Below are positions 1 through 64,000 of a stretch of DNA of 64,000 nucleotides, in pieces (the first letter of the stretch is position 1; the number at the start of each line of letters is the position of its first letter). The DNA comes from an uncultured bacterium. Its GTDB lineage: Bacteria; Zixibacteria; MSB-5A5; JAABVY01; JAHJOQ01. The stretch spans positions 1 through 64,000 of the forward strand of contig CBDUQR010000011.1 in NCBI GenBank assembly GCA_965369655.1, read 5' to 3'. The notes below the pieces were generated by a model. The model ran no database searches and was not told where the DNA came from. It saw nothing but the letters and a program-made list of their open reading frames with translations. A program made the translations under genes and the position numbers.

Positions 1-56
1 AATAGAATAAAACTCTATCTTCTCGATGTGTCCACTTAATCGGGGGAGGTTCAAAC

Positions 57-84
57 GGGGCAGACCATGAGGTCTGCCGCCCAC
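57..84 (-). repeat. REP-like palindrome, family A (GTGGGCGGCAGAC..GTCTGCCCC)
   Basis: Minus strand reads GTGGGCGGCAGACCTCATGGTCTGCCCC; related copies at 18244, 18295, 44417, 63683. Confidence 0.75.
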
Positions 85-110
85 AGCAGCAACAAGACAG
101 AAGTGCAGCG

Positions 111-139
111 TTGACATATAGAGACTTATAGAGTATTCT
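111..139 (+). promoter_or_regulatory. sigma70-type promoter for the HEPN-like gene
   Basis: TTGACA (111-116), 17 bp spacer, TATTCT (134-139). Confidence 0.6.
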
Positions 140-165
140 TCTGCAAGTAAGTGTTGTTTAGAACT

Positions 166-930
166 ATGTCAGCTACAAAAACAAAAATACCAAAGACCGG
201 AACAAAAGCAGGAAACGACTTCTACAAATCTTGGCAAGAGATAAACCAGCTGCTGCATTTTGTGATTTCACTAGTAGGGCAAGTCGAGTTTGTAGCCAAT
301 ACTGCCCATGAGGCGCTTATGGGCGGTTCCATGGATGAAGTTGAAGCAAAACGATTAGAAGACGATTGGGAAAGCAGGAAGGGAAATAGACCTATTGATG
401 AGCTAGAGAGAAATCGCCAGCTTCTCTTAGAGATTGTCCTGGTTCGACATGTCGAGAATTATCTAAATTACCTGTCATCTCTTCTGTTCGAAATATTTGT
501 GGCCAGACCTGAAACATTGAAGTCATCGGACAAGGTGGAACTATCTAAAGTGCTCGAACATGAGTCTATTGATTCGTTGATCAGGAGTCTTGCAGAACAA
601 AAGGTCGAATCATTATCCTACTCATCCTTTGCAAAGCTCGCTGGTTATTTTGTCGACAGGTTTAATCTTCGTCTAGCTGATGATGAGCAGGCACCCGAAT
701 TTACAAAATTCGCTGAAATAAGAAACATCTCTGTACATAACAGGTGCATTATAAACAGTAGATATATATCCAGGTTGGGCGAAAGTGATCACTTAGCCGG
801 AAAGAAAAAGCTGTTATCCATAGAAGATATATACAAACTCGTGCCATTGCTCTTGGATATGGTAAAGAGTTTAGATTCTAGTGCCAGAAAGAAGATGCGA
901 ATTAAGGGCGTTCGCTTTGCTGGTGACTAG
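166..930 (+). CDS. hypothetical protein with HEPN-like RxxxxH motif
   Basis: AT-richer ORF; EIRNISVHNR motif; ATG at 166 preferred over GTG at 151. Confidence 0.6.
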   Translation: MSATKTKIPKTGTKAGNDFYKSWQEINQLLHFVISLVGQVEFVANTAHEALMGGSMDEVEAKRLEDDWESRKGNRPIDELERNRQLLLEIVLVRHVENYLNYLSSLLFEIFVARPETLKSSDKVELSKVLEHESIDSLIRSLAEQKVESLSYSSFAKLAGYFVDRFNLRLADDEQAPEFTKFAEIRNISVHNRCIINSRYISRLGESDHLAGKKKLLSIEDIYKLVPLLLDMVKSLDSSARKKMRIKGVRFAGD

Positions 931-987
931 TAGGTCGGAACCCTGCTATCTTGTTATCCAGACTCAATATCTCCGGCGCAGATGACA

Positions 988-2889
988 TCAAAACGCATAC
1001 AATATTGAGAAGTGGAAACGGCCGCCGGGGTCGTAGCCGGGATAGATAACTCTCTGGCCGTAGTCGAGACGCACCGGTCCGACAGGTGAGATATACTGTA
1101 AGCCTGCGCCGGTCGACACGAGCAGGTTGTCGAACTTGATGTATTGTACGTCTTCGTAGTTGTTGCCGATGTCGACAAACGCCGATCCCCACAGTTTCCA
1201 GAACAACGGTCGCCTGATTTCGTGGTTCGACTGGACAAACACTCGCCCACCCGCGAGGTTGCCCTCATCATCGCGCGGCCCGACATCGTTTGCCGAATAG
1301 CCTCTTATCGTTTTGCCGCCGCCGAGATAGAACCTGTCGACTGTCGGTACGTACGGGTCTCTGGCAGTGCCCTCCACCCATCCTGCGCGATAGTTCCATG
1401 CGTAGATATTCGAACCATAGAAATTCTGGTAGCGCGAGACACTCCCCGATGCTTTCACGAATTTGTTGTCGCCGCCGAGGAATCCACCGACATACTCAGT
1501 GTCGAACCTGATGAACGATCCGCGAATCGGCAGGAGCAGGTTGTTTCGCGTGTCCCGCTCGTACGAGAACAACAGCTTCCGCTTGACGCTTATGCCTTCT
1601 TCCTTCTTGAGTTGATCAAGCTGTTCGATTGGAATTCCAGTGATATTGATCTCCTCCCACTGCACTCCGCCCCATATCCGGCTGATCAGCGAGAGGTCGC
1701 GCGCCGTAGACAATCCGAAATTGATCCTCGATATCCGATAATTCTGCGTTTTGCTTCTGATCCCCGGTTCGACCGCGAATCGCACATTCAGCGGCATTCG
1801 TATCTTGAACAGCCACGGTTCCATGTATTCAAAGGCGAATCTCTCTTTGAGCACCCTCCATTCATCGGCGAATACAAGGAAACTCGAAAACATCTCAAAC
1901 CTGACCTGCCGACCGCGCCCCGAGATATTCCGATTGCCGAATTCAAACGAGAGGTCCCACACGAGATCCTGCTCTTTATCCTGACCCGCTCCGGTCTTGA
2001 TCTTCGCGAACTTCGGATTGCGCTCAATGACCTTCAGCCTGAAATCAGGCCTGACATCATACTCTTTCGCCCGGTCATCCGACTGCGGATTCAACAAGGT
2101 CAGGTCGACAAAACTCGCGAGCCCGGTCGAATAGACTCTCTGTCTGCTGTCGATAATCTTCTGACGGCTGTACAGATCGCCCGGCCTGAGAACCATCTCT
2201 CGAAGGAACGTGTCCGATCTGGTGAACTTAAGGCTGTCGACATGGACGTCACCGAACAGGGTCAGCGGTCCCCTTTCGATCACAAAGAGGACATCGACAC
2301 TGTCAACCCCATCCACCGCTACAACCGAATCGCGGACCGTCGCATACGGATAGCCGGAATTAGCAAACACTGTCTTGATGTCAAATGTCAGTTGCATGAC
2401 CTTGTAAGGATTCAGCGGATCTCCGCGCCTGAGCTTGATAATGTGACCGTACACGGAATTGGTAAACGATCCGAGATCGGTGGGCGAATATGCCTCTCTC
2501 ACGAACAGGCGCGTTCCCTCATCGATCGCTATCCTGATGATCGCGGAGCTGTCATCTGCTACTGCGAATTCCTCGTCGATCCGAGCTTGTACAAAACCAC
2601 TCGAACGATACAGGTAGTTCAGCGCCGCAAGATCGATTCGTTTTGCGTCCTTCCTGAGCCTTTGCTTCTTACTTAGTCTGATTGACTGCCAGAATCCGTT
2701 TTCTTTGGTACGAATCGATCTCTTGATTCTGTCGTCCGAAAAGAACTCGTTGCCTGTCACCTCGATCTTGCTGATAAGCGGCTTCTTGCTCAGCCATTTC
2801 TTCATAGGATCACGCTGTGCCGCAGCCGATCCACAGAGAATCAGCAAAGCGATTGCCATGAGTAATAGTGAGGTCAGGCGACGAATCAT
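988..2889 (-). CDS. BamA/TamA (Omp85) family outer membrane protein
   Basis: Signal peptide, POTRA-like repeats, RFYLGGGKTIRGY motif, C-terminal F; ATGA overlap with the upstream gene at 2886-2889. Confidence 0.88.
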   Translation of the reverse strand: MIRRLTSLLLMAIALLILCGSAAAQRDPMKKWLSKKPLISKIEVTGNEFFSDDRIKRSIRTKENGFWQSIRLSKKQRLRKDAKRIDLAALNYLYRSSGFVQARIDEEFAVADDSSAIIRIAIDEGTRLFVREAYSPTDLGSFTNSVYGHIIKLRRGDPLNPYKVMQLTFDIKTVFANSGYPYATVRDSVVAVDGVDSVDVLFVIERGPLTLFGDVHVDSLKFTRSDTFLREMVLRPGDLYSRQKIIDSRQRVYSTGLASFVDLTLLNPQSDDRAKEYDVRPDFRLKVIERNPKFAKIKTGAGQDKEQDLVWDLSFEFGNRNISGRGRQVRFEMFSSFLVFADEWRVLKERFAFEYMEPWLFKIRMPLNVRFAVEPGIRSKTQNYRISRINFGLSTARDLSLISRIWGGVQWEEINITGIPIEQLDQLKKEEGISVKRKLLFSYERDTRNNLLLPIRGSFIRFDTEYVGGFLGGDNKFVKASGSVSRYQNFYGSNIYAWNYRAGWVEGTARDPYVPTVDRFYLGGGKTIRGYSANDVGPRDDEGNLAGGRVFVQSNHEIRRPLFWKLWGSAFVDIGNNYEDVQYIKFDNLLVSTGAGLQYISPVGPVRLDYGQRVIYPGYDPGGRFHFSILYAF

Positions 2890-5800
2890 TCGAATTCCCA
2901 ACTCAGGTTCAAATTAAGGCGATACAGATTCTCCCGGTCTCGCTGACCGGAAATGAATACATGCTTCGACAGTCTGTAGTCAAAGCCGACCTCCTCGGTC
3001 TTTCCGAAAGTCAATTGACTGGTTCCGTATATGTAGAGACGAGACGATGTGTAAAACCCGATGGTCAGTTCGCTTTCGAGAGGGTTGAGGCGGTGGCCGG
3101 AGCGAGACGGGCTGATTTCGAACGTCTCGACCCCCAGTTTGCGCGAGAAATATCTCGACGCCTGACTCGCCGCAATTCCGGCAGCGCCGAACGTCAGCCG
3201 ATCCTCCCACGAAGATTCTCCAACGGCTTTAAGTGTATCTTCCGGAGCCGTGTCGGTGAAACCGGAGCGCACAGGATTCATGAAGAGCAGAGCTTCGTCT
3301 ATCGTCAGTTCCGACCCCTCGCAGACGTCAATGTTCGGGTCGCTCAAAGTTCGGGTCAGACGCAGACAGATGTCGCTTATGCCGGTCGAATCTCTGACTG
3401 TAGTGGTCAGCTCGACGTCGAGCCGGGGATCGAATTCCTCGACATTGTCGAACACAATCGTGCCGCCCTGCCTGATCGTAAAAGTCCTGTTGAAATTGGT
3501 CATGTAGAACTTGCCGCGCATCGTTTCGAGCGTGCCGAGGAAATTCTCATTCATACCCTCGTCAAGAATGACCAGTTCTCCTCTCAACTCGACATCGGCA
3601 TCCTCGTTTTTGATCCACAGATTCTGAGGGATCGTGATGCGTATGTTGTAGTCAATCGCATCGGTCGTATCGGCAGCTTCCAGCGCGTCCGTCTCAACGT
3701 CATCATAAAACGGTTCGCGATAGACAAACCTTGCAACCTCGACATCGCCCGAGACCATCGGCGGATCGGACCCGGTCACAGTAAGATTCAACTCATCGAG
3801 CATCATCTCGATATCACCAAGATCGTACTTCACCGGCAGGTCGTTTCCAGAAACAGAGAGATCGAAAGCCGGATGCGAAGGCTCGGTGAGATCGATCGAA
3901 CCGGCGACCTCGAAATCTCCTGTATCCTTGTCGCGGCTAAGTTTTCCGACCAGTCTCGATATGACGAGTTCGCGGCGTTCGAGCGTGCCTTCGAATTCGA
4001 TGTTGTCGAGCGGGTCCTCGACGTAGTAGAGCTTGCACTGTCCATGAGAGATATTGACCGCCCCGCTCAGTTCGGGATTGCCCGGCGTACCGGATGCAGT
4101 GACATCGAGTTCGAAGTTCCCTGTCATCCATTCGACGTCATCAAACAACTCCTCCACAAAATTAAAATTCGTGCCGGAAATTGTTAGTGTAATATTCACA
4201 GGTCTGTCATCCAATATTCTCGACTCCCTTGATTCCATCGCAAGGTCGATTGGTAAGAAACCTTGTAGCGTAGACAAATTCTGCTCTCCCTGAAGTCGGA
4301 AATCGTCGAGCATTAGCACGCTATCAACATAAGATATTCCGCCGGTCAAGCTCCCAACAGGCTCTCCACGAAAAGCTGCATCATCTACTATCAACTCGAA
4401 CCCGAATCGGGGAGCGCTAAGTTCTCCGGCGATCCGGCCACCTCCCGAGAGTCTGCCTGCCAAATCGCGCTGATCGTAGAAGTATGGCAACCATGTCCCG
4501 ATTTGAATGGACTGATATGACAGGTCATAATTGATACCGCCATCGTATGAGTAGCGTCCATCGATCCGCACCATTTCGTCTCTACTGGCAAGACGGGAAT
4601 CTTCGATAGTAACACCGCTGTCGTCAAACACAACGATGATCTCCTCCTGATTGACGATTGTCTCGCTGTCGATCTCTGCGATAATATCGCTGAGCGTCAG
4701 CGTCATGGCCTCCTCACCCAGTTCCAATCGACCATTTAATTCGACATCAAATGGGAATACTTCGATCATCGCCGGACCTATCTCGACAAGTCCTGGCTCG
4801 ATTTCGAGCGAAGCGTGCAGGGATTGTCCGGGAAGACCGGCGTATTCCATCGGACCGGAGAATACTTCAGCTCCACCGTCAGGCTCGCTGAAGAACCGTC
4901 GTATATCTATCAGAGTGAAGAAGTCTTTCGAGTAGAAATCGTAGATATGAACCGAATCCGAACTAAAAGATCCGGTCACGTTTGGATCCGCAGTCGGACC
5001 GGTGATATTGAAATCAGCCGTGCCGACCCCGCCAATATCCGCCAGAAATATATCTCCCCTGAACTCGTCAATCGCCCGCAAATCCGCCTGTCCCTCGATG
5101 TCAATCGTCCCGGCGTACTCGAGCCTGCCCCCTATAGACACCGTTGTCGACTTGTAGAACATGTCGAACGGATACGCGAAGATAATCGAATCCTGAGTGA
5201 CGCGGCATTTTCCAGTGATCGAATCTGCTACGTATGATTTCAGACGACTCCATCCGAGTCTGGCATCCAAATCTATCACCATGTTCTCACGCTTGAGTCC
5301 CCGACCCTGCATCACGACATCACCGGTGAAATCCGTATCGAATCCTGTCTCTGTGACGCTGCTGAGATCGAAACCCCGGACCTGACCGGCGAAATCATAT
5401 GTGACAGGTTTATCAGAGATGTCCAGATGTCCGTTTCCGCTGATGTGTCCGCCGAACATCCCGCCTCTGAGTGAGCTGCACGCGATTCGTTTCCGGGAAT
5501 AGGATGCCTCGAGTGCAACATCATCCAGCAGCCACTCGAGAAATGTCCCCGACACCGTGAGTCCCGCATCCAGCGTATCGTTACTGTAGTCAGCGCCTCC
5601 CCAGATCGTGACTCGACCGAAAATCCCGACGCCGGAAACCCGCGAAATCTCGGACAGGGAAACGACAGACGAATCGATTATCGCTGACACCTCAGTCCGG
5701 TCACCCAGTCTGACCTCGGCGTCAAGACTGAGAGCAGACGAATCCGTCACTACCCTGATGTCTTCGAGGGCGAGAAGTGAATCGACCATCGTCACCGTAC

Positions 5801-6413
5801 CGCAGAGTTGCTTGAACTTGATCGACTCTCGCGGCAGTACCAGCGACATAGTATCAAGATCGAGTTGGAGCCTGGAGCCTGCCTTCGACACACCGCAAAG
5901 AATGTCGAGGTTGTCGATTTCGAGCGGGCGACGAGAATCGGCAATCGAAATTGACGAGTGTACAATAAGAAGTCGCTTCACGACGAAGTCCAGGGCCGAC
6001 TCACTGCCATCGTCGTCCTGTCCGAAATCCGGCAGCCGAAGCGTACCGTCCGGATTTCGCTTGATGCTAAGATTTAGGCTGTCGACCAGGACGCTCTCGA
6101 ACATCCAGCGCCTGTGAAGAATATCCGATATGTCGTATCGAACATCCAGGTATTTTACGGTCGCTATTCTGTCGGACTCAGTATCGCCGCCAAAACGAAC
6201 CTCGATGTCGGTGACATAGAATCCAGATAGAATGGAACCACCGATGTCGCCGAGACTGACCTTGACACCGTACTTCTGCTCCAGCGCAAGTTCGAGGAAC
6301 TCGTTGACCCTTCGCTCAACAAAGTTGGTCTTTGTTACAATCAGAAGCGTTACAGCAATGGCCAGCAGGAAGACAAGTATCACTCCGAGCGGTATTTTGA
6401 ACCTCTTACGCAT
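2886..6413 (-). CDS. translocation and assembly module TamB-like protein
   Basis: N-terminal TM anchor, long beta-rich body, C-terminal beta strands; paired with the Omp85 gene; start MRKRFK at 6413. Confidence 0.8.
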   Translation of the reverse strand: MRKRFKIPLGVILVFLLAIAVTLLIVTKTNFVERRVNEFLELALEQKYGVKVSLGDIGGSILSGFYVTDIEVRFGGDTESDRIATVKYLDVRYDISDILHRRWMFESVLVDSLNLSIKRNPDGTLRLPDFGQDDDGSESALDFVVKRLLIVHSSISIADSRRPLEIDNLDILCGVSKAGSRLQLDLDTMSLVLPRESIKFKQLCGTVTMVDSLLALEDIRVVTDSSALSLDAEVRLGDRTEVSAIIDSSVVSLSEISRVSGVGIFGRVTIWGGADYSNDTLDAGLTVSGTFLEWLLDDVALEASYSRKRIACSSLRGGMFGGHISGNGHLDISDKPVTYDFAGQVRGFDLSSVTETGFDTDFTGDVVMQGRGLKRENMVIDLDARLGWSRLKSYVADSITGKCRVTQDSIIFAYPFDMFYKSTTVSIGGRLEYAGTIDIEGQADLRAIDEFRGDIFLADIGGVGTADFNITGPTADPNVTGSFSSDSVHIYDFYSKDFFTLIDIRRFFSEPDGGAEVFSGPMEYAGLPGQSLHASLEIEPGLVEIGPAMIEVFPFDVELNGRLELGEEAMTLTLSDIIAEIDSETIVNQEEIIVVFDDSGVTIEDSRLASRDEMVRIDGRYSYDGGINYDLSYQSIQIGTWLPYFYDQRDLAGRLSGGGRIAGELSAPRFGFELIVDDAAFRGEPVGSLTGGISYVDSVLMLDDFRLQGEQNLSTLQGFLPIDLAMESRESRILDDRPVNITLTISGTNFNFVEELFDDVEWMTGNFELDVTASGTPGNPELSGAVNISHGQCKLYYVEDPLDNIEFEGTLERRELVISRLVGKLSRDKDTGDFEVAGSIDLTEPSHPAFDLSVSGNDLPVKYDLGDIEMMLDELNLTVTGSDPPMVSGDVEVARFVYREPFYDDVETDALEAADTTDAIDYNIRITIPQNLWIKNEDADVELRGELVILDEGMNENFLGTLETMRGKFYMTNFNRTFTIRQGGTIVFDNVEEFDPRLDVELTTTVRDSTGISDICLRLTRTLSDPNIDVCEGSELTIDEALLFMNPVRSGFTDTAPEDTLKAVGESSWEDRLTFGAAGIAASQASRYFSRKLGVETFEISPSRSGHRLNPLESELTIGFYTSSRLYIYGTSQLTFGKTEEVGFDYRLSKHVFISGQRDRENLYRLNLNLSWEFE

Positions 6414-7062
6414 CTCTGCCAACCTTCTGAGAAACTCGCGCGAGGATTCCGGTCGCCTCTTCGAGCCTGTCAGGGTGTCCCACGCCATCCAGCGCCAGCA
6501 GCATCTCACGTATCATCTCGACTGTTGCTCCTGTGTGGACAGCACCAATCATGTGAGAATGCAACTGTACGAAGTCCCCGGTAACCGCCAGCGCAGCGCA
6601 TGTGCAAAGCTCTCGCAGTTCAGGCGGGACGCCGTCGCGTGAAAGAACCTTGCCATACCCTTCCCATATCATCCAGTCATCGAGATCGGGCGACAGAGTT
6701 GAAATCTTTTGTCGCAACGCCTCGTAGTTGCCGCCGTATACGACACGGCAAAGCTCCTCTCCCCTCTTGCGCCACTTGTCCGCAGACCGGCCACTCAATT
6801 CGGCACGTTCCGGAGGTTTGAATCGGGGATAACGCTCTTTGAGCAGCCTCAATCCCTCTATCGCCTTTGGATAGCCGAGAAAAAGATAGCTCTGAAGGAT
6901 AATCTCATAAAGCTCAAGCGCTTTCAAACGCAGCTTCTTAGAATCGTCAAGCAGGGCGCGCACTGATTCATAATCGCCGCGAGCGAGATTGGCGACGATC
7001 AGGATCATAAGCTTCCAGGCGGATGACAACCGATTCCTGTCAGCCTCAGTCGTTGGCGTCAT
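6406..7062 (-). CDS. carboxymuconolactone decarboxylase (CMD/AhpD) family protein
   Basis: YGKVLSRDG..RELCTCAALAV..QLHSHMIGA..GAT pattern. Confidence 0.8.
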   Translation of the reverse strand: MTPTTEADRNRLSSAWKLMILIVANLARGDYESVRALLDDSKKLRLKALELYEIILQSYLFLGYPKAIEGLRLLKERYPRFKPPERAELSGRSADKWRKRGEELCRVVYGGNYEALRQKISTLSPDLDDWMIWEGYGKVLSRDGVPPELRELCTCAALAVTGDFVQLHSHMIGAVHTGATVEMIREMLLALDGVGHPDRLEEATGILARVSQKVGRDA

Positions 7063-7262
7063 ATGCAAACACAACCTTTAGTCTCAGGCAGCACAACAGC
7101 TTATATAACCGAGCATTCCTCCGGGTGTCAAGAAACAAGTGTCAGCATTGCCCTCGGGAATTCGGGTCCACAGAGTGCAGTGCTGACTTGTTGCGGCTTG
7201 GACGCATCTGTGAATATGGGAGCAAACACAATGCCCATCATACGATAATTTTCAGAGATCAC

Positions 7263-7291
7263 TTGACATTATTCAACTTTTCTGTTATTTT
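7263..7291 (+). promoter_or_regulatory. sigma70-type promoter for the kamA-like gene
   Basis: TTGACA, 17 bp spacer, TG-n-TATTTT. Confidence 0.55.
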
Positions 7292-7447
7292 ATTATAGAA
7301 TAGAGTGAGGCCCGATCCTGACGACGACTTTGACGCTGACCGCAACAGTCTTCAATCGGCAACCACAGCTTCGCGACAGTTCTCGGATGATCGCGGTCCA
7401 GATTCGATTCCTACGAGGCCGATCGATCTCGACGAAAGGAGTGTCCC

Positions 7448-8587
7448 ATGTCTGCCAAGACCGCCCACAAGGATGTCGGACGGGAAACCCGGGGACGGTA
7501 TATCTCCAGTGTTGATAGTATTCCGCAGTTGTCTCGGGCTGAAAAGTCTGAACTCATGGAAGTTGCAGCCAGATTCCCGTTCAGAGCTAACGAATACTAC
7601 CTCAGCCTTATCGACTGGGATGATCCCGACGACCCAATCAGGAAAATCATTATCCCGCATCCTAACGAACTCCGAAGCTGGGGGAATATAGACGTCTCAG
7701 ATGAGGAATCAATCACGGTAACCAGGGGTCTGCAGCACAAATATGCTTCTACAGTTCTGTTGCTGGTGACCGAGATATGCGGCGGTTATTGTCGATTCTG
7801 TTTTCGCAAAAGGCTGTTCATGAACGACAACCGGGAAGCCGGGTTTGACCTCGACGAGGCAGTCGATTACATCTCGAATCATCCGGAAGTCAGCAACGTC
7901 CTGATTACCGGTGGCGATCCGCTGGTATTCTCGACATCGAAGCTCGAAACTATCATCTCTGCGATATCCAAAATCGAACATGTCAGGATCATCCGCATCG
8001 GGACCAAGATACCTGCTTTCGACCCATTCAGGATCATCGATGATCCGAGCCTGCCGGAGATGCTGAGAAAGTACTCTCTGCCGGGAAGACGAATCCACCT
8101 CATGTGCCATTTCGACCATCCGAATGAGTTGACTGACACCAGCCGTGAGGGGATCAAGCTCATGCAGCAGGCGGGTTTGATCTGCGTAAACCAGAGCCCG
8201 ATCAGCAAAGGTATATCCGATGATCCTGCGGTCATGGCCCAGTTGTGGAACGAGTTGTCGTACATGGGCATCCCACAATACTACGTATTTCAGAATCGCC
8301 CAACAGTAGGGAATGAACTGTTCCACATACCACTTGTAAAAGCCTATTTCAGCATCGAAGAGGCCAGAAGACGCTGTTCAGGCCTTGCAAAACGGGCGAA
8401 ATACGTCATGTCGCATTCGACCGGCAAAATTGAGATACTCGGCGTCGATGGAAATTACATCTACATGAAGTACCATCGAGCCAAATTCAGCAGGGATGAG
8501 CAGCGGTTTTTCGTCTGCCACCGCGATGATGACGCCTACTGGCTCGATCAACTCGAAATGATCGACTCCATGCAGAGGACAGGATAG
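7448..8587 (+). CDS. KamA family radical SAM protein (lysine 2,3-aminomutase-like)
   Basis: GLQHKY, CGGYCRFCFRKR, LITGGDPL, HFDHPNE motifs; SD AAGGAG. Confidence 0.9.
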   Translation: MSAKTAHKDVGRETRGRYISSVDSIPQLSRAEKSELMEVAARFPFRANEYYLSLIDWDDPDDPIRKIIIPHPNELRSWGNIDVSDEESITVTRGLQHKYASTVLLLVTEICGGYCRFCFRKRLFMNDNREAGFDLDEAVDYISNHPEVSNVLITGGDPLVFSTSKLETIISAISKIEHVRIIRIGTKIPAFDPFRIIDDPSLPEMLRKYSLPGRRIHLMCHFDHPNELTDTSREGIKLMQQAGLICVNQSPISKGISDDPAVMAQLWNELSYMGIPQYYVFQNRPTVGNELFHIPLVKAYFSIEEARRRCSGLAKRAKYVMSHSTGKIEILGVDGNYIYMKYHRAKFSRDEQRFFVCHRDDDAYWLDQLEMIDSMQRTG

Positions 8588-8653
8588 CTGAAGATCATTT
8601 CCAATCCCGCATAGCCTATTTAGAATATATATATGCAGGCGTTGCTTCCGCTA

Positions 8654-9013
8654 TCATCGCGAGGAGCGACAGCGACGTGACGATCTCAGTTGTCAGTCCT
8701 GCTTGCGCATCGCTCTCGTCACATTGGCGAAGGGGATGTTAAAGAACCCCCTTACAAGTGCTCGCGGGGGCTGTGCCCCTGCGGATTCTGTGCTGTATCT
8801 ACTTGCTGTGCAGTAAGCTGAGAACACAGCGGCACAGCCACTGTGTGCACACAACGATGTGACGAGACTTTTTCAACAAGCCTGCAGGTAAGGGTCCAGG
8901 CAAGTTTTTCAAGTCTGTAACATTTACGCTTTCTGAAACTGGTTCTGGATTCCCGCCTTCGCGGGAATGACGACGGCTGGTAACTGACTGGCATGCATTA
9001 GATTGCCACGCTC
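8654..9013. repeat. mosaic of nested palindromic repeats (RPE-like, REP-like, dRS3-like)
   Basis: TCATCGCGAGGAGCGACAGCGACGTGACGATCTCAGTT (8654); GGATTCCCGCCTTCGCGGGAATGAC (8947); homologous to 18191-18456. Confidence 0.75.
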
Positions 9014-9048
9014 CATGTGGTAGCTTGAAAAGACGGATCGGGCGGAAA

Positions 9049-10356
9049 TTACTTCTTGCCCCTACTGCGGTTCAGTTCCCTTTCGAGATATTCCAACTCT
9101 TTCATCTGTCGGCGCAGTTCGAGTCTCAGCGCGGTGATCCTCGCCTGCATCTGCCGTCGGTAATCATCCTCTCCCATGAGTTGCTGAATAGGAATCTCCC
9201 GGATGTTGGCTGCGCTGTCGATGGGCATGCCCATCTGATCGACTTGACCGATGATATTCATCGCCTCCACTGACGAAAGCTGGACGGCGATACTGATATT
9301 CCGCCCCCCTCTCATCACAGAGAGGTTGACGACGTCTCCCTTCCTGCCGGTGGCGATGAGCTTCCGAAGCTGGTTAGAGTTCACCACCCGGCGTCCGAGG
9401 TACTGGGTGAGAATATCACCAGAGCGAATACCCGCTTTCCACGCGGGTGAGTCCTTCATCACTTCGGAAATTATCACGCCGTGCCTGACATTAAACGCTC
9501 TTGCCGCCCACGCCGGATCCATGTCCTCCGGCCTGATACCGAGAAATCCCTTTCCTCTTCGCTCGCCCTCGATAAGGCGTGTCGCCGACTCGCTGACATC
9601 TGAGGATGAGATCGCAATGATAACGCCTGTGCTCGGGAGCTCCATCTCTGCTCCGGTGAAATCGATAGCCGATGTTCCCAATGAAGATTCCCTGACCAGC
9701 CGGACATGGCCGAGGGTCACCGGCTCAGTCAGTTTTGCAGAGATCAGGCCGACCATCCGGCCATCCACATCGACGACCGGTCCGCCTGAAAAGCCGGGAG
9801 CGAGATTGGCGGAAACCTGAAGGCTGCCGTTGCTCCTGTAACCGACTGCAACCGCGAGATTCGCAGCGTTGGGAATCCCGAATGAGTTTCCAACTGCAAA
9901 GAGTATCGATCCTGCAGCGACCGGATCGGATGTTCTCAGAGGGAGAGGAGAAAGTTGATTTGGAGCTATCTGCAACAGCGCAATATCCCGGTCCGGGTCT
10001 ATCCCACTTATGATCGCCTTGAACTTGCGTCCATCTCGAGCAAATACTTCGAAATCACTCCCGCCGCGAATCACATGGCCGGTTGTCAGGATATGCCCGT
10101 TCGTGTCATACACGACGCCGGTCCCGATCTGAGTATCAATCAAATCAGGATTAAACGGGAACAGACCGCTGGTCGGAGAACCGACCTTGCGATAGGTGTG
10201 GATTGTCACTACCGAGGACTGAACGCGATGCAGCAGATCCCTGATCTCCCGATCGAATTCCTTCAATGTCTCAGCACTGAGATCTGAATAGATAAGAAGT
10301 AGAGTTATGAGAAAGAAAAACGAGACTCTGCGATATGTTGCTTTGGGAGCGGGCAT
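9049..10356 (-). CDS. HtrA/DegP-like trypsin serine protease with one PDZ domain
   Basis: TTGHVI, DIALL, PGFSGGP triad motifs; GFLGI PDZ loop. Confidence 0.88.
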   Translation of the reverse strand: MPAPKATYRRVSFFFLITLLLIYSDLSAETLKEFDREIRDLLHRVQSSVVTIHTYRKVGSPTSGLFPFNPDLIDTQIGTGVVYDTNGHILTTGHVIRGGSDFEVFARDGRKFKAIISGIDPDRDIALLQIAPNQLSPLPLRTSDPVAAGSILFAVGNSFGIPNAANLAVAVGYRSNGSLQVSANLAPGFSGGPVVDVDGRMVGLISAKLTEPVTLGHVRLVRESSLGTSAIDFTGAEMELPSTGVIIAISSSDVSESATRLIEGERRGKGFLGIRPEDMDPAWAARAFNVRHGVIISEVMKDSPAWKAGIRSGDILTQYLGRRVVNSNQLRKLIATGRKGDVVNLSVMRGGRNISIAVQLSSVEAMNIIGQVDQMGMPIDSAANIREIPIQQLMGEDDYRRQMQARITALRLELRRQMKELEYLERELNRSRGKK

Positions 10357-10378
10357 TCATTCTCCCCCACTCCCCGGA

Positions 10379-11056
10379 TCAGAATGTAGCGTCTTTGATG
10401 AGCTTGTTCGTGGGCGACACCGTCGGAAGCACATAGTGCCTCATACTGCCGCTCCGGTTAACATTTCTGAGCATAGGGCTGTAATATCCATATGCCCCGA
10501 AGTCGCGCTTCTGCTGCCTGCTGAGTTGCTCAAAGAATCCGACATTGCGAGTTGTTGCCATCGAGTCAAACGATGCGTGGTCGAGGGCAAATCCTCTGAG
10601 AGCAGGGCGATACTCACCGGTGGAATGATAGCGATCAACAGTTCCACCCGGATTCTCCGCACTCATGGGCGCGAAAGCTGGAGTCGTTTCGACCGTGCCA
10701 CCGGGAACCAGGAATGTCAATGTCAGCACCATCGCGCCGACCACACCAACAGCCGGGGCGAACAACCTGCCCCAGTAAGAAAGTCCGCTGGGCGCTTTCC
10801 TGGGAAGATGCGCGGTCCGGACACGCTCACCGTTTGGAGCGTTATGGATTCTCTCGAACAGGCGCATGTTGAAATCGTCGGAGAGTTTGCGCTCCGGCAG
10901 ATGAAGCAGAGCCTGGTTTATCTGGCCTACGGATGCTTCCTGTTTCCGACAGGCGGGGCATTCTTCGAGATGTTGGGCGAGCCTCTCTCTCAGACTGTGC
11001 GAAAGCTCACCCTTAGAATAGGCCGAGAGTAAAGATCGAGCCTTTCGACAGTTCAT
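10379..11056 (-). CDS. zinc-finger (zf-HC2) anti-sigma factor
   Basis: HLEECPAC motif, TM helix, directly downstream of the ECF sigma. Confidence 0.85.
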   Translation of the reverse strand: MNCRKARSLLSAYSKGELSHSLRERLAQHLEECPACRKQEASVGQINQALLHLPERKLSDDFNMRLFERIHNAPNGERVRTAHLPRKAPSGLSYWGRLFAPAVGVVGAMVLTLTFLVPGGTVETTPAFAPMSAENPGGTVDRYHSTGEYRPALRGFALDHASFDSMATTRNVGFFEQLSRQQKRDFGAYGYYSPMLRNVNRSGSMRHYVLPTVSPTNKLIKDATF

Positions 11057-11642
11057 ACAACTCCTCCATATTCGGTTTCAACATGTTGCGAAGCATGTTG
11101 CGGGCACGGTTCACGCGAGACTTGACAGTCCCGAGCGGAACCGACAGTATCTGGGCTATCTCCTCATAAGAGAGTTGATCCAGGTCACGCAGGATGAACG
11201 CCTGACGATACTTCACCGGCAGCTTCGTCACGGCCTTATCCAGTATCTCTCTCAGTTTGGAGCTATTATCGACCTTTTCTTCAGGAGCCTTCAGTCTGTT
11301 CGAGAAATCAGCGATATCGAGAAACTGAACGCGTTTGCGGCGTCTTAGCTCATTCCGGGCAAGGTTGAGCGCTATCGTATAAATCCATGTCGAAACCGCG
11401 TATCGAAAATCGAATGACATCTTATGCAGATGAACGCGAATGAATGTCTCCTGAACAATATCTTCGGCAGTCTCAGAGGAATTCAGCATGCGCACGATCA
11501 CATTGTAAAGACGATTCTTGTATCGATCGACCAACGCGTTGAACGAGACCATGTCCCCCTTCTGGATCGCCTTCATCAACTCGTAATCGGGCATTTTATC
11601 GCGTTGCAGCAAATTCTTTCCCTTCGATCTTTTCTTCATCAT
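11013..11642 (-). CDS. ECF RNA polymerase sigma factor (RpoE/SigW-like)
   Basis: AEDIVQETF, STWIYTIA, LSYEEIA..LGTVKSRVNRAR; exact start uncertain. Confidence 0.92.
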   Translation of the reverse strand: MMKKRSKGKNLLQRDKMPDYELMKAIQKGDMVSFNALVDRYKNRLYNVIVRMLNSSETAEDIVQETFIRVHLHKMSFDFRYAVSTWIYTIALNLARNELRRRKRVQFLDIADFSNRLKAPEEKVDNSSKLREILDKAVTKLPVKYRQAFILRDLDQLSYEEIAQILSVPLGTVKSRVNRARNMLRNMLKPNMEELYELSKGSIFTLGLF

Positions 11643-11643
11643 G

Positions 11644-11671
11644 GTATACACTACCTCCACCTACAGGTTCC
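11644..11671 (-). promoter_or_regulatory. putative ECF-type autoregulatory promoter
   Basis: GGAACC-N16-GTATAC immediately upstream of the sigma ATG. Confidence 0.45.
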
Positions 11672-11729
11672 ACGAAACCTCTACCACCAGTATAACCAGC
11701 AACCGATGTGCCGCAAAGCAGAAACTGGA

Positions 11730-12929
11730 TCAGATCAGAGCCTTCAGGACAAGGCCGGCGATCATAATTGAAAGCGGCCCAACAAGATAGATATAGACAC
11801 GTGACAAGCGTGCTTTGAAGTAGCTCGCCGTAAGTACCAGACAAAAATGCAGCGGCGACAGCAGCACGCCCAAAAATCCAGCGGTGTAAGCTGTCGCGAC
11901 CCTGAGCAGGTCCACATCGTCCGGTCGCAGGAATGGCAACAGCGCTGGGTACGCGAGCGATACGAACGCGGGTGTGGCTCCTGAGATCAGGCCGATCACG
12001 AAAGGCAGGAAGAGTATCACCCAGATCGGATCTATCCCCGCAGCGGTGATCTCGGCGGCGACCTGGTAAGCAGCATTGCTGTCAATCAGCACCTGCTTGA
12101 AGATCATCACTGCAAATACAAACGAAGTGTATTCGAGCGTCACCGATTGTTTCAGCCCTCGAATCATCACCGCACCTGAAAAGCGAGAAATGAGAATGAA
12201 CAGCAGCAGCGACGCCGGAACAGACAGATAGAGATCAACTCCGCAGATCAGGCTGAGAAATACGGCCAGAAATATCGGCCAGAGCGCCATGAAAACCGCC
12301 CTGCCATTGTACACAATACCGTTCACAGATTCTGAAACCAGCTTCCCGAGCGGAATCAGAAGAAATGCGATTCCTCCGACGATCATCCCGATCGACATCG
12401 GCCACTGAGCGCCCACGACCGTCGAAGCATCGATTTCGAGTATGGATGCCGACAGTATGATCCCAGGATAGAGCGGCCAGATATACTCCAGCACATGACG
12501 GAACCAGTAGTTGATGGCAGCAAGTTTCCGCCGCGCAATGCCGGTCCTGCGCCCTGATTCATCGACAAGCGGCGCGGATAAAAGCGCTCCGCCCGGCATC
12601 GGCAAAAGCCCGATCAGTGCGGGCAGAATCGCCATCGAAGCCCTCTTGGAGTGCAACAGCGACTCGACCGCCCCGGTTAATCCCGATGCGAGTCCCGATT
12701 CTTTGAGCAATGAGCCAAGGAGCGTAACTGACATCAGTATCACGAATAGCTCCCACGTCTCACGAGCTGCAAAACCTTTCCAGATAGAATCTGTAAGCGG
12801 CCCGGGACTCATCGAGAAAATAAATCCGGCGATGACGCTCCCGATCGCTATCGAAAACCCTATCTTGATTTTCAGTCTGGTCAGGGTCAGGATGATCCCG
12901 AAGAGGAGTACAAGCTTGAGGCTGGCCAT
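11730..12929 (-). CDS. DUF401 family membrane protein
   Basis: Polytopic; IGLLPMPGGALLSAP, NYWFRH, LSPLHFC motifs. Confidence 0.82.
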   Translation of the reverse strand: MASLKLVLLFGIILTLTRLKIKIGFSIAIGSVIAGFIFSMSPGPLTDSIWKGFAARETWELFVILMSVTLLGSLLKESGLASGLTGAVESLLHSKRASMAILPALIGLLPMPGGALLSAPLVDESGRRTGIARRKLAAINYWFRHVLEYIWPLYPGIILSASILEIDASTVVGAQWPMSIGMIVGGIAFLLIPLGKLVSESVNGIVYNGRAVFMALWPIFLAVFLSLICGVDLYLSVPASLLLFILISRFSGAVMIRGLKQSVTLEYTSFVFAVMIFKQVLIDSNAAYQVAAEITAAGIDPIWVILFLPFVIGLISGATPAFVSLAYPALLPFLRPDDVDLLRVATAYTAGFLGVLLSPLHFCLVLTASYFKARLSRVYIYLVGPLSIMIAGLVLKALI

Positions 12930-13025
12930 CTAAATCCCTTGCGTCAAAAGGCCGTAAGATATATCATTGCGCGAGTTGCGAGCAAGGGAAATACTGCGGG
13001 AACCATCCCGGAAAGGCGCTGTGCG

Positions 13026-13538
13026 ATGGAGTTGATAGAAATAATCAGGCGACGAAGATCGATCAGAACATACGAGGACAAGAAAGTAGAAAGAGAGTTA
13101 TTGGTGAGGGTCCTCGATGCGGGACGACTCGCGCCATCGGCAAGGAATCTTCAGGACTGGAAATTCATCGTCGTTCGAGATCTCGATATGCGGACCAAAG
13201 TCGCCCACGCATGCAAGAGCGAGGATTTCGTCAAAGAAGCGCCTGTAATCATAGCTGCGTGCGGCACCAAGCCGGAATACGTTATGAGCTGTGGACAGAA
13301 AGCCTACCCGATAGACGTATCGATTGCCCTGACCCACATGATGCTCCGCGCAGAAGATCTCGGTCTCGGAACCTGCTGGCTCGGCGCATTCAACGAGAAG
13401 AAAATCAAAGAGCTGCTCAGAGTCCCGAATGAAGTCAGGATCGTGGCGCTCCTCACTCTCGGCTATTCGAGATTCCAGCCGCAACTCAAGAGCCGCAAGT
13501 CTCTCGATGAAGTGATCTGCTACGACCGATGGAGGTAA
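13026..13538 (+). CDS. nitroreductase family protein
   Basis: RRSIRTY, APSARNLQDW, GLGTCWLG. Confidence 0.9.
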   Translation: MELIEIIRRRRSIRTYEDKKVERELLVRVLDAGRLAPSARNLQDWKFIVVRDLDMRTKVAHACKSEDFVKEAPVIIAACGTKPEYVMSCGQKAYPIDVSIALTHMMLRAEDLGLGTCWLGAFNEKKIKELLRVPNEVRIVALLTLGYSRFQPQLKSRKSLDEVICYDRWR

Positions 13539-13829
13539 TCATTTTGTGCGCGGACACGCGCTGCGCCCAATAAATGTGCGTGGATTCCCATCCCCGTCAC
13601 CGGCGAAAACAGACGCGAATACTGCCAACTCGCAACATTCACTCCTGCAACCGCTTCCACAGAGCGATTGATTTGCGTTACTATTTCCCCCAAGCGGGCG
13701 TTTGGCAGACAAGTTGCTTTAACAACGAGCGATGAAAGACTCAAGAGCAGGAGAGGCAAAGTTTTAATTGACTGTCCTTGTTAGTTCCAATAGGTTTTTA
13801 CTGGAAGAATATAAGGACAGGAGGCACGG

Positions 13830-14657
13830 ATGCCGGTAAAATCAATACTTCTGGTCGTTCTGATGATGATTTCAAGCGTTTCAGCACAAACTCGGCCCCC
13901 AGATGATAGGCCGATCACAGCCCCGGCGGGTTCCCTTCCACCGAGGATTCTGACGGATTGCCCGACGGCCGCTACTCTGCCGAGAGCCAGTTTCGACATC
14001 CATGTCCGCGACTTCTCGGGCGGCGGACTACTGGGTGCGATCAATGTCGGGCTGCACCAGCGTTTCATGCTCGGGGTATCGTATGGCGGTACTGCTGTAT
14101 TAGGCGAATCAAAGGCAACCTGGCAGGACCACCCGGAGTTTGAGGTCAAGTACCAGATAATTTCAGAGACTTACACCGTCCCGGCGGTGAGTGTGGGCAT
14201 CGCGTCACAGGGTTACGGACCATATCTCGCTGATTTCGACAGGTACACGTATAAGTCGAGGGGCTTCTATGCCGTCGTATCGAAAGCATATCAGACTTAC
14301 ACATGGGCAACCGGATTCCATGGCGGCATGAACTACAGCCTTGAACACACAGGCGATCACGATTCAAGTCCCAATTTCTTCTTCGGTTTCGACATGAACA
14401 TCAACCAGGACGTCGCGATCATCGCCGAATACGACCTTGCTCTCAACGACGACAACGGGGATGCTTCTTTCGAGGACGACGAAGGAAATACCATGAATTA
14501 CGGCGGCAAGGGCCGAGGGTATCTGAATGTCGGACTCAGATGGATATTCATGCAGCGACTCGAACTTGGAATCGATCTGAAGAACCTGTTCAATAACAGA
14601 AGAGATGTAAACCAGTTTTCGCGCGAACTGCGCATCAGCTATTACGAGTTTTTCTGA
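13830..14657 (+). CDS. YjbH-like outer membrane beta-barrel protein
   Basis: Signal peptide, PTAATL, GYLNVGLRW, C-terminal F; SD AGGAGG. Confidence 0.6.
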   Translation: MPVKSILLVVLMMISSVSAQTRPPDDRPITAPAGSLPPRILTDCPTAATLPRASFDIHVRDFSGGGLLGAINVGLHQRFMLGVSYGGTAVLGESKATWQDHPEFEVKYQIISETYTVPAVSVGIASQGYGPYLADFDRYTYKSRGFYAVVSKAYQTYTWATGFHGGMNYSLEHTGDHDSSPNFFFGFDMNINQDVAIIAEYDLALNDDNGDASFEDDEGNTMNYGGKGRGYLNVGLRWIFMQRLELGIDLKNLFNNRRDVNQFSRELRISYYEFF

Positions 14658-14673
14658 TGGCGGGAGGTGAGCC

Positions 14674-15168
14674 GTGCAATTGAGAGCCTTTGTTCTTCGT
14701 TCCATAGCAGCGCTGATACTTCTCAGTGTGAGCGGTTGCTACACGGTATTCCGGACACAGACATTAGACGGCAGGATTCCTGCGGGAGTCTCAGAGCGCG
14801 AGCTTGATGAATCAAGCAGCGACATGGCGTTCGACACATACGAACACGAGCGCTGGAGATTCTATCTCTCCTGTCCCTGGTGGTACCAGTCAATCTGGTG
14901 CGAAAGTGATTACTACGACGATGGATATCAGGGCGACGAAGTTACTCTCGAAGAGGCGCCTCCGGCATATTCCCCGCCAATCGATGGGATAGGAATTCCG
15001 AGCCCGCCACCAGCATACGCCCCGCCTGTATATGCACCGGTAGCACCGGCGACTGGCACTGATGTCAAATACAAATCAGAAGAATCGAATCCTGATCCGC
15101 CTGAAAAAGACAGCAAGCCCAAGCCTCCTCACAAACCATCTCGAAGAACCAATGGAGGCGATCAATGA
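14674..15168 (+). CDS. putative lipoprotein with Pro-rich tail
   Basis: Lipobox VSGC; SD GGAGG; ATGA overlap with the next gene. Confidence 0.65.
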   Translation: MQLRAFVLRSIAALILLSVSGCYTVFRTQTLDGRIPAGVSERELDESSSDMAFDTYEHERWRFYLSCPWWYQSIWCESDYYDDGYQGDEVTLEEAPPAYSPPIDGIGIPSPPPAYAPPVYAPVAPATGTDVKYKSEESNPDPPEKDSKPKPPHKPSRRTNGGDQ

Positions 15169-16439
15169 AAAATCTCAAGCATCTCGTACTTGCCGTAGCA
15201 TCACTCATACTGATGATGACATCGACGGGATTATGCGATAACGCCCCGGCGATCGTGGAGAATTCCGCAGGCAACTTCTTCGGTATCGGTGCGCGTGGAC
15301 TTGGCATGGGTGGCGCACAGATCGCAGCAGGTATGGACGGCACTGCGCTCGTTTACAATCCGGCGTTGCTCGCACGGATACGAAGGACGGAACTGCTGGC
15401 AGGGATGTCACACCAAAAGCTCTCCAACGATCAGAACACATTGGGCGGTACGTCAAGCGGATCGATATTTGACGGCAGATCGAAATCGTTTACGAGACTC
15501 AACGCCATCAACATCACAATTCCGGTACCGACCTACAGAGGCTCGGCTGTGATAGCGTTTGGAGTCAACAGAGTCATGTCATTCGATCACATATTTCAAT
15601 CCGACCAGGACCTGTGTCCGGGATGGAGGAGAGATACCGAGATAGAGACTGGAGGAATTTACCTGTGGACTGCCGGCGGTGCAATGGACATCTCGCCTCG
15701 CGTATCGGTAGGTCTCTCGCTGAACCTGTATCACGGCGACGATGACTACACGTGGAACTTCTCAGTATCGGGTGGTGACGGTGTTGATTCTCCGTTCGAT
15801 TCATCTCTGTATGTCAATGCGGGCTACACCGCAGTGTCGGCGAAGGCAGGACTTGTCGCCGCAGTCAACCGGAATCTCTCGATCGGCGCAGTTGTCGAAT
15901 CACCGATTGCGTTTGAAATCGAAGGGGAGTACTCGTGGCAGGACTGGTACTATCCGGAGTATTACGAGTACGAATTGCGTCATCCATTCACAGTCGGTAT
16001 CGGCGCCACGGCACGATTTGACAGGCTTCAACTGGCAGCCGATATTCACTATACCGACTGGACCCAAATGGAATACACGGAACATGAATACTACACTCTC
16101 GAAAACAGGCTCATCGGCGATTACTATCGCGACGTTGTGAAGCTCAACATCGGCGCAGAGTACTTACTGCCTCAATTCGGAGCCAAGCTCAGAGTCGGTT
16201 ACATGTATGACCCGTTGCCGTTCGCTGATTTTCTCGTGAAGAACGAACGGGATTTCATCACATTCGGCGTTGGATTTCTGATCGACAGAGTGATGACACT
16301 CGATATAGCATACGTGAGAGGATCATACGAGTACACCCTTCCGGCACCGGATACGGATGGGTTTTTCGATCTTCGCACCGCGACGTTCGAGGAGTACACC
16401 AATAATCGAGTTTACGTAACTACAGCATTCAGGCTGTAG
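15165..16439 (+). CDS. OmpP1/FadL family outer membrane transporter
   Basis: GARGLGMGGA, YNPALL N-terminal hatch motifs. Confidence 0.78.
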   Translation: MKNLKHLVLAVASLILMMTSTGLCDNAPAIVENSAGNFFGIGARGLGMGGAQIAAGMDGTALVYNPALLARIRRTELLAGMSHQKLSNDQNTLGGTSSGSIFDGRSKSFTRLNAINITIPVPTYRGSAVIAFGVNRVMSFDHIFQSDQDLCPGWRRDTEIETGGIYLWTAGGAMDISPRVSVGLSLNLYHGDDDYTWNFSVSGGDGVDSPFDSSLYVNAGYTAVSAKAGLVAAVNRNLSIGAVVESPIAFEIEGEYSWQDWYYPEYYEYELRHPFTVGIGATARFDRLQLAADIHYTDWTQMEYTEHEYYTLENRLIGDYYRDVVKLNIGAEYLLPQFGAKLRVGYMYDPLPFADFLVKNERDFITFGVGFLIDRVMTLDIAYVRGSYEYTLPAPDTDGFFDLRTATFEEYTNNRVYVTTAFRL

Positions 16440-16494
16440 ATATCCCTTCAAGGACACGGGCGGAATGGCGCAAACCTCTGCGTCGTTCCGCTCG

Positions 16495-17232
16495 TTACAG
16501 TTTGTTCTTATCCCACTGAGAGAGTATATAAGATACGAAATCGAGAACTTTCTCTTTTACCTTGCCTGCGTATACGGTACCTTTTTCGGCATCGAAGTCG
16601 GGACGCCCCTCTCCCCTGTCGTTGTAAATACCGATCGATCCCGGATACGGGTAGACGTCGGCGGCTGCCTGATGCTCGTAGACAAGGTCCTCTGAATAGT
16701 AGCTGCTGTCGGCCAGCGCCGGATCTATCGACATGACATATCCGGTCTCATCGCAACCGGCGTGCCCTCCCTCGCCGCCGTAGACTTCCTTTGTCACGTC
16801 GGCGCAGAGCATCCACCAGTGGATGACCGCGACTTTCATCTCAAGCTCGTGACAGGCTTCTACGGCCGCATTCTTAAGTGCTGAGTTGTTGCCGCCATGT
16901 CCGTTGAGGATTATTACGCGTCTGAATTTATGATACTTGAACGATTTGATCAGGTCGAACACGTACTCTTCGAGATGCTGAGCCGTGACAGTCAGCGACC
17001 CGGGATAACCGAGCAGGCTTTTCGTCACGCCGTACCAGACAGGCGGCGCCAGTATTATATCCAGCTTGTCGCAGACATGTTCGCCGATGTCGACCGGGAT
17101 GAAACCATCGGTGCCGAGACACGCGGCGCCGTGCGCCTCTATCGTGCCGACTGGCAGGATGACAGCGTCCGTGACAGATGGCACCGTCTCTCGCACCTGT
17201 TGCCATAACATTCGTTCGAGTTTTCTCAGCAT
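16495..17232 (-). CDS. creatininase family protein
   Basis: LPVGTIEAHG, NGHGGN, GHAGCDET. Confidence 0.9.
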   Translation of the reverse strand: MLRKLERMLWQQVRETVPSVTDAVILPVGTIEAHGAACLGTDGFIPVDIGEHVCDKLDIILAPPVWYGVTKSLLGYPGSLTVTAQHLEEYVFDLIKSFKYHKFRRVIILNGHGGNNSALKNAAVEACHELEMKVAVIHWWMLCADVTKEVYGGEGGHAGCDETGYVMSIDPALADSSYYSEDLVYEHQAAADVYPYPGSIGIYNDRGEGRPDFDAEKGTVYAGKVKEKVLDFVSYILSQWDKNKL

Positions 17233-17253
17233 ATCAACCGCCTGTGTTGAGGA

Positions 17254-18006
17254 TCATTCGTGAAGATCCTTGAGAATCTGTTCGAGTACCTGCTCCGTGC
17301 GCATCGCCGACTTCTCATCGCCGACCATTCTGTATTGATTGATGTCGCGCACAAGGAACTCTAAGTCACCCGGCTGACGAAGATCGTACCACAGATCCAA
17401 CTCATCGAATTTCAAACCATCTTCATTGCAGACGGTCGTCACCTGCCTGTAGACAACACCATCGTCCGACCAGTCGACTTTGTCGAAAAGCTCCGGCAAT
17501 GGTTTGTTCATCGCAAAGAGATAGTAGCTTCCCTCGAGAGTTGGACCAATCACAAGATCAAATTTCGCAGCCCGTCTGAACGCGTTGGTGATTGTGCTCC
17601 GAGGAAGCGTCGGCGTGACACACCCGATCATCACAACCTGGTCATAGCCCTCATCAAACACACGCTTCGCCGCATTGTTGATCCGCTGTCCAACCGTATC
17701 ACCGACAGATTCCACGAGTTTGAAACGCTCGGAGGTCAGCGCCTTCAGCCTCTTGCCGGTCACATTCTCCTTCAACCCGTCGACAATTCTTTCGACTATC
17801 TCGCCGGTCGGACCGGGAATATAGGAAATCCTGATGCAGACATTGTCAAGACCTACGCAGTTGACAATCGTATCCTCGAGAAACGCGCCGTACAACTCAG
17901 CCTTCTGCTCATCGGTGAGGCTGTTCGTAAGCATATCCTGAACGCGACTTCGATTCCTGTCTTCGAAGAAAATTATAAGAGCTTTCTTGTTTTTCCTGGT
18001 CGCCAT
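17254..18006 (-). CDS. DUF2064 / TIGR04282-like glycosyltransferase-family protein
   Basis: AELYGAFLED, VIGPTLEGSYYL, WYDL..PGDL pattern. Confidence 0.75.
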   Translation of the reverse strand: MATRKNKKALIIFFEDRNRSRVQDMLTNSLTDEQKAELYGAFLEDTIVNCVGLDNVCIRISYIPGPTGEIVERIVDGLKENVTGKRLKALTSERFKLVESVGDTVGQRINNAAKRVFDEGYDQVVMIGCVTPTLPRSTITNAFRRAAKFDLVIGPTLEGSYYLFAMNKPLPELFDKVDWSDDGVVYRQVTTVCNEDGLKFDELDLWYDLRQPGDLEFLVRDINQYRMVGDEKSAMRTEQVLEQILKDLHE

Positions 18007-18149
18007 TTTTCGCCCTCAGTTTTGTCAGGCGCAAATATAAAGAGTCGCAGTACAGATTTCAACACCTTTCAATACAGTCTAACAAAAAACGAGTAGAAGA
18101 ATCAAGGCGAAGTATGAACACATCGCAGAAGTGAGTTGCTGCGTAAGAG

Positions 18150-18456
18150 CGTGTTGAAAAACCCATGAAGCTCAAAGGCTGCAACCGTCGTCATCACGAG
18201 GAGCGTAGCGACGTGGCGATCTCAGTTCATGCAACGGTGTGGTGTGGGCGGCAGATGTCCTCGTCTGCCCCATTGAGACCACAATTGCTGGAATGCGGCA
18301 GACCGGGAGGTCTGCCAGCCACGGGTGCTCATTTCACCTGCATGCGACATCACGTTCGTCACCCCTGCGAAGGCAGGGGTCCAGTCAAGTATTCAAGTCC
18401 GTACGATTTGCGTTTTTTGAATCTGGTTCTGGATTCCCGCCTGCGCAGGAATGACG
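18150..18456. repeat. mosaic of palindromic repeats (RPE-like, family A REP doublet, dRS3-like doublet)
   Basis: 18191-18227 and 18377-18456 match 8654-8691 and 8893-8972; inverted REP pair at 18244-18271 and 18295-18322. Confidence 0.78.
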
Positions 18457-18469
18457 CAGCATTCAACAG

Positions 18470-20377
18470 TCAGTTGATCTTTTTCATCTCGGCGATCATG
18501 TCCTCCGGTCCGACAACGCCACGGAGAGTCTTCCGGACTGTGCCATCAGAACCAAGCAACAATGTGGTGGGAAGTGAGAATTGCTTCAGGCCAAATCTGC
18601 TCTTGAAGTCTTTCGTGATCTCCGAATCCGATTTCTCGAGATGAATCTTGATTGGAACGAATCGTTCTGCTTCGGCGGCTACGTCCGGATTTCCGAAAGT
18701 CTTCTTGTCGAGCACCCTGCAGTTAGCACACCATGTAGCCCACGTATCGATCAGGACAGGCTTACCCTCCGCACGCGCTCGTGCAAGCCCGGCTTCGAGA
18801 TCGGTCTGCCACGATATTAGTTCATGCTCCTCCCCACCGGCTGCGGAGCCTGAAACCGGCAGCCAGTTCGATGCGGGAGGGAGGATAAGACCACTCGATA
18901 TGATTGTGCCGAGCAAAAGATATGTGCCCACGAGAAATGCGAGAATGCCGAGGAATTTCTTCAGGCGCAGGAACATGCCCGACTCGGGCGACAGTCGATC
19001 AAGTCCTCCACCAAAGACAGCGAACGCGAGCAGAAGAAGTCCGGTGAGAACAGCCGTCACTGTTGCGGGAATAATCGTACGCACGAAGTAGATCGCCATC
19101 AGCAACAGGACGAATCCAAAGAATTTCTTCACCGATTCCATCCACCCGCCAGCGCCCGGAAGGGAGCTTACCGCAGACGAGAACGTCCCGATGATCAGGA
19201 AGAGTGTTCCCAGCCCAAGTGCAAAGACAAACAGTACGAGAAACCCGAGGGCCGGTGATCCGCTCGTGGCCACATACAACAGTATGCCTGCAACGAACGG
19301 TCCTACACATGGCGAAACAACGAGTGCGGCCACGATTCCCAGGACGATCGATCCGACAACTCCGCCACCCCGCCCGGCTGAACCGAGCTTTGACTGGAGA
19401 GCAGCAGGCATCTGGAGATTGTACAGCCCGAACATCGACAGCGAGAACACGACGAACACAACCGCAATTCCGATAACGACCGGCGGACTCGACAGCCACG
19501 CCCCGAAGACTCCCCCCACAAGCGACACGATCAGTCCCATAATGCCGTACATGACCGCCATCGATCCGACATAGAAAAGTGAGAGCACGAATCCCTGCCA
19601 GAGGCTTCGCTCCCTGCCTGCGAACACGCTCACCGTGATCGGAATCATAGGATAGGTGCAGGGTGAGAACGAGAGCAGAAGACCGGTCACGAACGCAATA
19701 CCGAGCGCAGCGAGGTATCCCCAGAATCCGTGCTTGTCGATAAGCCTCTGGAGATCGCTTTCGGCCTCATCGTCTGCGGGGATCGGTTCGTCAGGAACGT
19801 CTTCGACTGTCGCGCCCGATCCAAACAATTCGGTATGGATCGCATGACCCTTTGCCCCAACCGTCACATCGAGCACGAGTTCTTCTGTCTCAGGAGCGAG
19901 GCACGACTTGTCGTCACACGGCTGATAACTGAAGCGAATCGGGAGAGTATACTCGCCGTCAGCTAAGCTGCTATCAATATCTATCTTGAATCGCACTAAC
20001 GTGCTGTCGCCAAAGACCGACATCCTCTCGTCCATCATGAGATCGGTCCCCGCCATCGGAAACACGATGCTGTGCGCCCTGATTCCTTCGATCGATTCGA
20101 TTTTCAGATCGGCGGGAATCAGCCAGCCCTGGTACGGCCTGTCTGAATTGATATGCCAGCCAGGCGCCATAGTGACCAGCACGGCTGCATCATAAGTAGA
20201 CCCGGCTTCAAGCGATGAAGTCGAGAGCAGCGGCATGAACGACACTACTTTCTCGGGAATCTCGGCAAATCCGCCGAAGAGATCATCGTCGGCAAATGCC
20301 AGCCCTCCGCCTGTCAACGATAGAGACACGGCGACGAATACTGCTACTAAAGTTGTCAGTACGATTCTCGAAAACAT
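18470..20377 (-). CDS. dsbD: thiol:disulfide interchange protein DsbD
   Basis: N-domain QPCDDKSC, TM FSPCTYP and SPCVGP, thioredoxin WCANC. Confidence 0.88.
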   Translation of the reverse strand: MFSRIVLTTLVAVFVAVSLSLTGGGLAFADDDLFGGFAEIPEKVVSFMPLLSTSSLEAGSTYDAAVLVTMAPGWHINSDRPYQGWLIPADLKIESIEGIRAHSIVFPMAGTDLMMDERMSVFGDSTLVRFKIDIDSSLADGEYTLPIRFSYQPCDDKSCLAPETEELVLDVTVGAKGHAIHTELFGSGATVEDVPDEPIPADDEAESDLQRLIDKHGFWGYLAALGIAFVTGLLLSFSPCTYPMIPITVSVFAGRERSLWQGFVLSLFYVGSMAVMYGIMGLIVSLVGGVFGAWLSSPPVVIGIAVVFVVFSLSMFGLYNLQMPAALQSKLGSAGRGGGVVGSIVLGIVAALVVSPCVGPFVAGILLYVATSGSPALGFLVLFVFALGLGTLFLIIGTFSSAVSSLPGAGGWMESVKKFFGFVLLLMAIYFVRTIIPATVTAVLTGLLLLAFAVFGGGLDRLSPESGMFLRLKKFLGILAFLVGTYLLLGTIISSGLILPPASNWLPVSGSAAGGEEHELISWQTDLEAGLARARAEGKPVLIDTWATWCANCRVLDKKTFGNPDVAAEAERFVPIKIHLEKSDSEITKDFKSRFGLKQFSLPTTLLLGSDGTVRKTLRGVVGPEDMIAEMKKIN

Positions 20378-20532
20378 ATCTGCAATTCCTCACTTCAATG
20401 ATGCCAGTCAGGCACCAGTGTATGTCAAGCAATATACGCTGCCGATTGCGAATGCACCACGACAGCAGGCGCGACATCATTCTATCGCATTCAAGATGAA
20501 TATAGCGAAATGAAACGGAAAGTCCCAGCGGA

Positions 20533-21711
20533 TCACATCTTTTTGAGGCTCGTAAGCACTTCTGCAATCATCGCGCGCAAATCATCAGCGGTGAATTTGT
20601 CGAGCATCTTGTCCGCGAGTCTGTGCGCAACTTCCTTGACGAGAAGTCGCTCTGCAAGCGATAACCGCTCCGATTCCTTCATCGGCTTAGTCGTTACCGC
20701 ACTGTCAGGCTCTGACTCTTCCTGGGTATCTGCATCGGGAGCATGACCGGGCAAATATACGCGCGAAGTCCCTGATTCCTTAACCCGGAAAGTCCCTGTC
20801 GTGGTTGTACCTGAATTCGGGAGCCCGGGTACAGCTCTGATTTTGGCGGCCTTCGAATCAGGTTCCGATGAAGATGGCTTGGCTGTGCCATCTTGAGAAG
20901 CGCTCGACGGATCAGAACCCAGATCCTTCTTCATCTCACGAATGAACCAACTGTAGTCGTGGGGATTCCCGACCTCCGGCTCCTCCAGCGGTCCCTCGAG
21001 ACCATACTGATCATCTGAGAGACGAATGACGCCGCTCTCTCCTGCTTCAGGAGCGGCAGGCAATCCCGCTGCGTCGCTGTGATCGATCTCGTCTTTCACC
21101 TCGGTGGATGCATCAGCGATATCCGTCACCTGGTCGGTGGCAGGATCCAGGATGTCTTCAGCGAGGAATATCTCATCGACAGACTCCTCCCCGCTATCAT
21201 CCTTAGGCTCTTCATCGGAGAACACCGACCCGAAATCGATCTCTTCATGTTCTTCATCGGTGAGATCGAGTTCCTGCGCGCTTATCACCGACTCAACGCT
21301 ATCGTTCTCTTCCAACTCAATGCCGCCCGCATCTTCCAAGTCCAGGTCGAGCGCCTCGAAGGCTTTTTCGACCAGATCCTGAGGGCTGAACGGCTTGTTC
21401 AATGTGCTATCGGCCATTGAAGACAGGAGCTGACCCTGATTGACGATCTCCGAAGTCGAGAGCAGGAGAACTGTCTTGATTCGCCGGGTTCGACCCTCGC
21501 TCTTGATCTGCTTCGAGATGCTGTAGCCGTCAATTTCAGGCAGGGATGAGTTGATGAACGCCAGATCGGCGCCCGCAGTCCGAAGCAACTCCAATGCCTC
21601 CACACCATCCGAAGCGGAGATCACTTCGAAGCCCTTCTTTCTCAGAAGGTTCTCTGCGATTTCTCGAACAGTCTCAGACTGATCCGCGATGAGAATCTTT
21701 TTCGACATCAC
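20533..21711 (-). CDS. response regulator-like protein (atypical receiver + acidic linker + helical C-terminus; RomR-like)
   Basis: KKILIADQS receiver; N at the phospho-Asp position (AFINSSLP); KPF retained. Confidence 0.8.
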   Translation of the reverse strand: MMSKKILIADQSETVREIAENLLRKKGFEVISASDGVEALELLRTAGADLAFINSSLPEIDGYSISKQIKSEGRTRRIKTVLLLSTSEIVNQGQLLSSMADSTLNKPFSPQDLVEKAFEALDLDLEDAGGIELEENDSVESVISAQELDLTDEEHEEIDFGSVFSDEEPKDDSGEESVDEIFLAEDILDPATDQVTDIADASTEVKDEIDHSDAAGLPAAPEAGESGVIRLSDDQYGLEGPLEEPEVGNPHDYSWFIREMKKDLGSDPSSASQDGTAKPSSSEPDSKAAKIRAVPGLPNSGTTTTGTFRVKESGTSRVYLPGHAPDADTQEESEPDSAVTTKPMKESERLSLAERLLVKEVAHRLADKMLDKFTADDLRAMIAEVLTSLKKM

Positions 21712-22529
21712 CTTCTCTTCTTCGACAGGTGGGATGATGCGCGTTCCAGAGTCTTCCGCTCTTTTTCCGTAAGGTTATTGATACCAACTTCATTGATCTT
21801 GTCAAGTATTCTATCCACATCATCCATCAGTTTATTCGATTCCACACGATTGTTCTCGACTTTACGACTTTTCTTGCGGAACCTGACACCCCTGATACCG
21901 GATTTCAGAGTCGAGACCGTACCGCCTCCCTTCATGTACAGGAACCCAAAGACAGCCCCGCCGAGATGGGTCCAGTGAGCAACATTGTCGCCTGAGTTCG
22001 CGAATGCAAAGAGCAGGTCCAGTCCGACGATGAACATCATAAGGTACTTGACCCTGACCGGAATGAGGAAATACAGGTAAACGCGTCGATCAGGCCAGAG
22101 AACAGCGAACGCCACCAGTACGCCCAGTACCGCGCCTGACGCGCCTATTACAGGAGTGTTCGAGAACGGCGTCACAATCACTGTGAATATCCCGGCGATG
22201 ATACCTGTCATCAGGTAAAACTTCAGAAACTTCCGCGTCCCCCACAGCCGCTCGATCTCTGATCCGAACATCCAGAGCATCAGCATATTGAACAGGATAT
22301 GCATAAGATTGCCGGGACTGTGAAGGAACATGTAGGTTCCAACCTGATAAACGAGCGGACCGGTCAGCACATCCGAGGGAGTCAGGCCGAACAAATCGAT
22401 CAGATAGCGGGACTGGTCGAACATCTCCAGCACGAAGACCGCGAGATTGGCGATAAGCAGCCACTTGATTCCAGATGGTATTCTGCTACCTAATCCGACC
22501 CTGAACTGATTTGGCGTGTAATGTCTCAT
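21708..22529 (-). CDS. rhomboid family intramembrane serine protease
   Basis: HILFNM, IGASGA, AHWTHLGG; C-terminal DRILDKI helix. Confidence 0.92.
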   Translation of the reverse strand: MRHYTPNQFRVGLGSRIPSGIKWLLIANLAVFVLEMFDQSRYLIDLFGLTPSDVLTGPLVYQVGTYMFLHSPGNLMHILFNMLMLWMFGSEIERLWGTRKFLKFYLMTGIIAGIFTVIVTPFSNTPVIGASGAVLGVLVAFAVLWPDRRVYLYFLIPVRVKYLMMFIVGLDLLFAFANSGDNVAHWTHLGGAVFGFLYMKGGGTVSTLKSGIRGVRFRKKSRKVENNRVESNKLMDDVDRILDKINEVGINNLTEKERKTLERASSHLSKKRR

Positions 22530-22632
22530 CTATACTTGTATCGACAAAGAGAAAAAGTTGTAAACACCTAAAGGGAAATATACGAAAAATCCACGGCAGG
22601 ACAAACCAATTGTGCGCGAGCGCAAGGCGCGG

Positions 22633-22962
22633 CTACAGAATTCCCTGAGCCACGCGCATTATGCAGATACCCTGCAGCCATAGCGTCCCGGCAGCGATTG
22701 GCGGTACAAACTCGCTGCGATGAAAGACATCGACTATGTCTATCTTCTCAGGCATGTCTTTCAGCGTCGGGTACGATTTCTCACCGAGGATTTCGTCCTC
22801 CACCGGATTGACCGGGATGATCCCGAATCCCTTCGTCTGAAGGTATTTCGCCACCTGATATGATGCGCGTTCCGCTTTGCTCGAAAGGCCTACGACCGCT
22901 ATGGTCTTCGATTCCCGCAGCAGTCGCGCAATCTCCTCACGAGATGGATTTGAGAACGCCAT
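22633..22962 (-). CDS. CoA-binding protein, internally shortened (possible pseudogene)
   Basis: IAVVGLS, PVNP, IDIVDVF, LWLQ present; C-terminal segments missing. Confidence 0.7.
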   Translation of the reverse strand: MAFSNPSREEIARLLRESKTIAVVGLSSKAERASYQVAKYLQTKGFGIIPVNPVEDEILGEKSYPTLKDMPEKIDIVDVFHRSEFVPPIAAGTLWLQGICIMRVAQGIL

Positions 22963-22965
22963 CGC

Positions 22966-23286
22966 CTATCCCAGTATTTTGCTTAAACGATCAACGAATA
23001 CTTTCTTCGGCACTGCTCCGACGATCTGATCGACAACCTCGCCGTTCTTGAAGAAAAGCAGCGACGGAATGCTCATGATTCCATACTGGGTTGCAATCCT
23101 GGCGTTCGAGTCAACGTCGACCTTGGCAACCTTCAACTTGCCTGCATACTCTCTTCCGAGTTCTTCAACAATCGGTGATACCATCAAGCACGGTCTGCAC
23201 CACTCCGCCCAGAAATCCACAAGTACTGGGACGTCCGACTTCAGAACTTCAGCGTCAAATGTGTCATCTGTTACTACCGTACCCAT
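22966..23286 (-). CDS. trxA: thioredoxin
   Basis: VLVDFWAEWCRPC, IMSIPSL; SD AGGAGG. Confidence 0.95.
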   Translation of the reverse strand: MGTVVTDDTFDAEVLKSDVPVLVDFWAEWCRPCLMVSPIVEELGREYAGKLKVAKVDVDSNARIATQYGIMSIPSLLFFKNGEVVDQIVGAVPKKVFVDRLSKILG

Positions 23287-23308
23287 AGTTCCTCCTGCAA
23301 GTTATACA

Positions 23309-24943
23309 CTAATTCAACATTCTATCCGCAATTAATCCAACCGGGATGGAACCGAACGAGAGCAGCCTGTCATGGAAAGCTCTCAGGTCGAAATCCCCGC
23401 CGGCTTTTTTCCGATATTCCTCCCTCAATTTCATCAGCTCGATCTTCCCGGTCAGATAGCTCATCGGCTGAGTCGGGCTCTGAGTATATCTTTTCACTTC
23501 CGATATCGCGCTGACCTCCTCGACTCTCACGATATCGACAAGCATCCTCACTGCTTCCTGAAAACCCATGTTCCCCCTGTGAAGTTCCACATCAATCACA
23601 ACTCTGCATGCTCGCCAGAGTTGATGCTTGAGCATGAACAGCCTCGACTTGAGATCGTAGAACCCCTGCTCGTACATCATCTCCTCGCAGTACAACGCCC
23701 ACCCCTCGATGAACACGTCCGATCCGAAAGCCTTTCTCGCCCGTGAATCGATCAGGTTGGAGCGAACGAGTTGTAGGTGATGCCCTGGATATCCCTCATG
23801 GATGGCTATCACAGTTATTGCCGGCTTCGGGTGTCCCATCAACTGCTCGCGCTGCTGCTCAGGCGGAAAATCCGTGTTGATTGGCGTCACCCAGAATGTA
23901 CCGGTCTGGCCACCCTCAAACGCCGCCGGAACCACATATCCCGCGTAAGGAAGCCTGCTTCTACGGGACTCAGGAGTCTCGTCGAATTCCAGCTTCTCCC
24001 CGTCGGGAATCGATACAATCTCTTTCTCTATGATAAATCTGCGTGCGCGTTCAGCCTCCCGCCGGTAATAGTCGACAAGATTCTCAGCCGACGGAGTATC
24101 AGTCTTGAACTCGTCGATGAGTTCCTTCCAGTCTTTGCCCGGTTCGATCTCCTCCGCCGCTTGTCTCAACTCCTCCAGCGTCGACTCGATATATTCGCGC
24201 CCGACCTCAACCAACTCATCAGACGTGTAAGAAAGCATGTAATCATGCTTGAGCAGGTAATCGAACATGTCTTCACCGAGGCAGAACTCGCCATCCGACT
24301 TAGGCAGGATTCTATCACGCAGAAATCGGTTATAGATTTCGAGAGAAGCCGCTGCGGCATCGCATGCGGATCGTATGTCACCGCTGATCGATGGGACCTC
24401 GGCAGCCATCATCGGGATCATTGAAGTGTAGAATCCCATTCCGGCCTGAGTGACCTCCATGCCGAGCCTCGTCCAGATTTCCGGGATTCCCGACGCCTCG
24501 GTCAGATTCGCCATTCCCTCATCAATGAGGCGCGGAATCTGGTGAAGGCGTTTGAGCGCGGATTCCATCCTCTCTTCGAGCGGAGCGAAATCGCGCATCA
24601 GAAGCGAATAGATCGACCACTCGCAGAGATCAGGATACACAGTTGCGTCGCGGTCAGGCTGACGATACTCCCTCTCGAATTTCACTGTCGCATCGAGGTG
24701 ATTCCTGACCAGTCTCAGATCAAGAAGCTCATCGTCATCAAGCTGATCGGATGAAGCCTCCAGCTTTTCGAGGTCGGAGACAAACCCCTCGAACCGAGAG
24801 AGAGTCTCTTTTCGGCTGTCAGGATCGAGTTTTTCGAGATCGCAGTCGTAATCATGGATACCGACCATGGTTGCCCGAGTCGGCCTGGTCGAGTACCAGA
24901 AGTTGAGTATCTCGTCTATTTTGTCACGGAATTGCAGGTTCAT
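23309..24943 (-). CDS. DUF885 family protein
   Basis: HEGYPGHHLQ, EGWALYCE, RACRVVID, FDLRAFHD. Confidence 0.9.
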   Translation of the reverse strand: MNLQFRDKIDEILNFWYSTRPTRATMVGIHDYDCDLEKLDPDSRKETLSRFEGFVSDLEKLEASSDQLDDDELLDLRLVRNHLDATVKFEREYRQPDRDATVYPDLCEWSIYSLLMRDFAPLEERMESALKRLHQIPRLIDEGMANLTEASGIPEIWTRLGMEVTQAGMGFYTSMIPMMAAEVPSISGDIRSACDAAAASLEIYNRFLRDRILPKSDGEFCLGEDMFDYLLKHDYMLSYTSDELVEVGREYIESTLEELRQAAEEIEPGKDWKELIDEFKTDTPSAENLVDYYRREAERARRFIIEKEIVSIPDGEKLEFDETPESRRSRLPYAGYVVPAAFEGGQTGTFWVTPINTDFPPEQQREQLMGHPKPAITVIAIHEGYPGHHLQLVRSNLIDSRARKAFGSDVFIEGWALYCEEMMYEQGFYDLKSRLFMLKHQLWRACRVVIDVELHRGNMGFQEAVRMLVDIVRVEEVSAISEVKRYTQSPTQPMSYLTGKIELMKLREEYRKKAGGDFDLRAFHDRLLSFGSIPVGLIADRMLN

Positions 24944-25063
24944 CGGTACCGTTTTGTAGTTATATCACCTCTGGTGAACGACCGGCCACAAGGATCAGTT
25001 ATCAGTACCCTTAGAATGATACGGCACTATTGACACTCCACTGTATGTCCGGTTAGGAAATCC

Positions 25064-25783
25064 TCACATGAATTTCCTTCTCTTAAATGCTTTGACATCA
25101 TCTACCGTTAAGTCGAACCATTCACCACGTTTTCTTTTCTTCTCGAATCTTTTATGCCAATAAGCTTCTATCCCACTTGGATCATCTGTTTTGATTTTGT
25201 GTACTATGGTTAGTTTTTCGGGTAACTTGATTCCAATTTCGTATTTTCTTTTTTCTACCGTGGTACTTCTTCCCAATTTATAATAGCGTCCGGATTTCAT
25301 CAGATAAACATAACTAACAGTAAAAGAATCCTTTTCACTAACCTCAAGTTCTTGTTTTTTGATTTTGGCTATAGGCTCACAAATTCTAATTACGTCATCA
25401 AAACCATTACGTGTCTTACAATAGTCAATCACCTTTTGAGCCAGGTCTGCTTTCTTGCCCCTACGCAAGAAAACAGTATGGGAAGGGAAATTACTATCAT
25501 TCTTGGCCTTCATACGAATCTCCCCCGAGACAGGGTAGTGACTAAGCTCTCTTATCAATGAAATCAGTTTTTCAAATATGTATTCGTCACTATATGCGCA
25601 TGTTAAGCTGTGTGGCTCGTACCCCGCTTCACTGAGCGCGTCTCCCCACCTGACCCAGTACTTCCCATACCAATCAGAAGGCTTTATTCCAGTTTCTTTC
25701 AGAAATCGACCCCTCCCCAAAGGAATCCCCCCATTTTCTTCAGCAGTACGTTTGATTTCAGAGAGAATATGTTGTTTATCCAT
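25064..25783 (-). CDS. GIY-YIG (T5orf172/MUG113-like) nuclease family protein
   Basis: YVYLMKSGRYYKLG, EAYWHKRF, RGEWF; clearly AT-rich. Confidence 0.82.
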   Translation of the reverse strand: MDKQHILSEIKRTAEENGGIPLGRGRFLKETGIKPSDWYGKYWVRWGDALSEAGYEPHSLTCAYSDEYIFEKLISLIRELSHYPVSGEIRMKAKNDSNFPSHTVFLRRGKKADLAQKVIDYCKTRNGFDDVIRICEPIAKIKKQELEVSEKDSFTVSYVYLMKSGRYYKLGRSTTVEKRKYEIGIKLPEKLTIVHKIKTDDPSGIEAYWHKRFEKKRKRGEWFDLTVDDVKAFKRRKFM

Positions 25784-25815
25784 CCTTATTATTGATTTCC
25801 TGCCGAATTACAGAT

Positions 25816-28800
25816 TTACTCTGCCGCCACAGACTGACGCTCTCGGTTCTCATCGAACTGACGAACCTGCAATAGAAACGCCTCGAGTCGAATCTCCTCA
25901 TTCTTATCCTCAAGCCCCTCATAGGCCAGGTTGAGCCACGGGAGCTTGCCGCAATCATCCTGTATCTTCTTTGATATTGAAGTGACGATCGTCCCGGGCA
26001 TACAGTTGAGTGGAAGAACATTCACGATGCCGGCCGCCCCCCGGTGATAGTAGTCGATCGCCTTGCCGATGGAGAGTATAGCCTCCCCCGAGAATGAGAC
26101 ATCCATATACGGCTGAGCCAGTCTGATCAATTCCTCGACCGGAGCTTCATGAGCCATCGGAACTTCAGGAAGGAGAACTTCGGTGAGCCGCTTCTCCGCC
26201 CGCTTCTGAATCTTGTCTTTGATAAAGCTCCCGAGGAATTGTCTCAGATTGCCTTCGCTCCTGATCCTGAGCTTGTGCGTAAAGTTCGTATAGAATATCC
26301 ACTCCGAGATCGGGGCGAGCCAGATCTCGGCGCCAAGTTCTTCCAGACGCTCGACTAAGAAGTTATTTGAAAACCTGTTCGAGCGCAGGAATATCTCGCC
26401 AACCACCGCGATCACAGGTTTCCTTGCGCTCCCGTTTCTCTTGAGACGTCTGAAGTCGGTTAGAGCCGAGAACAAAACTTTCGATGCGTCCCCGTTTTGC
26501 CTGATCGCCTCGGCAAGAATTCGGAGATAACGCTGATACAGATCGGCGCACTTCGCAGGCTCTGTGACATACGGACTGGTCCGCCTCATCAATTTGTAGA
26601 GAAGATCGGTCGCCACAATCGAGGTCCACGCGATTCGCATGAATTGCGAGGACGAAAACGGTAAGTCCTCATATGCGTTCTCCGAATCCGGAGAGTATAT
26701 CGGCACCTGGTCATATCCGAGTTTGTCGAGCACTGTTCTCTGCAAGAGATGGTACTGACCAAATCTGCACGGTCCGCCTGCCGACGGCATGAAGAACGCA
26801 GAATTGTCGGGATCGAAATCGGGTTCCTTGACCTTCCTGATGAGATCGCCCATCGTAACCTGATACGGGAAACACTCTTTGCCGCTGGTGAATTTCTTGC
26901 CCCAGTTGAGACTGTCATGGTCGGGTTCGGGAAGCGCTTCCGCCGGAGTACCGCATGCCTCCATCGCGGCTGCCATCGCGATGGCGTGATCTGACATATA
27001 CGGAACATATACCTTGCGTCCGTTGCCGTTAATCGGTCGAGACATCGCGGCAATCGGCTTCATCTCTTGCGCCCGATGTGACTTGAGGCTGTCGAGAAAC
27101 GCTTCGAGTCTCGTGACCGCTCCGGCATCCGCAGAATGTTCATCGATCTCAATCTGGAGAAACGGCTTCCCCTCCATCCTTCTGGAGAAAAAGTGCGTGA
27201 TGAAAGAATCGGGACCACACCCGAAATTCGTAATATAGACCGCGTAAAGATTCTTGTGCTGACGCACGATGTCCGCTGCGGCCAGGATACGCTGACCAAA
27301 TCGCCAGTACATGTTGCGATTTTCAATGTCAGGCAAATACTCAGACAAAGGCAGGAAATCCATCGGCATAACCGGGACTCCGAGCTCCCGCAGCTTGCGA
27401 GGTATTTCGAGCGACAGCTTGTTGTCACAGCCATTGTACGGTCTCGATATGATGCAGACAGCCTTTTCATCCGGACCGAGAGAGTCGAGAAATTCCGCTC
27501 CAGCCTCCTGACACTTTCGATGGAACTCCTTCTGCGAATCGAGAGCCTTCGCGACCGCGACAGAATACTCCTCTTCGCTCAGATCGAATTCTCTCTGCAG
27601 TTCCCGGAGGCTCTCCATGAGAAATTCGTTATTCATCCGCAGACTTACAGGGAACGACAGCAGCTTTATTCCCGACAACGACAAGTCGATATTTGCCTTC
27701 ACGTTGTACGGGATCGCCTGAATGTACGGACAGAGGTAGCTGTGTTCGTGAGGTGACCCGTCATCGTGAACATCGATTACGCTCGGCAGAAAGATATAGT
27801 CAACCTGCTTGTTTATCAGATTGATTATGTGACCAAACGTCACCTTGATCGGGAAGCATGTCTCGGACGAGAAGTGCTCCAGACTGTCCTCGAGGATCCT
27901 CTGATTGGTCGGCGGCGACAATGTCGTTCGGAAACCGAGCGATCTGAAAAAGCCGGACCATAATGGATAAAGCTCGTGGAATATCAGTACGCGGGGGAAT
28001 CCGATTGTCACATTCTTTCTCGCCTCGACATCCGGTCTCTTGAAACCAGCATACAGGAACTTCTCTCTCTGCCGGAAGAGATCGACGCCCGGCATTTCCT
28101 TCTTCGTCTGATCGACATCGTACTTCTCACAGCGCGACCCGTAGTACAGCGGTTCCTCGCCTTCGATCACCACCTGCCGAATCTCGCACATGTTAGAACA
28201 ATCATTGCACACAAAACTCTCGACGGTGTACTTCTTCTTTGAGAGGTCGAATCCCTTGAACCTGCTCTGTTCGGTTTCGATCCCGTTTCTGGCAAGGATG
28301 GCTGCACCTATCGCTCCCGTGACATCGTGGTGAGGAGGCACCGTGATGGCTCGGCCGACGGTCTTCTCGAATGCCGCTACCACAGCCTTGTTCCACGCGA
28401 CTCCGCCCTGAAAGAAAATATGCTTGCCAATGCGGCGATCCTGGACAACCTTCGTCAAGTAGTTGCTGACGATCGAATATGCAAGTCCGGCGATCAGATC
28501 ATCCTTTTTGGCTCCGGCTTGCTGATGAGCCACGAGATCCGACTCCATGAAGACCGTGCAGCGCTCACCGCATCCGACCGGACAACTCGCGCCGAGCGCC
28601 CTGTCGCCGAATTCTTCTTCGATCTTGATGTCGAGCTTTTCAGCCTGCTCCTGAAGGAACGAACCTGTCCCGGCAGCGCACGCCTTATTCATCTCGAAAT
28701 CGATCACGACACAGTTATCGATCGAGATGTATTTGGAATCCTGCCCGCCGATTTCGAAGATTGTATCGACGTCGGGATCGATATCAATCGCCGCCGTCGC

Positions 28801-30015
28801 CTGAGCCGTTATTTCGTTTCTGACCACGTCGGCCCCGACGAAATCGCCCGAAAGGTATCGCCCTGATCCGGTCGTACCGCATGCCGCTATCTTAACACGA
28901 CCATTGAGTTCGTCTCCGACTTCTTTCAAGCCGCGCTGAACCGCTTCGAGCGGTCGGCCGGCCGTCATCAGGTAGCTTCTTGAAAGGACATTGTTGTCCT
29001 TGTCGATTACGACAACATTAGTCGAGAGCGAACCGACATCGATACCGAGGTAACCGACATCAATCCCCTCGGGCAATTCCGATTTCATCGATGTGACATC
29101 GTAGTACTTGGAGTCAGGAAATTCGTATGACAGCTTCTCGGCGGATGCCGTCCTTGCGGAGTTTGAACCGCTCCGCGAAAAGTCGGCATGCAGGCTGAAC
29201 AGCGCTGGCTTGTCGCTTTCTGCCGCGTATATAGCTGCGCCATACGCCGGCATCAGATTGTGCATCTCCGGCACGATCAACTCTCCAGGTTCGAGATCGA
29301 GTATATCCTCGAACGCCCGGATCATTCCCTGATTCGCCGCAACACCGCCCTGGAAACTGATCGGCTTGATGAATTTCTTGCCTTTCGCGATTGCTGATTT
29401 GAAATTCCTCGCCACCGCGTAGCATAAACCCGCGACAATATCATAGTCGGGCGTGGCAATCTGCTGCAAATGTATCATGTCCGACTTCGCGAACACGGAG
29501 CACCTGCCAGCGATCCGTGGCGGATGCTCAGACTTCATCGCAAGCTCGCCGAATTCGCCTTCGATCGACAGGTTCAGCCTCGATGCCTGCTGGTCCAGAA
29601 ATGAACCGGTCCCTGCAGCGCAGAGAGAGTTCATCGCGAGGTCTTCGAGCAAGAGTTTGCCGGATGATATATCCCGCCTGGTCAATATCAATTTCGAGTC
29701 CTCTCCGCCCATCTCGATAATCGTCCGCACCTCGGGAAGAAATCGCTGATTGGCGGCAAGGCTCGCGAGAACTTCGTTGACGAAATCACCGCCCAGAATA
29801 TCCTGAGCCAATCTTCCGCCGGTGCCGGTGAAGCAAATCGCACTGAAATCCTCGACCGGGAAGCGGTCGATGATCTCGCCAATGACGCTCTTCAGCACAG
29901 AAACCGGCTGGCCGGTCACGCGAATATAGCGCGAACAAGCTATTGAATACGAATCAGTTAGGACGACAAACTTAAGAGCGACTGAGCCAATGTCAAGCCC
30001 GAGATAGTACTTCAA
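25816..30015 (-). CDS. fused acyl-CoA dehydratase activase (two BadF/BcrAD ATPase domains + DUF2229-like region)
   Basis: GLDIGS, MNSLCAAGTGSFL, GIDVGS, MNKACAAGTGSFL; SD AGGAG before TTG at 30015 (ATG at 30036 is an alternative). Confidence 0.9.
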   Translation of the reverse strand: MKYYLGLDIGSVALKFVVLTDSYSIACSRYIRVTGQPVSVLKSVIGEIIDRFPVEDFSAICFTGTGGRLAQDILGGDFVNEVLASLAANQRFLPEVRTIIEMGGEDSKLILTRRDISSGKLLLEDLAMNSLCAAGTGSFLDQQASRLNLSIEGEFGELAMKSEHPPRIAGRCSVFAKSDMIHLQQIATPDYDIVAGLCYAVARNFKSAIAKGKKFIKPISFQGGVAANQGMIRAFEDILDLEPGELIVPEMHNLMPAYGAAIYAAESDKPALFSLHADFSRSGSNSARTASAEKLSYEFPDSKYYDVTSMKSELPEGIDVGYLGIDVGSLSTNVVVIDKDNNVLSRSYLMTAGRPLEAVQRGLKEVGDELNGRVKIAACGTTGSGRYLSGDFVGADVVRNEITAQATAAIDIDPDVDTIFEIGGQDSKYISIDNCVVIDFEMNKACAAGTGSFLQEQAEKLDIKIEEEFGDRALGASCPVGCGERCTVFMESDLVAHQQAGAKKDDLIAGLAYSIVSNYLTKVVQDRRIGKHIFFQGGVAWNKAVVAAFEKTVGRAITVPPHHDVTGAIGAAILARNGIETEQSRFKGFDLSKKKYTVESFVCNDCSNMCEIRQVVIEGEEPLYYGSRCEKYDVDQTKKEMPGVDLFRQREKFLYAGFKRPDVEARKNVTIGFPRVLIFHELYPLWSGFFRSLGFRTTLSPPTNQRILEDSLEHFSSETCFPIKVTFGHIINLINKQVDYIFLPSVIDVHDDGSPHEHSYLCPYIQAIPYNVKANIDLSLSGIKLLSFPVSLRMNNEFLMESLRELQREFDLSEEEYSVAVAKALDSQKEFHRKCQEAGAEFLDSLGPDEKAVCIISRPYNGCDNKLSLEIPRKLRELGVPVMPMDFLPLSEYLPDIENRNMYWRFGQRILAAADIVRQHKNLYAVYITNFGCGPDSFITHFFSRRMEGKPFLQIEIDEHSADAGAVTRLEAFLDSLKSHRAQEMKPIAAMSRPINGNGRKVYVPYMSDHAIAMAAAMEACGTPAEALPEPDHDSLNWGKKFTSGKECFPYQVTMGDLIRKVKEPDFDPDNSAFFMPSAGGPCRFGQYHLLQRTVLDKLGYDQVPIYSPDSENAYEDLPFSSSQFMRIAWTSIVATDLLYKLMRRTSPYVTEPAKCADLYQRYLRILAEAIRQNGDASKVLFSALTDFRRLKRNGSARKPVIAVVGEIFLRSNRFSNNFLVERLEELGAEIWLAPISEWIFYTNFTHKLRIRSEGNLRQFLGSFIKDKIQKRAEKRLTEVLLPEVPMAHEAPVEELIRLAQPYMDVSFSGEAILSIGKAIDYYHRGAAGIVNVLPLNCMPGTIVTSISKKIQDDCGKLPWLNLAYEGLEDKNEEIRLEAFLLQVRQFDENRERQSVAAE

Positions 30016-30133
30016 AGGAACTCCTTTTCCCGCCATTGAGGCCTAATATACCGTCACACATGTCAAACGCAAAGCAATTCTATCCATGATTATCAGCGTT
30101 CTCACTTATGAACGAAAACGCATATATGCACCT

Positions 30134-30270
30134 GTTCCGTCAGTTCTTGCGTCCGCTGAAGGCGGGCGTGTGAACTGACGGTAAATGGAAGCAATGTTTT
30201 GCAACAGCTTGCTGAAGATCGACAGGTCACACCGACGACTCTGTCGTCGCCAAGACCCGTCGAAACAACC
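30134..30270. repeat. 137-bp two-hairpin element, copy 1
   Basis: Ungapped match to 63536-63672 with compensatory stem changes. Confidence 0.85.
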
Positions 30271-30400
30271 TTTTAGGACAACCTCTCCACATCTGCCGGG
30301 CACGGAATGAAAAAAACGGCACTTACTACTATGCGCGACGGCGTTCATATTACGACTTCTACGTGGAATCGACCAACACTGTTGAAGAGGAAAACCCGGG

Positions 30401-31078
30401 TCACTCATTCCACACATATTCGAAGAGAAGATACGACAATGTTATGACCACGATCGGATAAGCAATTAGTATCCTGAGATACCCCCACATCTCATCGCCG
30501 CCCATGAACGCTACTTCCGTGGCAGCGATTGATGGAAGCAGCACCGGCAGGAGAAGCGGGAATGACAGCACGGCGAAAAGAGCGCCTTTTACAGTCGCCT
30601 TCGAGACCATCGCTGCGATGATCGTGGTTGCTGAGGCCAGCCCGAATGACCCGAGCGCCATGCACAAGATGAAACGCAACGGTGATTGAAGGTCCACATC
30701 CATCAACACGACATAGAGCGGGATCAGGATCAACAGGAGAAATGCGAGCAGTATCATACTAAAGAGAAGCTTGCCGAAGAACACAACACTCGGAGAGGCG
30801 AAAACTCTCAGAGTCTGCGCCGTCTTGGATTCCTCCTCCTTGATGAAGCTCGCAGCGAGTGCCTGCATCGACGAGAACAGAACGATGATCCAGATCAGCG
30901 ATGCGTGCAGCGACGGCGACAGCAGTTCCTGTCCGGCAGTAAGCCCGACCACCACGAGTGTGATAATTGCGAAAAGAATAAGCGCATTAAGCCCGTACCT
31001 CGTGCGCAGTTCACAGCGAATATCCTTCACCACCAGCGCAACGACCGAGCTAACCCAGTGCGACAACCCGCCCTCCAA
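30401..31078 (-). CDS. ccmB: heme exporter protein CcmB
   Basis: KDIRCELR, LFAVLSFPLLLPVL; next to a CcmA-like ATPase. Confidence 0.88.
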   Translation of the reverse strand: MEGGLSHWVSSVVALVVKDIRCELRTRYGLNALILFAIITLVVVGLTAGQELLSPSLHASLIWIIVLFSSMQALAASFIKEEESKTAQTLRVFASPSVVFFGKLLFSMILLAFLLLILIPLYVVLMDVDLQSPLRFILCMALGSFGLASATTIIAAMVSKATVKGALFAVLSFPLLLPVLLPSIAATEVAFMGGDEMWGYLRILIAYPIVVITLSYLLFEYVWNE

Positions 31079-31685
31079 GTTTCACTTCGTCATTGTCATT
31101 CGTGGCAAAGATCAGGATTCCGTTCGATTTCTGCTCGTCGATTATTTCGTACACAATCTTCCGCCCGTCGTCGTCAAGATTGGATGTCGGTTCGTCGAGC
31201 AACAACAACTCGGGGCTGGTGCTGATCGCCGCAGCCAGTTTCAGGCGTTGCTTCATTCCGGAAGAATACGCGCCGTACCTGTCGCCACCCCTGTTATGCA
31301 AACCGACGCGATCGAGAAATGCCTCAATCTGCACGCGACTCAGTTTCTCACCGGCAACTTGAGTCAGAAACTCCAGGTTTTCGAGGCCGGTCAGATCATC
31401 GTAGAGTTCCGCTTCCGGAGACACAAGCCTGATATGCTTTCGGCGTGAGTCGGAATCGACAGCCTGACCGAATATCGACAGCCTGATCGCGCCGCCGATC
31501 GGTCTGAGCAGCCCTGCGATGATTTTCAGAAGTGTGGACTTGCCCGAGCCGTTATGCCCGGTGATACAGAGAGCGTCTCCCGACTTGCAGTCGAATACGA
31601 TATTCGAGAGAACCGGTCGCGCGCCATATCGATGAATGACGCCGTCGACTTCGAGGGTTACTTTTTTGCTGTCATTTTCATGCAC
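31050..31685 (-). CDS. ccmA: heme ABC exporter ATP-binding protein CcmA
   Basis: GHNGSGKST, YSSGMKQR, LLLDEP. Confidence 0.85.
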   Translation of the reverse strand: MHENDSKKVTLEVDGVIHRYGARPVLSNIVFDCKSGDALCITGHNGSGKSTLLKIIAGLLRPIGGAIRLSIFGQAVDSDSRRKHIRLVSPEAELYDDLTGLENLEFLTQVAGEKLSRVQIEAFLDRVGLHNRGGDRYGAYSSGMKQRLKLAAAISTSPELLLLDEPTSNLDDDGRKIVYEIIDEQKSNGILIFATNDNDEVKLGGRVVALG

Positions 31686-31787
31686 GAGGACAAGTTATCA
31701 GATAAACATTGAGGGTCAACAGAAACCTACAACTCACGTTTCTGTGTCGTCATGGGAAGAGAATGGATTTGATGGTTGCAGTTGTAG

Positions 31788-31893
31788 ATCAAGCGGCCTG
31801 CATGTCCTGAGTCTCCGAGGGGCCCGCTTGACGTCTCTTGTCTACATTTCAAGCACCCTTCGCAAGTCTCAGGACAAGCGAGTGCGCTTGACC
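31788..31893. repeat. inverted hairpin doublet carrying the GTCCTGAG motif
   Basis: TCAAGCGG..CCGCTTGA and TCAAGCAC..GCGCTTGA with GTCCTGAG / CTCAGGAC inserts. Confidence 0.55.
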
Positions 31894-31906
31894 TGCATGG
31901 TCTGAT

Positions 31907-32644
31907 CTATCTGACGATTTGCCCGATGCGACTCCACTGGACGCGTTCATTGAAGTGGGTGGCATTGTGAGCGAGCGACTCGAAGATTGTCATTGGATGC
32001 CCCCAGTCGACTTCGGGAGCGCTACCATCCGGCGCCCAGGAAAAATGAACAATCATCGCCTCACCGAGAATATTCTCTCTTGGTACAAACCCCCAGAAGC
32101 GTGAATCGTACGAGTTGTCGCGATTATCGCCGAGCATGAAATATTGCCCGTCGGGGACTGTTATGGGACCAAAATTATCGCGAGCACCATCGAGCGCCGA
32201 GCGAGGCTTGATTCGTTTGTCGGTGTGCTTGGAATCTTCTGGATCCTTCATGAGTACACCATCTACATAGACCCGTTTATTCCTGATCTCGACAATCTGG
32301 CCCGGACCCGCGACACACCGCTTGATATAGTTCACGTCCGGGTTTTCGGGAAATTTGAATATGACAATATCTCCCGGTTCAGGATCGGCGAATGCCGGCA
32401 ACCTAAATGGCAGGAGAGGAACCTTTGCGCCATAGATGATCTTGTTGCCAAGAATGAAATCGCCTGTCATCAGTGTATCTTCCATTGATCCCGACGGTAT
32501 ATTGTAAGCCTCAACGAGTGAGGTCTTGATGATCAGAGCGATAATGAGCGCACTCCCGAACAGCTTCACGTACTCCCAGATCACAGTCCTGACAGCTTTC
32601 GGGACAGTTTTTTCGGTTACGCTCTCATCAGGCATATCAATCAT
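31907..32644 (-). CDS. lepB: signal peptidase I
   Basis: IPSGSMEDTL, YIKRCV, GDNRDNSYDSRFWG. Confidence 0.93.
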   Translation of the reverse strand: MIDMPDESVTEKTVPKAVRTVIWEYVKLFGSALIIALIIKTSLVEAYNIPSGSMEDTLMTGDFILGNKIIYGAKVPLLPFRLPAFADPEPGDIVIFKFPENPDVNYIKRCVAGPGQIVEIRNKRVYVDGVLMKDPEDSKHTDKRIKPRSALDGARDNFGPITVPDGQYFMLGDNRDNSYDSRFWGFVPRENILGEAMIVHFSWAPDGSAPEVDWGHPMTIFESLAHNATHFNERVQWSRIGQIVR

Positions 32645-32718
32645 ATCCTTTCAGTATATCCAATCCTTATCAAATACTACTCAGTGTTGAACAATATGTT
32701 TCATATTGCACGCAGCCA

Positions 32719-33465
32719 TTACGTTATGGGATTGCCAAGCCTTTCCCATCTTATTCGCTCGTAGAAATTGATAAAATTGTATGCAACGCTCTCGATCAGG
32801 CTGAGCGGTCGACTGAGCGAAATATCCGGGGCATTGGGATCATCCCCCCACGACAGGTAAAGAAACAGAGCCTTACCGAGTATATTCTCCCTCGGGACAT
32901 ATCCCCAGAAGCGCGAGTCGTACGAGTTATCTCTATTGTCGCCCATCATGAAGAAATGTTCGGACGGGACTCTGACAGGGCCGTAGTTGTCACGCAGGGC
33001 TCTGGATGATTCAGGCGGCGCTATTCGTTTATCCGTATGCTTGATAAAGGCAGTATCATCGTACATGACCCCATTGACGTAAACGATCTTGTCTCTCACT
33101 TCAACCACCTGACCCGGCCCGGCTATGCATCTCTTGACATAGTTTAAGTCCGGATTCTCGGGGAACTTGAATATCACGATATCCCCCTGCCGCGGGTCCC
33201 GAATCCCCGGGATACGGAAGTCCAGCAATGGAACTCGCGAACCGTATATGAATTTGTTCGCCAGCAGGAAATCTCCGACGAGTATCGTATTTTCCATCGA
33301 ACCGGTCGGTACCCTGTAGCCTTCGATCACAAAATGCTTGATCGGCAGGACCATGAGAAATGCGATGGCGAGAGACTTGATATACGAATAGGCTTCGCCT
33401 GCAACTCCCTTATGCGGTTTGGCCTTCAAGGCTGTCCAACTGCGTGATGTTTTCTTCCCGGCCAT
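32719..33465 (-). CDS. lepB: signal peptidase I (second copy)
   Basis: VPTGSMENT, YVKRCI, GDNRDNSYDSRFWG. Confidence 0.93.
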   Translation of the reverse strand: MAGKKTSRSWTALKAKPHKGVAGEAYSYIKSLAIAFLMVLPIKHFVIEGYRVPTGSMENTILVGDFLLANKFIYGSRVPLLDFRIPGIRDPRQGDIVIFKFPENPDLNYVKRCIAGPGQVVEVRDKIVYVNGVMYDDTAFIKHTDKRIAPPESSRALRDNYGPVRVPSEHFFMMGDNRDNSYDSRFWGYVPRENILGKALFLYLSWGDDPNAPDISLSRPLSLIESVAYNFINFYERIRWERLGNPIT

Positions 33466-33524
33466 TGAACGAAACTAACCAAATAGGGCTGTCAATGCAA
33501 TGTCCAATTCCAGATTGGAGATCA

Positions 33525-34589
33525 CTATCGCGACAGCCATCGAACGATGTCGTTATATGTGATGAACACCATGACGAAGAGCAGGAAGGCTAAGCCGACT
33601 TGCTGAACGAGAGCGCGCTGCTTCAAAGTTATGGGCCTTCGCCTCAGGACCTCGATTCCGAGGAATCCGAGATGCCCTCCGTCAAGAACAGGTATCGGGA
33701 GAATATTGAGTATCGCGAGGTTCACCGACAGCATGGCGATGAACTCAAACAACGCAGCCATTCCAATCCTCGCCGCCTCACCGGAGACCTCCGCAATGAA
33801 CAGCGGTCCGCCCATCATCTTCGGTGAGACCTGACCGGTTAGCAATTTGTAGAGAAAACTGAAGATCAGACTGGTCATCTCCCACGTTCGCTCCGCCCCA
33901 CGGTGAATCGATGCAAAAACACCGATAGGCTCCCACCAGAACTTCTGCCCCACTCCAATCCTGCCGACCGGTTTCCACTGCCCGCTCATTTGCATCACGG
34001 AATCGAGAACGGTCGTCAGTGTAATTGTGTGAGTTTCGGATTCTCTCTTAAGCTCTATCGTGACCTCCTCGGCAATCTTCGGAGAGATCATCTCCGAGAG
34101 ATCCTTGAAGTTCGATACGGCCGTGCCGTTGATCGACATGATCTCGTCATCCTCCAGAATTCCAGCCGCTTCAGCCGGAGAGTTTTCCGCAACATAACCG
34201 ATCACCGCCTTGTCATCGTAGGTCATCAAGTCGCCCTGGACCATGAACAGGATGAAGTAGATCAGAAAAGCGGCAACATAATTCATCAACGGCCCGGCGA
34301 CGATCACCATAGCTCGCCTGCTCGGGGGTTTGGACATGAACTCATAGGGAGCGCCCGTTACCTCGGACTCATCGGGATTCTCGCCAGCCATTTTCACATA
34401 GCCGCCGAGAGGTATGATCGATATACAGTACTCGGTCTCTCCGTACCGGAAACCGATGAGCTTGGGCGGAAATCCAAGCGAGAACTTCTCGACACGAATG
34501 CCGACTCGTTTTGCCACAAGGAAATGTCCGAGTTCGTGAACGAAGATCAGGATGCCGAGAACGAATATGGTCGAAATTACTGTCGTCAT
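33525..34589 (-). CDS. rseP: RIP metalloprotease RseP
   Basis: HELGH, PLGGYVKM, PDZ, NILPIPVLDGGH. Confidence 0.95.
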   Translation of the reverse strand: MTTVISTIFVLGILIFVHELGHFLVAKRVGIRVEKFSLGFPPKLIGFRYGETEYCISIIPLGGYVKMAGENPDESEVTGAPYEFMSKPPSRRAMVIVAGPLMNYVAAFLIYFILFMVQGDLMTYDDKAVIGYVAENSPAEAAGILEDDEIMSINGTAVSNFKDLSEMISPKIAEEVTIELKRESETHTITLTTVLDSVMQMSGQWKPVGRIGVGQKFWWEPIGVFASIHRGAERTWEMTSLIFSFLYKLLTGQVSPKMMGGPLFIAEVSGEAARIGMAALFEFIAMLSVNLAILNILPIPVLDGGHLGFLGIEVLRRRPITLKQRALVQQVGLAFLLFVMVFITYNDIVRWLSR

Positions 34590-34732
34590 TTTTTCCTCAG
34601 TACCACATACATTGGTACGTTCATATAGAAAGAACCCGCCGTCCTTTCAGTATCGTCAATACCTGAACGAGTATTTATGTCAGGATGTTCTATGATTCTG
34701 AGTGGATTTCCTTTCATCGGCACCGTTGCATT

Positions 34733-35338
34733 CTAATCGATCTTAACCCCGGGATTCAGCCTGAGATATGCCTTTTTGATGTAGACGGGTTCCAGCGGAA
34801 AATCCGATCTTTTCGGGTACGGTTGCTTCCCGGTCGTCTTGACGTTGCCGATCTGGTGAACCACAGCGAGCGATACGGAATCGGCGACATGGCCGAAAAT
34901 CGTATATTTGCCGTCAAGGAACGGCATAGGGCGCATGCCGATATAAAACTGGCATGATGCGCTATTGAAATCCCTTGACCGCGCCATAGCAAGCGTCCCG
35001 TCAGTATGTTTCAGATTGGAAAACTCCGCAGGCACGTTCCAGGGGCCTTTGCCGGAACCGTCCCCCTTGGGACAGCCCCCCTGTATCAGCGTCTCTTTGA
35101 TTATCCTGTGAAAAGTCAGCGAATCATAAAAACCCATATTAATCAACCTGACAAAACTCGTAACATGCTTCGGAGCAACATCGGGAAAGAGATCGAGGAC
35201 AATCTCGCCCAATGATGTAGACAGCACCACCTGCGAGTCAGCGTACGCTTCAGCGTTGACGCCCAGGCTGTCAGCGCACTGCGCCGATCCTGTGGCTGCA
35301 AGAATAGAAAAAATCACGAGATGCAAAGTCCGTCGCAT
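34733..35338 (-). CDS. cyclophilin-type peptidylprolyl isomerase with signal peptide
   Basis: FHRII, IQGG, LAMAR, QFYI, YTIFG; SD GGAGG before ATG 35338. Confidence 0.9.
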   Translation of the reverse strand: MRRTLHLVIFSILAATGSAQCADSLGVNAEAYADSQVVLSTSLGEIVLDLFPDVAPKHVTSFVRLINMGFYDSLTFHRIIKETLIQGGCPKGDGSGKGPWNVPAEFSNLKHTDGTLAMARSRDFNSASCQFYIGMRPMPFLDGKYTIFGHVADSVSLAVVHQIGNVKTTGKQPYPKRSDFPLEPVYIKKAYLRLNPGVKID

Positions 35339-35505
35339 GGATACCCTCCTGTTCAGCAGGCAATGTATCGCAGCGTGCACAGGCTGTCAATGATGAATTG
35401 ATGTAAATAGAGTGGAGCAGTAATCGTTTGAAATTGAAGTCCGAATTGATACGGATACCATACACCAGGCGCGGTCACGATAAATTTGTGCCGGCGTATT
35501 GACCA

Positions 35506-36180
35506 CTAAAAGGCTTCGATCAGCCTCTGGGCATACTCGCGTCTTGTACGCCGGTAGACTTCCGGATCACCATCGAGCGCGGAAAGCCTGCCTTCGCTCT
35601 CCCATTCGCGGAACACGTCAAGCATCTGATTCTTACCATGGGCGCTCAGGCCGCTCTCGATCTCATCATGATCCGGCTTGAGCATACAGTCAAAGAGCTT
35701 CCCGATGCCCTCAGTATCTCTCTTGCCCACCAGCTCCAGCAAGACTTCGCTGCTGTCGGGTGTCGACAGGATATCTATCGAGGTGTCGACCGTATCGGCG
35801 ATATCGGGTTCGACTCCCTGCGCCCTCATTGCGACAATATCCCCAAGCGCTTCACGCGCACGCATCTGCGCCAGGGCAAATGATGCTTTTGACCTGACCA
35901 GACGATGGTCGTCATTCAGCGATCTGCGAAGCGCCTTGACTGCATCGATGTTGCCGGTGAATCCCCTTAGCGCTACGCAAGCCTGACTCCGAACGTTGAA
36001 ATCGGGGTCCTTTTCGAGATGCTCGATGGCTGCTTTCAGGACATCATTGTTCCGTAACTTCGAGAGTCTTGACATCGCTTCGGTGCGGGTGAATCCGTTC
36101 GGATCAGATAGTGCGAGGATTAGACCGCGGTAATTGCCTGACAACTGCATGCTCCTGAGTTCGTCAATGCTGTATGTCAT
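35506..36180 (-). CDS. HEAT repeat protein
   Basis: Repeated LxDxxxxVRxxAxxAL units. Confidence 0.75.
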   Translation of the reverse strand: MTYSIDELRSMQLSGNYRGLILALSDPNGFTRTEAMSRLSKLRNNDVLKAAIEHLEKDPDFNVRSQACVALRGFTGNIDAVKALRRSLNDDHRLVRSKASFALAQMRAREALGDIVAMRAQGVEPDIADTVDTSIDILSTPDSSEVLLELVGKRDTEGIGKLFDCMLKPDHDEIESGLSAHGKNQMLDVFREWESEGRLSALDGDPEVYRRTRREYAQRLIEAF

Positions 36181-36367
36181 GCCTTTCCCAGATTCTTGTT
36201 TGACATTCGATGATTCTGTCTGCTATCTATTCTATCGGCAAGATGGATAGAATTGTTTGCAATCGGAACATATGAGGTCCAGTTTCATACGCAAATTGAC
36301 ACCAGCACGATCTTTTTGAACAAAGAGGTGGGCGTTGTAATCCCTTGTATACCATATTGTTGTAAGG

Positions 36368-36586
36368 CGGTAGCCCACCCAAAGCGCAGCGTCGGGTGGG
36401 ATCACTGTTCAAGCATCTGGGTTCATAATTCAAGATCAACATCTATCCGAAGGACCACGAATGTTATGAATCGTGCGCGTCCATCATGGTCATAGTGTTT
36501 CATTCTCATTTGATCATATTATATAATGGGTAGGATGTCTCTCAAAATGAAAACCCACCCGCCGCTGCGCTTTGGGTGGGCTACCG
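36368..36586. repeat. inverted GTAG-type REP doublet
   Basis: CGGTAGCCCACCCAAAGCGCAGCG(T/G)CGGGTGGG at 36368-36400 (+) and 36554-36586 (-), one mismatch in 33 bp. Confidence 0.85.
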
Positions 36587-36753
36587 GATTTCGAACTGGT
36601 TGCTCCCTTCGCCTCGACCAAGATGCGCTCATTCCCTCTCGTTGCAATCAGATCAACGCCACGCTCTTTGGTGGACAAAGCCTGCTCGATCTGAAAGCCT
36701 GCCTCCTTAAGGAAGCGACTCGTCGCAACGACAACATCATTCTCGGTGAGCAT
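36514..36753 (-). pseudogene. truncated PD-(D/E)XK restriction-endonuclease-like gene
   Basis: GVDLIATR..ILVEAKG motif, after which the frame runs into the REP copy and stops. Confidence 0.65.
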
Positions 36754-36801
36754 TTCTACTCTCGATCAAGAATTGAAATCAATCAGAGTTCGAGTAGCTG
36801 T

Positions 36802-37209
36802 TTATTTCGGGAGTTTCTCTCCGAGGATACGAAGTCTGTTCTCGGCACGCCTGAGCGACCTCTGCGCACGCTCGATATCCACATCTGTGGATTTCAACCC
36901 GATGCGCTGTTTGGCTCGCTGGTATGCGGACCTTGCCCGTTCGACGTCGATTTCTTCCAGCAATTCGACAGATTCCGCAAGTACGGTGGCGATGTTATCG
37001 GAGACTTCGAGGAAACCGCCCGACACAGCCGCAGTCAGCTGCTTCTCATCCGATTCGGTGATCGTGATCTTACCCGGTTTCAGCGAGGTTATCAGCGGAG
37101 CGTGGTGCGACAGCACGCCAAGATACCCATCAGCGCCGGGCACCACTATCCCTTTGACTTCCTGCTCATACAACACTCGCTCAGGCGAGACTATCGACAG
37201 CTTGAACAT
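36802..37209 (-). CDS. atpC: ATP synthase F1 epsilon
   Basis: GVLSHHAPL, VSGGFLEV. Confidence 0.95.
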   Translation of the reverse strand: MFKLSIVSPERVLYEQEVKGIVVPGADGYLGVLSHHAPLITSLKPGKITITESDEKQLTAAVSGGFLEVSDNIATVLAESVELLEEIDVERARSAYQRAKQRIGLKSTDVDIERAQRSLRRAENRLRILGEKLPK

Positions 37210-37213
37210 CGTC

Positions 37214-38662
<1,449 letters not shown>

Positions 38663-38714
38663 TTAAGAACATCATTTTTCACGACTCACGATCGCTGACG
38701 ACGATCGAATAAAT

Positions 38715-39581
38715 CTATCCTTTCAGCGCTTCGGCGCCCGAGACGATCTCCAGAAGATCCTTCGTAATCCCCGCCTGGCGAGTCTTATTCATCACGAGAG
38801 TAAGGTCATCGATCATCTCGCCCGCATTTTTCGTCGCAGCGCCCATTGCGATCATCCGGGTGCCATGCTCCGAGGCGAGAGCGTCCGCCTGGCACATTTG
38901 TATCATTGTCTGAGCGTAGTTGGGCAGAAGGCTGGAGAATATGGAGGCGGCATCAGGCTCAAAAATGTACTCTTTGGCTGATGTCGCTTTCTCTTCCGAG
39001 CCGAGATCCTGCGTGATCGGCAGGAACTGCTTTAATGTGATCCTGTAAGACGCCATCGACAGGAAGGCCGTATACAGAAGCATGACGCGATCCACTTCCC
39101 CGGAAACAAACCTCTGAGTCGTCAACCGGGTTATGTCCCGGACCTTGACCATGTCCATATTGCCGGAGAAATCAGTGAACGAACCGATCACGGGGAAATC
39201 CCCGCGCTTGAAATAGTCGTGCGATTTCTTACCGACGCAGACGTACTCCAGAGTGTCGGGAGTATAGTCCTCTGCGAACTTCAGCGCTCTTCGGATCAGG
39301 TTGGAATTATACGATCCGCAGAATCCCCGATCGGATGCAAAGACCACGAACGCGGTCTTCTTCACTTCACGCTCTTCAAAAAACGGGTGCGAAACCTGCC
39401 CCGATGCCGATGACAGGTTGCCGAGCATCTCCATCATCTTCTCAGCGTACGGCCTGTACGACTCGATGCGTTGCTGCGCGCGACGCAGCTTCGCGGCCGC
39501 GACCATCTCCATCGCCTTGGTGATCTGCCGGGTCGATTCAACCGCGCGAATACGCTTTTTCAGATCTCTAATCGTCGCCAT
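38715..39581 (-). CDS. atpG: ATP synthase F1 gamma
   Basis: ITKAMEMVAAAK, RQAGIT. Confidence 0.97.
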   Translation of the reverse strand: MATIRDLKKRIRAVESTRQITKAMEMVAAAKLRRAQQRIESYRPYAEKMMEMLGNLSSASGQVSHPFFEEREVKKTAFVVFASDRGFCGSYNSNLIRRALKFAEDYTPDTLEYVCVGKKSHDYFKRGDFPVIGSFTDFSGNMDMVKVRDITRLTTQRFVSGEVDRVMLLYTAFLSMASYRITLKQFLPITQDLGSEEKATSAKEYIFEPDAASIFSSLLPNYAQTMIQMCQADALASEHGTRMIAMGAATKNAGEMIDDLTLVMNKTRQAGITKDLLEIVSGAEALKG

Positions 39582-39602
39582 ACGATAATCTCTTCCTAAC
39601 GA

Positions 39603-41120
39603 CTACTCGTCTGAAGTCTCAAACTTCGAATTGAACTCCCCGAGAGCTTTCTTCAGCTTGTCGGTTGTCTCGTCTGAGATCACCTTCTCTTTGGCAATAC
39701 TATGCTCGACATCCGGGTAGTTTTTCTCCATGAACTCGAAAAGTTCGGTCTCGAACCGAGCCAGGTTGTTCACCGGAATCTTGTCGAGGAACCCGTTGGC
39801 GCCCGCCCAGATTATCAACACCTGTTTCTCGAACGGCATTGGCACATACTGACCCTGCTTGAGAATCTCTACCATCCGCGCACCGCGGTTCAACTGGGCC
39901 TGGGTGGCGGCATCGAGGTCGGAACCGAACTGCGCAAATGCCGCGAGTTCGCGATACTGCGCCAGGTCAAGCCTCAGACTACCGGCTACCTGTTTCATTG
40001 CCTTTGTCTGTGCATTGCCGCCGACTCGGGATACCGAGATTCCGACGTTGATCGCAGGACGAATGCCCGAATAGAACAGGTCGGATTCGAGGAATATCTG
40101 ACCGTCGGTAATCGAAATCACATTGGTCGGAATGTATGCCGTCACGTCGCCAGCCTGTGTCTCGATGATCGGCAAAGCTGTCAGCGATCCGCCACCGAGT
40201 TCATCGTTCAGCTTGGCGGCTCTTTCGAGAAGACGGGAGTGCAGATAGAACACATCGCCTGGAAATGCCTCGCGTCCCGGAGGACGTCTCAGCAACAGCG
40301 ACAACTGCCGATATGCGGTCGCGTGCTTCGACAGGTCATCGTAGATACATACCACGTGACGCTTCGTGTGCAGAAACTCCTCGCCCATCGCAACACCGGC
40401 GTAAGGAGCGAGAAACTGAAGTGGTGCAGGGTCGGTAGCGCTGGCAACCACGACCGTCGTGTACTCCATAGCGCCATGTTCACGCAGTTTTTCAACTACC
40501 TGTGCCACCGTCGACGATTTCTGACCGATCGCGACGTAAATACAGAAAACATCGGTGTTTTTCTGATTGATAATCGTGTCGATAGCGAGTGCAGTCTTGC
40601 CTGTCTGACGATCGCCGATAATCAACTCTCGCTGACCCCGGCCGATCGGAATCATCGAATCAATCGCCTTGAGACCGGTCTGCAACGGCTCTTTCACCGG
40701 CTGACGCTCTACGACGTTCGGAGAAACAGTCTCGACGGATCGGTATTTCTCGGTAGCAATCGGACCTTTGCCGTCGATAGGCTGACCGAGAGGATTGACC
40801 ACCCTGCCGACCATCGCTTCACCGACCGGTACCGAAGCAATTCGTCCGGTACGCCGGACTGTATCACCTTCCTTGATACCTGTATCCGGGCCGAACACTG
40901 CCACGCCGACATTGTGCTCTTCAAGGTTCAGAACCACGCCCATCAGATCACCTGGGAATGTCACCAACTCGGACATCATAACGTCCTCGAGCCCCCAGAC
41001 GCGGGCGATCCCATCGCCAACCTGAAGAACCGTTCCGACAGACTCAAGCTCGAGCTTGGTTTCGTACTTGGCAATCTCCTGCTTTATTATGGAACTGACT
41101 TCTTCCGGTTTTAATGCCAT
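39603..41120 (-). CDS. atpA: ATP synthase F1 alpha
   Basis: [18 protein letters not shown]. Confidence 0.98.
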
Positions 41121-41180
41121 ATGAAACTCCGTATATTGAAAGCAATCATTTTCCCAAGCCAGCGCGCTTCGGATCTATTC

Positions 41181-41729
41181 TCAGTGCACTTTGAGCGCAA
41201 GAAGCTCGTCCCGCATCGTATCGAGTTGATGTCGAATCGACTTGTCGATGATCTGATCCCCGAGGAACACGATCACGCCGCCGATTATCGACGGGTCGAT
41301 TTCTGTCAAAGCTTTTACTTTCTTGCCGCTTTTGGCCTCGAGCTTCTCGATAAGAGACGTCTTCTCACTCTCTAACAGTGGGACAGCCGACACGATTTTC
41401 GTCTTGACGAAGCCCTTGTACGACAGCACCAGGTTCTGAAATTCGTCAATGATTCCTCGCAGATACGGATTGCGGCGTTTTGCCACTATCAGCATGAGGA
41501 ATTCTTCGAGCATCCTGGAGACCTTACCGCGAAACACCGCCCGAACAACAGCGAACTTATCCCGATCCGTGACCTGCGGCGCAGCAAGAAAATCAAGGAG
41601 CGATCTGTCCTGTTCGAGGACGGCATCGAGTTCCCCCATCTCCTTGTAGACCGTGTCAACGGTGCCTTTCTCAACTGCAAGCAGAAACAGCCCGTGCGCG
41701 TATCGTTCGGCGACTTCGGCGGCAATCAT
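41181..41729 (-). CDS. atpH: ATP synthase F1 delta
   Basis: VAERYA, DPSIIGG; operon position. Confidence 0.95.
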   Translation of the reverse strand: MIAAEVAERYAHGLFLLAVEKGTVDTVYKEMGELDAVLEQDRSLLDFLAAPQVTDRDKFAVVRAVFRGKVSRMLEEFLMLIVAKRRNPYLRGIIDEFQNLVLSYKGFVKTKIVSAVPLLESEKTSLIEKLEAKSGKKVKALTEIDPSIIGGVIVFLGDQIIDKSIRHQLDTMRDELLALKVH

Positions 41730-42214
41730 CAGACCTTCTCGACGTCACTGATGAAACCTTCGATCAGTTCACGATGCTTGGCTTCATCAAGTTTTTCGTT
41801 GATCATCTTCTCGGTTGCTGCCAGAGTCATCCTGACGATATCCATCTTGAGCTGGACCTTTGCCTTGTCGACATCGCGCGAAAGCTCTTCTTTCGCTCTT
41901 TCGATCAGGTCGCGAGAATCATTGCGAGCCGCTTCTTTGATTTCGGCGGCGACACCCCGACCTTCGCGAATCGCGTCCTGAATCCTGGCGCGAGCCTCGG
42001 TCTCAGCCTCTCTCATTTGAGCTTCGTAGTCCGCACGCAGTTTCTCGGCGCCTTCGAGTTCCTCTTTCGCCTTGTCGAAATCGCTCTGGATAAGCTCTCG
42101 CCGTTCGTCGATCATGTTCAGCAGAGGCTTCCAGGCGTATTTCTTAAGAATCCAGAGGGCTATTACGAAACCGACAATGTGAGTCAGTATCTGTTGCCAC
42201 TCTAAGCTTATCAC
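41729..42214 (-). CDS. atpF: ATP synthase F0 subunit b
   Basis: N-terminal TM, AWKPL, coiled coil. Confidence 0.95.
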   Translation of the reverse strand: MISLEWQQILTHIVGFVIALWILKKYAWKPLLNMIDERRELIQSDFDKAKEELEGAEKLRADYEAQMREAETEARARIQDAIREGRGVAAEIKEAARNDSRDLIERAKEELSRDVDKAKVQLKMDIVRMTLAATEKMINEKLDEAKHRELIEGFISDVEKV

Positions 42215-42292
42215 AACAGACTCCTGTTCAGCGTGTAAACAGTTTAGTCATACGCGGGACGGCGGCATCCCACCGTCCGCGCAATCGCATTC

Positions 42293-42523
42293 TTAGACCT
42301 TCCCCGAAAGAACGAAGAAGCCGACGAGCGAATAAATCGTAAGCGCCTCGATAAGAGCAGCGCCAATAATCATGCCGACCTGAATCTTACCGGCGGCTTC
42401 CGGCTGACGACCCATCGCCTCCATCGCGGAGCCTACTGCACGGCCAAGTCCGAGACCCGACCCGATGGCTGCCATCGCAAGGCCTATCGGCAGCGAAAAA
42501 CCTAATGCAGTTGAAGCGTCCAT
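42293..42523 (-). CDS. atpE: ATP synthase F0 subunit c
   Basis: GxGxGxG, RQPE loop, ALIEAL. Confidence 0.97.
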
Positions 42524-42552
42524 GATTCCTCCTGTCTTGTTATCACTCTCTG

Positions 42553-43455
42553 TTAATGTTCTTCAGCTTCATGGTGTTCATGCGGCATCATCAGTGCAAA
42601 ATACACTGCGGCCAGCAGACTGAACACCAGGGCTTGTATTGTTGAAGTCAGTAATGCCAGGAATATGAACGGCAGTTGCAACGGCAGGCCCACCGGTGAT
42701 CCAATGAAGCCGAGTGTTGCCACGCCGAGTCCCACGAATGCCGCAATGAGAACATCCTCACCCGTTATGTTGCCGAATAGACGAAGGGAGAGCGAGAATG
42801 GTTTCGCGAGTTCTCCGATTATGTGCACCGGCAGATTCAGCGGCACAAGAACCCACGCGATGACGTCTCTCGGCTCACCCATCAGATGGAAGAACCACCT
42901 GCCGATGCCGTTATGACGAATCGCGCTGCCCTGGACGTGCAGGAACACGCATATCGCGAGCGCAACGGTCGTATTCAAGTTCGATGATGACGAATGCAGA
43001 AACGGAATCAATCCGGAGAAATTCATCAGCAGAATATAGACGAACAGCGTACCGAGAAACGGTACATACCTCGGACCGTATTTCTCACCGACGATCCCGA
43101 TGAAGAAACCTGAAAGGCCATCGACGAGCATCTCGACAGTCGCCTGCAAACGACCCGGCTTCTCTATACTCCTGCGCTTGTATACCCATATCGCGATGAT
43201 GCACATGAACGCCAGGACCAGAAACGCGAATATCACGACCTCGAAATGGTGAAGGAACGGCATGATACCTTCGGACGGATGATGCAGGAAGTCGTCAAGA
43301 AGAGAGATCGCGTTCGGTAGCGTTGGCACGCTGGTACCTTCCGCCGCATGCTCAGCACCATGTTCGGCTACCGCGTGCAGAGTATCGGCAACATGCTCCG
43401 AAGCCTGCTCGCCGTGTCCACCGGTCAGTATCGTCCATAGCGGCAGAAGATTCAT
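42553..43455 (-). CDS. atpB: ATP synthase F0 subunit a
   Basis: [16 protein letters not shown]. Confidence 0.96.
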
Positions 43456-43856
43456 CGTGATGTTCCCTCCCTGCTCTCAGCGACCCGCATCCTGTCGGAA
43501 CTCATCAGGAGTCGTCCAAGGACTTTGAGCAGAATTATCCCGAATAGAAGCGTGAATCCGATCAGCAGCGATGACACAGGCGCGATGTCGGACCTGAGTA
43601 TCAGGTAACCGATGAAATAGAGAACCGGAAACTTGATCGCTGCAAGAATGACAATCGGCTTACGCTTTCTTTCCTCGATAGTTACCGTATGCCTGATAAC
43701 GCCCATCGTGAGCCAGAGGTTGGCGCAACTGAAGAGAAGACCGATGAAAATACCGAGAGAGTAATTCCAGTCGAAATAGTAGGAGCCGAAGACGATTATC
43801 AATGCGCCCACGACGAGTGAGGTTTTGATGACTCTACCGATGAATTCAAGACCCAT
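43452..43856 (-). CDS. atpI: ATP synthase subunit I
   Basis: Four TM helices directly upstream of atpB. Confidence 0.75.
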   Translation of the reverse strand: MGLEFIGRVIKTSLVVGALIIVFGSYYFDWNYSLGIFIGLLFSCANLWLTMGVIRHTVTIEERKRKPIVILAAIKFPVLYFIGYLILRSDIAPVSSLLIGFTLLFGIILLKVLGRLLMSSDRMRVAESREGTSR

Positions 43857-43899
43857 ATCAGTCAGTCCGCAAATCAGTCACAAGACTGGGCGAGAGTGT

Positions 43900-44040
43900 T
43901 AGTGTCGTGTCCCGGATATATGTTCATATATTCTTATGTAGTAGCACGGGCATCCTGCCCGTGAATCATGGGCAAGATGCCCATGCCACGATTTACTTTG
44001 CCGCTTTTTATTATGAATGGATTCCTTGGACATGATAGTA
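43900..44040. repeat. MITE-like element with an internal REP doublet
   Basis: Imperfect ~29-bp terminal IRs; GTAGCACGGGCATCCTGCCCGTG / CATGGGCAAGATGCCCATGCCAC at 43941-43989. Confidence 0.65.
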
Positions 44041-44045
44041 GGTTC

Positions 44046-44282
44046 TTATTCATCCATCTCTTTTGAGACGCGTTTGACAACGTTGTAAACTTCCTTACCG
44101 GCGGCTACAAACCCAAGAATGAGAAACAGATACATCAGGTATGGTTCGGTTCCGAGCAGTCCGTCGAGCCACCTTCCGCCAAAGAATCCGATCAGTGGTC
44201 CGATAGCCAGTATCGCTGGTATGATCCCCAGTAACGATAACTGCCGGTAAAGCTTAAGTTTCTCTTTCTTCTTGTCTTCCAC
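44046..44282 (-). CDS. AtpZ/AtpI family protein
   Basis: GRWLDGLLGTEP motif; first gene of the atp operon. Confidence 0.85.
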   Translation of the reverse strand: MEDKKKEKLKLYRQLSLLGIIPAILAIGPLIGFFGGRWLDGLLGTEPYLMYLFLILGFVAAGKEVYNVVKRVSKEMDE

Positions 44283-44416
44283 GTCTCTAAAATTTCGTTT
44301 GCAACTAAAGATGCACGACAGTCCCTGTCAAGTTTGTTTTGAAAAACATAAACAGACTCACGAGCGGCCTGACTGATGTTGTGGATGGCAGACGTCGCTA
44401 ATAGAAATGCTGTGCT

Positions 44417-44466
44417 GTGGGCGGCAGACCTCCCGGCCAAGTCCTGAGCTTCGAAGGATCTGCCCC
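44417..44466 (+). repeat. family A REP with a GTCCTGAGCTTCGAAGG insert
   Basis: GTGGGCGGCAGACC..GTCCTGAGCTTCGAAGG..TCTGCCCC. Confidence 0.7.
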
Positions 44467-44547
44467 ATCTTAACTGGTCTGGTGGCCCGCCCCTTGGGGT
44501 GGGTTCGTCCTCGTGCACGGCACATGTCCACATGTGCCGGACTTGAA

Positions 44548-45477
44548 TCACATCACATAGTAGTTCCCTAACTCAGCTTCCTTGCTGTTGATCGCTATCA
44601 GCGACTGTGAATTCTCAATGTCTTCCACCAAAACGTGATCATTTGAAGCAAGAGAAGGACCCAGCACAAAACCTAGGAAGGACACCTTGAATACAATGTA
44701 ATGGAAAAGCATGACAACCACTGTCACCATGTCATCCTTTGGCTTAATGTAAACCTTGTGCCACGTCTTGTAATGTCTGGCTGTGAATCTCTCAGTACTT
44801 ACAAGAGGGGTTATCTTCCCATCGACAACAAAATCTCTTACATGGTCAAGCTCCGGCATATAAGCCATATCCCCAAGCAACAGAGACAAGTACTCGAAGG
44901 CCATCAGGGTCATCACTCTATCATTTAGAAACTCCCCTTCACTGAAGTCTTGAAACAGTACATCAGTTCCAACGTTGCTCACTGTTACACCTGGCGTCAG
45001 ATGAAGAAGTCTATTCGGTCGCATGTCACTAACGGTTTGAAGCATCTGCTTAACCACATTCTCGTCAGCTACCTGTTTCTGCAGGATGGCTTCTATATGT
45101 TTCAAGTTCCCTTTTTTATCAAATACGATACTTCCGTCCTTCCGTTTGCTCACGATAACCTTGATACGATCTCTCCTCCCAAGAACGTGTTTGATTGGTT
45201 CTTGATCCTTTACTGGAGCTTCGTAGCTCTGATGTTTCTCGATTCGCTCGTGAATATCAGGTAGTTTACCCCGTAGTTGTCGTACTGCAAATCTAATTGA
45301 TGGGTCAGTCTTTACCTTTGAAATAAGCTGGGAGCCTAAAGTGCTATTACAGCGCTTGCAGAGTATTTTCGCCTGGAACTGGCCTCCGATACTCTCCGGA
45401 ATTATGTGCTCCCAAGAATCAGGATCATCTTTCAGACAGAATAGGCACTTCTCAAATGTGTATTCAAACTTTGCCAT
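44548..45477 (-). CDS. HNH endonuclease domain protein
   Basis: CLFC..EHIIPESIGG..LCKRCNS; AT-richer; start 45477 or 45504. Confidence 0.8.
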   Translation of the reverse strand: MAKFEYTFEKCLFCLKDDPDSWEHIIPESIGGQFQAKILCKRCNSTLGSQLISKVKTDPSIRFAVRQLRGKLPDIHERIEKHQSYEAPVKDQEPIKHVLGRRDRIKVIVSKRKDGSIVFDKKGNLKHIEAILQKQVADENVVKQMLQTVSDMRPNRLLHLTPGVTVSNVGTDVLFQDFSEGEFLNDRVMTLMAFEYLSLLLGDMAYMPELDHVRDFVVDGKITPLVSTERFTARHYKTWHKVYIKPKDDMVTVVVMLFHYIVFKVSFLGFVLGPSLASNDHVLVEDIENSQSLIAINSKEAELGNYYVM

Positions 45478-45701
45478 ATCACGTATATGCAGAATTCCAT
45501 TCATAATACAAGCTAAATCCTCATTCCCATGCTCGTCGGGGCTGTGCCCCGACGTCTCGCAGGAGCACAGCTCCTGCGTGCACAAGACATCGACGGGCGA
45601 GTACGTGAATCGGATGACAGAAGCCAATGAGCTATTGCCCACCTGCTGTGATTTTCCTATACTTCGTTAAATACTACTGATCTTCTCGAAAGGAGACTTC
45701 G

Positions 45702-46181
45702 ATGCGAAAACTGACAGTGATCGTTCTGTTGATCTTAGTAATGTCTACGTGCAGCGCATTTGCAAGAGAAGGCACGTTCGGACTCGGCGTGATGATCGGT
45801 GAACCGACAGGAGTCAGCGGAAAGCTCTGGCTCGGGCGCACGATGGCATTTGACGGTGGCGCGGCATGGTCATTCGGAAAACATAACAGACTGCACATTC
45901 ACGGGGATTATCTCTTCCACACGTTCTCACTGATACCTGTCGAGGTCGGCGATCTGCCGGTCTACTACGGTATCGGCGGGAGGATTCAACTCAGAGATAA
46001 CGACTGGGACGACCGTATCGGTGTGCGCTTTCCGGTAGGCTTGGAGTATATCTTCGAAGATGCACCGCTCGATATTTTCTTCGAGATTGCTCCGATTCTT
46101 GATCTCGCTCCGGAGACCGATCTCGAACTCAACGCCGCAGTCGGAATCAGATACTTCTTCGGCGGAAGAAGCCGCGATTAA
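45702..46181 (+). CDS. small outer membrane beta-barrel protein (DUF3996-like)
   Basis: Signal peptide, GLGVMIGEPTG, GVRFPVG, GIRYFF; SD AAGGAG; TTGCCC-N17-TATACT upstream. Confidence 0.7.
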   Translation: MRKLTVIVLLILVMSTCSAFAREGTFGLGVMIGEPTGVSGKLWLGRTMAFDGGAAWSFGKHNRLHIHGDYLFHTFSLIPVEVGDLPVYYGIGGRIQLRDNDWDDRIGVRFPVGLEYIFEDAPLDIFFEIAPILDLAPETDLELNAAVGIRYFFGGRSRD

Positions 46182-46237
46182 GGCAGGTTCATCGCACCCC
46201 TTACAGACATGAGCGACCCATCAGCAAGTCGTACTTG

Positions 46238-48010
46238 TCACAACACTTGCGAACTGAATTCTCCGGAGCGAGCGAGGGCGACCGGACCAGATGCGGTATC
46301 ATCTCTCGCTGACAACTTGGGAAGACCTTCGATGTATCTGCGCAGATAGACTGTGATACACGTTCCACCGTTGAGGCGCGACTCAACCTCGATACTCCCA
46401 CCGAGGTTCTCGACGATTCTTCGTACAATCGACAGCCCGAGGCCGGTGCCATCTTTCTTGGTCGAGAAAAACGGCTCGAAGAGTTTCATCTCCTGCTCCT
46501 CGGTCATGCCGGGACCGGTGTCGGACACGGTCAGCCTGATCCATTCGAGATTCGACATCGAGTACGCGATCTCAGGTTGATCGTCATAATCATCGACGCC
46601 AACTACGACCGTACCGTTGTCCGTGCCAATTGCCTCCACCGCATTCGCGAGCAGATTCAGCAGGAACTGGGTGAACATCTCTTCATCGCCTGAGATGTAC
46701 TCGGTGGTTTTGCGGGCCTTGTGTTCGAGCTTTATACCTTGATGGTACGATTGATTGTGGCGGACGATCTCGAACGCTCCGAGTATGAGATGGTTGATTT
46801 CGACTTTCGAGAACGACGGCCTTTTCACACGCGTGTAGTCGAGGAACTCGCCCAATATGTTGTTCAGTCTCCCCGATTCCTTCATGATCAGGCTCATCAG
46901 CCGACCGTTTTCGCCTTCGCACTCGAGTTCATGTATCAGGACTTCGACCGAACCCGATATCGCCGCGAGCGGATTTCTGATTTCATGCGCAATCCCGGCG
47001 GCCAGTTCTCCGACAGCGGCGAGCCGGTCAGCCCTTCTCATGCGTTCCTCGATCTCCTTCGCCTTCGTGAGATCCTGGAAGACCGCGACGACCCCTCTGA
47101 CTCCGTATCTGTCGTCGCCCAGCATCGACGTCGATATGCCGACAGGTATGCAGTCACCATCCTTCCTGCGAATCGTTATCTCGCTCCGAATGTCATGCTG
47201 GGAGGACTTCAAAGCGGAGAGTATTTTCTCGGCAAACTCCGGCATTTCTGACCGAAAGACGTCAAGGCAATTCCTTCCCTTAATCCTGGATTCCGAGAAT
47301 CCGGTAATTCTTTCCGCAGCTCGATTGAAGCAGACTATTTTTCCGTGGTTGTTTACGGTAATCAGCCCCGAGTGAAGATACCTGACTATCTCGTCTGTTT
47401 CAAGTCTCGCACGCTCGAGATTCTCGGATGCCGCCAGCAGTTCCCTGTCCTTGGCCCGTACTCGATCCGCAAGATAGCCGGAGATAAATGCCGTCAGGAA
47501 GAAAACGCAAAGGTGCACGAAAACCGTGAAGGATGTCTCGTCGTCAGTCAGGTATACGCTTGCCAACACCCTGATATCGAGTGCAGATCGCAGATCCGTT
47601 CCCGTGCCGAGCCAGATTGTAATGAAATATGCGGCAGAGGCGACTGTCGCGATCAGAAGCGTACCCACGAGCCTGTAGACGAGCGACGCCGAGACAATCG
47701 TCAGCACAAACAGTCCGGCGTATGGACTCGACACACAGCCGGAGTAGTACACGATCACAGCTTCGATATACAGCTCCGTAACAAGCTGCAGCAGGATCAT
47801 CCCCCTGTGGAACACGCTGCGTCGACCGAGCAACAGAGAGACCAGAAACAGCAAAGTCACAAGGCTGTAAACAAAAAGCGGAGCATACAGCTCCAGATGC
47901 GTACGCAACGAAGCTACAATGCTGCCGAAGACCACGAGGAAGATTATCAGCCTGAGCGGCATAAGCCACGTGTTTCTGATATCCGACTGATTGTTCCTGT
48001 CTCGCTTCAT
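46238..48010 (-). CDS. pilS: PilS-like sensor histidine kinase (TM-PAS-HisKA-HATPase)
   Basis: AHEIRNPL, NLLANA, DTGPG, GTGLGL; follows pilC. Confidence 0.8.
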   Translation of the reverse strand: MKRDRNNQSDIRNTWLMPLRLIIFLVVFGSIVASLRTHLELYAPLFVYSLVTLLFLVSLLLGRRSVFHRGMILLQLVTELYIEAVIVYYSGCVSSPYAGLFVLTIVSASLVYRLVGTLLIATVASAAYFITIWLGTGTDLRSALDIRVLASVYLTDDETSFTVFVHLCVFFLTAFISGYLADRVRAKDRELLAASENLERARLETDEIVRYLHSGLITVNNHGKIVCFNRAAERITGFSESRIKGRNCLDVFRSEMPEFAEKILSALKSSQHDIRSEITIRRKDGDCIPVGISTSMLGDDRYGVRGVVAVFQDLTKAKEIEERMRRADRLAAVGELAAGIAHEIRNPLAAISGSVEVLIHELECEGENGRLMSLIMKESGRLNNILGEFLDYTRVKRPSFSKVEINHLILGAFEIVRHNQSYHQGIKLEHKARKTTEYISGDEEMFTQFLLNLLANAVEAIGTDNGTVVVGVDDYDDQPEIAYSMSNLEWIRLTVSDTGPGMTEEQEMKLFEPFFSTKKDGTGLGLSIVRRIVENLGGSIEVESRLNGGTCITVYLRRYIEGLPKLSARDDTASGPVALARSGEFSSQVL

Positions 48011-48066
48011 GGCATAATTAAGCATCTCCGAACCGGGCCGGAGATGCTCAGACTAAGTCCGGTTAT

Positions 48067-49266
48067 CTAATTGATCTGCCCGATAATGTCGAACATCGGC
48101 AGATACATTGCGATCAGTATACCGCCGATCACCGCGCCCATAACGACGATCACCACAGGTTCAATCATCGAGGTGAGAGCCGAGACCGCAGCGTCGACTT
48201 CCTCATCGTAGAAATCGGCGATCTTCGAGAGCATCTCGTCGAGTCCACCGGTCTTTTCACCAACGGAGATCATCTGCACAACCATCGGCGGAAAAACGCC
48301 CGACTCTTTGAGCGGAGCCGTGATGGTATCACCCTCGGCAATCGAGATTGTCGCCTTCTTGATCGCATCGTGAACCACCCTGTTGCCAGCCGTTTTCGCC
48401 GTAGTGTCCAGCGCGTCGAGAATCGACACACCCGACGAAAGGAGCGTTCCGAGAGTCCGGGAGAATCGGGCCACCGCTGTCTTTCTGATCAGTGTCCCGA
48501 TCATCGGAATCCTCAATTTCATCCTATCAATCTGAAGGTGCCCTTTGTCGGTGCGCCCGATAAGCTTGTATGCTACTACAAGGCCGAGCGCAGAGAAGAT
48601 TATGACGCCAAAATGCGAGTTGATCCAGTCCGACAGAGCGAGGACGAACAACGTGGGACCGGGCAACTGAGCGCCGAGGTCCGCAAACATCTTGGCGAAA
48701 GTCGGCACGATGTATTTCAGCATACCGATAGTCGCGCCGAGCGCCACGATCGTCACAACAACCGGATACACGAGCGCACCCTTGACTTTCCTTGCCAGTG
48801 CGTCAGCTTTCTCGCGATAGTTGGCAAGACGGACAAGGATCGTGTCGAGAGCGCCGCCGATTTCTCCAGCCTCCACCATGTTGACATACAGGTCGTCGAA
48901 AACCTTCTTGTGCTTCCGCAATGCCTCAGACAGTGTCGTACCCGACTGCACCGATTCCTTGATCTGCGCTATGATCTTGCGAAGTTCCGGAGCCTCCATC
49001 TGCTCCGCAAGGATGTCGAGACACTGCACCATCGGCAGTCCTGCGCCGATCATCGTCGCAAACTGCCTCGTGAAGCGTGAGATGTGGATCTTCTTGATGC
49101 CGGTGCCGATCTTGATGTTGATGTCGGACGGCTTCCTGCTGATGGAACTGACCAGGATACGATTACTCCTCAGCATCCTTTCCAGCTCACCGCGGTTCTT
49201 AGCTTTTATCTGCCCCTGAACCGCCGACCCGCTGGCCGATTTACCCTTGTATTCGAATACTGGCAA
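48067..49266 (-). CDS. pilC: type IV pilus platform protein PilC
   Basis: FTRQFATM, AGEIGG, VGEKTG, MYLPMF. Confidence 0.93.
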   Translation of the reverse strand: MPVFEYKGKSASGSAVQGQIKAKNRGELERMLRSNRILVSSISRKPSDINIKIGTGIKKIHISRFTRQFATMIGAGLPMVQCLDILAEQMEAPELRKIIAQIKESVQSGTTLSEALRKHKKVFDDLYVNMVEAGEIGGALDTILVRLANYREKADALARKVKGALVYPVVVTIVALGATIGMLKYIVPTFAKMFADLGAQLPGPTLFVLALSDWINSHFGVIIFSALGLVVAYKLIGRTDKGHLQIDRMKLRIPMIGTLIRKTAVARFSRTLGTLLSSGVSILDALDTTAKTAGNRVVHDAIKKATISIAEGDTITAPLKESGVFPPMVVQMISVGEKTGGLDEMLSKIADFYDEEVDAAVSALTSMIEPVVIVVMGAVIGGILIAMYLPMFDIIGQIN

Positions 49267-49296
49267 GGTAACCTCCTTGCTTTTATGTGCGACCTG

Positions 49297-50373
49297 CTAA
49301 ACAGCTACAGCCGACGTCTTTCGTGATATGATCTCGTTGAGCTCAGCCTGGTTGGCGCTCCTCAATAGAGCATCGCCAATCGTGATCTTACGCGCCAGAT
49401 AAAGCTCAGCGAGAGAGTCATTCATGGTTTTCATTCCAAACTTCTGCCCCGACTGTATCATGCTGTAGATCTGGTGAACTTTGTCATCTCGGATGATCGC
49501 GCGAATCGCGGGCGTTGCTGTGAGTATCTCGTTCGCGAGAACTCTACCGCCTCCGATCTTCGGAATCAATTGCTGTACCACAATGGCCTGCACCACAAAC
49601 GAGAGAGTCACCCTCACCTGATCCTGTTGATTGTTCGGGAACACATCTATGATTCTGTTGATCGTTTCTGCGGAGGAATTGGTGTGAAGCGTCGCGAACG
49701 CAAGATGACCGGTCTCGGAAATCTTGATTGCAGATTCGATCGTTTCGAGGTCTCGCATCTCGCCGATGAGAACGACATCGGGATCCTCTCGTAATGCGTA
49801 TTTCAGTGCGCTCGCGAACGACTGAGTATCGGAGAACACTTCCCGCTGATTGACGATACTGTTCTGATGCCGGTGTAGATACTCGATAGGATCTTCCACT
49901 GTCAGGATATGCTCATAGCGTTCACGGTTAATCTTGTCGATTAACGCGGCGAGCGTTGTTGATTTACCGCTGCCCGTCGGGCCGCATATCAGAACGAGAC
50001 CGCGAGGGAGCTTCGAGAACTCCTCAACCGTCTTTGATACTCCGAGTTCTGCGAAACCTTTGATCTTGTATGGAATCTGGCGAAGGGCGACAGCTACGTT
50101 TCCACGCTGAACGAATATGTTGCAGCGGAAACGAGACAAGTTCTCGATACCGAAAGAGAGGTCGAGTTCGCTGGTTTCCTCGAACTTTAGCCGCTGTTTC
50201 TCATTCATCATCGAGTAAGCCAGCTTCTTGGTCAACTCGGGCGTCAGAACATCCATATCGAGCCTGATCAACCCGCCGTCGATTCTCACAACCGGCGGCA
50301 CGCCGACCGTCAGATGCAGATCGGAGGCGTTTTTCTTGATCATTATTTCAAGTAGTTCACGAAGTGAAACCAT
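49297..50373 (-). CDS. pilT: type IV pilus retraction ATPase PilT
   Basis: ASDLHL, GPTGSGKST, LREDPD, AIRAIIRD. Confidence 0.95.
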   Translation of the reverse strand: MVSLRELLEIMIKKNASDLHLTVGVPPVVRIDGGLIRLDMDVLTPELTKKLAYSMMNEKQRLKFEETSELDLSFGIENLSRFRCNIFVQRGNVAVALRQIPYKIKGFAELGVSKTVEEFSKLPRGLVLICGPTGSGKSTTLAALIDKINRERYEHILTVEDPIEYLHRHQNSIVNQREVFSDTQSFASALKYALREDPDVVLIGEMRDLETIESAIKISETGHLAFATLHTNSSAETINRIIDVFPNNQQDQVRVTLSFVVQAIVVQQLIPKIGGGRVLANEILTATPAIRAIIRDDKVHQIYSMIQSGQKFGMKTMNDSLAELYLARKITIGDALLRSANQAELNEIISRKTSAVAV

Positions 50374-50394
50374 GGTATATCTCTCCAGCTATGA

Positions 50395-52113
50395 TTACTT
50401 GTCAACCTCATTATTCTGATCGACCGCGGATGTGGCCAGCACCTCCGCGACCGTCGTCAGACCTTTCCTGAGTTTCTGGAGGGCTGCATGTCTCAGGGTC
50501 AGCATCCCTTCCTCGCAGGCCTTCGCGCGTATTTCAGGCACCGTAGCACCATCGAGGATCATTCTTTCGATCTCGGAGGAGATCGTCATCACCTCGAAGA
50601 TGCCGCTCCTGCCGGTGTATCCCGTATCGCTGCATTCTTTGCATCCGCGCGATTCGAAAACCTCGAAGCCATCTATCTCATCCTCCGGAACGCCCAGCCT
50701 CCGAAGCTGGTCCGGTTCGATATTCACTTTCCGTTTGCATTTCTGACAGACCAGCCGAACCATCCGCTGAGCCATAATCAGCTTTGTGGAAGATGCCACC
50801 AGGAAAGGCGGAATACCCATATCGATCAGACGGCTGATCGTAGATGGCGCGTCATTGGTATGGACAGTCGAGAATACCAGGTGACCGGTCAGTGCTGCTC
50901 GAATCGCTATCTCCGCAGTTTCCGAATCTCGAATCTCACCGACCATGATGATGTCCGGGTCCTGCCTCAGAAATGATCTGAGCGAGGCGGCAAATGTCAG
51001 CCCGATATTCGATCGCACCGCCACCTGGTTGATCCCGTCGAAGTTGAACTCGACCGGATCCTCAGCAGTCATGATGTTGACATCCACAGTGTTGAGCTGT
51101 TTCAACGCCGAATACAGCGTTGTCGTCTTGCCCGATCCCGTAGGTCCGGTCACAAGTATGATCCCGAACGGAAGATGGATAGTCTTCTTGAACGCATTGA
51201 GCGAACGCTCCTCGAACCCGAGCCGGGTCATATCGACCATCAGCGTCTTGGAATCGAGGATTCGCATCACGACTTTCTCTCCGAAAATCGTAGGCAGCAC
51301 GGAGACTCGCAGATCAACCGTCCTGTCGCCGATCTTCACCTTGATTCTGCCGTCCTGTGGAAGCCGCCTCTCCGAGATATCGAGATCCGCCATGATCTTG
51401 ACACGCGATATGATGGCGGCACGATACCTAAAAGGCAGCGGCGCCATCTCCATGAGCTTTCCATCCTTGCGAAACCTGACCCTGATGCGTTTCTCATAAC
51501 ATTCGATATGGATATCGGAAACTCCCTTGCGGATAGCGTCAGAGATAATCGAATCGACAAGCTTCACCAGCGGCTTGTCCTGAACCTGCGACTGAAGATC
51601 CTGGTCCGACAGCACATCATCCTGCGACTCGACCACCTCGAGATCCGACTCCTCTATGTCCCTCAGGATTTCGGAGAATCCATCCGACTCGACATAGTAC
51701 TGGTCAATCGACTTTGAGATCGCGCTTTCCGGCGAAATCACCGGCTGGATATTGCAGCCCGTGATAAACTTGATCGCATCAAGTACGTAGATATTGCTCG
51801 GATCACTGATCGCGACCACAAGCGACCTGTTGATCTTGGAAACCGCTATGACACTGAACTTGCGCGCAATATCGACAGGAATCAGCTTCACGATATCGGG
51901 GTTGAGTTCGACGTCAGTCAGCCTTATCGCCCCGATATTCAACTGCTTGCCGATGAAAGTTGAGATTTCATCCTCATCGGAGACTGCGCCGAGTCGTACG
52001 AGAATCTCCTCTAACCTGCCCTGACCGGACTCGAAAAGTCCTACCGCTTTCGTAAGCTGCTCTTCGCTGATCTTGCCAGCGTTTAGCAGCATTGTGCCGA
52101 GTTCGCTCTCCAT
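50395..52113 (-). CDS. pilB: type IV pilus assembly ATPase PilB
   Basis: LGTMLLNAGKISEEQL N-terminus, GPTGSGKTT, RQDPD, CxxC..CxxC. Confidence 0.95.
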   Translation of the reverse strand: MESELGTMLLNAGKISEEQLTKAVGLFESGQGRLEEILVRLGAVSDEDEISTFIGKQLNIGAIRLTDVELNPDIVKLIPVDIARKFSVIAVSKINRSLVVAISDPSNIYVLDAIKFITGCNIQPVISPESAISKSIDQYYVESDGFSEILRDIEESDLEVVESQDDVLSDQDLQSQVQDKPLVKLVDSIISDAIRKGVSDIHIECYEKRIRVRFRKDGKLMEMAPLPFRYRAAIISRVKIMADLDISERRLPQDGRIKVKIGDRTVDLRVSVLPTIFGEKVVMRILDSKTLMVDMTRLGFEERSLNAFKKTIHLPFGIILVTGPTGSGKTTTLYSALKQLNTVDVNIMTAEDPVEFNFDGINQVAVRSNIGLTFAASLRSFLRQDPDIIMVGEIRDSETAEIAIRAALTGHLVFSTVHTNDAPSTISRLIDMGIPPFLVASSTKLIMAQRMVRLVCQKCKRKVNIEPDQLRRLGVPEDEIDGFEVFESRGCKECSDTGYTGRSGIFEVMTISSEIERMILDGATVPEIRAKACEEGMLTLRHAALQKLRKGLTTVAEVLATSAVDQNNEVDK

Positions 52114-52160
52114 GCGGAAAGATTCCTTCCTCTAACTCTGCTTCAGGTCGACAGGGCCCT

Positions 52161-52649
52161 TTAGTCGTGGAAAATGTCGTCCAGTTTATCCCCCGCCGAC
52201 GCGGTGAATTCGTCAGTCAGCCCTTCGGCATCGGAGTGGTCCTTCTCGAGACTCTCCGCGAATATCTGATCGAGATCAGTCGAGGCTTCCTTTGCGTAAA
52301 GCCGAACCATCCCGATCGTAGTGCGGTCGTCGAAAACGACCACGAGGATACTGCGATCACCCACGAGAGACATGTGTATGTGATCGCGCTTGCCCTGGTG
52401 GAAGAGTACCGAGAATTCCGGTTCGCCCACCAGACGCGCAATCTCCCTTGTCGAGGCAAAGCTGCCCGCCAGCAGAGCTGCAAGTGAGGTGGTATCCAGA
52501 GACTGGGTGAATCCCTGCCTGGTCACGAGGTGACCATCCTTGTCAACCAGAAGAGCGCACTTCGCTTCCGAACCCTTCAGAAGCCTCTTCAGCGCGAGAT
52601 TAATCTTCTCGGTCTCCGCCTGATAGATGATTAAACTGTCGTCTGTCAC
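52161..52649 (-). CDS. mglB: MglB roadblock/LC7 GTPase-activating protein
   Basis: LVDKDG, DTTSLAAL, FHQG, GMVRL, acidic C-terminal helix, as in Myxococcus MglB; SD AGGAGG. Confidence 0.88.
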   Translation of the reverse strand: MTDDSLIIYQAETEKINLALKRLLKGSEAKCALLVDKDGHLVTRQGFTQSLDTTSLAALLAGSFASTREIARLVGEPEFSVLFHQGKRDHIHMSLVGDRSILVVVFDDRTTIGMVRLYAKEASTDLDQIFAESLEKDHSDAEGLTDEFTASAGDKLDDIFHD

Positions 52650-52665
52650 GATCTATCCTCCTGAT

Positions 52666-53901
52666 TTATCTCTTCCCGAATAACCAGCGGAAAAGGAAGA
52701 AACGCTTCTTCTTCTTCGCCCTGAGCGATTCCCGCATCGTTGGCACAGAGAATACCGACCGTTCTTTCGGATCCAGATCCTCCGGATCCTCCTCGGATTC
52801 TTCCCGGTGGGCGATATTCGGCAAACGCCTGTATAGCTCGTTTCCACCCACTGGATGCGGTTCGGGCGTTCCCGCCAACGATTCCGTGACGGCCGGACCA
52901 CTCTCGATCTGTCCCGTTTCGATCTCGTCTTCCAATTGCTCTTCGGCAACAACAGTTGTCCTCTGATGGATATCCTGTTGTGGAGAGCTGATTTCCTGCT
53001 CAGTGGCAGTGACCACACTTGACGGTTCCATGCTTTTCTCGGGTTCGTCACGAACACCAACTGGAGGCGGAGGTGTAACGACTGGCTGATCGACGCCGTG
53101 CGGTTCTGACACGGCAGCCGTCCTGTATTCATCCGTATGGACCGGTGAAGGCTCGGAGACTATGGGTCCCACTACCTGAGCCGATTGCCGATCCGCCGTT
53201 GTTTCAGATGTTTTCTTGATTTCAGCATGGTATTTTTCCTGGCTTTCCGCTGCGGGAACCGGCTCCACAGAGGCAAGATTTGCATCCTCGACCTTCTGCG
53301 CGGCATCCAGCGTCTCGGGTTCTTTCTTCGCTCTGTCGAGAACCAGTTTGATGACGTATTTCAGCGTGTCGAACACGCCTTTGCCGCTCGATGCACACGC
53401 CTCGAAGACACGCCACTTGTTTTCGTTCATCAATTCGTCGAGTTCCTGGATGCTCATCACATCCGAAAGATCGCGCTTGTTGTACTGCATCACGAACGGC
53501 AGGGTGCTGAGATCGATGCCATACTCCTCGAGATTCTCCTTCAGATTGTTCAGGCTTTCGACATTTTCATCGGCCTTTGCCCGCTGAGAGTCCGCGACGA
53601 ACACGATCCCGTCCACACCACGGAGCACCAGCTTTCTTGTCGCATTGTAGAAGACCTGTCCCGGGACAGTATAAAGCTGGAACTTCGTGGTGAAGCCGTT
53701 GATATCCCCGATATTTATGGGAAGAAAATCGAAATAGAGTGTCCTGTCCGCATCGGTGGCGAGACTGATCAGGTCGCCCCTGGTCTTGTCCGGCACCTTG
53801 CTGTGTACATACTGCAGATTGGTCGTCTTGCCCGACAGCCCCGGACCGTAGAATACGATCTTGCAGCTAACTTCCCGAGTGTTGTAATTGATTACTACCA
53901 T
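52666..53901 (-). CDS. mglA: MglA small GTPase with a long C-terminal extension
   Basis: KIVFYGPGLSGKTTNL, DRTLYFDFLP, TVPGQVFY, NKRDL. Confidence 0.92.
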   Translation of the reverse strand: MVVINYNTREVSCKIVFYGPGLSGKTTNLQYVHSKVPDKTRGDLISLATDADRTLYFDFLPINIGDINGFTTKFQLYTVPGQVFYNATRKLVLRGVDGIVFVADSQRAKADENVESLNNLKENLEEYGIDLSTLPFVMQYNKRDLSDVMSIQELDELMNENKWRVFEACASSGKGVFDTLKYVIKLVLDRAKKEPETLDAAQKVEDANLASVEPVPAAESQEKYHAEIKKTSETTADRQSAQVVGPIVSEPSPVHTDEYRTAAVSEPHGVDQPVVTPPPPVGVRDEPEKSMEPSSVVTATEQEISSPQQDIHQRTTVVAEEQLEDEIETGQIESGPAVTESLAGTPEPHPVGGNELYRRLPNIAHREESEEDPEDLDPKERSVFSVPTMRESLRAKKKKRFFLFRWLFGKR

Positions 53902-53910
53902 AGCCTGGGC

Positions 53911-54249
53911 TTACACCATTTTGATTTGCGATAATGCGTGCTTCATTTCGAGTCTGATAAGGCCGATATTGACATCCTTCTCGGCGGTCACCACCAGTAT
54001 GCCAATTTCATTCGAAGAAAGGAATAGCTTGCCATGATCCGCCTCGATCGTCACCTGCGACATTTCCTCCTCGTCAAGCCTCTGGAGAGAGTTGTTTACA
54101 TTTGCCGTTATCGAAGCGGCGAGCGCGCCCACTGTGTCTTCCTGAAATCGCGAATCGAGATCGGCGGCGATCACGATGCCGTCGTGACCGACAATCATGC
54201 TGCCGGTGACTCCGCTGGTGCGGTTGACATCCTCAAGTATCTCAAACAT
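53911..54249 (-). CDS. stand-alone roadblock/LC7 protein
   Basis: GVTGSMIVGHDGIVI, NIGLIRLEM. Confidence 0.85.
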   Translation of the reverse strand: MFEILEDVNRTSGVTGSMIVGHDGIVIAADLDSRFQEDTVGALAASITANVNNSLQRLDEEEMSQVTIEADHGKLFLSSNEIGILVVTAEKDVNIGLIRLEMKHALSQIKMV

Positions 54250-55201
54250 AACTTTCCTCCAGAATCTTTTTCACACTCGTATCGATATATCTCTGTTCGT
54301 ACGTTCTCTTTATCATGTCTGCGGCCTGGTTCATCCTGACCTTTTCAAGTTCCTCCGAATTGCGATCGGCGCATACCAGCAGCCACATCCCGCAGACTCC
54401 AGTCGCATGAATCCTGAACGCATCCAGGGAAAGATCAAATGCCTGCAGTACGACGTCGGATACACGCAGAAGTGAAGACTGTATCTGCTCAGTGATAAGG
54501 CGACCGACAGGCGCCCAGATGTCCCGCAGAATCGGTTCGTCGCCGGCGAAGGCCACCGGCAGGCCATCTGCATCGATGAGGACTGCGAATTTCACAGCTG
54601 CAAGTTCGCAAACATGTCTTACCGCCGCATCGAATCCCTTCGGAATCGTTTCCGACTGCTCTACGGCCGGCTGACCAATCACGATTCTCGGAGCGCTCGG
54701 CCTGGCAACTACTTCGCGCCTGGTTTCACCCACGTCCGAGGCCAGCTTCATCCCCTTGAGCGGATCACGGTATGGCGTGATGGATATCTTGCCTATGACT
54801 TCGCTTCCGCTCTCAAATGCTATCCGGAAAACCGACATCAGCACAAACGGGGTGGTGAGTGTATGCAACAGAAGCGCAGGCTTGTACCCCCACAAACCGT
54901 TTGCGAAAGCATCACCCGGACTGAGCCCTTTCATAAGAACAAGCAGCATGGCAAAAACGGTCCCGACCAGCAGCCTGAAACCGACGGAAAGTATTGCTGC
55001 GGTCACCACATTCCGAAATGGCGGACTGTCGAGAAAAATGAATACGACAGATCCATAGAAGATCAGTTCGGCCAGGATATACACGAGCAATGGAATACCG
55101 AATCCAAGCCCGAGATCACTCGGGAAGAATATGAGCGGCACAATTGCAATTATCAGAAAGAGCAGAACTATGTGCCTTATTTCTCGAGCATTCAAATCCA
55201 T
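54242..55201 (-). CDS. membrane protein with a C-terminal roadblock-like domain
   Basis: About 4 N-terminal TM helices; VKFAVLIDADGLPV; SD GAGGTGA before ATG 55201. Confidence 0.7.
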   Translation of the reverse strand: MDLNAREIRHIVLLFLIIAIVPLIFFPSDLGLGFGIPLLVYILAELIFYGSVVFIFLDSPPFRNVVTAAILSVGFRLLVGTVFAMLLVLMKGLSPGDAFANGLWGYKPALLLHTLTTPFVLMSVFRIAFESGSEVIGKISITPYRDPLKGMKLASDVGETRREVVARPSAPRIVIGQPAVEQSETIPKGFDAAVRHVCELAAVKFAVLIDADGLPVAFAGDEPILRDIWAPVGRLITEQIQSSLLRVSDVVLQAFDLSLDAFRIHATGVCGMWLLVCADRNSEELEKVRMNQAADMIKRTYEQRYIDTSVKKILEESYV

Positions 55202-55212
55202 ATCGTCACCTC

Positions 55213-56085
55213 TCATATGTTCCTGAGAGAATCGCACAGCCTGGCCACCTTCAGCTTCAGCGAGCCGAGATTGATGTTCGTTCGACACCGGAGGCCAAGG
55301 ATTCGATCAGGCAGGGCGATCAGCGCCCACATCCCACTGCTATTTTCTATCAGAAGCTCCCTCCATCCGCCCAAACGTATCGACCCGATTCCGGCGCCGA
55401 CGAATCGGCACACTTCGGTCAGCGAAGCTGACACGGCATTCAGGTCATACCCGTCGGGAGCAATCGCATCGCCCACAAGCCCTTCGTAATTCGTATAAAA
55501 GACGGCTTCGACTCCGGGGAATCCGGAAACCCTGTCGAGAGCCGATTCGTACGTAACAGGCTCATCTCCTTTATCATCATCCGTCTGCATGAACCCGTCA
55601 GCTTCCTTCTCCTTCAAGGAAGCCCCGTAGAACTCCTCCGTCTCCGCCAGCTTAGCTTTCCTGGATATTTTTCCCTCTTGGATCTTGTCTTGCAAAGATT
55701 TCAGATATTCATTGGCTGGATCGGCAGACCTGAGTTCTCCGAGCCTCACGGCTGCCTTGGAGAAGAAACCCTTTTCGATCAGTATTTCCGTCTCCAGAAT
55801 GTCGGTGACTCTGGTTCGGCCATCCAACCTGATTGCCTCTGAGAGCTCTTTCTCGGCCCAATCGTACATCTTGCGATCATGGCTGATTCGAGCCATTACC
55901 AGGTGTCCCGCGCCGTAGTCAGGGTGCATCCGCAGACCCTGCAGGCAGACCCGGAAGGCTGCATCGAGTTCACCCTTTTTGCGCAGGGCCTCGGCCAGAG
56001 CTGCGAAAATCTGGGAGTGGGGATTGTCCCTGAGAATATTCTCGCATTTGCCAATACGCTCGTCGATTACAGCAGTGTCTATCAT
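55213..56085 (-). CDS. TPR + roadblock/LC7 domain protein
   Basis: FAALAEALRKKG TPR start; PGVEAVFYTNYEGLV..INLGSLKL. Confidence 0.75.
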   Translation of the reverse strand: MIDTAVIDERIGKCENILRDNPHSQIFAALAEALRKKGELDAAFRVCLQGLRMHPDYGAGHLVMARISHDRKMYDWAEKELSEAIRLDGRTRVTDILETEILIEKGFFSKAAVRLGELRSADPANEYLKSLQDKIQEGKISRKAKLAETEEFYGASLKEKEADGFMQTDDDKGDEPVTYESALDRVSGFPGVEAVFYTNYEGLVGDAIAPDGYDLNAVSASLTEVCRFVGAGIGSIRLGGWRELLIENSSGMWALIALPDRILGLRCRTNINLGSLKLKVARLCDSLRNI

Positions 56086-56119
56086 AACGATCCTCGATAC
56101 AGTCGGTGGTCGCCCGGAA

Positions 56120-56488
56120 TCAACTCAGGACTCTCCTGATTCTCGACACCCCTATCATCACAGTGCAGAGCCCAACCAGGCGTATAAGCATGATCACGTT
56201 CTCGCTCACATCTGCTATGGATAGCAGGGCAGTTAGTCTGACTACTTCGGCTATCACCAGAATCACGAATGAGATGGCCAGGACCTGCCAGGCTGAGGCC
56301 AGCTCTCCACCCTTCAGGCATGAGAAAATCCTGAGGGCAATGAAGACGCATATACCTGTGAGCAAAATCATCAGGACGGCCAGAAGAAGTGCCGCTATCG
56401 ACGAGTCGGCCAGACCAACGGATGCGTCCGCGCGGCTCGGCGCAACGAACATCATCGCTAATATCAATGGCAGAATGACTCTGTTCAT
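56120..56488 (-). CDS. small membrane protein
   Basis: Signal-like N-terminus plus 3 hydrophobic helices; in operon. Confidence 0.65.
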   Translation of the reverse strand: MNRVILPLILAMMFVAPSRADASVGLADSSIAALLLAVLMILLTGICVFIALRIFSCLKGGELASAWQVLAISFVILVIAEVVRLTALLSIADVSENVIMLIRLVGLCTVMIGVSRIRRVLS

Positions 56489-56498
56489 ATGAAAGCCT

Positions 56499-57689
56499 CT
56501 ACAATGCTGAAGTTCGTTTGCTCTCTTTCAGCACGCGGAAAATGTCCGTCTCGAGGTCATACTTCGTGCTGACTTTTCTCTTCTCGGCGATCGGAAGTGA
56601 TATTTCTTTCTTGATCTCGGACTCGACCGTGCGGAGTACATTCACGCCCAGCAGAGACCTGACTATCGCCAGTTGTTCGGTCAGAATCCAATTGAGCCCT
56701 GTCAGGAGCTTGTGCACCCTGGCTTCCCTCGGAATTTTCTGAATCGTTCGATGAAAATTCGCAAAATTCTCCCGTGGGTCCGAGTGTCTAAAGTTCGTGA
56801 AATGAGCCCAGACGCCCTTTTGATATGTCCCGAGAAGCTCATTGACCCTCATATTGTCTGAGCCGAGTTTGCGTTGCAGGTTGCGGCGTATCGCGTCGAA
56901 ACATGCGGAGTAGAGCTTCAGAATAAGCCACCAGAGCTGCTCCTCTTCCTTTGGATCCTCGACCTCGTCCGCCGATCTGGCTCCGATGTTCTCAATCAGC
57001 TTCGCAGCTAGAAGAGCGTGTATTCCGCGATATGTCGCGAATTCACCAACCGGCGACACAGAGACAATATCGCTCAACGTCCTCTCTCCATTAATTACCG
57101 AAAGCACATTGAACTCCTCAAGCGAGAGAGCGATTTCGTCGGCTTTGATCTGGGGAGACATCGCCACTCTCAGAACTTCATTTTCTTTCGGCAGCGACTT
57201 CCTGATTTCGAGCCACTCGTCAATCCTGCGAGTACCCTCCATGATCACATTCATAGTGGTCAGATTCACCAGAACGTCTTTGATCTCAGGCAGCTTGCCC
57301 TCCTGGAAGATGAAATCACCTGACTCCCACGAGAAGAGGTTGTAGACTATCTCCTCGACCTGCAACTTGAGACATCCCGCGATTTCTTCACGGCTGAAGA
57401 GTTCCATATCGACAAGGGTCATCCCTATCCTCTTGCCGGAACTCCTCTGCAACATCAACGCCCTCTCCAGATCGATCTTGCTGATTCGACCTCGTCTCAG
57501 CAGGAGATTGCCGAGCAGATCCTCGTCGGAGTTCCTCGAGGTGGCATAGATAATATTACCATCCTTGAAGCATATCTCTTTCTGGACTTCGCCCAGCGTT
57601 ATCGAGAGCATGCCTGTTTTCTTGCCAGTCGACAGCAATTGCAGAATGTCCGGAAACGCAATAGTATTAAGGTTGCCGGTAAAGGCCAT
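56499..57689 (-). CDS. DUF4388 (PATAN) domain protein
   Basis: MAFTGNL..PDILQLL..KKTGML, FSWESGDF, MEGTRRIDEW; true start at 57689. Confidence 0.85.
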   Translation of the reverse strand: MAFTGNLNTIAFPDILQLLSTGKKTGMLSITLGEVQKEICFKDGNIIYATSRNSDEDLLGNLLLRRGRISKIDLERALMLQRSSGKRIGMTLVDMELFSREEIAGCLKLQVEEIVYNLFSWESGDFIFQEGKLPEIKDVLVNLTTMNVIMEGTRRIDEWLEIRKSLPKENEVLRVAMSPQIKADEIALSLEEFNVLSVINGERTLSDIVSVSPVGEFATYRGIHALLAAKLIENIGARSADEVEDPKEEEQLWWLILKLYSACFDAIRRNLQRKLGSDNMRVNELLGTYQKGVWAHFTNFRHSDPRENFANFHRTIQKIPREARVHKLLTGLNWILTEQLAIVRSLLGVNVLRTVESEIKKEISLPIAEKRKVSTKYDLETDIFRVLKESKRTSAL

Positions 57690-57847
57690 CCGAGTTCCAC
57701 TTCCAAACGATTTTAGGCTACATACTACTTCTCTAAGGTTATCGGGAGGACCGGCTTCTATCTTAACCGAGATGACACAAAAGTGCCTATTGTGCATCGG
57801 CTTGAAAGGAAAGGTATGGGGAAGCTCCCGCCTGGCAGCTCTGGCTG

Positions 57848-60100
57848 CTACTCGGCGGATAATGCGCAGGTTACGCTTACATCTGTCTGCCCAATACTGA
57901 ACCTGACAGCTCCGCGTTTCTGCGTGTCGATGAGCTGCACCCCGAAACTGTGCATTTGCTGAGCAAGGAAGTCGAGATCGACATGGCTTGTCCACGACGG
58001 ATAGCTGTAAATTATGACAACCGACGGCGAGAGCAGCCTGATTCGGTCGAAATACTTTGAAACAGGATGACTTGGATATGGCAGGGCGAGAATATCCACA
58101 GTCGAAATGCTGTCCGACTCTGATGATCCAAGCCAATCCCACGACGACAGCCAGAGCAGTGAATGATCTTTCAGAATGACATGAGCCTTTTCGACGCCCA
58201 GCGTTGATTTCCACAGGTGAATAGCGTAATCGTTGTTGGAAAGCGGCTTGTCTGAATTTGAATCCTGAAGCGCTGGCAGAGATTCCAGCATCAGTGCAGA
58301 TTGATCTGTCGCAGTTTCCTCCCCCGACGAACAGGTTCCCCACAGTTCCGTTTCATCTGCGCCCTCGCCGGACAGATACGGGATGATTATGCGTTCAACC
58401 TGGTCGAATCCACCGTCAGATTGTGCATTTGTAAGCATGAAATCGTAGTCGGGTGGTATGCGCACGTGCATGGCTGTTTCACTGCCGAGGTCGAGAAATG
58501 TGACGGTTGCATTCGGACTCGCCTGCCTCGCTACGGATTTCCACACCAGTATATTTGCCCACACGAATACGATCAGCAGAAGATAGCGGAGCGATTTCGT
58601 CGATCTGAATGCCCCGTAGAACAAAAACAGGGTCGCATAGTAGAAAACAATATCTGTCAGACTCGGCGCACCGACCGACAGTTTGACCACCGGCAGCGAT
58701 GCAAAGAAGTCGACAAGCCAGATCGATATATGCAGCGACAGTTGTGTCAGAACGGCAAGCAGATCGCCCAGAATCGGCACCGGCGCGAACAGGACAAGCA
58801 GCAGCGACAAGGTCACCGACAACGAGGCGAGCGGTATCACCAGTAGATTTGATATGAAAGTGATGAGAGGTATTCTCCCGAAATAGTAAGCAAGAATCGG
58901 CGCGACCATTATCTGCACGACAACAGATGACGCCAGTATCATCAAGCCATAAAGAAGGACCTTCTTCCACATTCCCTGGAGACCGGTTGAGCGCGGCATC
59001 ATTCCCTTCAGAAGGTAGATGAGACTGAATGCTGCCGCAAACGACAACTGGAAACCGACGTCGAAAAGCATCATCGGATTGATCATAAGGATCAGCAGCG
59101 CCGCCACCGCTATGATATTGAGCAGGCTGCCTTTTCGATAGACAATCCTGCCGATCAGGACAAGTCCGATCATCAGAGACGCCCGAACAACCGAGGGCTG
59201 ATTGAACGACAACTGGCAGAACACGATGATCACTCCGAGCGACAGGACATCGACGACTCGTCGCCTGACACCGGCAAACCTGAACAGAAATACCAGCGTC
59301 CCGATTACGAGCGCAACATTGGAACCCGACACTGCCAGCAGATGAAGTGTACCGGTGTCTCTGAATCGTTCGTAGAGCTGCTGCGGGATGAACCTCGTCT
59401 CACCGATAAGGAATCCTGCGACCAGATGTTGTTCGCTGCCTGCCAGTCTGGTCTTGAATACATCGAGTATGTATTCTCTCAATGGTATGATGATCCCTGA
59501 GAGGAATCGATTCCCCTCGCCCGGTCCGAGCACTCTCGCCTGCTCACGATGCTTCACGCTGACATACGAGTTGATGCGTTTGAGCATCAGATACCGCCTG
59601 TAGTCGAAGCCGTGGAAATTCCTCCTCTCGAAAGGAGCGCCCAGATAACCTGTCACGGCGATCCTGTCAGCGTAGTTAAAACGATCGTCGAAATGAGCGA
59701 TCCTCGCGAGCATTAACCCGGAGGTCGGAATCGGCTCGTCGGTGATGTACAGAGTGTCGCATTCCACAGTCAGATAGGTCTTGTCGGGTCGCACATCCGG
59801 CTCCCTGACAATCCGACCGATCACCATCACCTGCTGCGGCAGATTGTTGAAACCGGAAATGTGATTCGGCGGGAAATTAACCGCGCTAAGATTGTACCTG
59901 AACACGCCGAGCAGTACGAGGCTGACTGCACCGAAGACAATCAACCATCGAATCGACTTCTTGTGCAACGCGATAAGTCCCGCGACAAATCCGACCGCGA
60001 GCGCACAGAACGCAATAAAATCGGGCGGATGAAACAGTGTACCGGCGAGTATTCCGAGAATGAGAAACAGACAGGCTGCCGCGGCGGGATATTTCAGCAT
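57848..60100 (-). CDS. comEC: ComEC/Rec2 competence protein with degenerate C-terminal MBL domain
   Basis: HLLAVSGSNV, PSVVRA, GFQLSFAA. Confidence 0.9.
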   Translation of the reverse strand: MLKYPAAAACLFLILGILAGTLFHPPDFIAFCALAVGFVAGLIALHKKSIRWLIVFGAVSLVLLGVFRYNLSAVNFPPNHISGFNNLPQQVMVIGRIVREPDVRPDKTYLTVECDTLYITDEPIPTSGLMLARIAHFDDRFNYADRIAVTGYLGAPFERRNFHGFDYRRYLMLKRINSYVSVKHREQARVLGPGEGNRFLSGIIIPLREYILDVFKTRLAGSEQHLVAGFLIGETRFIPQQLYERFRDTGTLHLLAVSGSNVALVIGTLVFLFRFAGVRRRVVDVLSLGVIIVFCQLSFNQPSVVRASLMIGLVLIGRIVYRKGSLLNIIAVAALLILMINPMMLFDVGFQLSFAAAFSLIYLLKGMMPRSTGLQGMWKKVLLYGLMILASSVVVQIMVAPILAYYFGRIPLITFISNLLVIPLASLSVTLSLLLVLFAPVPILGDLLAVLTQLSLHISIWLVDFFASLPVVKLSVGAPSLTDIVFYYATLFLFYGAFRSTKSLRYLLLIVFVWANILVWKSVARQASPNATVTFLDLGSETAMHVRIPPDYDFMLTNAQSDGGFDQVERIIIPYLSGEGADETELWGTCSSGEETATDQSALMLESLPALQDSNSDKPLSNNDYAIHLWKSTLGVEKAHVILKDHSLLWLSSWDWLGSSESDSISTVDILALPYPSHPVSKYFDRIRLLSPSVVIIYSYPSWTSHVDLDFLAQQMHSFGVQLIDTQKRGAVRFSIGQTDVSVTCALSAE

Positions 60101-61668
60101 TTCGATTTCCGTATCATGGCGATCAGCGAACTCAGTTCCGTTATCCTGAAAAACTTCGCGATCAGCAAATAGACTGCGGCTGTCGCGAAGAGCATTATCA
60201 GGGTATAAATCAGCCAGTCGAGCTTGCCGCCTGCAACTATGTCCAGCGGAACCAGGCGCTGACCCGCAATCAGCAGGATTGAAACACCGATGGCTGCGAG
60301 CACGATCTTAGCGACTGATCTACCGAGATCCTTAACCGACAGCACCGGAACCTGTCGGCACAGTAGTGCGAAAAGTATCAGGAAATTCAGCGAGCCGGAA
60401 CATGCAACAGCGAGACAGAGTCCTCTGAAATCGAGGCGTCCGACGAGGAGCAGACAAAGCGCGATATTGACCGCGACCGATGCCACCGATATCGCGACAG
60501 GAATTCGTGTCTCCTTCATGGCATAGAAAATCGGGACGGTGATTCGCACGCCGGAATACGCGAACAGGCCAATCGCATAGAACGCGAGAGCCGAGGCTGT
60601 ACTCACGGTGTCGGCATGAGTGAAATGGCTGTGCTGGTAAAGAAGCGCGACGATTGGCTCACCGCCAAAAAGCAGCACCGCCTGCGCGGGCAAAATTAGA
60701 AACAGCCCGAATTTCAGCGTGCTCACATAATGCTCCGCCATCCCCTTCAGGTCATTCTCTGCGACCAGACGCGATGCGCTCGGAAGCGAAACTGTGGCGA
60801 TAGCCACACCGAAAAGCCCAAGTGGAAGGTGCAGCAGCCGATAGGCGTAATCGAGATAGGAAACCGCCCCGTCGGCAAGCCGTGACGCCAGATTCGTGAT
60901 AACAAAGACATTCACCTGCGTCGCCGCAAGACCGATCACCATCGGCGCCATCAGCTTCAGAATCTGCCTGAGTTCCGGATTGTCGAACTTGAGATTTATC
61001 CTGAATCTGAACCCGTCCCGTCTCAGTTGAGGAAGCTGTACTACGCATTGCCCAAGTCCGCCCGCAAGCACGCCAATCGCCATTCCGAGAATCGGAGGAT
61101 CGGTAAACGGACAGAGCGCAAATCCGGCGGCAATCATTCCGATGTTCAGGAGCGCAGGTGCAAAAGCAGGCGTACCGAATTTCCCGAGCGAATTCAGCAT
61201 TCCCATGAACAGCGCGGCGACCGAGACAATCAGCAGGAACGGCATCATCACCCGCCCGAGCAGCACGGTCAGGTCGAACTTACCGGGAATGCCCTCGAAG
61301 CCGGGCGCGAGGAGAGTTACTATGCTCGGCACAGCGAGAATCCCGATCACAACGAGCAAACCGACAGTCACCATGAGGAAACTCAGCACGGTATTCGCCG
61401 TCTGAAAAGCCTCGGACCTGCTGGCATCCTTGAGCTTCGAAGTGAAAACCGGGATGAAGGCCGCCGAGAGCGCCCCCTCAGCGAACATATCGCGAAGCAT
61501 GTTAGGGATTTTGAATGCCGCTACAAACGCATCGTTGGCGTCGCTCGCGCCGAAAAGACCCGACATCACACTCATCCGCGCCATCCCGAGCAGACGAGAC
61601 GTCAATGTACCGGCAGAGACCCTCGCCGTCGATCTTACGAACTTAGCTTGTTCAGACTCATTTTCCAT
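60094..61668 (-). CDS. murJ: lipid II flippase MurJ
   Basis: SRLLG, AFKIPN, FAEGAL, LPLGLFG. Confidence 0.95.
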   Translation of the reverse strand: MENESEQAKFVRSTARVSAGTLTSRLLGMARMSVMSGLFGASDANDAFVAAFKIPNMLRDMFAEGALSAAFIPVFTSKLKDASRSEAFQTANTVLSFLMVTVGLLVVIGILAVPSIVTLLAPGFEGIPGKFDLTVLLGRVMMPFLLIVSVAALFMGMLNSLGKFGTPAFAPALLNIGMIAAGFALCPFTDPPILGMAIGVLAGGLGQCVVQLPQLRRDGFRFRINLKFDNPELRQILKLMAPMVIGLAATQVNVFVITNLASRLADGAVSYLDYAYRLLHLPLGLFGVAIATVSLPSASRLVAENDLKGMAEHYVSTLKFGLFLILPAQAVLLFGGEPIVALLYQHSHFTHADTVSTASALAFYAIGLFAYSGVRITVPIFYAMKETRIPVAISVASVAVNIALCLLLVGRLDFRGLCLAVACSGSLNFLILFALLCRQVPVLSVKDLGRSVAKIVLAAIGVSILLIAGQRLVPLDIVAGGKLDWLIYTLIMLFATAAVYLLIAKFFRITELSSLIAMIRKSKC

Positions 61669-61695
61669 TGACAAACCACACTATTTCGCTATATT
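61668..61695 (+). promoter_or_regulatory. sigma70-type promoter for rpsT
   Basis: TTGACA-N16-TATATT, overlapping the murJ start. Confidence 0.5.
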
Positions 61696-61736
61696 CGATT
61701 CCGAATTATCAATGCCTTACGCTGAAGGAGCACTGA

Positions 61737-62003
61737 TTGGCGCATCATCTGCATACAAAGAAAGCGATTCGACAGACGGCTAAGCGCAAAAGACGCAATC
61801 AGACCGACAGATCGAAGATGAAGACCGCGATCAAGAATTTCATCGCGGCGGACACGACTGACGGCAAGGCGACAGCCTTGAAGGTTGCGCAGAGGATGAT
61901 TGACAGGGCTGCGAAAAAAAACGTGATTCACAATAAGGCCGCCGCCCACAAGAAATCTCATCTTGCCAAAACCTATAATGCATTCGTTCAATCGCATGCA
62001 TGA
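61737..62003 (+). CDS. rpsT: 30S ribosomal protein S20
   Basis: KKAIRQ, RSKMKTAIK, IHNKAAAHKKS; SD AAGGAG. Confidence 0.95.
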   Translation: MAHHLHTKKAIRQTAKRKRRNQTDRSKMKTAIKNFIAADTTDGKATALKVAQRMIDRAAKKNVIHNKAAAHKKSHLAKTYNAFVQSHA

Positions 62004-62026
62004 CCAACTGTCAGAGTTCTGAGAAT

Positions 62027-62049
62027 CGCCGACGCTCGTGTCGGCTTTT
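62027..62049 (+). terminator. putative intrinsic terminator between rpsT and the convergent gene
   Basis: GCCGAC-GCTCGT-GTCGGC followed by TTTT. Confidence 0.5.
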
Positions 62050-63228
62050 CTATTTCCACACAATGCGCGGCGCAATTCTGAGCAGCCCCGGTTTGCGCAT
62101 CAGGATTCGTTTGATCACACCGACAGGATCGAGCGAGCGAATCTTCCTGCCGCCAAGCAGTTCGCCCGCTATCTCTATCACCGCGTCGATTTCACTCGGT
62201 TTCATCCGTCTGAGTATCTGGTGTGCAAGCAAATACATCCTCAGTCTTCGACCAAAAACCGCCATGAATGCGCCCGGATAATCTCTGAGCGCCGAGGTCT
62301 TTCCGCTTCTGACATATACTCCCGCCGCTTCCCCTGCCAACAGCCCCGAATAGAGCGCGGTTGCAATTCCGGCGCCGGAAAGGGAATCGACAACCCTGGC
62401 GGCATCGCCGACCGCCATGACATTGCCTCGTAGCATCGTCCTGCGACCTTCGAAGAGCGGCACGACGCCCATCATCCTTCCCGCTATCCTGAACGATTCG
62501 AATCGCCTGCCGACGAATCGGTCGAGCATATCGAACGGATTCATATCTTCGGCGAGTGTCGGGACAAAACCGAGTCCGACATTGGCAAAGTGTGATCCTT
62601 TCGGAAATACCCAGATGTATCCTCCCGGCGCGATAGAGCAATCAAAATGCATCTCGGTAGTCTCGCTGTCGACATCGATATCCTCGAGCCGATATTGCGC
62701 ACAACTGGCGAGCCGTGACGGCAACAGATGTTTTACAAGCCCCGCCTTGCGAGCCACGACCGATTCGACCCCGTCCGCCGCTATGAGAATCCTGAACCGA
62801 ACATCCCGTCTTGCGCCCTCCGAGAACAAGCTGATTGATGTGAACCGTCCGTTGTCGCGAACAGGATCGTCGGCTCGGCAGTCTGTCACTATTTCTGCGC
62901 CTGCATCGACTGCCATACGCGCGAGATGAGGCTCGAACCTGGTCCTGTCTATCGTGAATCCCGCCTCCGGATGATCCATATACAGGCACTCCCCGTTCGG
63001 CGAGATAAGTTTGATGCCGGTAATCCTGCTGCAAATCCAGTCGTCATCCGGCTCGACAACCTGACTCAGGCCTTCGACGCTGATCCCCTCAGCACAAAGA
63101 AGTGGCTTGCCGATCTCCCTGTGAGTCTCGACAAGGAGTACATCCACTCCGGCTCCGGCGGCAGCCCGCGCCGCAGTCAATCCGGCCGGACCCCCACCGA
63201 CGATGACTACATCATACTCTGACTTCAT
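62050..63228 (-). CDS. geranylgeranyl reductase family flavoprotein
   Basis: GGGPAG, PLLCAEG, APGGYIWVFPK, VGDAA. Confidence 0.85.
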   Translation of the reverse strand: MKSEYDVVIVGGGPAGLTAARAAAGAGVDVLLVETHREIGKPLLCAEGISVEGLSQVVEPDDDWICSRITGIKLISPNGECLYMDHPEAGFTIDRTRFEPHLARMAVDAGAEIVTDCRADDPVRDNGRFTSISLFSEGARRDVRFRILIAADGVESVVARKAGLVKHLLPSRLASCAQYRLEDIDVDSETTEMHFDCSIAPGGYIWVFPKGSHFANVGLGFVPTLAEDMNPFDMLDRFVGRRFESFRIAGRMMGVVPLFEGRRTMLRGNVMAVGDAARVVDSLSGAGIATALYSGLLAGEAAGVYVRSGKTSALRDYPGAFMAVFGRRLRMYLLAHQILRRMKPSEIDAVIEIAGELLGGRKIRSLDPVGVIKRILMRKPGLLRIAPRIVWK

Positions 63229-63409
63229 CTCTCAACGCGATAGCCCTCGCAGGGCAGGTGATTACACATAGCTTACACGATGTGCAGTTGTCGGGCACTT
63301 CCCTCACTCCATCGGAGTCGAGGATGAGAGCGTCAAATGCGCAGACCGCAATGCAGCCGCCGCATTCACCGCACAGGTGACTATCGATCGATAAATAGAA
63401 CTCCGGCAT
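63212..63409 (-). CDS. 2x[4Fe-4S] ferredoxin
   Basis: CGECGGCIAVC and CTSCKLCVITCP. Confidence 0.88.
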   Translation of the reverse strand: MPEFYLSIDSHLCGECGGCIAVCAFDALILDSDGVREVPDNCTSCKLCVITCPARAIALRDEVRV

Positions 63410-63535
63410 TTCGTCGATTATTCTAACTGAGAACAGGCGTGAATTCAAGTCAAATGTTCACTCAGCACGAAAGCCGTCGTTTCGTGGCCGGCAGACATCC
63501 TGAGCTTGTCCCAAAAGTAGGTCGTGTGAGTATCC

Positions 63536-63672
63536 GTTCCGGCAGTTCTTGCGACCGCCGAAAGCGTGCGTGTGAACTGCCGGTAAATGGAATCTGTGTC
63601 AACCAACAACTTGCAGAGGATCGCCAGGTCACACCGACGACTCCGTCATCGGCAAGACCAGGCGAAACTACC
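63536..63672. repeat. 137-bp two-hairpin element, copy 2
   Basis: Ungapped match to 30134-30270. Confidence 0.85.
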
Positions 63673-63682
63673 TATCAGTACT

Positions 63683-63731
63683 GTGGGTGGCAGACCCTTC
63701 AAAGCTCAGGACTCGCGTCCGCGTCTGCCCC
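63683..63731 (+). repeat. family A REP with a CCTTCAAAGCTCAGGAC insert
   Basis: GTGGGTGGCAGAC..GTCTGCCCC. Confidence 0.7.
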
Positions 63732-63735
63732 AAAG

Positions 63736-63999
63736 TTACATTTTCGCTGATATCTGGGTGAAGGGATGGACTCCCGAGGTAGTGCTTTCCTTGTTGGGGG
63801 CAAAGTCGAAACTTAGCTTCAGGTCGATCGGAGGGAGATCGGGAATCCCTTGTATGGCGCGGTTGAGTGAACCGGGCAACCATGAGACATTGAACCGAAA
63901 GCTCTTTCTAAACCGTTGAATCTGTCTGTGGAAAATCAGCATTTCAGACGGCGTGGGCAACCGGCCTGCCAGTTGGAACACCGTCGCTATTGAATCGCC
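63736..63999 (-). CDS. possible 3' end of a gene continuing beyond the window
   Basis: Frame open to the window edge; no recognisable motif. Confidence 0.3.
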   Translation of the reverse strand, partial: GDSIATVFQLAGRLPTPSEMLIFHRQIQRFRKSFRFNVSWLPGSLNRAIQGIPDLPPIDLKLSFDFAPNKESTTSGVHPFTQISAKM

Positions 64000-64000
64000 C

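Follow-up and report, generated by a model that had tools for sequence, protein, structure and literature searches.

A seven-gene MglA/MglB variant joined to the type IV pilus motor genes in Zixibacteria: a likely membrane-tethered switch

An uncultured bacterium of Zixibacteria type carries genes for an MglA/MglB switch, further roadblock proteins and the type IV pilus motor side by side, which raises the question of whether these genes form one system and what it controls. An open reading frame check of the window (the whole 64,000-nucleotide stretch of DNA that was analysed) gave eleven minus-strand frames from position 57689 down to 46238, in the order PATAN/DUF4388 protein, small membrane protein, TPR-roadblock, TM-roadblock, roadblock, mglA, mglB, pilB, pilT, pilC and pilS. 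The intergenic gaps from the DUF4388 gene to pilS are, in order, 10, 34, 11, -8, 9, 16, 47, 21, 30 and 41 bp, the 11-bp gap between the TPR- and TM-roadblock genes assuming that the latter starts at the ATG at 55201. This agrees with the sequence-only reading, which had described a co-oriented run in this order with gaps under about 50 bp and had placed comEC and murJ upstream; comEC ends 158 bp upstream of the DUF4388 gene and is overlapped by murJ.

57848..60100, minus strand: comEC (Pfam Competence), flanking gene outside the seven-gene unit
56499..57689, minus strand: PATAN/DUF4388 protein, 396 aa (Pfam DUF4388, E 1.8e-32)
56120..56488, minus strand: 122-aa membrane protein, N-terminal hydrophobic segment and three TM segments by hydropathy
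55213..56085, minus strand: TPR-roadblock, 290 aa, short N-terminal TPR array, linker and C-terminal roadblock
54242..55201, minus strand: TM-roadblock, 319 aa, N-terminal helical membrane domain (residues 5-130), disordered linker and C-terminal roadblock
53911..54249, minus strand: stand-alone roadblock, 112 aa (Pfam Robl_LC7, E 7e-14), strongly conserved
52666..53901, minus strand: MglA, 411 aa, group-1 G domain at residues 1-195 (window 53317-53901) and low-complexity linker
52669..52758, minus strand: MglA C-terminal tip, with a P-x-M-A-P-S-L-[RK] box, polybasic run and aromatic cluster
52161..52649, minus strand: MglB, 162 aa (Robl_LC7), predicted canonical coupled-type GAP with C-terminal helix
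50395..52113, minus strand: PilB extension ATPase (TIGR02538 over cut-off)
49297..50373, minus strand: PilT retraction ATPase (TIGR01420 over cut-off)
48067..49266, minus strand: PilC platform protein (T2SSF; best NCBIfam match is myxobacterial PilC)
46238..48025, minus strand: PilS-like sensor kinase (6TM_PilS, PAS, HisKA), end of the conserved block

To the extent that contigs allow, gene order is retained in 35/35 loci of relatives and in 80/80 from a second set that partly overlaps the first, with the exception of four breaks that all fall after pilB, between pilB and pilT; the synteny survey proposed earlier thus returned a conserved order in both sets. The gene downstream of pilS varies among relatives, so the block has a real edge, and no pilR label was found at that position among them. 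Of 151 genomes, 149 carry mglA, and it is these 149 that also have the TM-roadblock family. One genus lacks all seven regulatory genes yet has comEC-pilBTC-pilS, which marks the seven as one dispensable unit. Where the unit is absent, comEC and pilB lie 290 bp apart in G012 (96% complete) and 284 bp apart in G021 (88%); mglA, mglB, the 112-aa roadblock and the PATAN protein were not found in either genome, nor was the TM-roadblock in a genome-wide search of G012. This co-absence represents one lineage and a single event. Sequence shows one inherited unit ahead of pilB: an MglA of group 1 with its catalytic residues intact, a canonical MglB, a small membrane protein, a PATAN protein and three roadblocks besides MglB.

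Such a unit could also be a general polarity or division-site system that lies beside pilB by historical accident. Pilus motor genes do persist without it, the nearby housekeeping genes murJ and comEC are syntenic too, and another lineage has a related PATAN-tailed mglA-mglB trio away from pil genes (PATAN upstream in 16 of 24 mglA loci, pilB in none of the DNA fetched around the 24). This explanation is nonetheless highly improbable, as mglB is followed by pilB in 34/34 and 78/80 loci, the two misses being contig ends, so that this join is intact wherever contigs reach, against four breaks between pilB and pilT. Genomes that have the unit, moreover, differ from those lacking it in the N-terminal motif of PilB, and the 96%-complete genome lacking it makes a division role unlikely.

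At the centre of the unit, MglA matches M. xanthus MglA with E 7e-75. Group-1 proteins are distinguished by an intrinsic Arg finger beside the G2 Thr and a TVPGQ G3 (PMC4316618), and the window copy has both, as DRTL and TVPGQ. The earlier claim that the catalytic Arg and Gln are kept is thereby confirmed and extends to 97 relatives, with G1 in 95/97, DRT[LIV] in 95/97 and TVPGQV in 94/97; mglA is single-copy in the genome. A relationship to the actinobacterial conservon, in which a group-2 MglA with GTPGQ G3 and without Arg finger neighbours a CvnA kinase and DUF742, was rejected on the group-1 motifs and the absence of DUF742 from the cluster genes. The working definition in PMC4316618 is a single small G domain of 150-240 aa, proteins above 240 aa being excluded from analysis, and at 411 aa this MglA exceeds that size; because Table S2 of the same paper, in the part compared, nonetheless includes longer group-1 members, it is best regarded as a variant.

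This length also rejects a bare G domain. The linker of about 200 residues ends in a conserved basic-aromatic tip; across 35 relatives MglA spans 314-649 aa, and the tip lies at the end of a 119-451 residue linker. The tip motif occurs in 91 of 97 distinct MglA tails and in 0/1900 linker windows. Tests of amphipathicity were mixed, with a tail hydrophobic moment of 0.48, below shuffles at 0.58 (n=96), in the first test, and 0.61, above 0.46, in a narrower test picked afterwards. The tip is probably a membrane-binding segment. Like the MinD membrane-targeting sequence, to which it is similar in its letters, it is short, basic and aromatic and sits at the C-terminus of a P-loop switch protein. 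The MinD segment forms a low-affinity amphipathic helix (PMC6803595). The MglA tip differs in ending a long linker, and the dimer avidity of MinD need not apply, because group-1 MglA binds MglB as a monomer.

MglB is close to its Myxococcus counterpart, its profile matching M. xanthus MglB with E 1.4e-44 over residues 4-162 in an alignment that reaches the C-terminus. It has the features of the coupled clade, namely a roadblock adjoining mglA, within four genes, with a C-terminal helix. Within the M. xanthus K14-R115-K120 surface that binds MglC, the R115 equivalent R116 is found in 95/95, the K14 position holds Q, K or R, and the K120 position is E in 94/95, with K/R one residue earlier.

The claim of four roadblock proteins stands, since all four domains pass profile tests. 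Pfam makes no roadblock call in the window's own TPR- or TM-fused proteins; it calls Robl_LC7 in 22/36 TPR-roadblock and 21/36 TM-roadblock orthologues. Profiles of the two align with the 112-aa roadblock at hhalign probabilities of 99% and 97% (reversed controls at most 0.3%). The TPR-roadblock matches PDB roadblocks to E 9e-12, and the TM-roadblock model superposes on solved roadblocks with Z 17.6 and rmsd 1.9 over 117 aligned residues, so that profile and structural matches place both in the Robl_LC7 fold. The TPR-roadblock, whose window copy has TPR matches and whose TPR domain has no NCBIfam match, conserves N-L-G-x-L-[RK] at the start of helix 3, with G274 in 90/90. In the TM-roadblock, alignment and model show invariant P27, E45 and R76 in the membrane domain and a D-x-[ED]-G-L hairpin in the roadblock. 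It is a candidate membrane anchor, and not a universal one, because 11 of the 149 genomes with the protein (families f9 and f18) lack the membrane domain. The 112-aa roadblock retains D23-G24-I25 together with N94, G96, L97, R99, L100 and E101 in 92/92. An MglC-like role is proposed for it; its profile reaches M. xanthus MglC (7ct3) at only E 0.34, far below archaeal roadblocks, and D23-G24-I25 is equated with MglC D26/I28 by position in the fold.

Modelled as a complex, the three extra roadblock domains scored 0.71 against 0.51 for the best control, at a pass mark reached by 116/157 solved complexes and 2/215 mismatched pairs. Runs share at least 88% of contacts, and partner pLDDT is at least 83. 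The closest contacts join invariant R99 to D212/L214, resembling a published AlphaFold model in which Myxococcus MglB R115 meets MglC D26/I28 (PMC10329633). The pass may reflect mere likeness, because the margin just equals the +0.20 required, three chains and custom alignments were used, and roadblock oligomers are already solved. Support from the model for a TM-roadblock docked on its two partners is thus marginal. In the arrangement predicted from it, the acidic hairpin of the TM-roadblock would dock on the 112-aa roadblock and the TPR-roadblock at their helix-3 face, leaving the D23-G-I25 hairpin of the former free for MglB R116. The resulting membrane-to-MglB chain would replace the RomR-MglC-MglB chain of Myxococcus, and we infer that the roadblock scaffold stands in for RomR/MglC.

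How such a scaffold might reach the motor is suggested by the PATAN protein, in which an inserted MshEN-type helical hairpin pair (residues ~58-110) interrupts the PATAN domain, followed by a winged-helix-like domain (~168-237) and a helical C-domain. The insert scores 45 bits against NF053729 (cut-off 38), and its model matches the MshE/PilF c-di-GMP domains over 52 residues with rmsd 0.7-1.8. PATAN domains bind PilB1 and PilC in Synechocystis (bioRxiv 2021.06.11.447907), and the protein is a candidate output binding PilB/PilC. The 122-aa membrane protein, present in 34/35 loci, conserves GG-x5-W in alignment and has no known family; its Atlas look-alikes are unnamed clusters, mostly from Zixibacteria.

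Alternatively, the unit might work as a sensory on/off switch and play no part in polarity, its two membrane proteins sensing an envelope or surface cue and, with c-di-GMP acting through the PATAN-MshEN protein, toggling PilB cell-wide. The insert is over cut-off, and the invariant P27, E45 and R76 exceed the needs of a plain anchor. The MshEN motif of PilB itself is degenerate (NF053729 37.2 bits, below the cut-off of 38), its Arg9 position being acidic (E/D) in 91/91 module-bearing PilB proteins, and is near-canonical in the module-free genus (62.5 bits). However, the c-di-GMP receptor MshEN carries two RLGxx...LxxxLxxQ motifs five residues apart, with Arg9 and Gln32 important for binding (PMC5013675), whereas the PATAN insert (n=80) keeps the fold and G60 (79/80), G89 (77/80) and Q110 (78/80) and has the first motif Arg in only 3/80 and the first Gln in 9/80, with His there in 65/80. 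The membrane domain, moreover, is missing in 11 genomes, and MglB is kept together with a RomY-like protein, their Myxococcus counterparts acting as a spatial GAP pair. A cell-wide toggle is therefore unlikely, even though a RomR-like polar landmark was not seen among the receiver proteins of the genome. RomR combines a receiver domain, a Pro-rich linker and an acidic helical C-terminus; this layout was found in 0/41 receiver-domain proteins, using a genome-trained profile that an atypical receiver could escape.

The RomY-like gene (G000:C3:100152-100763) forms a pair with a roadblock gene on contig C3, unlinked to the cluster, and its locus holds, in all, two roadblocks beyond the four of the cluster. 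The RomY N-domain NF053858 matches 28/30 of its orthologues (best E 6e-10), the genome's own copy reaching 30.6 bits against a cut-off of 50. The gene occurs in 36/40 relatives and 61/61 of a second sample; it was not found in the three genomes of the genus without the unit, where the whole pair is missing, nor in G033 (98% complete), which has the cluster. Other pilus genes are likewise dispersed, with pilins (pilA) and pilR on contig C2, pilM/N on C81, pilO/Q on C26 and minor pilins on C18. The genome has the PilB, PilT, PilC, PilM/N/O, PilQ and major pilin of a type IVa system at four or more loci. The description of the switch as self-contained therefore fails, as pilA, pilMNOQ, pilR, minor pilins and the RomY-like/roadblock pair lie elsewhere.

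It is quite unlikely that the switch mainly times DNA uptake, through competence pili with ComEC, rather than surface motility. comEC is immediately upstream of the unit in 30/31 loci reaching that far, and flagellin in 28/41 genomes means that many of these cells have another motor. Yet the comEC-pilB adjacency is independent of the seven genes, because it survives where they are absent; the 158-bp gap separates comEC from the unit, which is also kept in families where flagellin was not found. DNA uptake is, besides, compatible with a membrane-tethered pilus switch, because one pilus can serve both.

That reading, in which the seven-gene unit is a membrane-tethered MglA/MglB switch that determines whether the type IVa pilus motor works and at which site, is given a probability of about 0.6. 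Gene order and analogy suggest the control of pili, on which MglA acts in Myxococcus, Bdellovibrio and Thermus (PMC7519303), and most likely the unit decides where or when they extend. MglA would cycle between GTP and GDP, held at the inner membrane by its tip; MglB would act as its GAP, as close homology implies, aided by the RomY-like protein. Beyond the roadblock chain, the PATAN protein, perhaps with the TPR domain, would relay the signal to PilB/PilC. A bolder version with eukaryote-like logic is only tentatively entertained: MglA would be lipid-tethered by its own tail, up to six roadblocks sharing one repeated hairpin-to-helix code would form a membrane-anchored, functionally Ragulator-like hetero-oligomer replacing RomR, and PilB would have traded its c-di-GMP site for control by scaffold and PATAN protein.

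The M. xanthus module (MglA, MglB, MglC, RomR/RomX, RomY; effector SgmX) and this unit both have a group-1 MglA that carries the Arg finger and TVPGQ, and in both MglB has R115 or its equivalent and ends in a helix. Both also include another small roadblock and a RomY or RomY-like N-domain; in both, an acidic hairpin of one roadblock is predicted to dock on a basic helix of another; and both have a T4aP target, presumptive in this unit. The Myxococcus module differs in its 195-aa MglA, against 411 aa with a basic-aromatic tip, and in SgmX, of 1,060 aa with 14 TPRs, against a TPR domain of ~130 aa. In Zixibacteria, mglA precedes mglB and the two are joined to pilB, four cluster roadblocks (one membrane-integral, one TPR-fused) are complemented by two at the RomY-like locus, and a RomR-like protein was not found among the receiver proteins of the genome. 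The gene order noted earlier as unlike Myxococcus is present and not unique, as Fibrobacter Fisuc_0226 (313 aa) shares it along with a long MglA. Calling the system undescribed was likewise an overstatement: the seven-gene variant beside the pilus motor was not found in the literature searched, but two roadblocks coupled to one group-1 MglA (McLoon et al., PMC4719450) and PATAN neighbours (Wuichet and Sogaard-Andersen, PMC4316618 Table S2) are in print. Published group-1 neighbourhoods, such as that of Chloroflexus, unite PATAN, MglA and more than one roadblock gene, with at most two roadblock genes each in the compared part of Table S2, a table without pil genes, TM/TPR fusions or tails (PMC4316618). 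Synechocystis PatA-type regulators share a PATAN domain tied to pilus motor control, with PilB1 and PilC as binding partners (bioRxiv 2021.06.11.447907); the Zixibacteria protein has no receiver domain, bearing the MshEN-type insert and its winged-helix-like and helical domains instead, and is linked to a GTPase rather than to a chemosensory kinase. Eukaryotic Ragulator-Rag and Asgard systems, in which several different roadblocks scaffold a small GTPase, offer an analogy without claim of orthology, the GTPase here being MglA, not Rag; the MglB-Ragulator analogy has been drawn before (PMC13408092). The extra roadblock domains score best against Asgard roadblocks and also match LAMTOR2, which may reflect only closeness to the fold consensus.

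The sequence-only proposal of an expanded, more elaborate MglA/MglB module in a non-myxobacterial lineage is thus upheld by the group-1 MglA, the conserved pilus-motor linkage, the loss of seven genes as a unit and the predicted three-roadblock contact. MglA/MglB is the best-studied bacterial Ras-like switch, yet nearly all that is known of its spatial control comes from Myxococcus, in which RomR is required. Here a variant is near-universal in one phylum, seemingly without RomR, for which the membrane-integral roadblock and the GTPase tail are the proposed substitutes. Its domains are few and mostly soluble and have named interface residues, which offers a handle on the positioning of MglA and on its route to PilB without help from RomR or SgmX, and the genus without the unit provides a natural comparison. 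It also bears on ways in which bacteria can come to have membrane-bound GTPases and multi-roadblock scaffolds, usually deemed eukaryotic or Asgard traits.

The cluster is a run of eleven minus-strand genes, proposed from sequence alone and now confirmed in its order from 57689 to 46238, the distances between neighbouring genes ranging from -8 to 47 bp. It comprises a seven-gene unit, encoding a PATAN/DUF4388 protein, a 122-aa membrane protein, a TPR-roadblock, a TM-roadblock, a 112-aa roadblock, MglA and MglB, followed by pilB, pilT, pilC and pilS; in the window, comEC ends 158 bp upstream. Family scans bear out DUF4388, two plain roadblocks, PilB, PilT, PilC and a PilS-like kinase. The four roadblock proteins claimed are likewise present, the two plain ones by family scans and the two fused ones (TPR- and TM-roadblock) through orthologues, profiles and solved structures. 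Pfam gives no roadblock match in either fused protein of this genome; Robl_LC7 is detected in 22 of 36 TPR-roadblock and 21 of 36 TM-roadblock orthologues. Against the 112-aa roadblock, the profiles of these two families reach match probabilities of 99% and 97%, respectively (reversed controls at most 0.3%). They also match solved roadblocks, and the TM-roadblock model superimposes on solved roadblocks with a Z score of 17.6 and an rmsd of 1.9 over 117 residues. MglA carries the group-1-type motifs attributed to it and matches Myxococcus xanthus MglA at E 7e-75, and the MglB profile likewise finds its M. xanthus counterpart, at E 1.4e-44.

This arrangement is highly conserved in its lineage, which named protein hits and Atlas clusters identify as Zixibacteria. 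The mglA gene is single-copy in its own genome and occurs in 35 of 40 relatives and in 149 of 151 genomes of a phylum sample, the same 149 that carry the TM-roadblock family; in that sample its open frames exceed 300 aa, except for one of 238 aa and two genomes in which it is cut by contig ends. Gene order is identical in 35/35 and 80/80 loci (partly overlapping sets), as far as the contigs extend. In these sets, mglB is followed by pilB in 34/34 and 78/80 loci, both misses being contig ends, and the pilB-pilT join is interrupted at four loci (L050, L085, L103 and L143). The sequence-only reading had contrasted this linkage with M. xanthus, where the polarity genes were said to lie apart from the pil cluster; mglC (MXAN_5770) and sgmX (MXAN_5766) presumably adjoin that pil cluster, which would weaken the contrast. 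Upstream, comEC lies directly next to the unit in 30 of 31 loci; downstream, the gene after pilS varies among relatives, and no pilR was seen after pilS in their loci. A promoter scan did no better than chance (10 hits against an expectation of 10.3), and the seven-gene unit contains no strong terminator. A link of the unit to flagella was considered and rejected. Between pilS and the ATP synthase operon of the window lie two further genes, which look like an insertion because atpI closely follows pilS in 13 of 85 relatives' loci:
44548-45642, minus strand, an HNH-domain ORF in a stretch of lower GC (0.47)
45702-46181, plus strand, a 159-aa protein with a signal peptide

One genus lacks the unit. 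In two of its genomes, G012 (96% complete) and G021 (88%), comEC is separated from pilB-pilT-pilC-pilS by only 290 bp and 284 bp:
L167:7048-11720, comEC joined directly to pilB without the unit in G012
L168:6745-10943, the same arrangement in G021
Neither these two genomes nor G030 (52% complete) of the same genus yielded genes for MglA, MglB, the PATAN protein or the 112-aa roadblock; the TM-roadblock was sought in G012 alone of the three and was not found there. Missing together from G012 and G021, the seven genes act as a single unit, and a genome can have the motor genes while lacking it. In a tree of PilB and PilC (36 rows, 962 columns; L042, L050, L064 and L065 excluded as split or partial), the module-free genus is sister to the rest with a support of 0.60 and a distant outgroup, a placement that does not separate loss from gain. 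A further genome, G075, has no mglA, mglB, roadblocks or orthologous pilB and retains pilM and the RomY-like gene described below; its absences probably reflect an assembly gap, and it was left out of the count of losses.

Presence of the unit coincides with a difference in PilB. Arg9 and Gln32 of the MshEN domain matter for c-di-GMP binding (PMC5013675). In each of the 91 copies from module-bearing genomes, an acidic residue (E or D) occupies the Arg9 position, and only 14 of the 91 retain the second glycine of the motif. Both copies from module-free genomes contain K-L-G two times as well as the Gln, a near-canonical MshEN motif, and the one scanned scores 62.5 bits compared with 37.2 for the window PilB; this contrast represents one lineage and one comparison.

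Outside the phylum, orthologue scores drop off after about 170 clusters. One lineage of metagenome contigs (L175-L202) encodes tailed MglA proteins as long as 734 aa; of its 24 mglA loci, 16 have PATAN upstream and 20 have mglB downstream, and the DNA retrieved around them contains no extra roadblocks and neither pilB nor other adjoining pil genes. These contigs also encode a TPR protein of about 705 aa, and their MglB carries a C-terminal extension, reaching 272 aa. Occurrence of the trio in this lineage indicates that PATAN, tailed MglA and MglB form a wider core. Among the loci examined, it is only in this phylum that further roadblocks and the mglB-pilB join occur.

Beyond its G domain, MglA extends for 119-451 residues (35 relatives), with abundant A, P, E and S and hardly any aromatics. 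The tail ends in a P-x-M-A-P-S-L-[RK] box, followed by a basic run and an aromatic cluster. Of 110 tails collected, 97 distinct ones remained once a truncated sequence was removed and duplicates were merged; 91 of the 97 have this tip motif, which occurs in 0 of 1900 linker windows. P0271 was excluded, because this seeming fusion of MglA with MglB appears to result from frameshifted read-through. The tip is taken here to resemble the membrane-targeting sequence of MinD. The latter is a C-terminal amphipathic helix of weak affinity (PMC6803595). A two-plus-two hydrophobic pattern occurs in 60 of 96 tips, and 8-mers picked post hoc have a hydrophobic moment of 0.61, above the 0.46 of shuffles. 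The moment of 11-mers (0.48), in contrast, falls below that of shuffles (0.58); with the two tests in disagreement, a MinD-like amphipathic helix is at most a candidate. Judged by its charge and aromatics, the tip probably binds membrane.

The three extra roadblock domains may form an assembly. Co-folding them gave a score of 0.71 versus 0.51 for the best control, a margin just at the mark. Among solved complexes, 116 of 157 attain this mark, as do 2 of 215 mismatched pairs, counts that apply only approximately to three chains with purpose-built alignments. Similar roadblock complexes are already solved. Contacts in the predicted complex agree to at least 88%, with partner pLDDT of at least 83. 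In the model, a TM-roadblock hairpin (210-217) contacts the 112-aa roadblock at positions 94-100 and the TPR-roadblock at positions 271-278, and the predicted contact positions are the best conserved: R99 (92/92), G213 (95/95), L214 (94/95) and G274 (90/90). R99 of the 112-aa roadblock aligns with MglB R116, equivalent to R115 of M. xanthus. An AlphaFold model of the M. xanthus proteins puts R115 in contact with D26/I28 of MglC, whose basic four-helix face is the binding site of RomR (PMC10329633). Based on the hairpin contacts, the R99/R116 alignment and these M. xanthus contacts, a chain is proposed that would run from the membrane through the TM-roadblock, the 112-aa and TPR roadblocks and MglB to MglA, its modeled portion being the three extra roadblocks. 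A required membrane anchor is disfavored, because the TM-roadblock is a soluble protein of 133-170 aa without a membrane domain in 11 genomes (families f9 and f18; for example L058:8972-9373 and L060:10691-11092). The membrane domain had no usable Atlas match, fold searches with the TM-roadblock were filled by matches to its roadblock half, and Atlas look-alikes of the 122-aa membrane protein are all unnamed. In full, this membrane-scaffold mechanism is possible rather than probable, and less certain than control of the pilus motor.

Two further roadblock proteins, unlinked to the Mgl cluster, raise the genome's roadblock count to six:
G000:C3:100152-100763, a 203-aa protein with a RomY-like N-domain fused to a roadblock (match 98%)
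the next gene, completing the pair G000:C3:100152-101518 (L207, L209), a 251-aa protein with an N-terminal roadblock (97%) and a helical C-domain
The RomY-like N-domain matches NF053858 in 28 of 30 orthologues, the copy of this genome lying below the cut-off, and the two genes adjoin in 27 of 30 loci. The RomY-like gene occurs in 36/40 and 61/61 genomes; searches of the three module-free genomes and of module-bearing G033 did not detect it. In M. xanthus, the RomY N-domain stimulates MglB GAP activity (PMC9481161). No RomR-like protein was found among 41 receiver-domain proteins.

The sequence-only description of the module as self-contained does not hold, as other pilus genes are dispersed: C2 has a sigma-54 response regulator followed by two major pilins, C81 has pilM/N, C26 has pilO together with a split pilQ, and C18 has minor pilins. 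PilQ is apparently divided into a 510-aa AMIN-domain protein and a 434-aa secretin (G000:C26:37373-40222, L204). An 870-aa ORF first read as PilY1 is LeuRS. The genome also contains a separate GspE/GspF/secretin cluster (G000:C3, about 38.7-48 kb), a second PilT-family ATPase (C61:389-1378) and a 220-aa TPR protein (G000:C96:922-1584, L206), whose N-terminal TPRs match the TPR-roadblock profile at E 7e-21 and which is possibly a paralogue of that protein.

Output to the pili may involve the PATAN protein, as PATAN domains of Synechocystis have PilB1 and PilC as binding partners (bioRxiv 2021.06.11.447907). It carries an MshEN-type insert with degenerate key residues; its C-domain has no clear fold (best match helical, Z 8.7) and shows no match (4%) to that of the 251-aa roadblock protein. 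Six long fusions (P0325, P0330, P0335, P0339, P0343 and P0357) combine an MglA-type G domain, DUF4388, a receiver domain and PF14237, a hint from domain architecture that PATAN and MglA may work together. Work in three genera has shown that MglA controls pili (PMC7519303); in Myxococcus it does so through the TPR protein SgmX (PMC7668184; PMC11580455).

PMC4316618, a survey that excluded GTPases above 240 aa, and PMC4719450 between them already describe group-1 MglA with PATAN genes nearby, pairs of roadblocks for one MglA and the gene order mglA-mglB, and a Ragulator analogy for MglB has been drawn (PMC13408092). In a mostly non-subscription literature, whose supplements may list such genes, no account was found of this cluster, of the MglA tail or of Zixibacteria with roadblock/MglA. 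The proposal of an undescribed system goes too far: the cluster is real, conserved and apparently unpublished, but it is built from known parts and is a variant of the MglA/MglB system. The best reading, with a probability of roughly 0.6, is that this unit controls the pilus motor.
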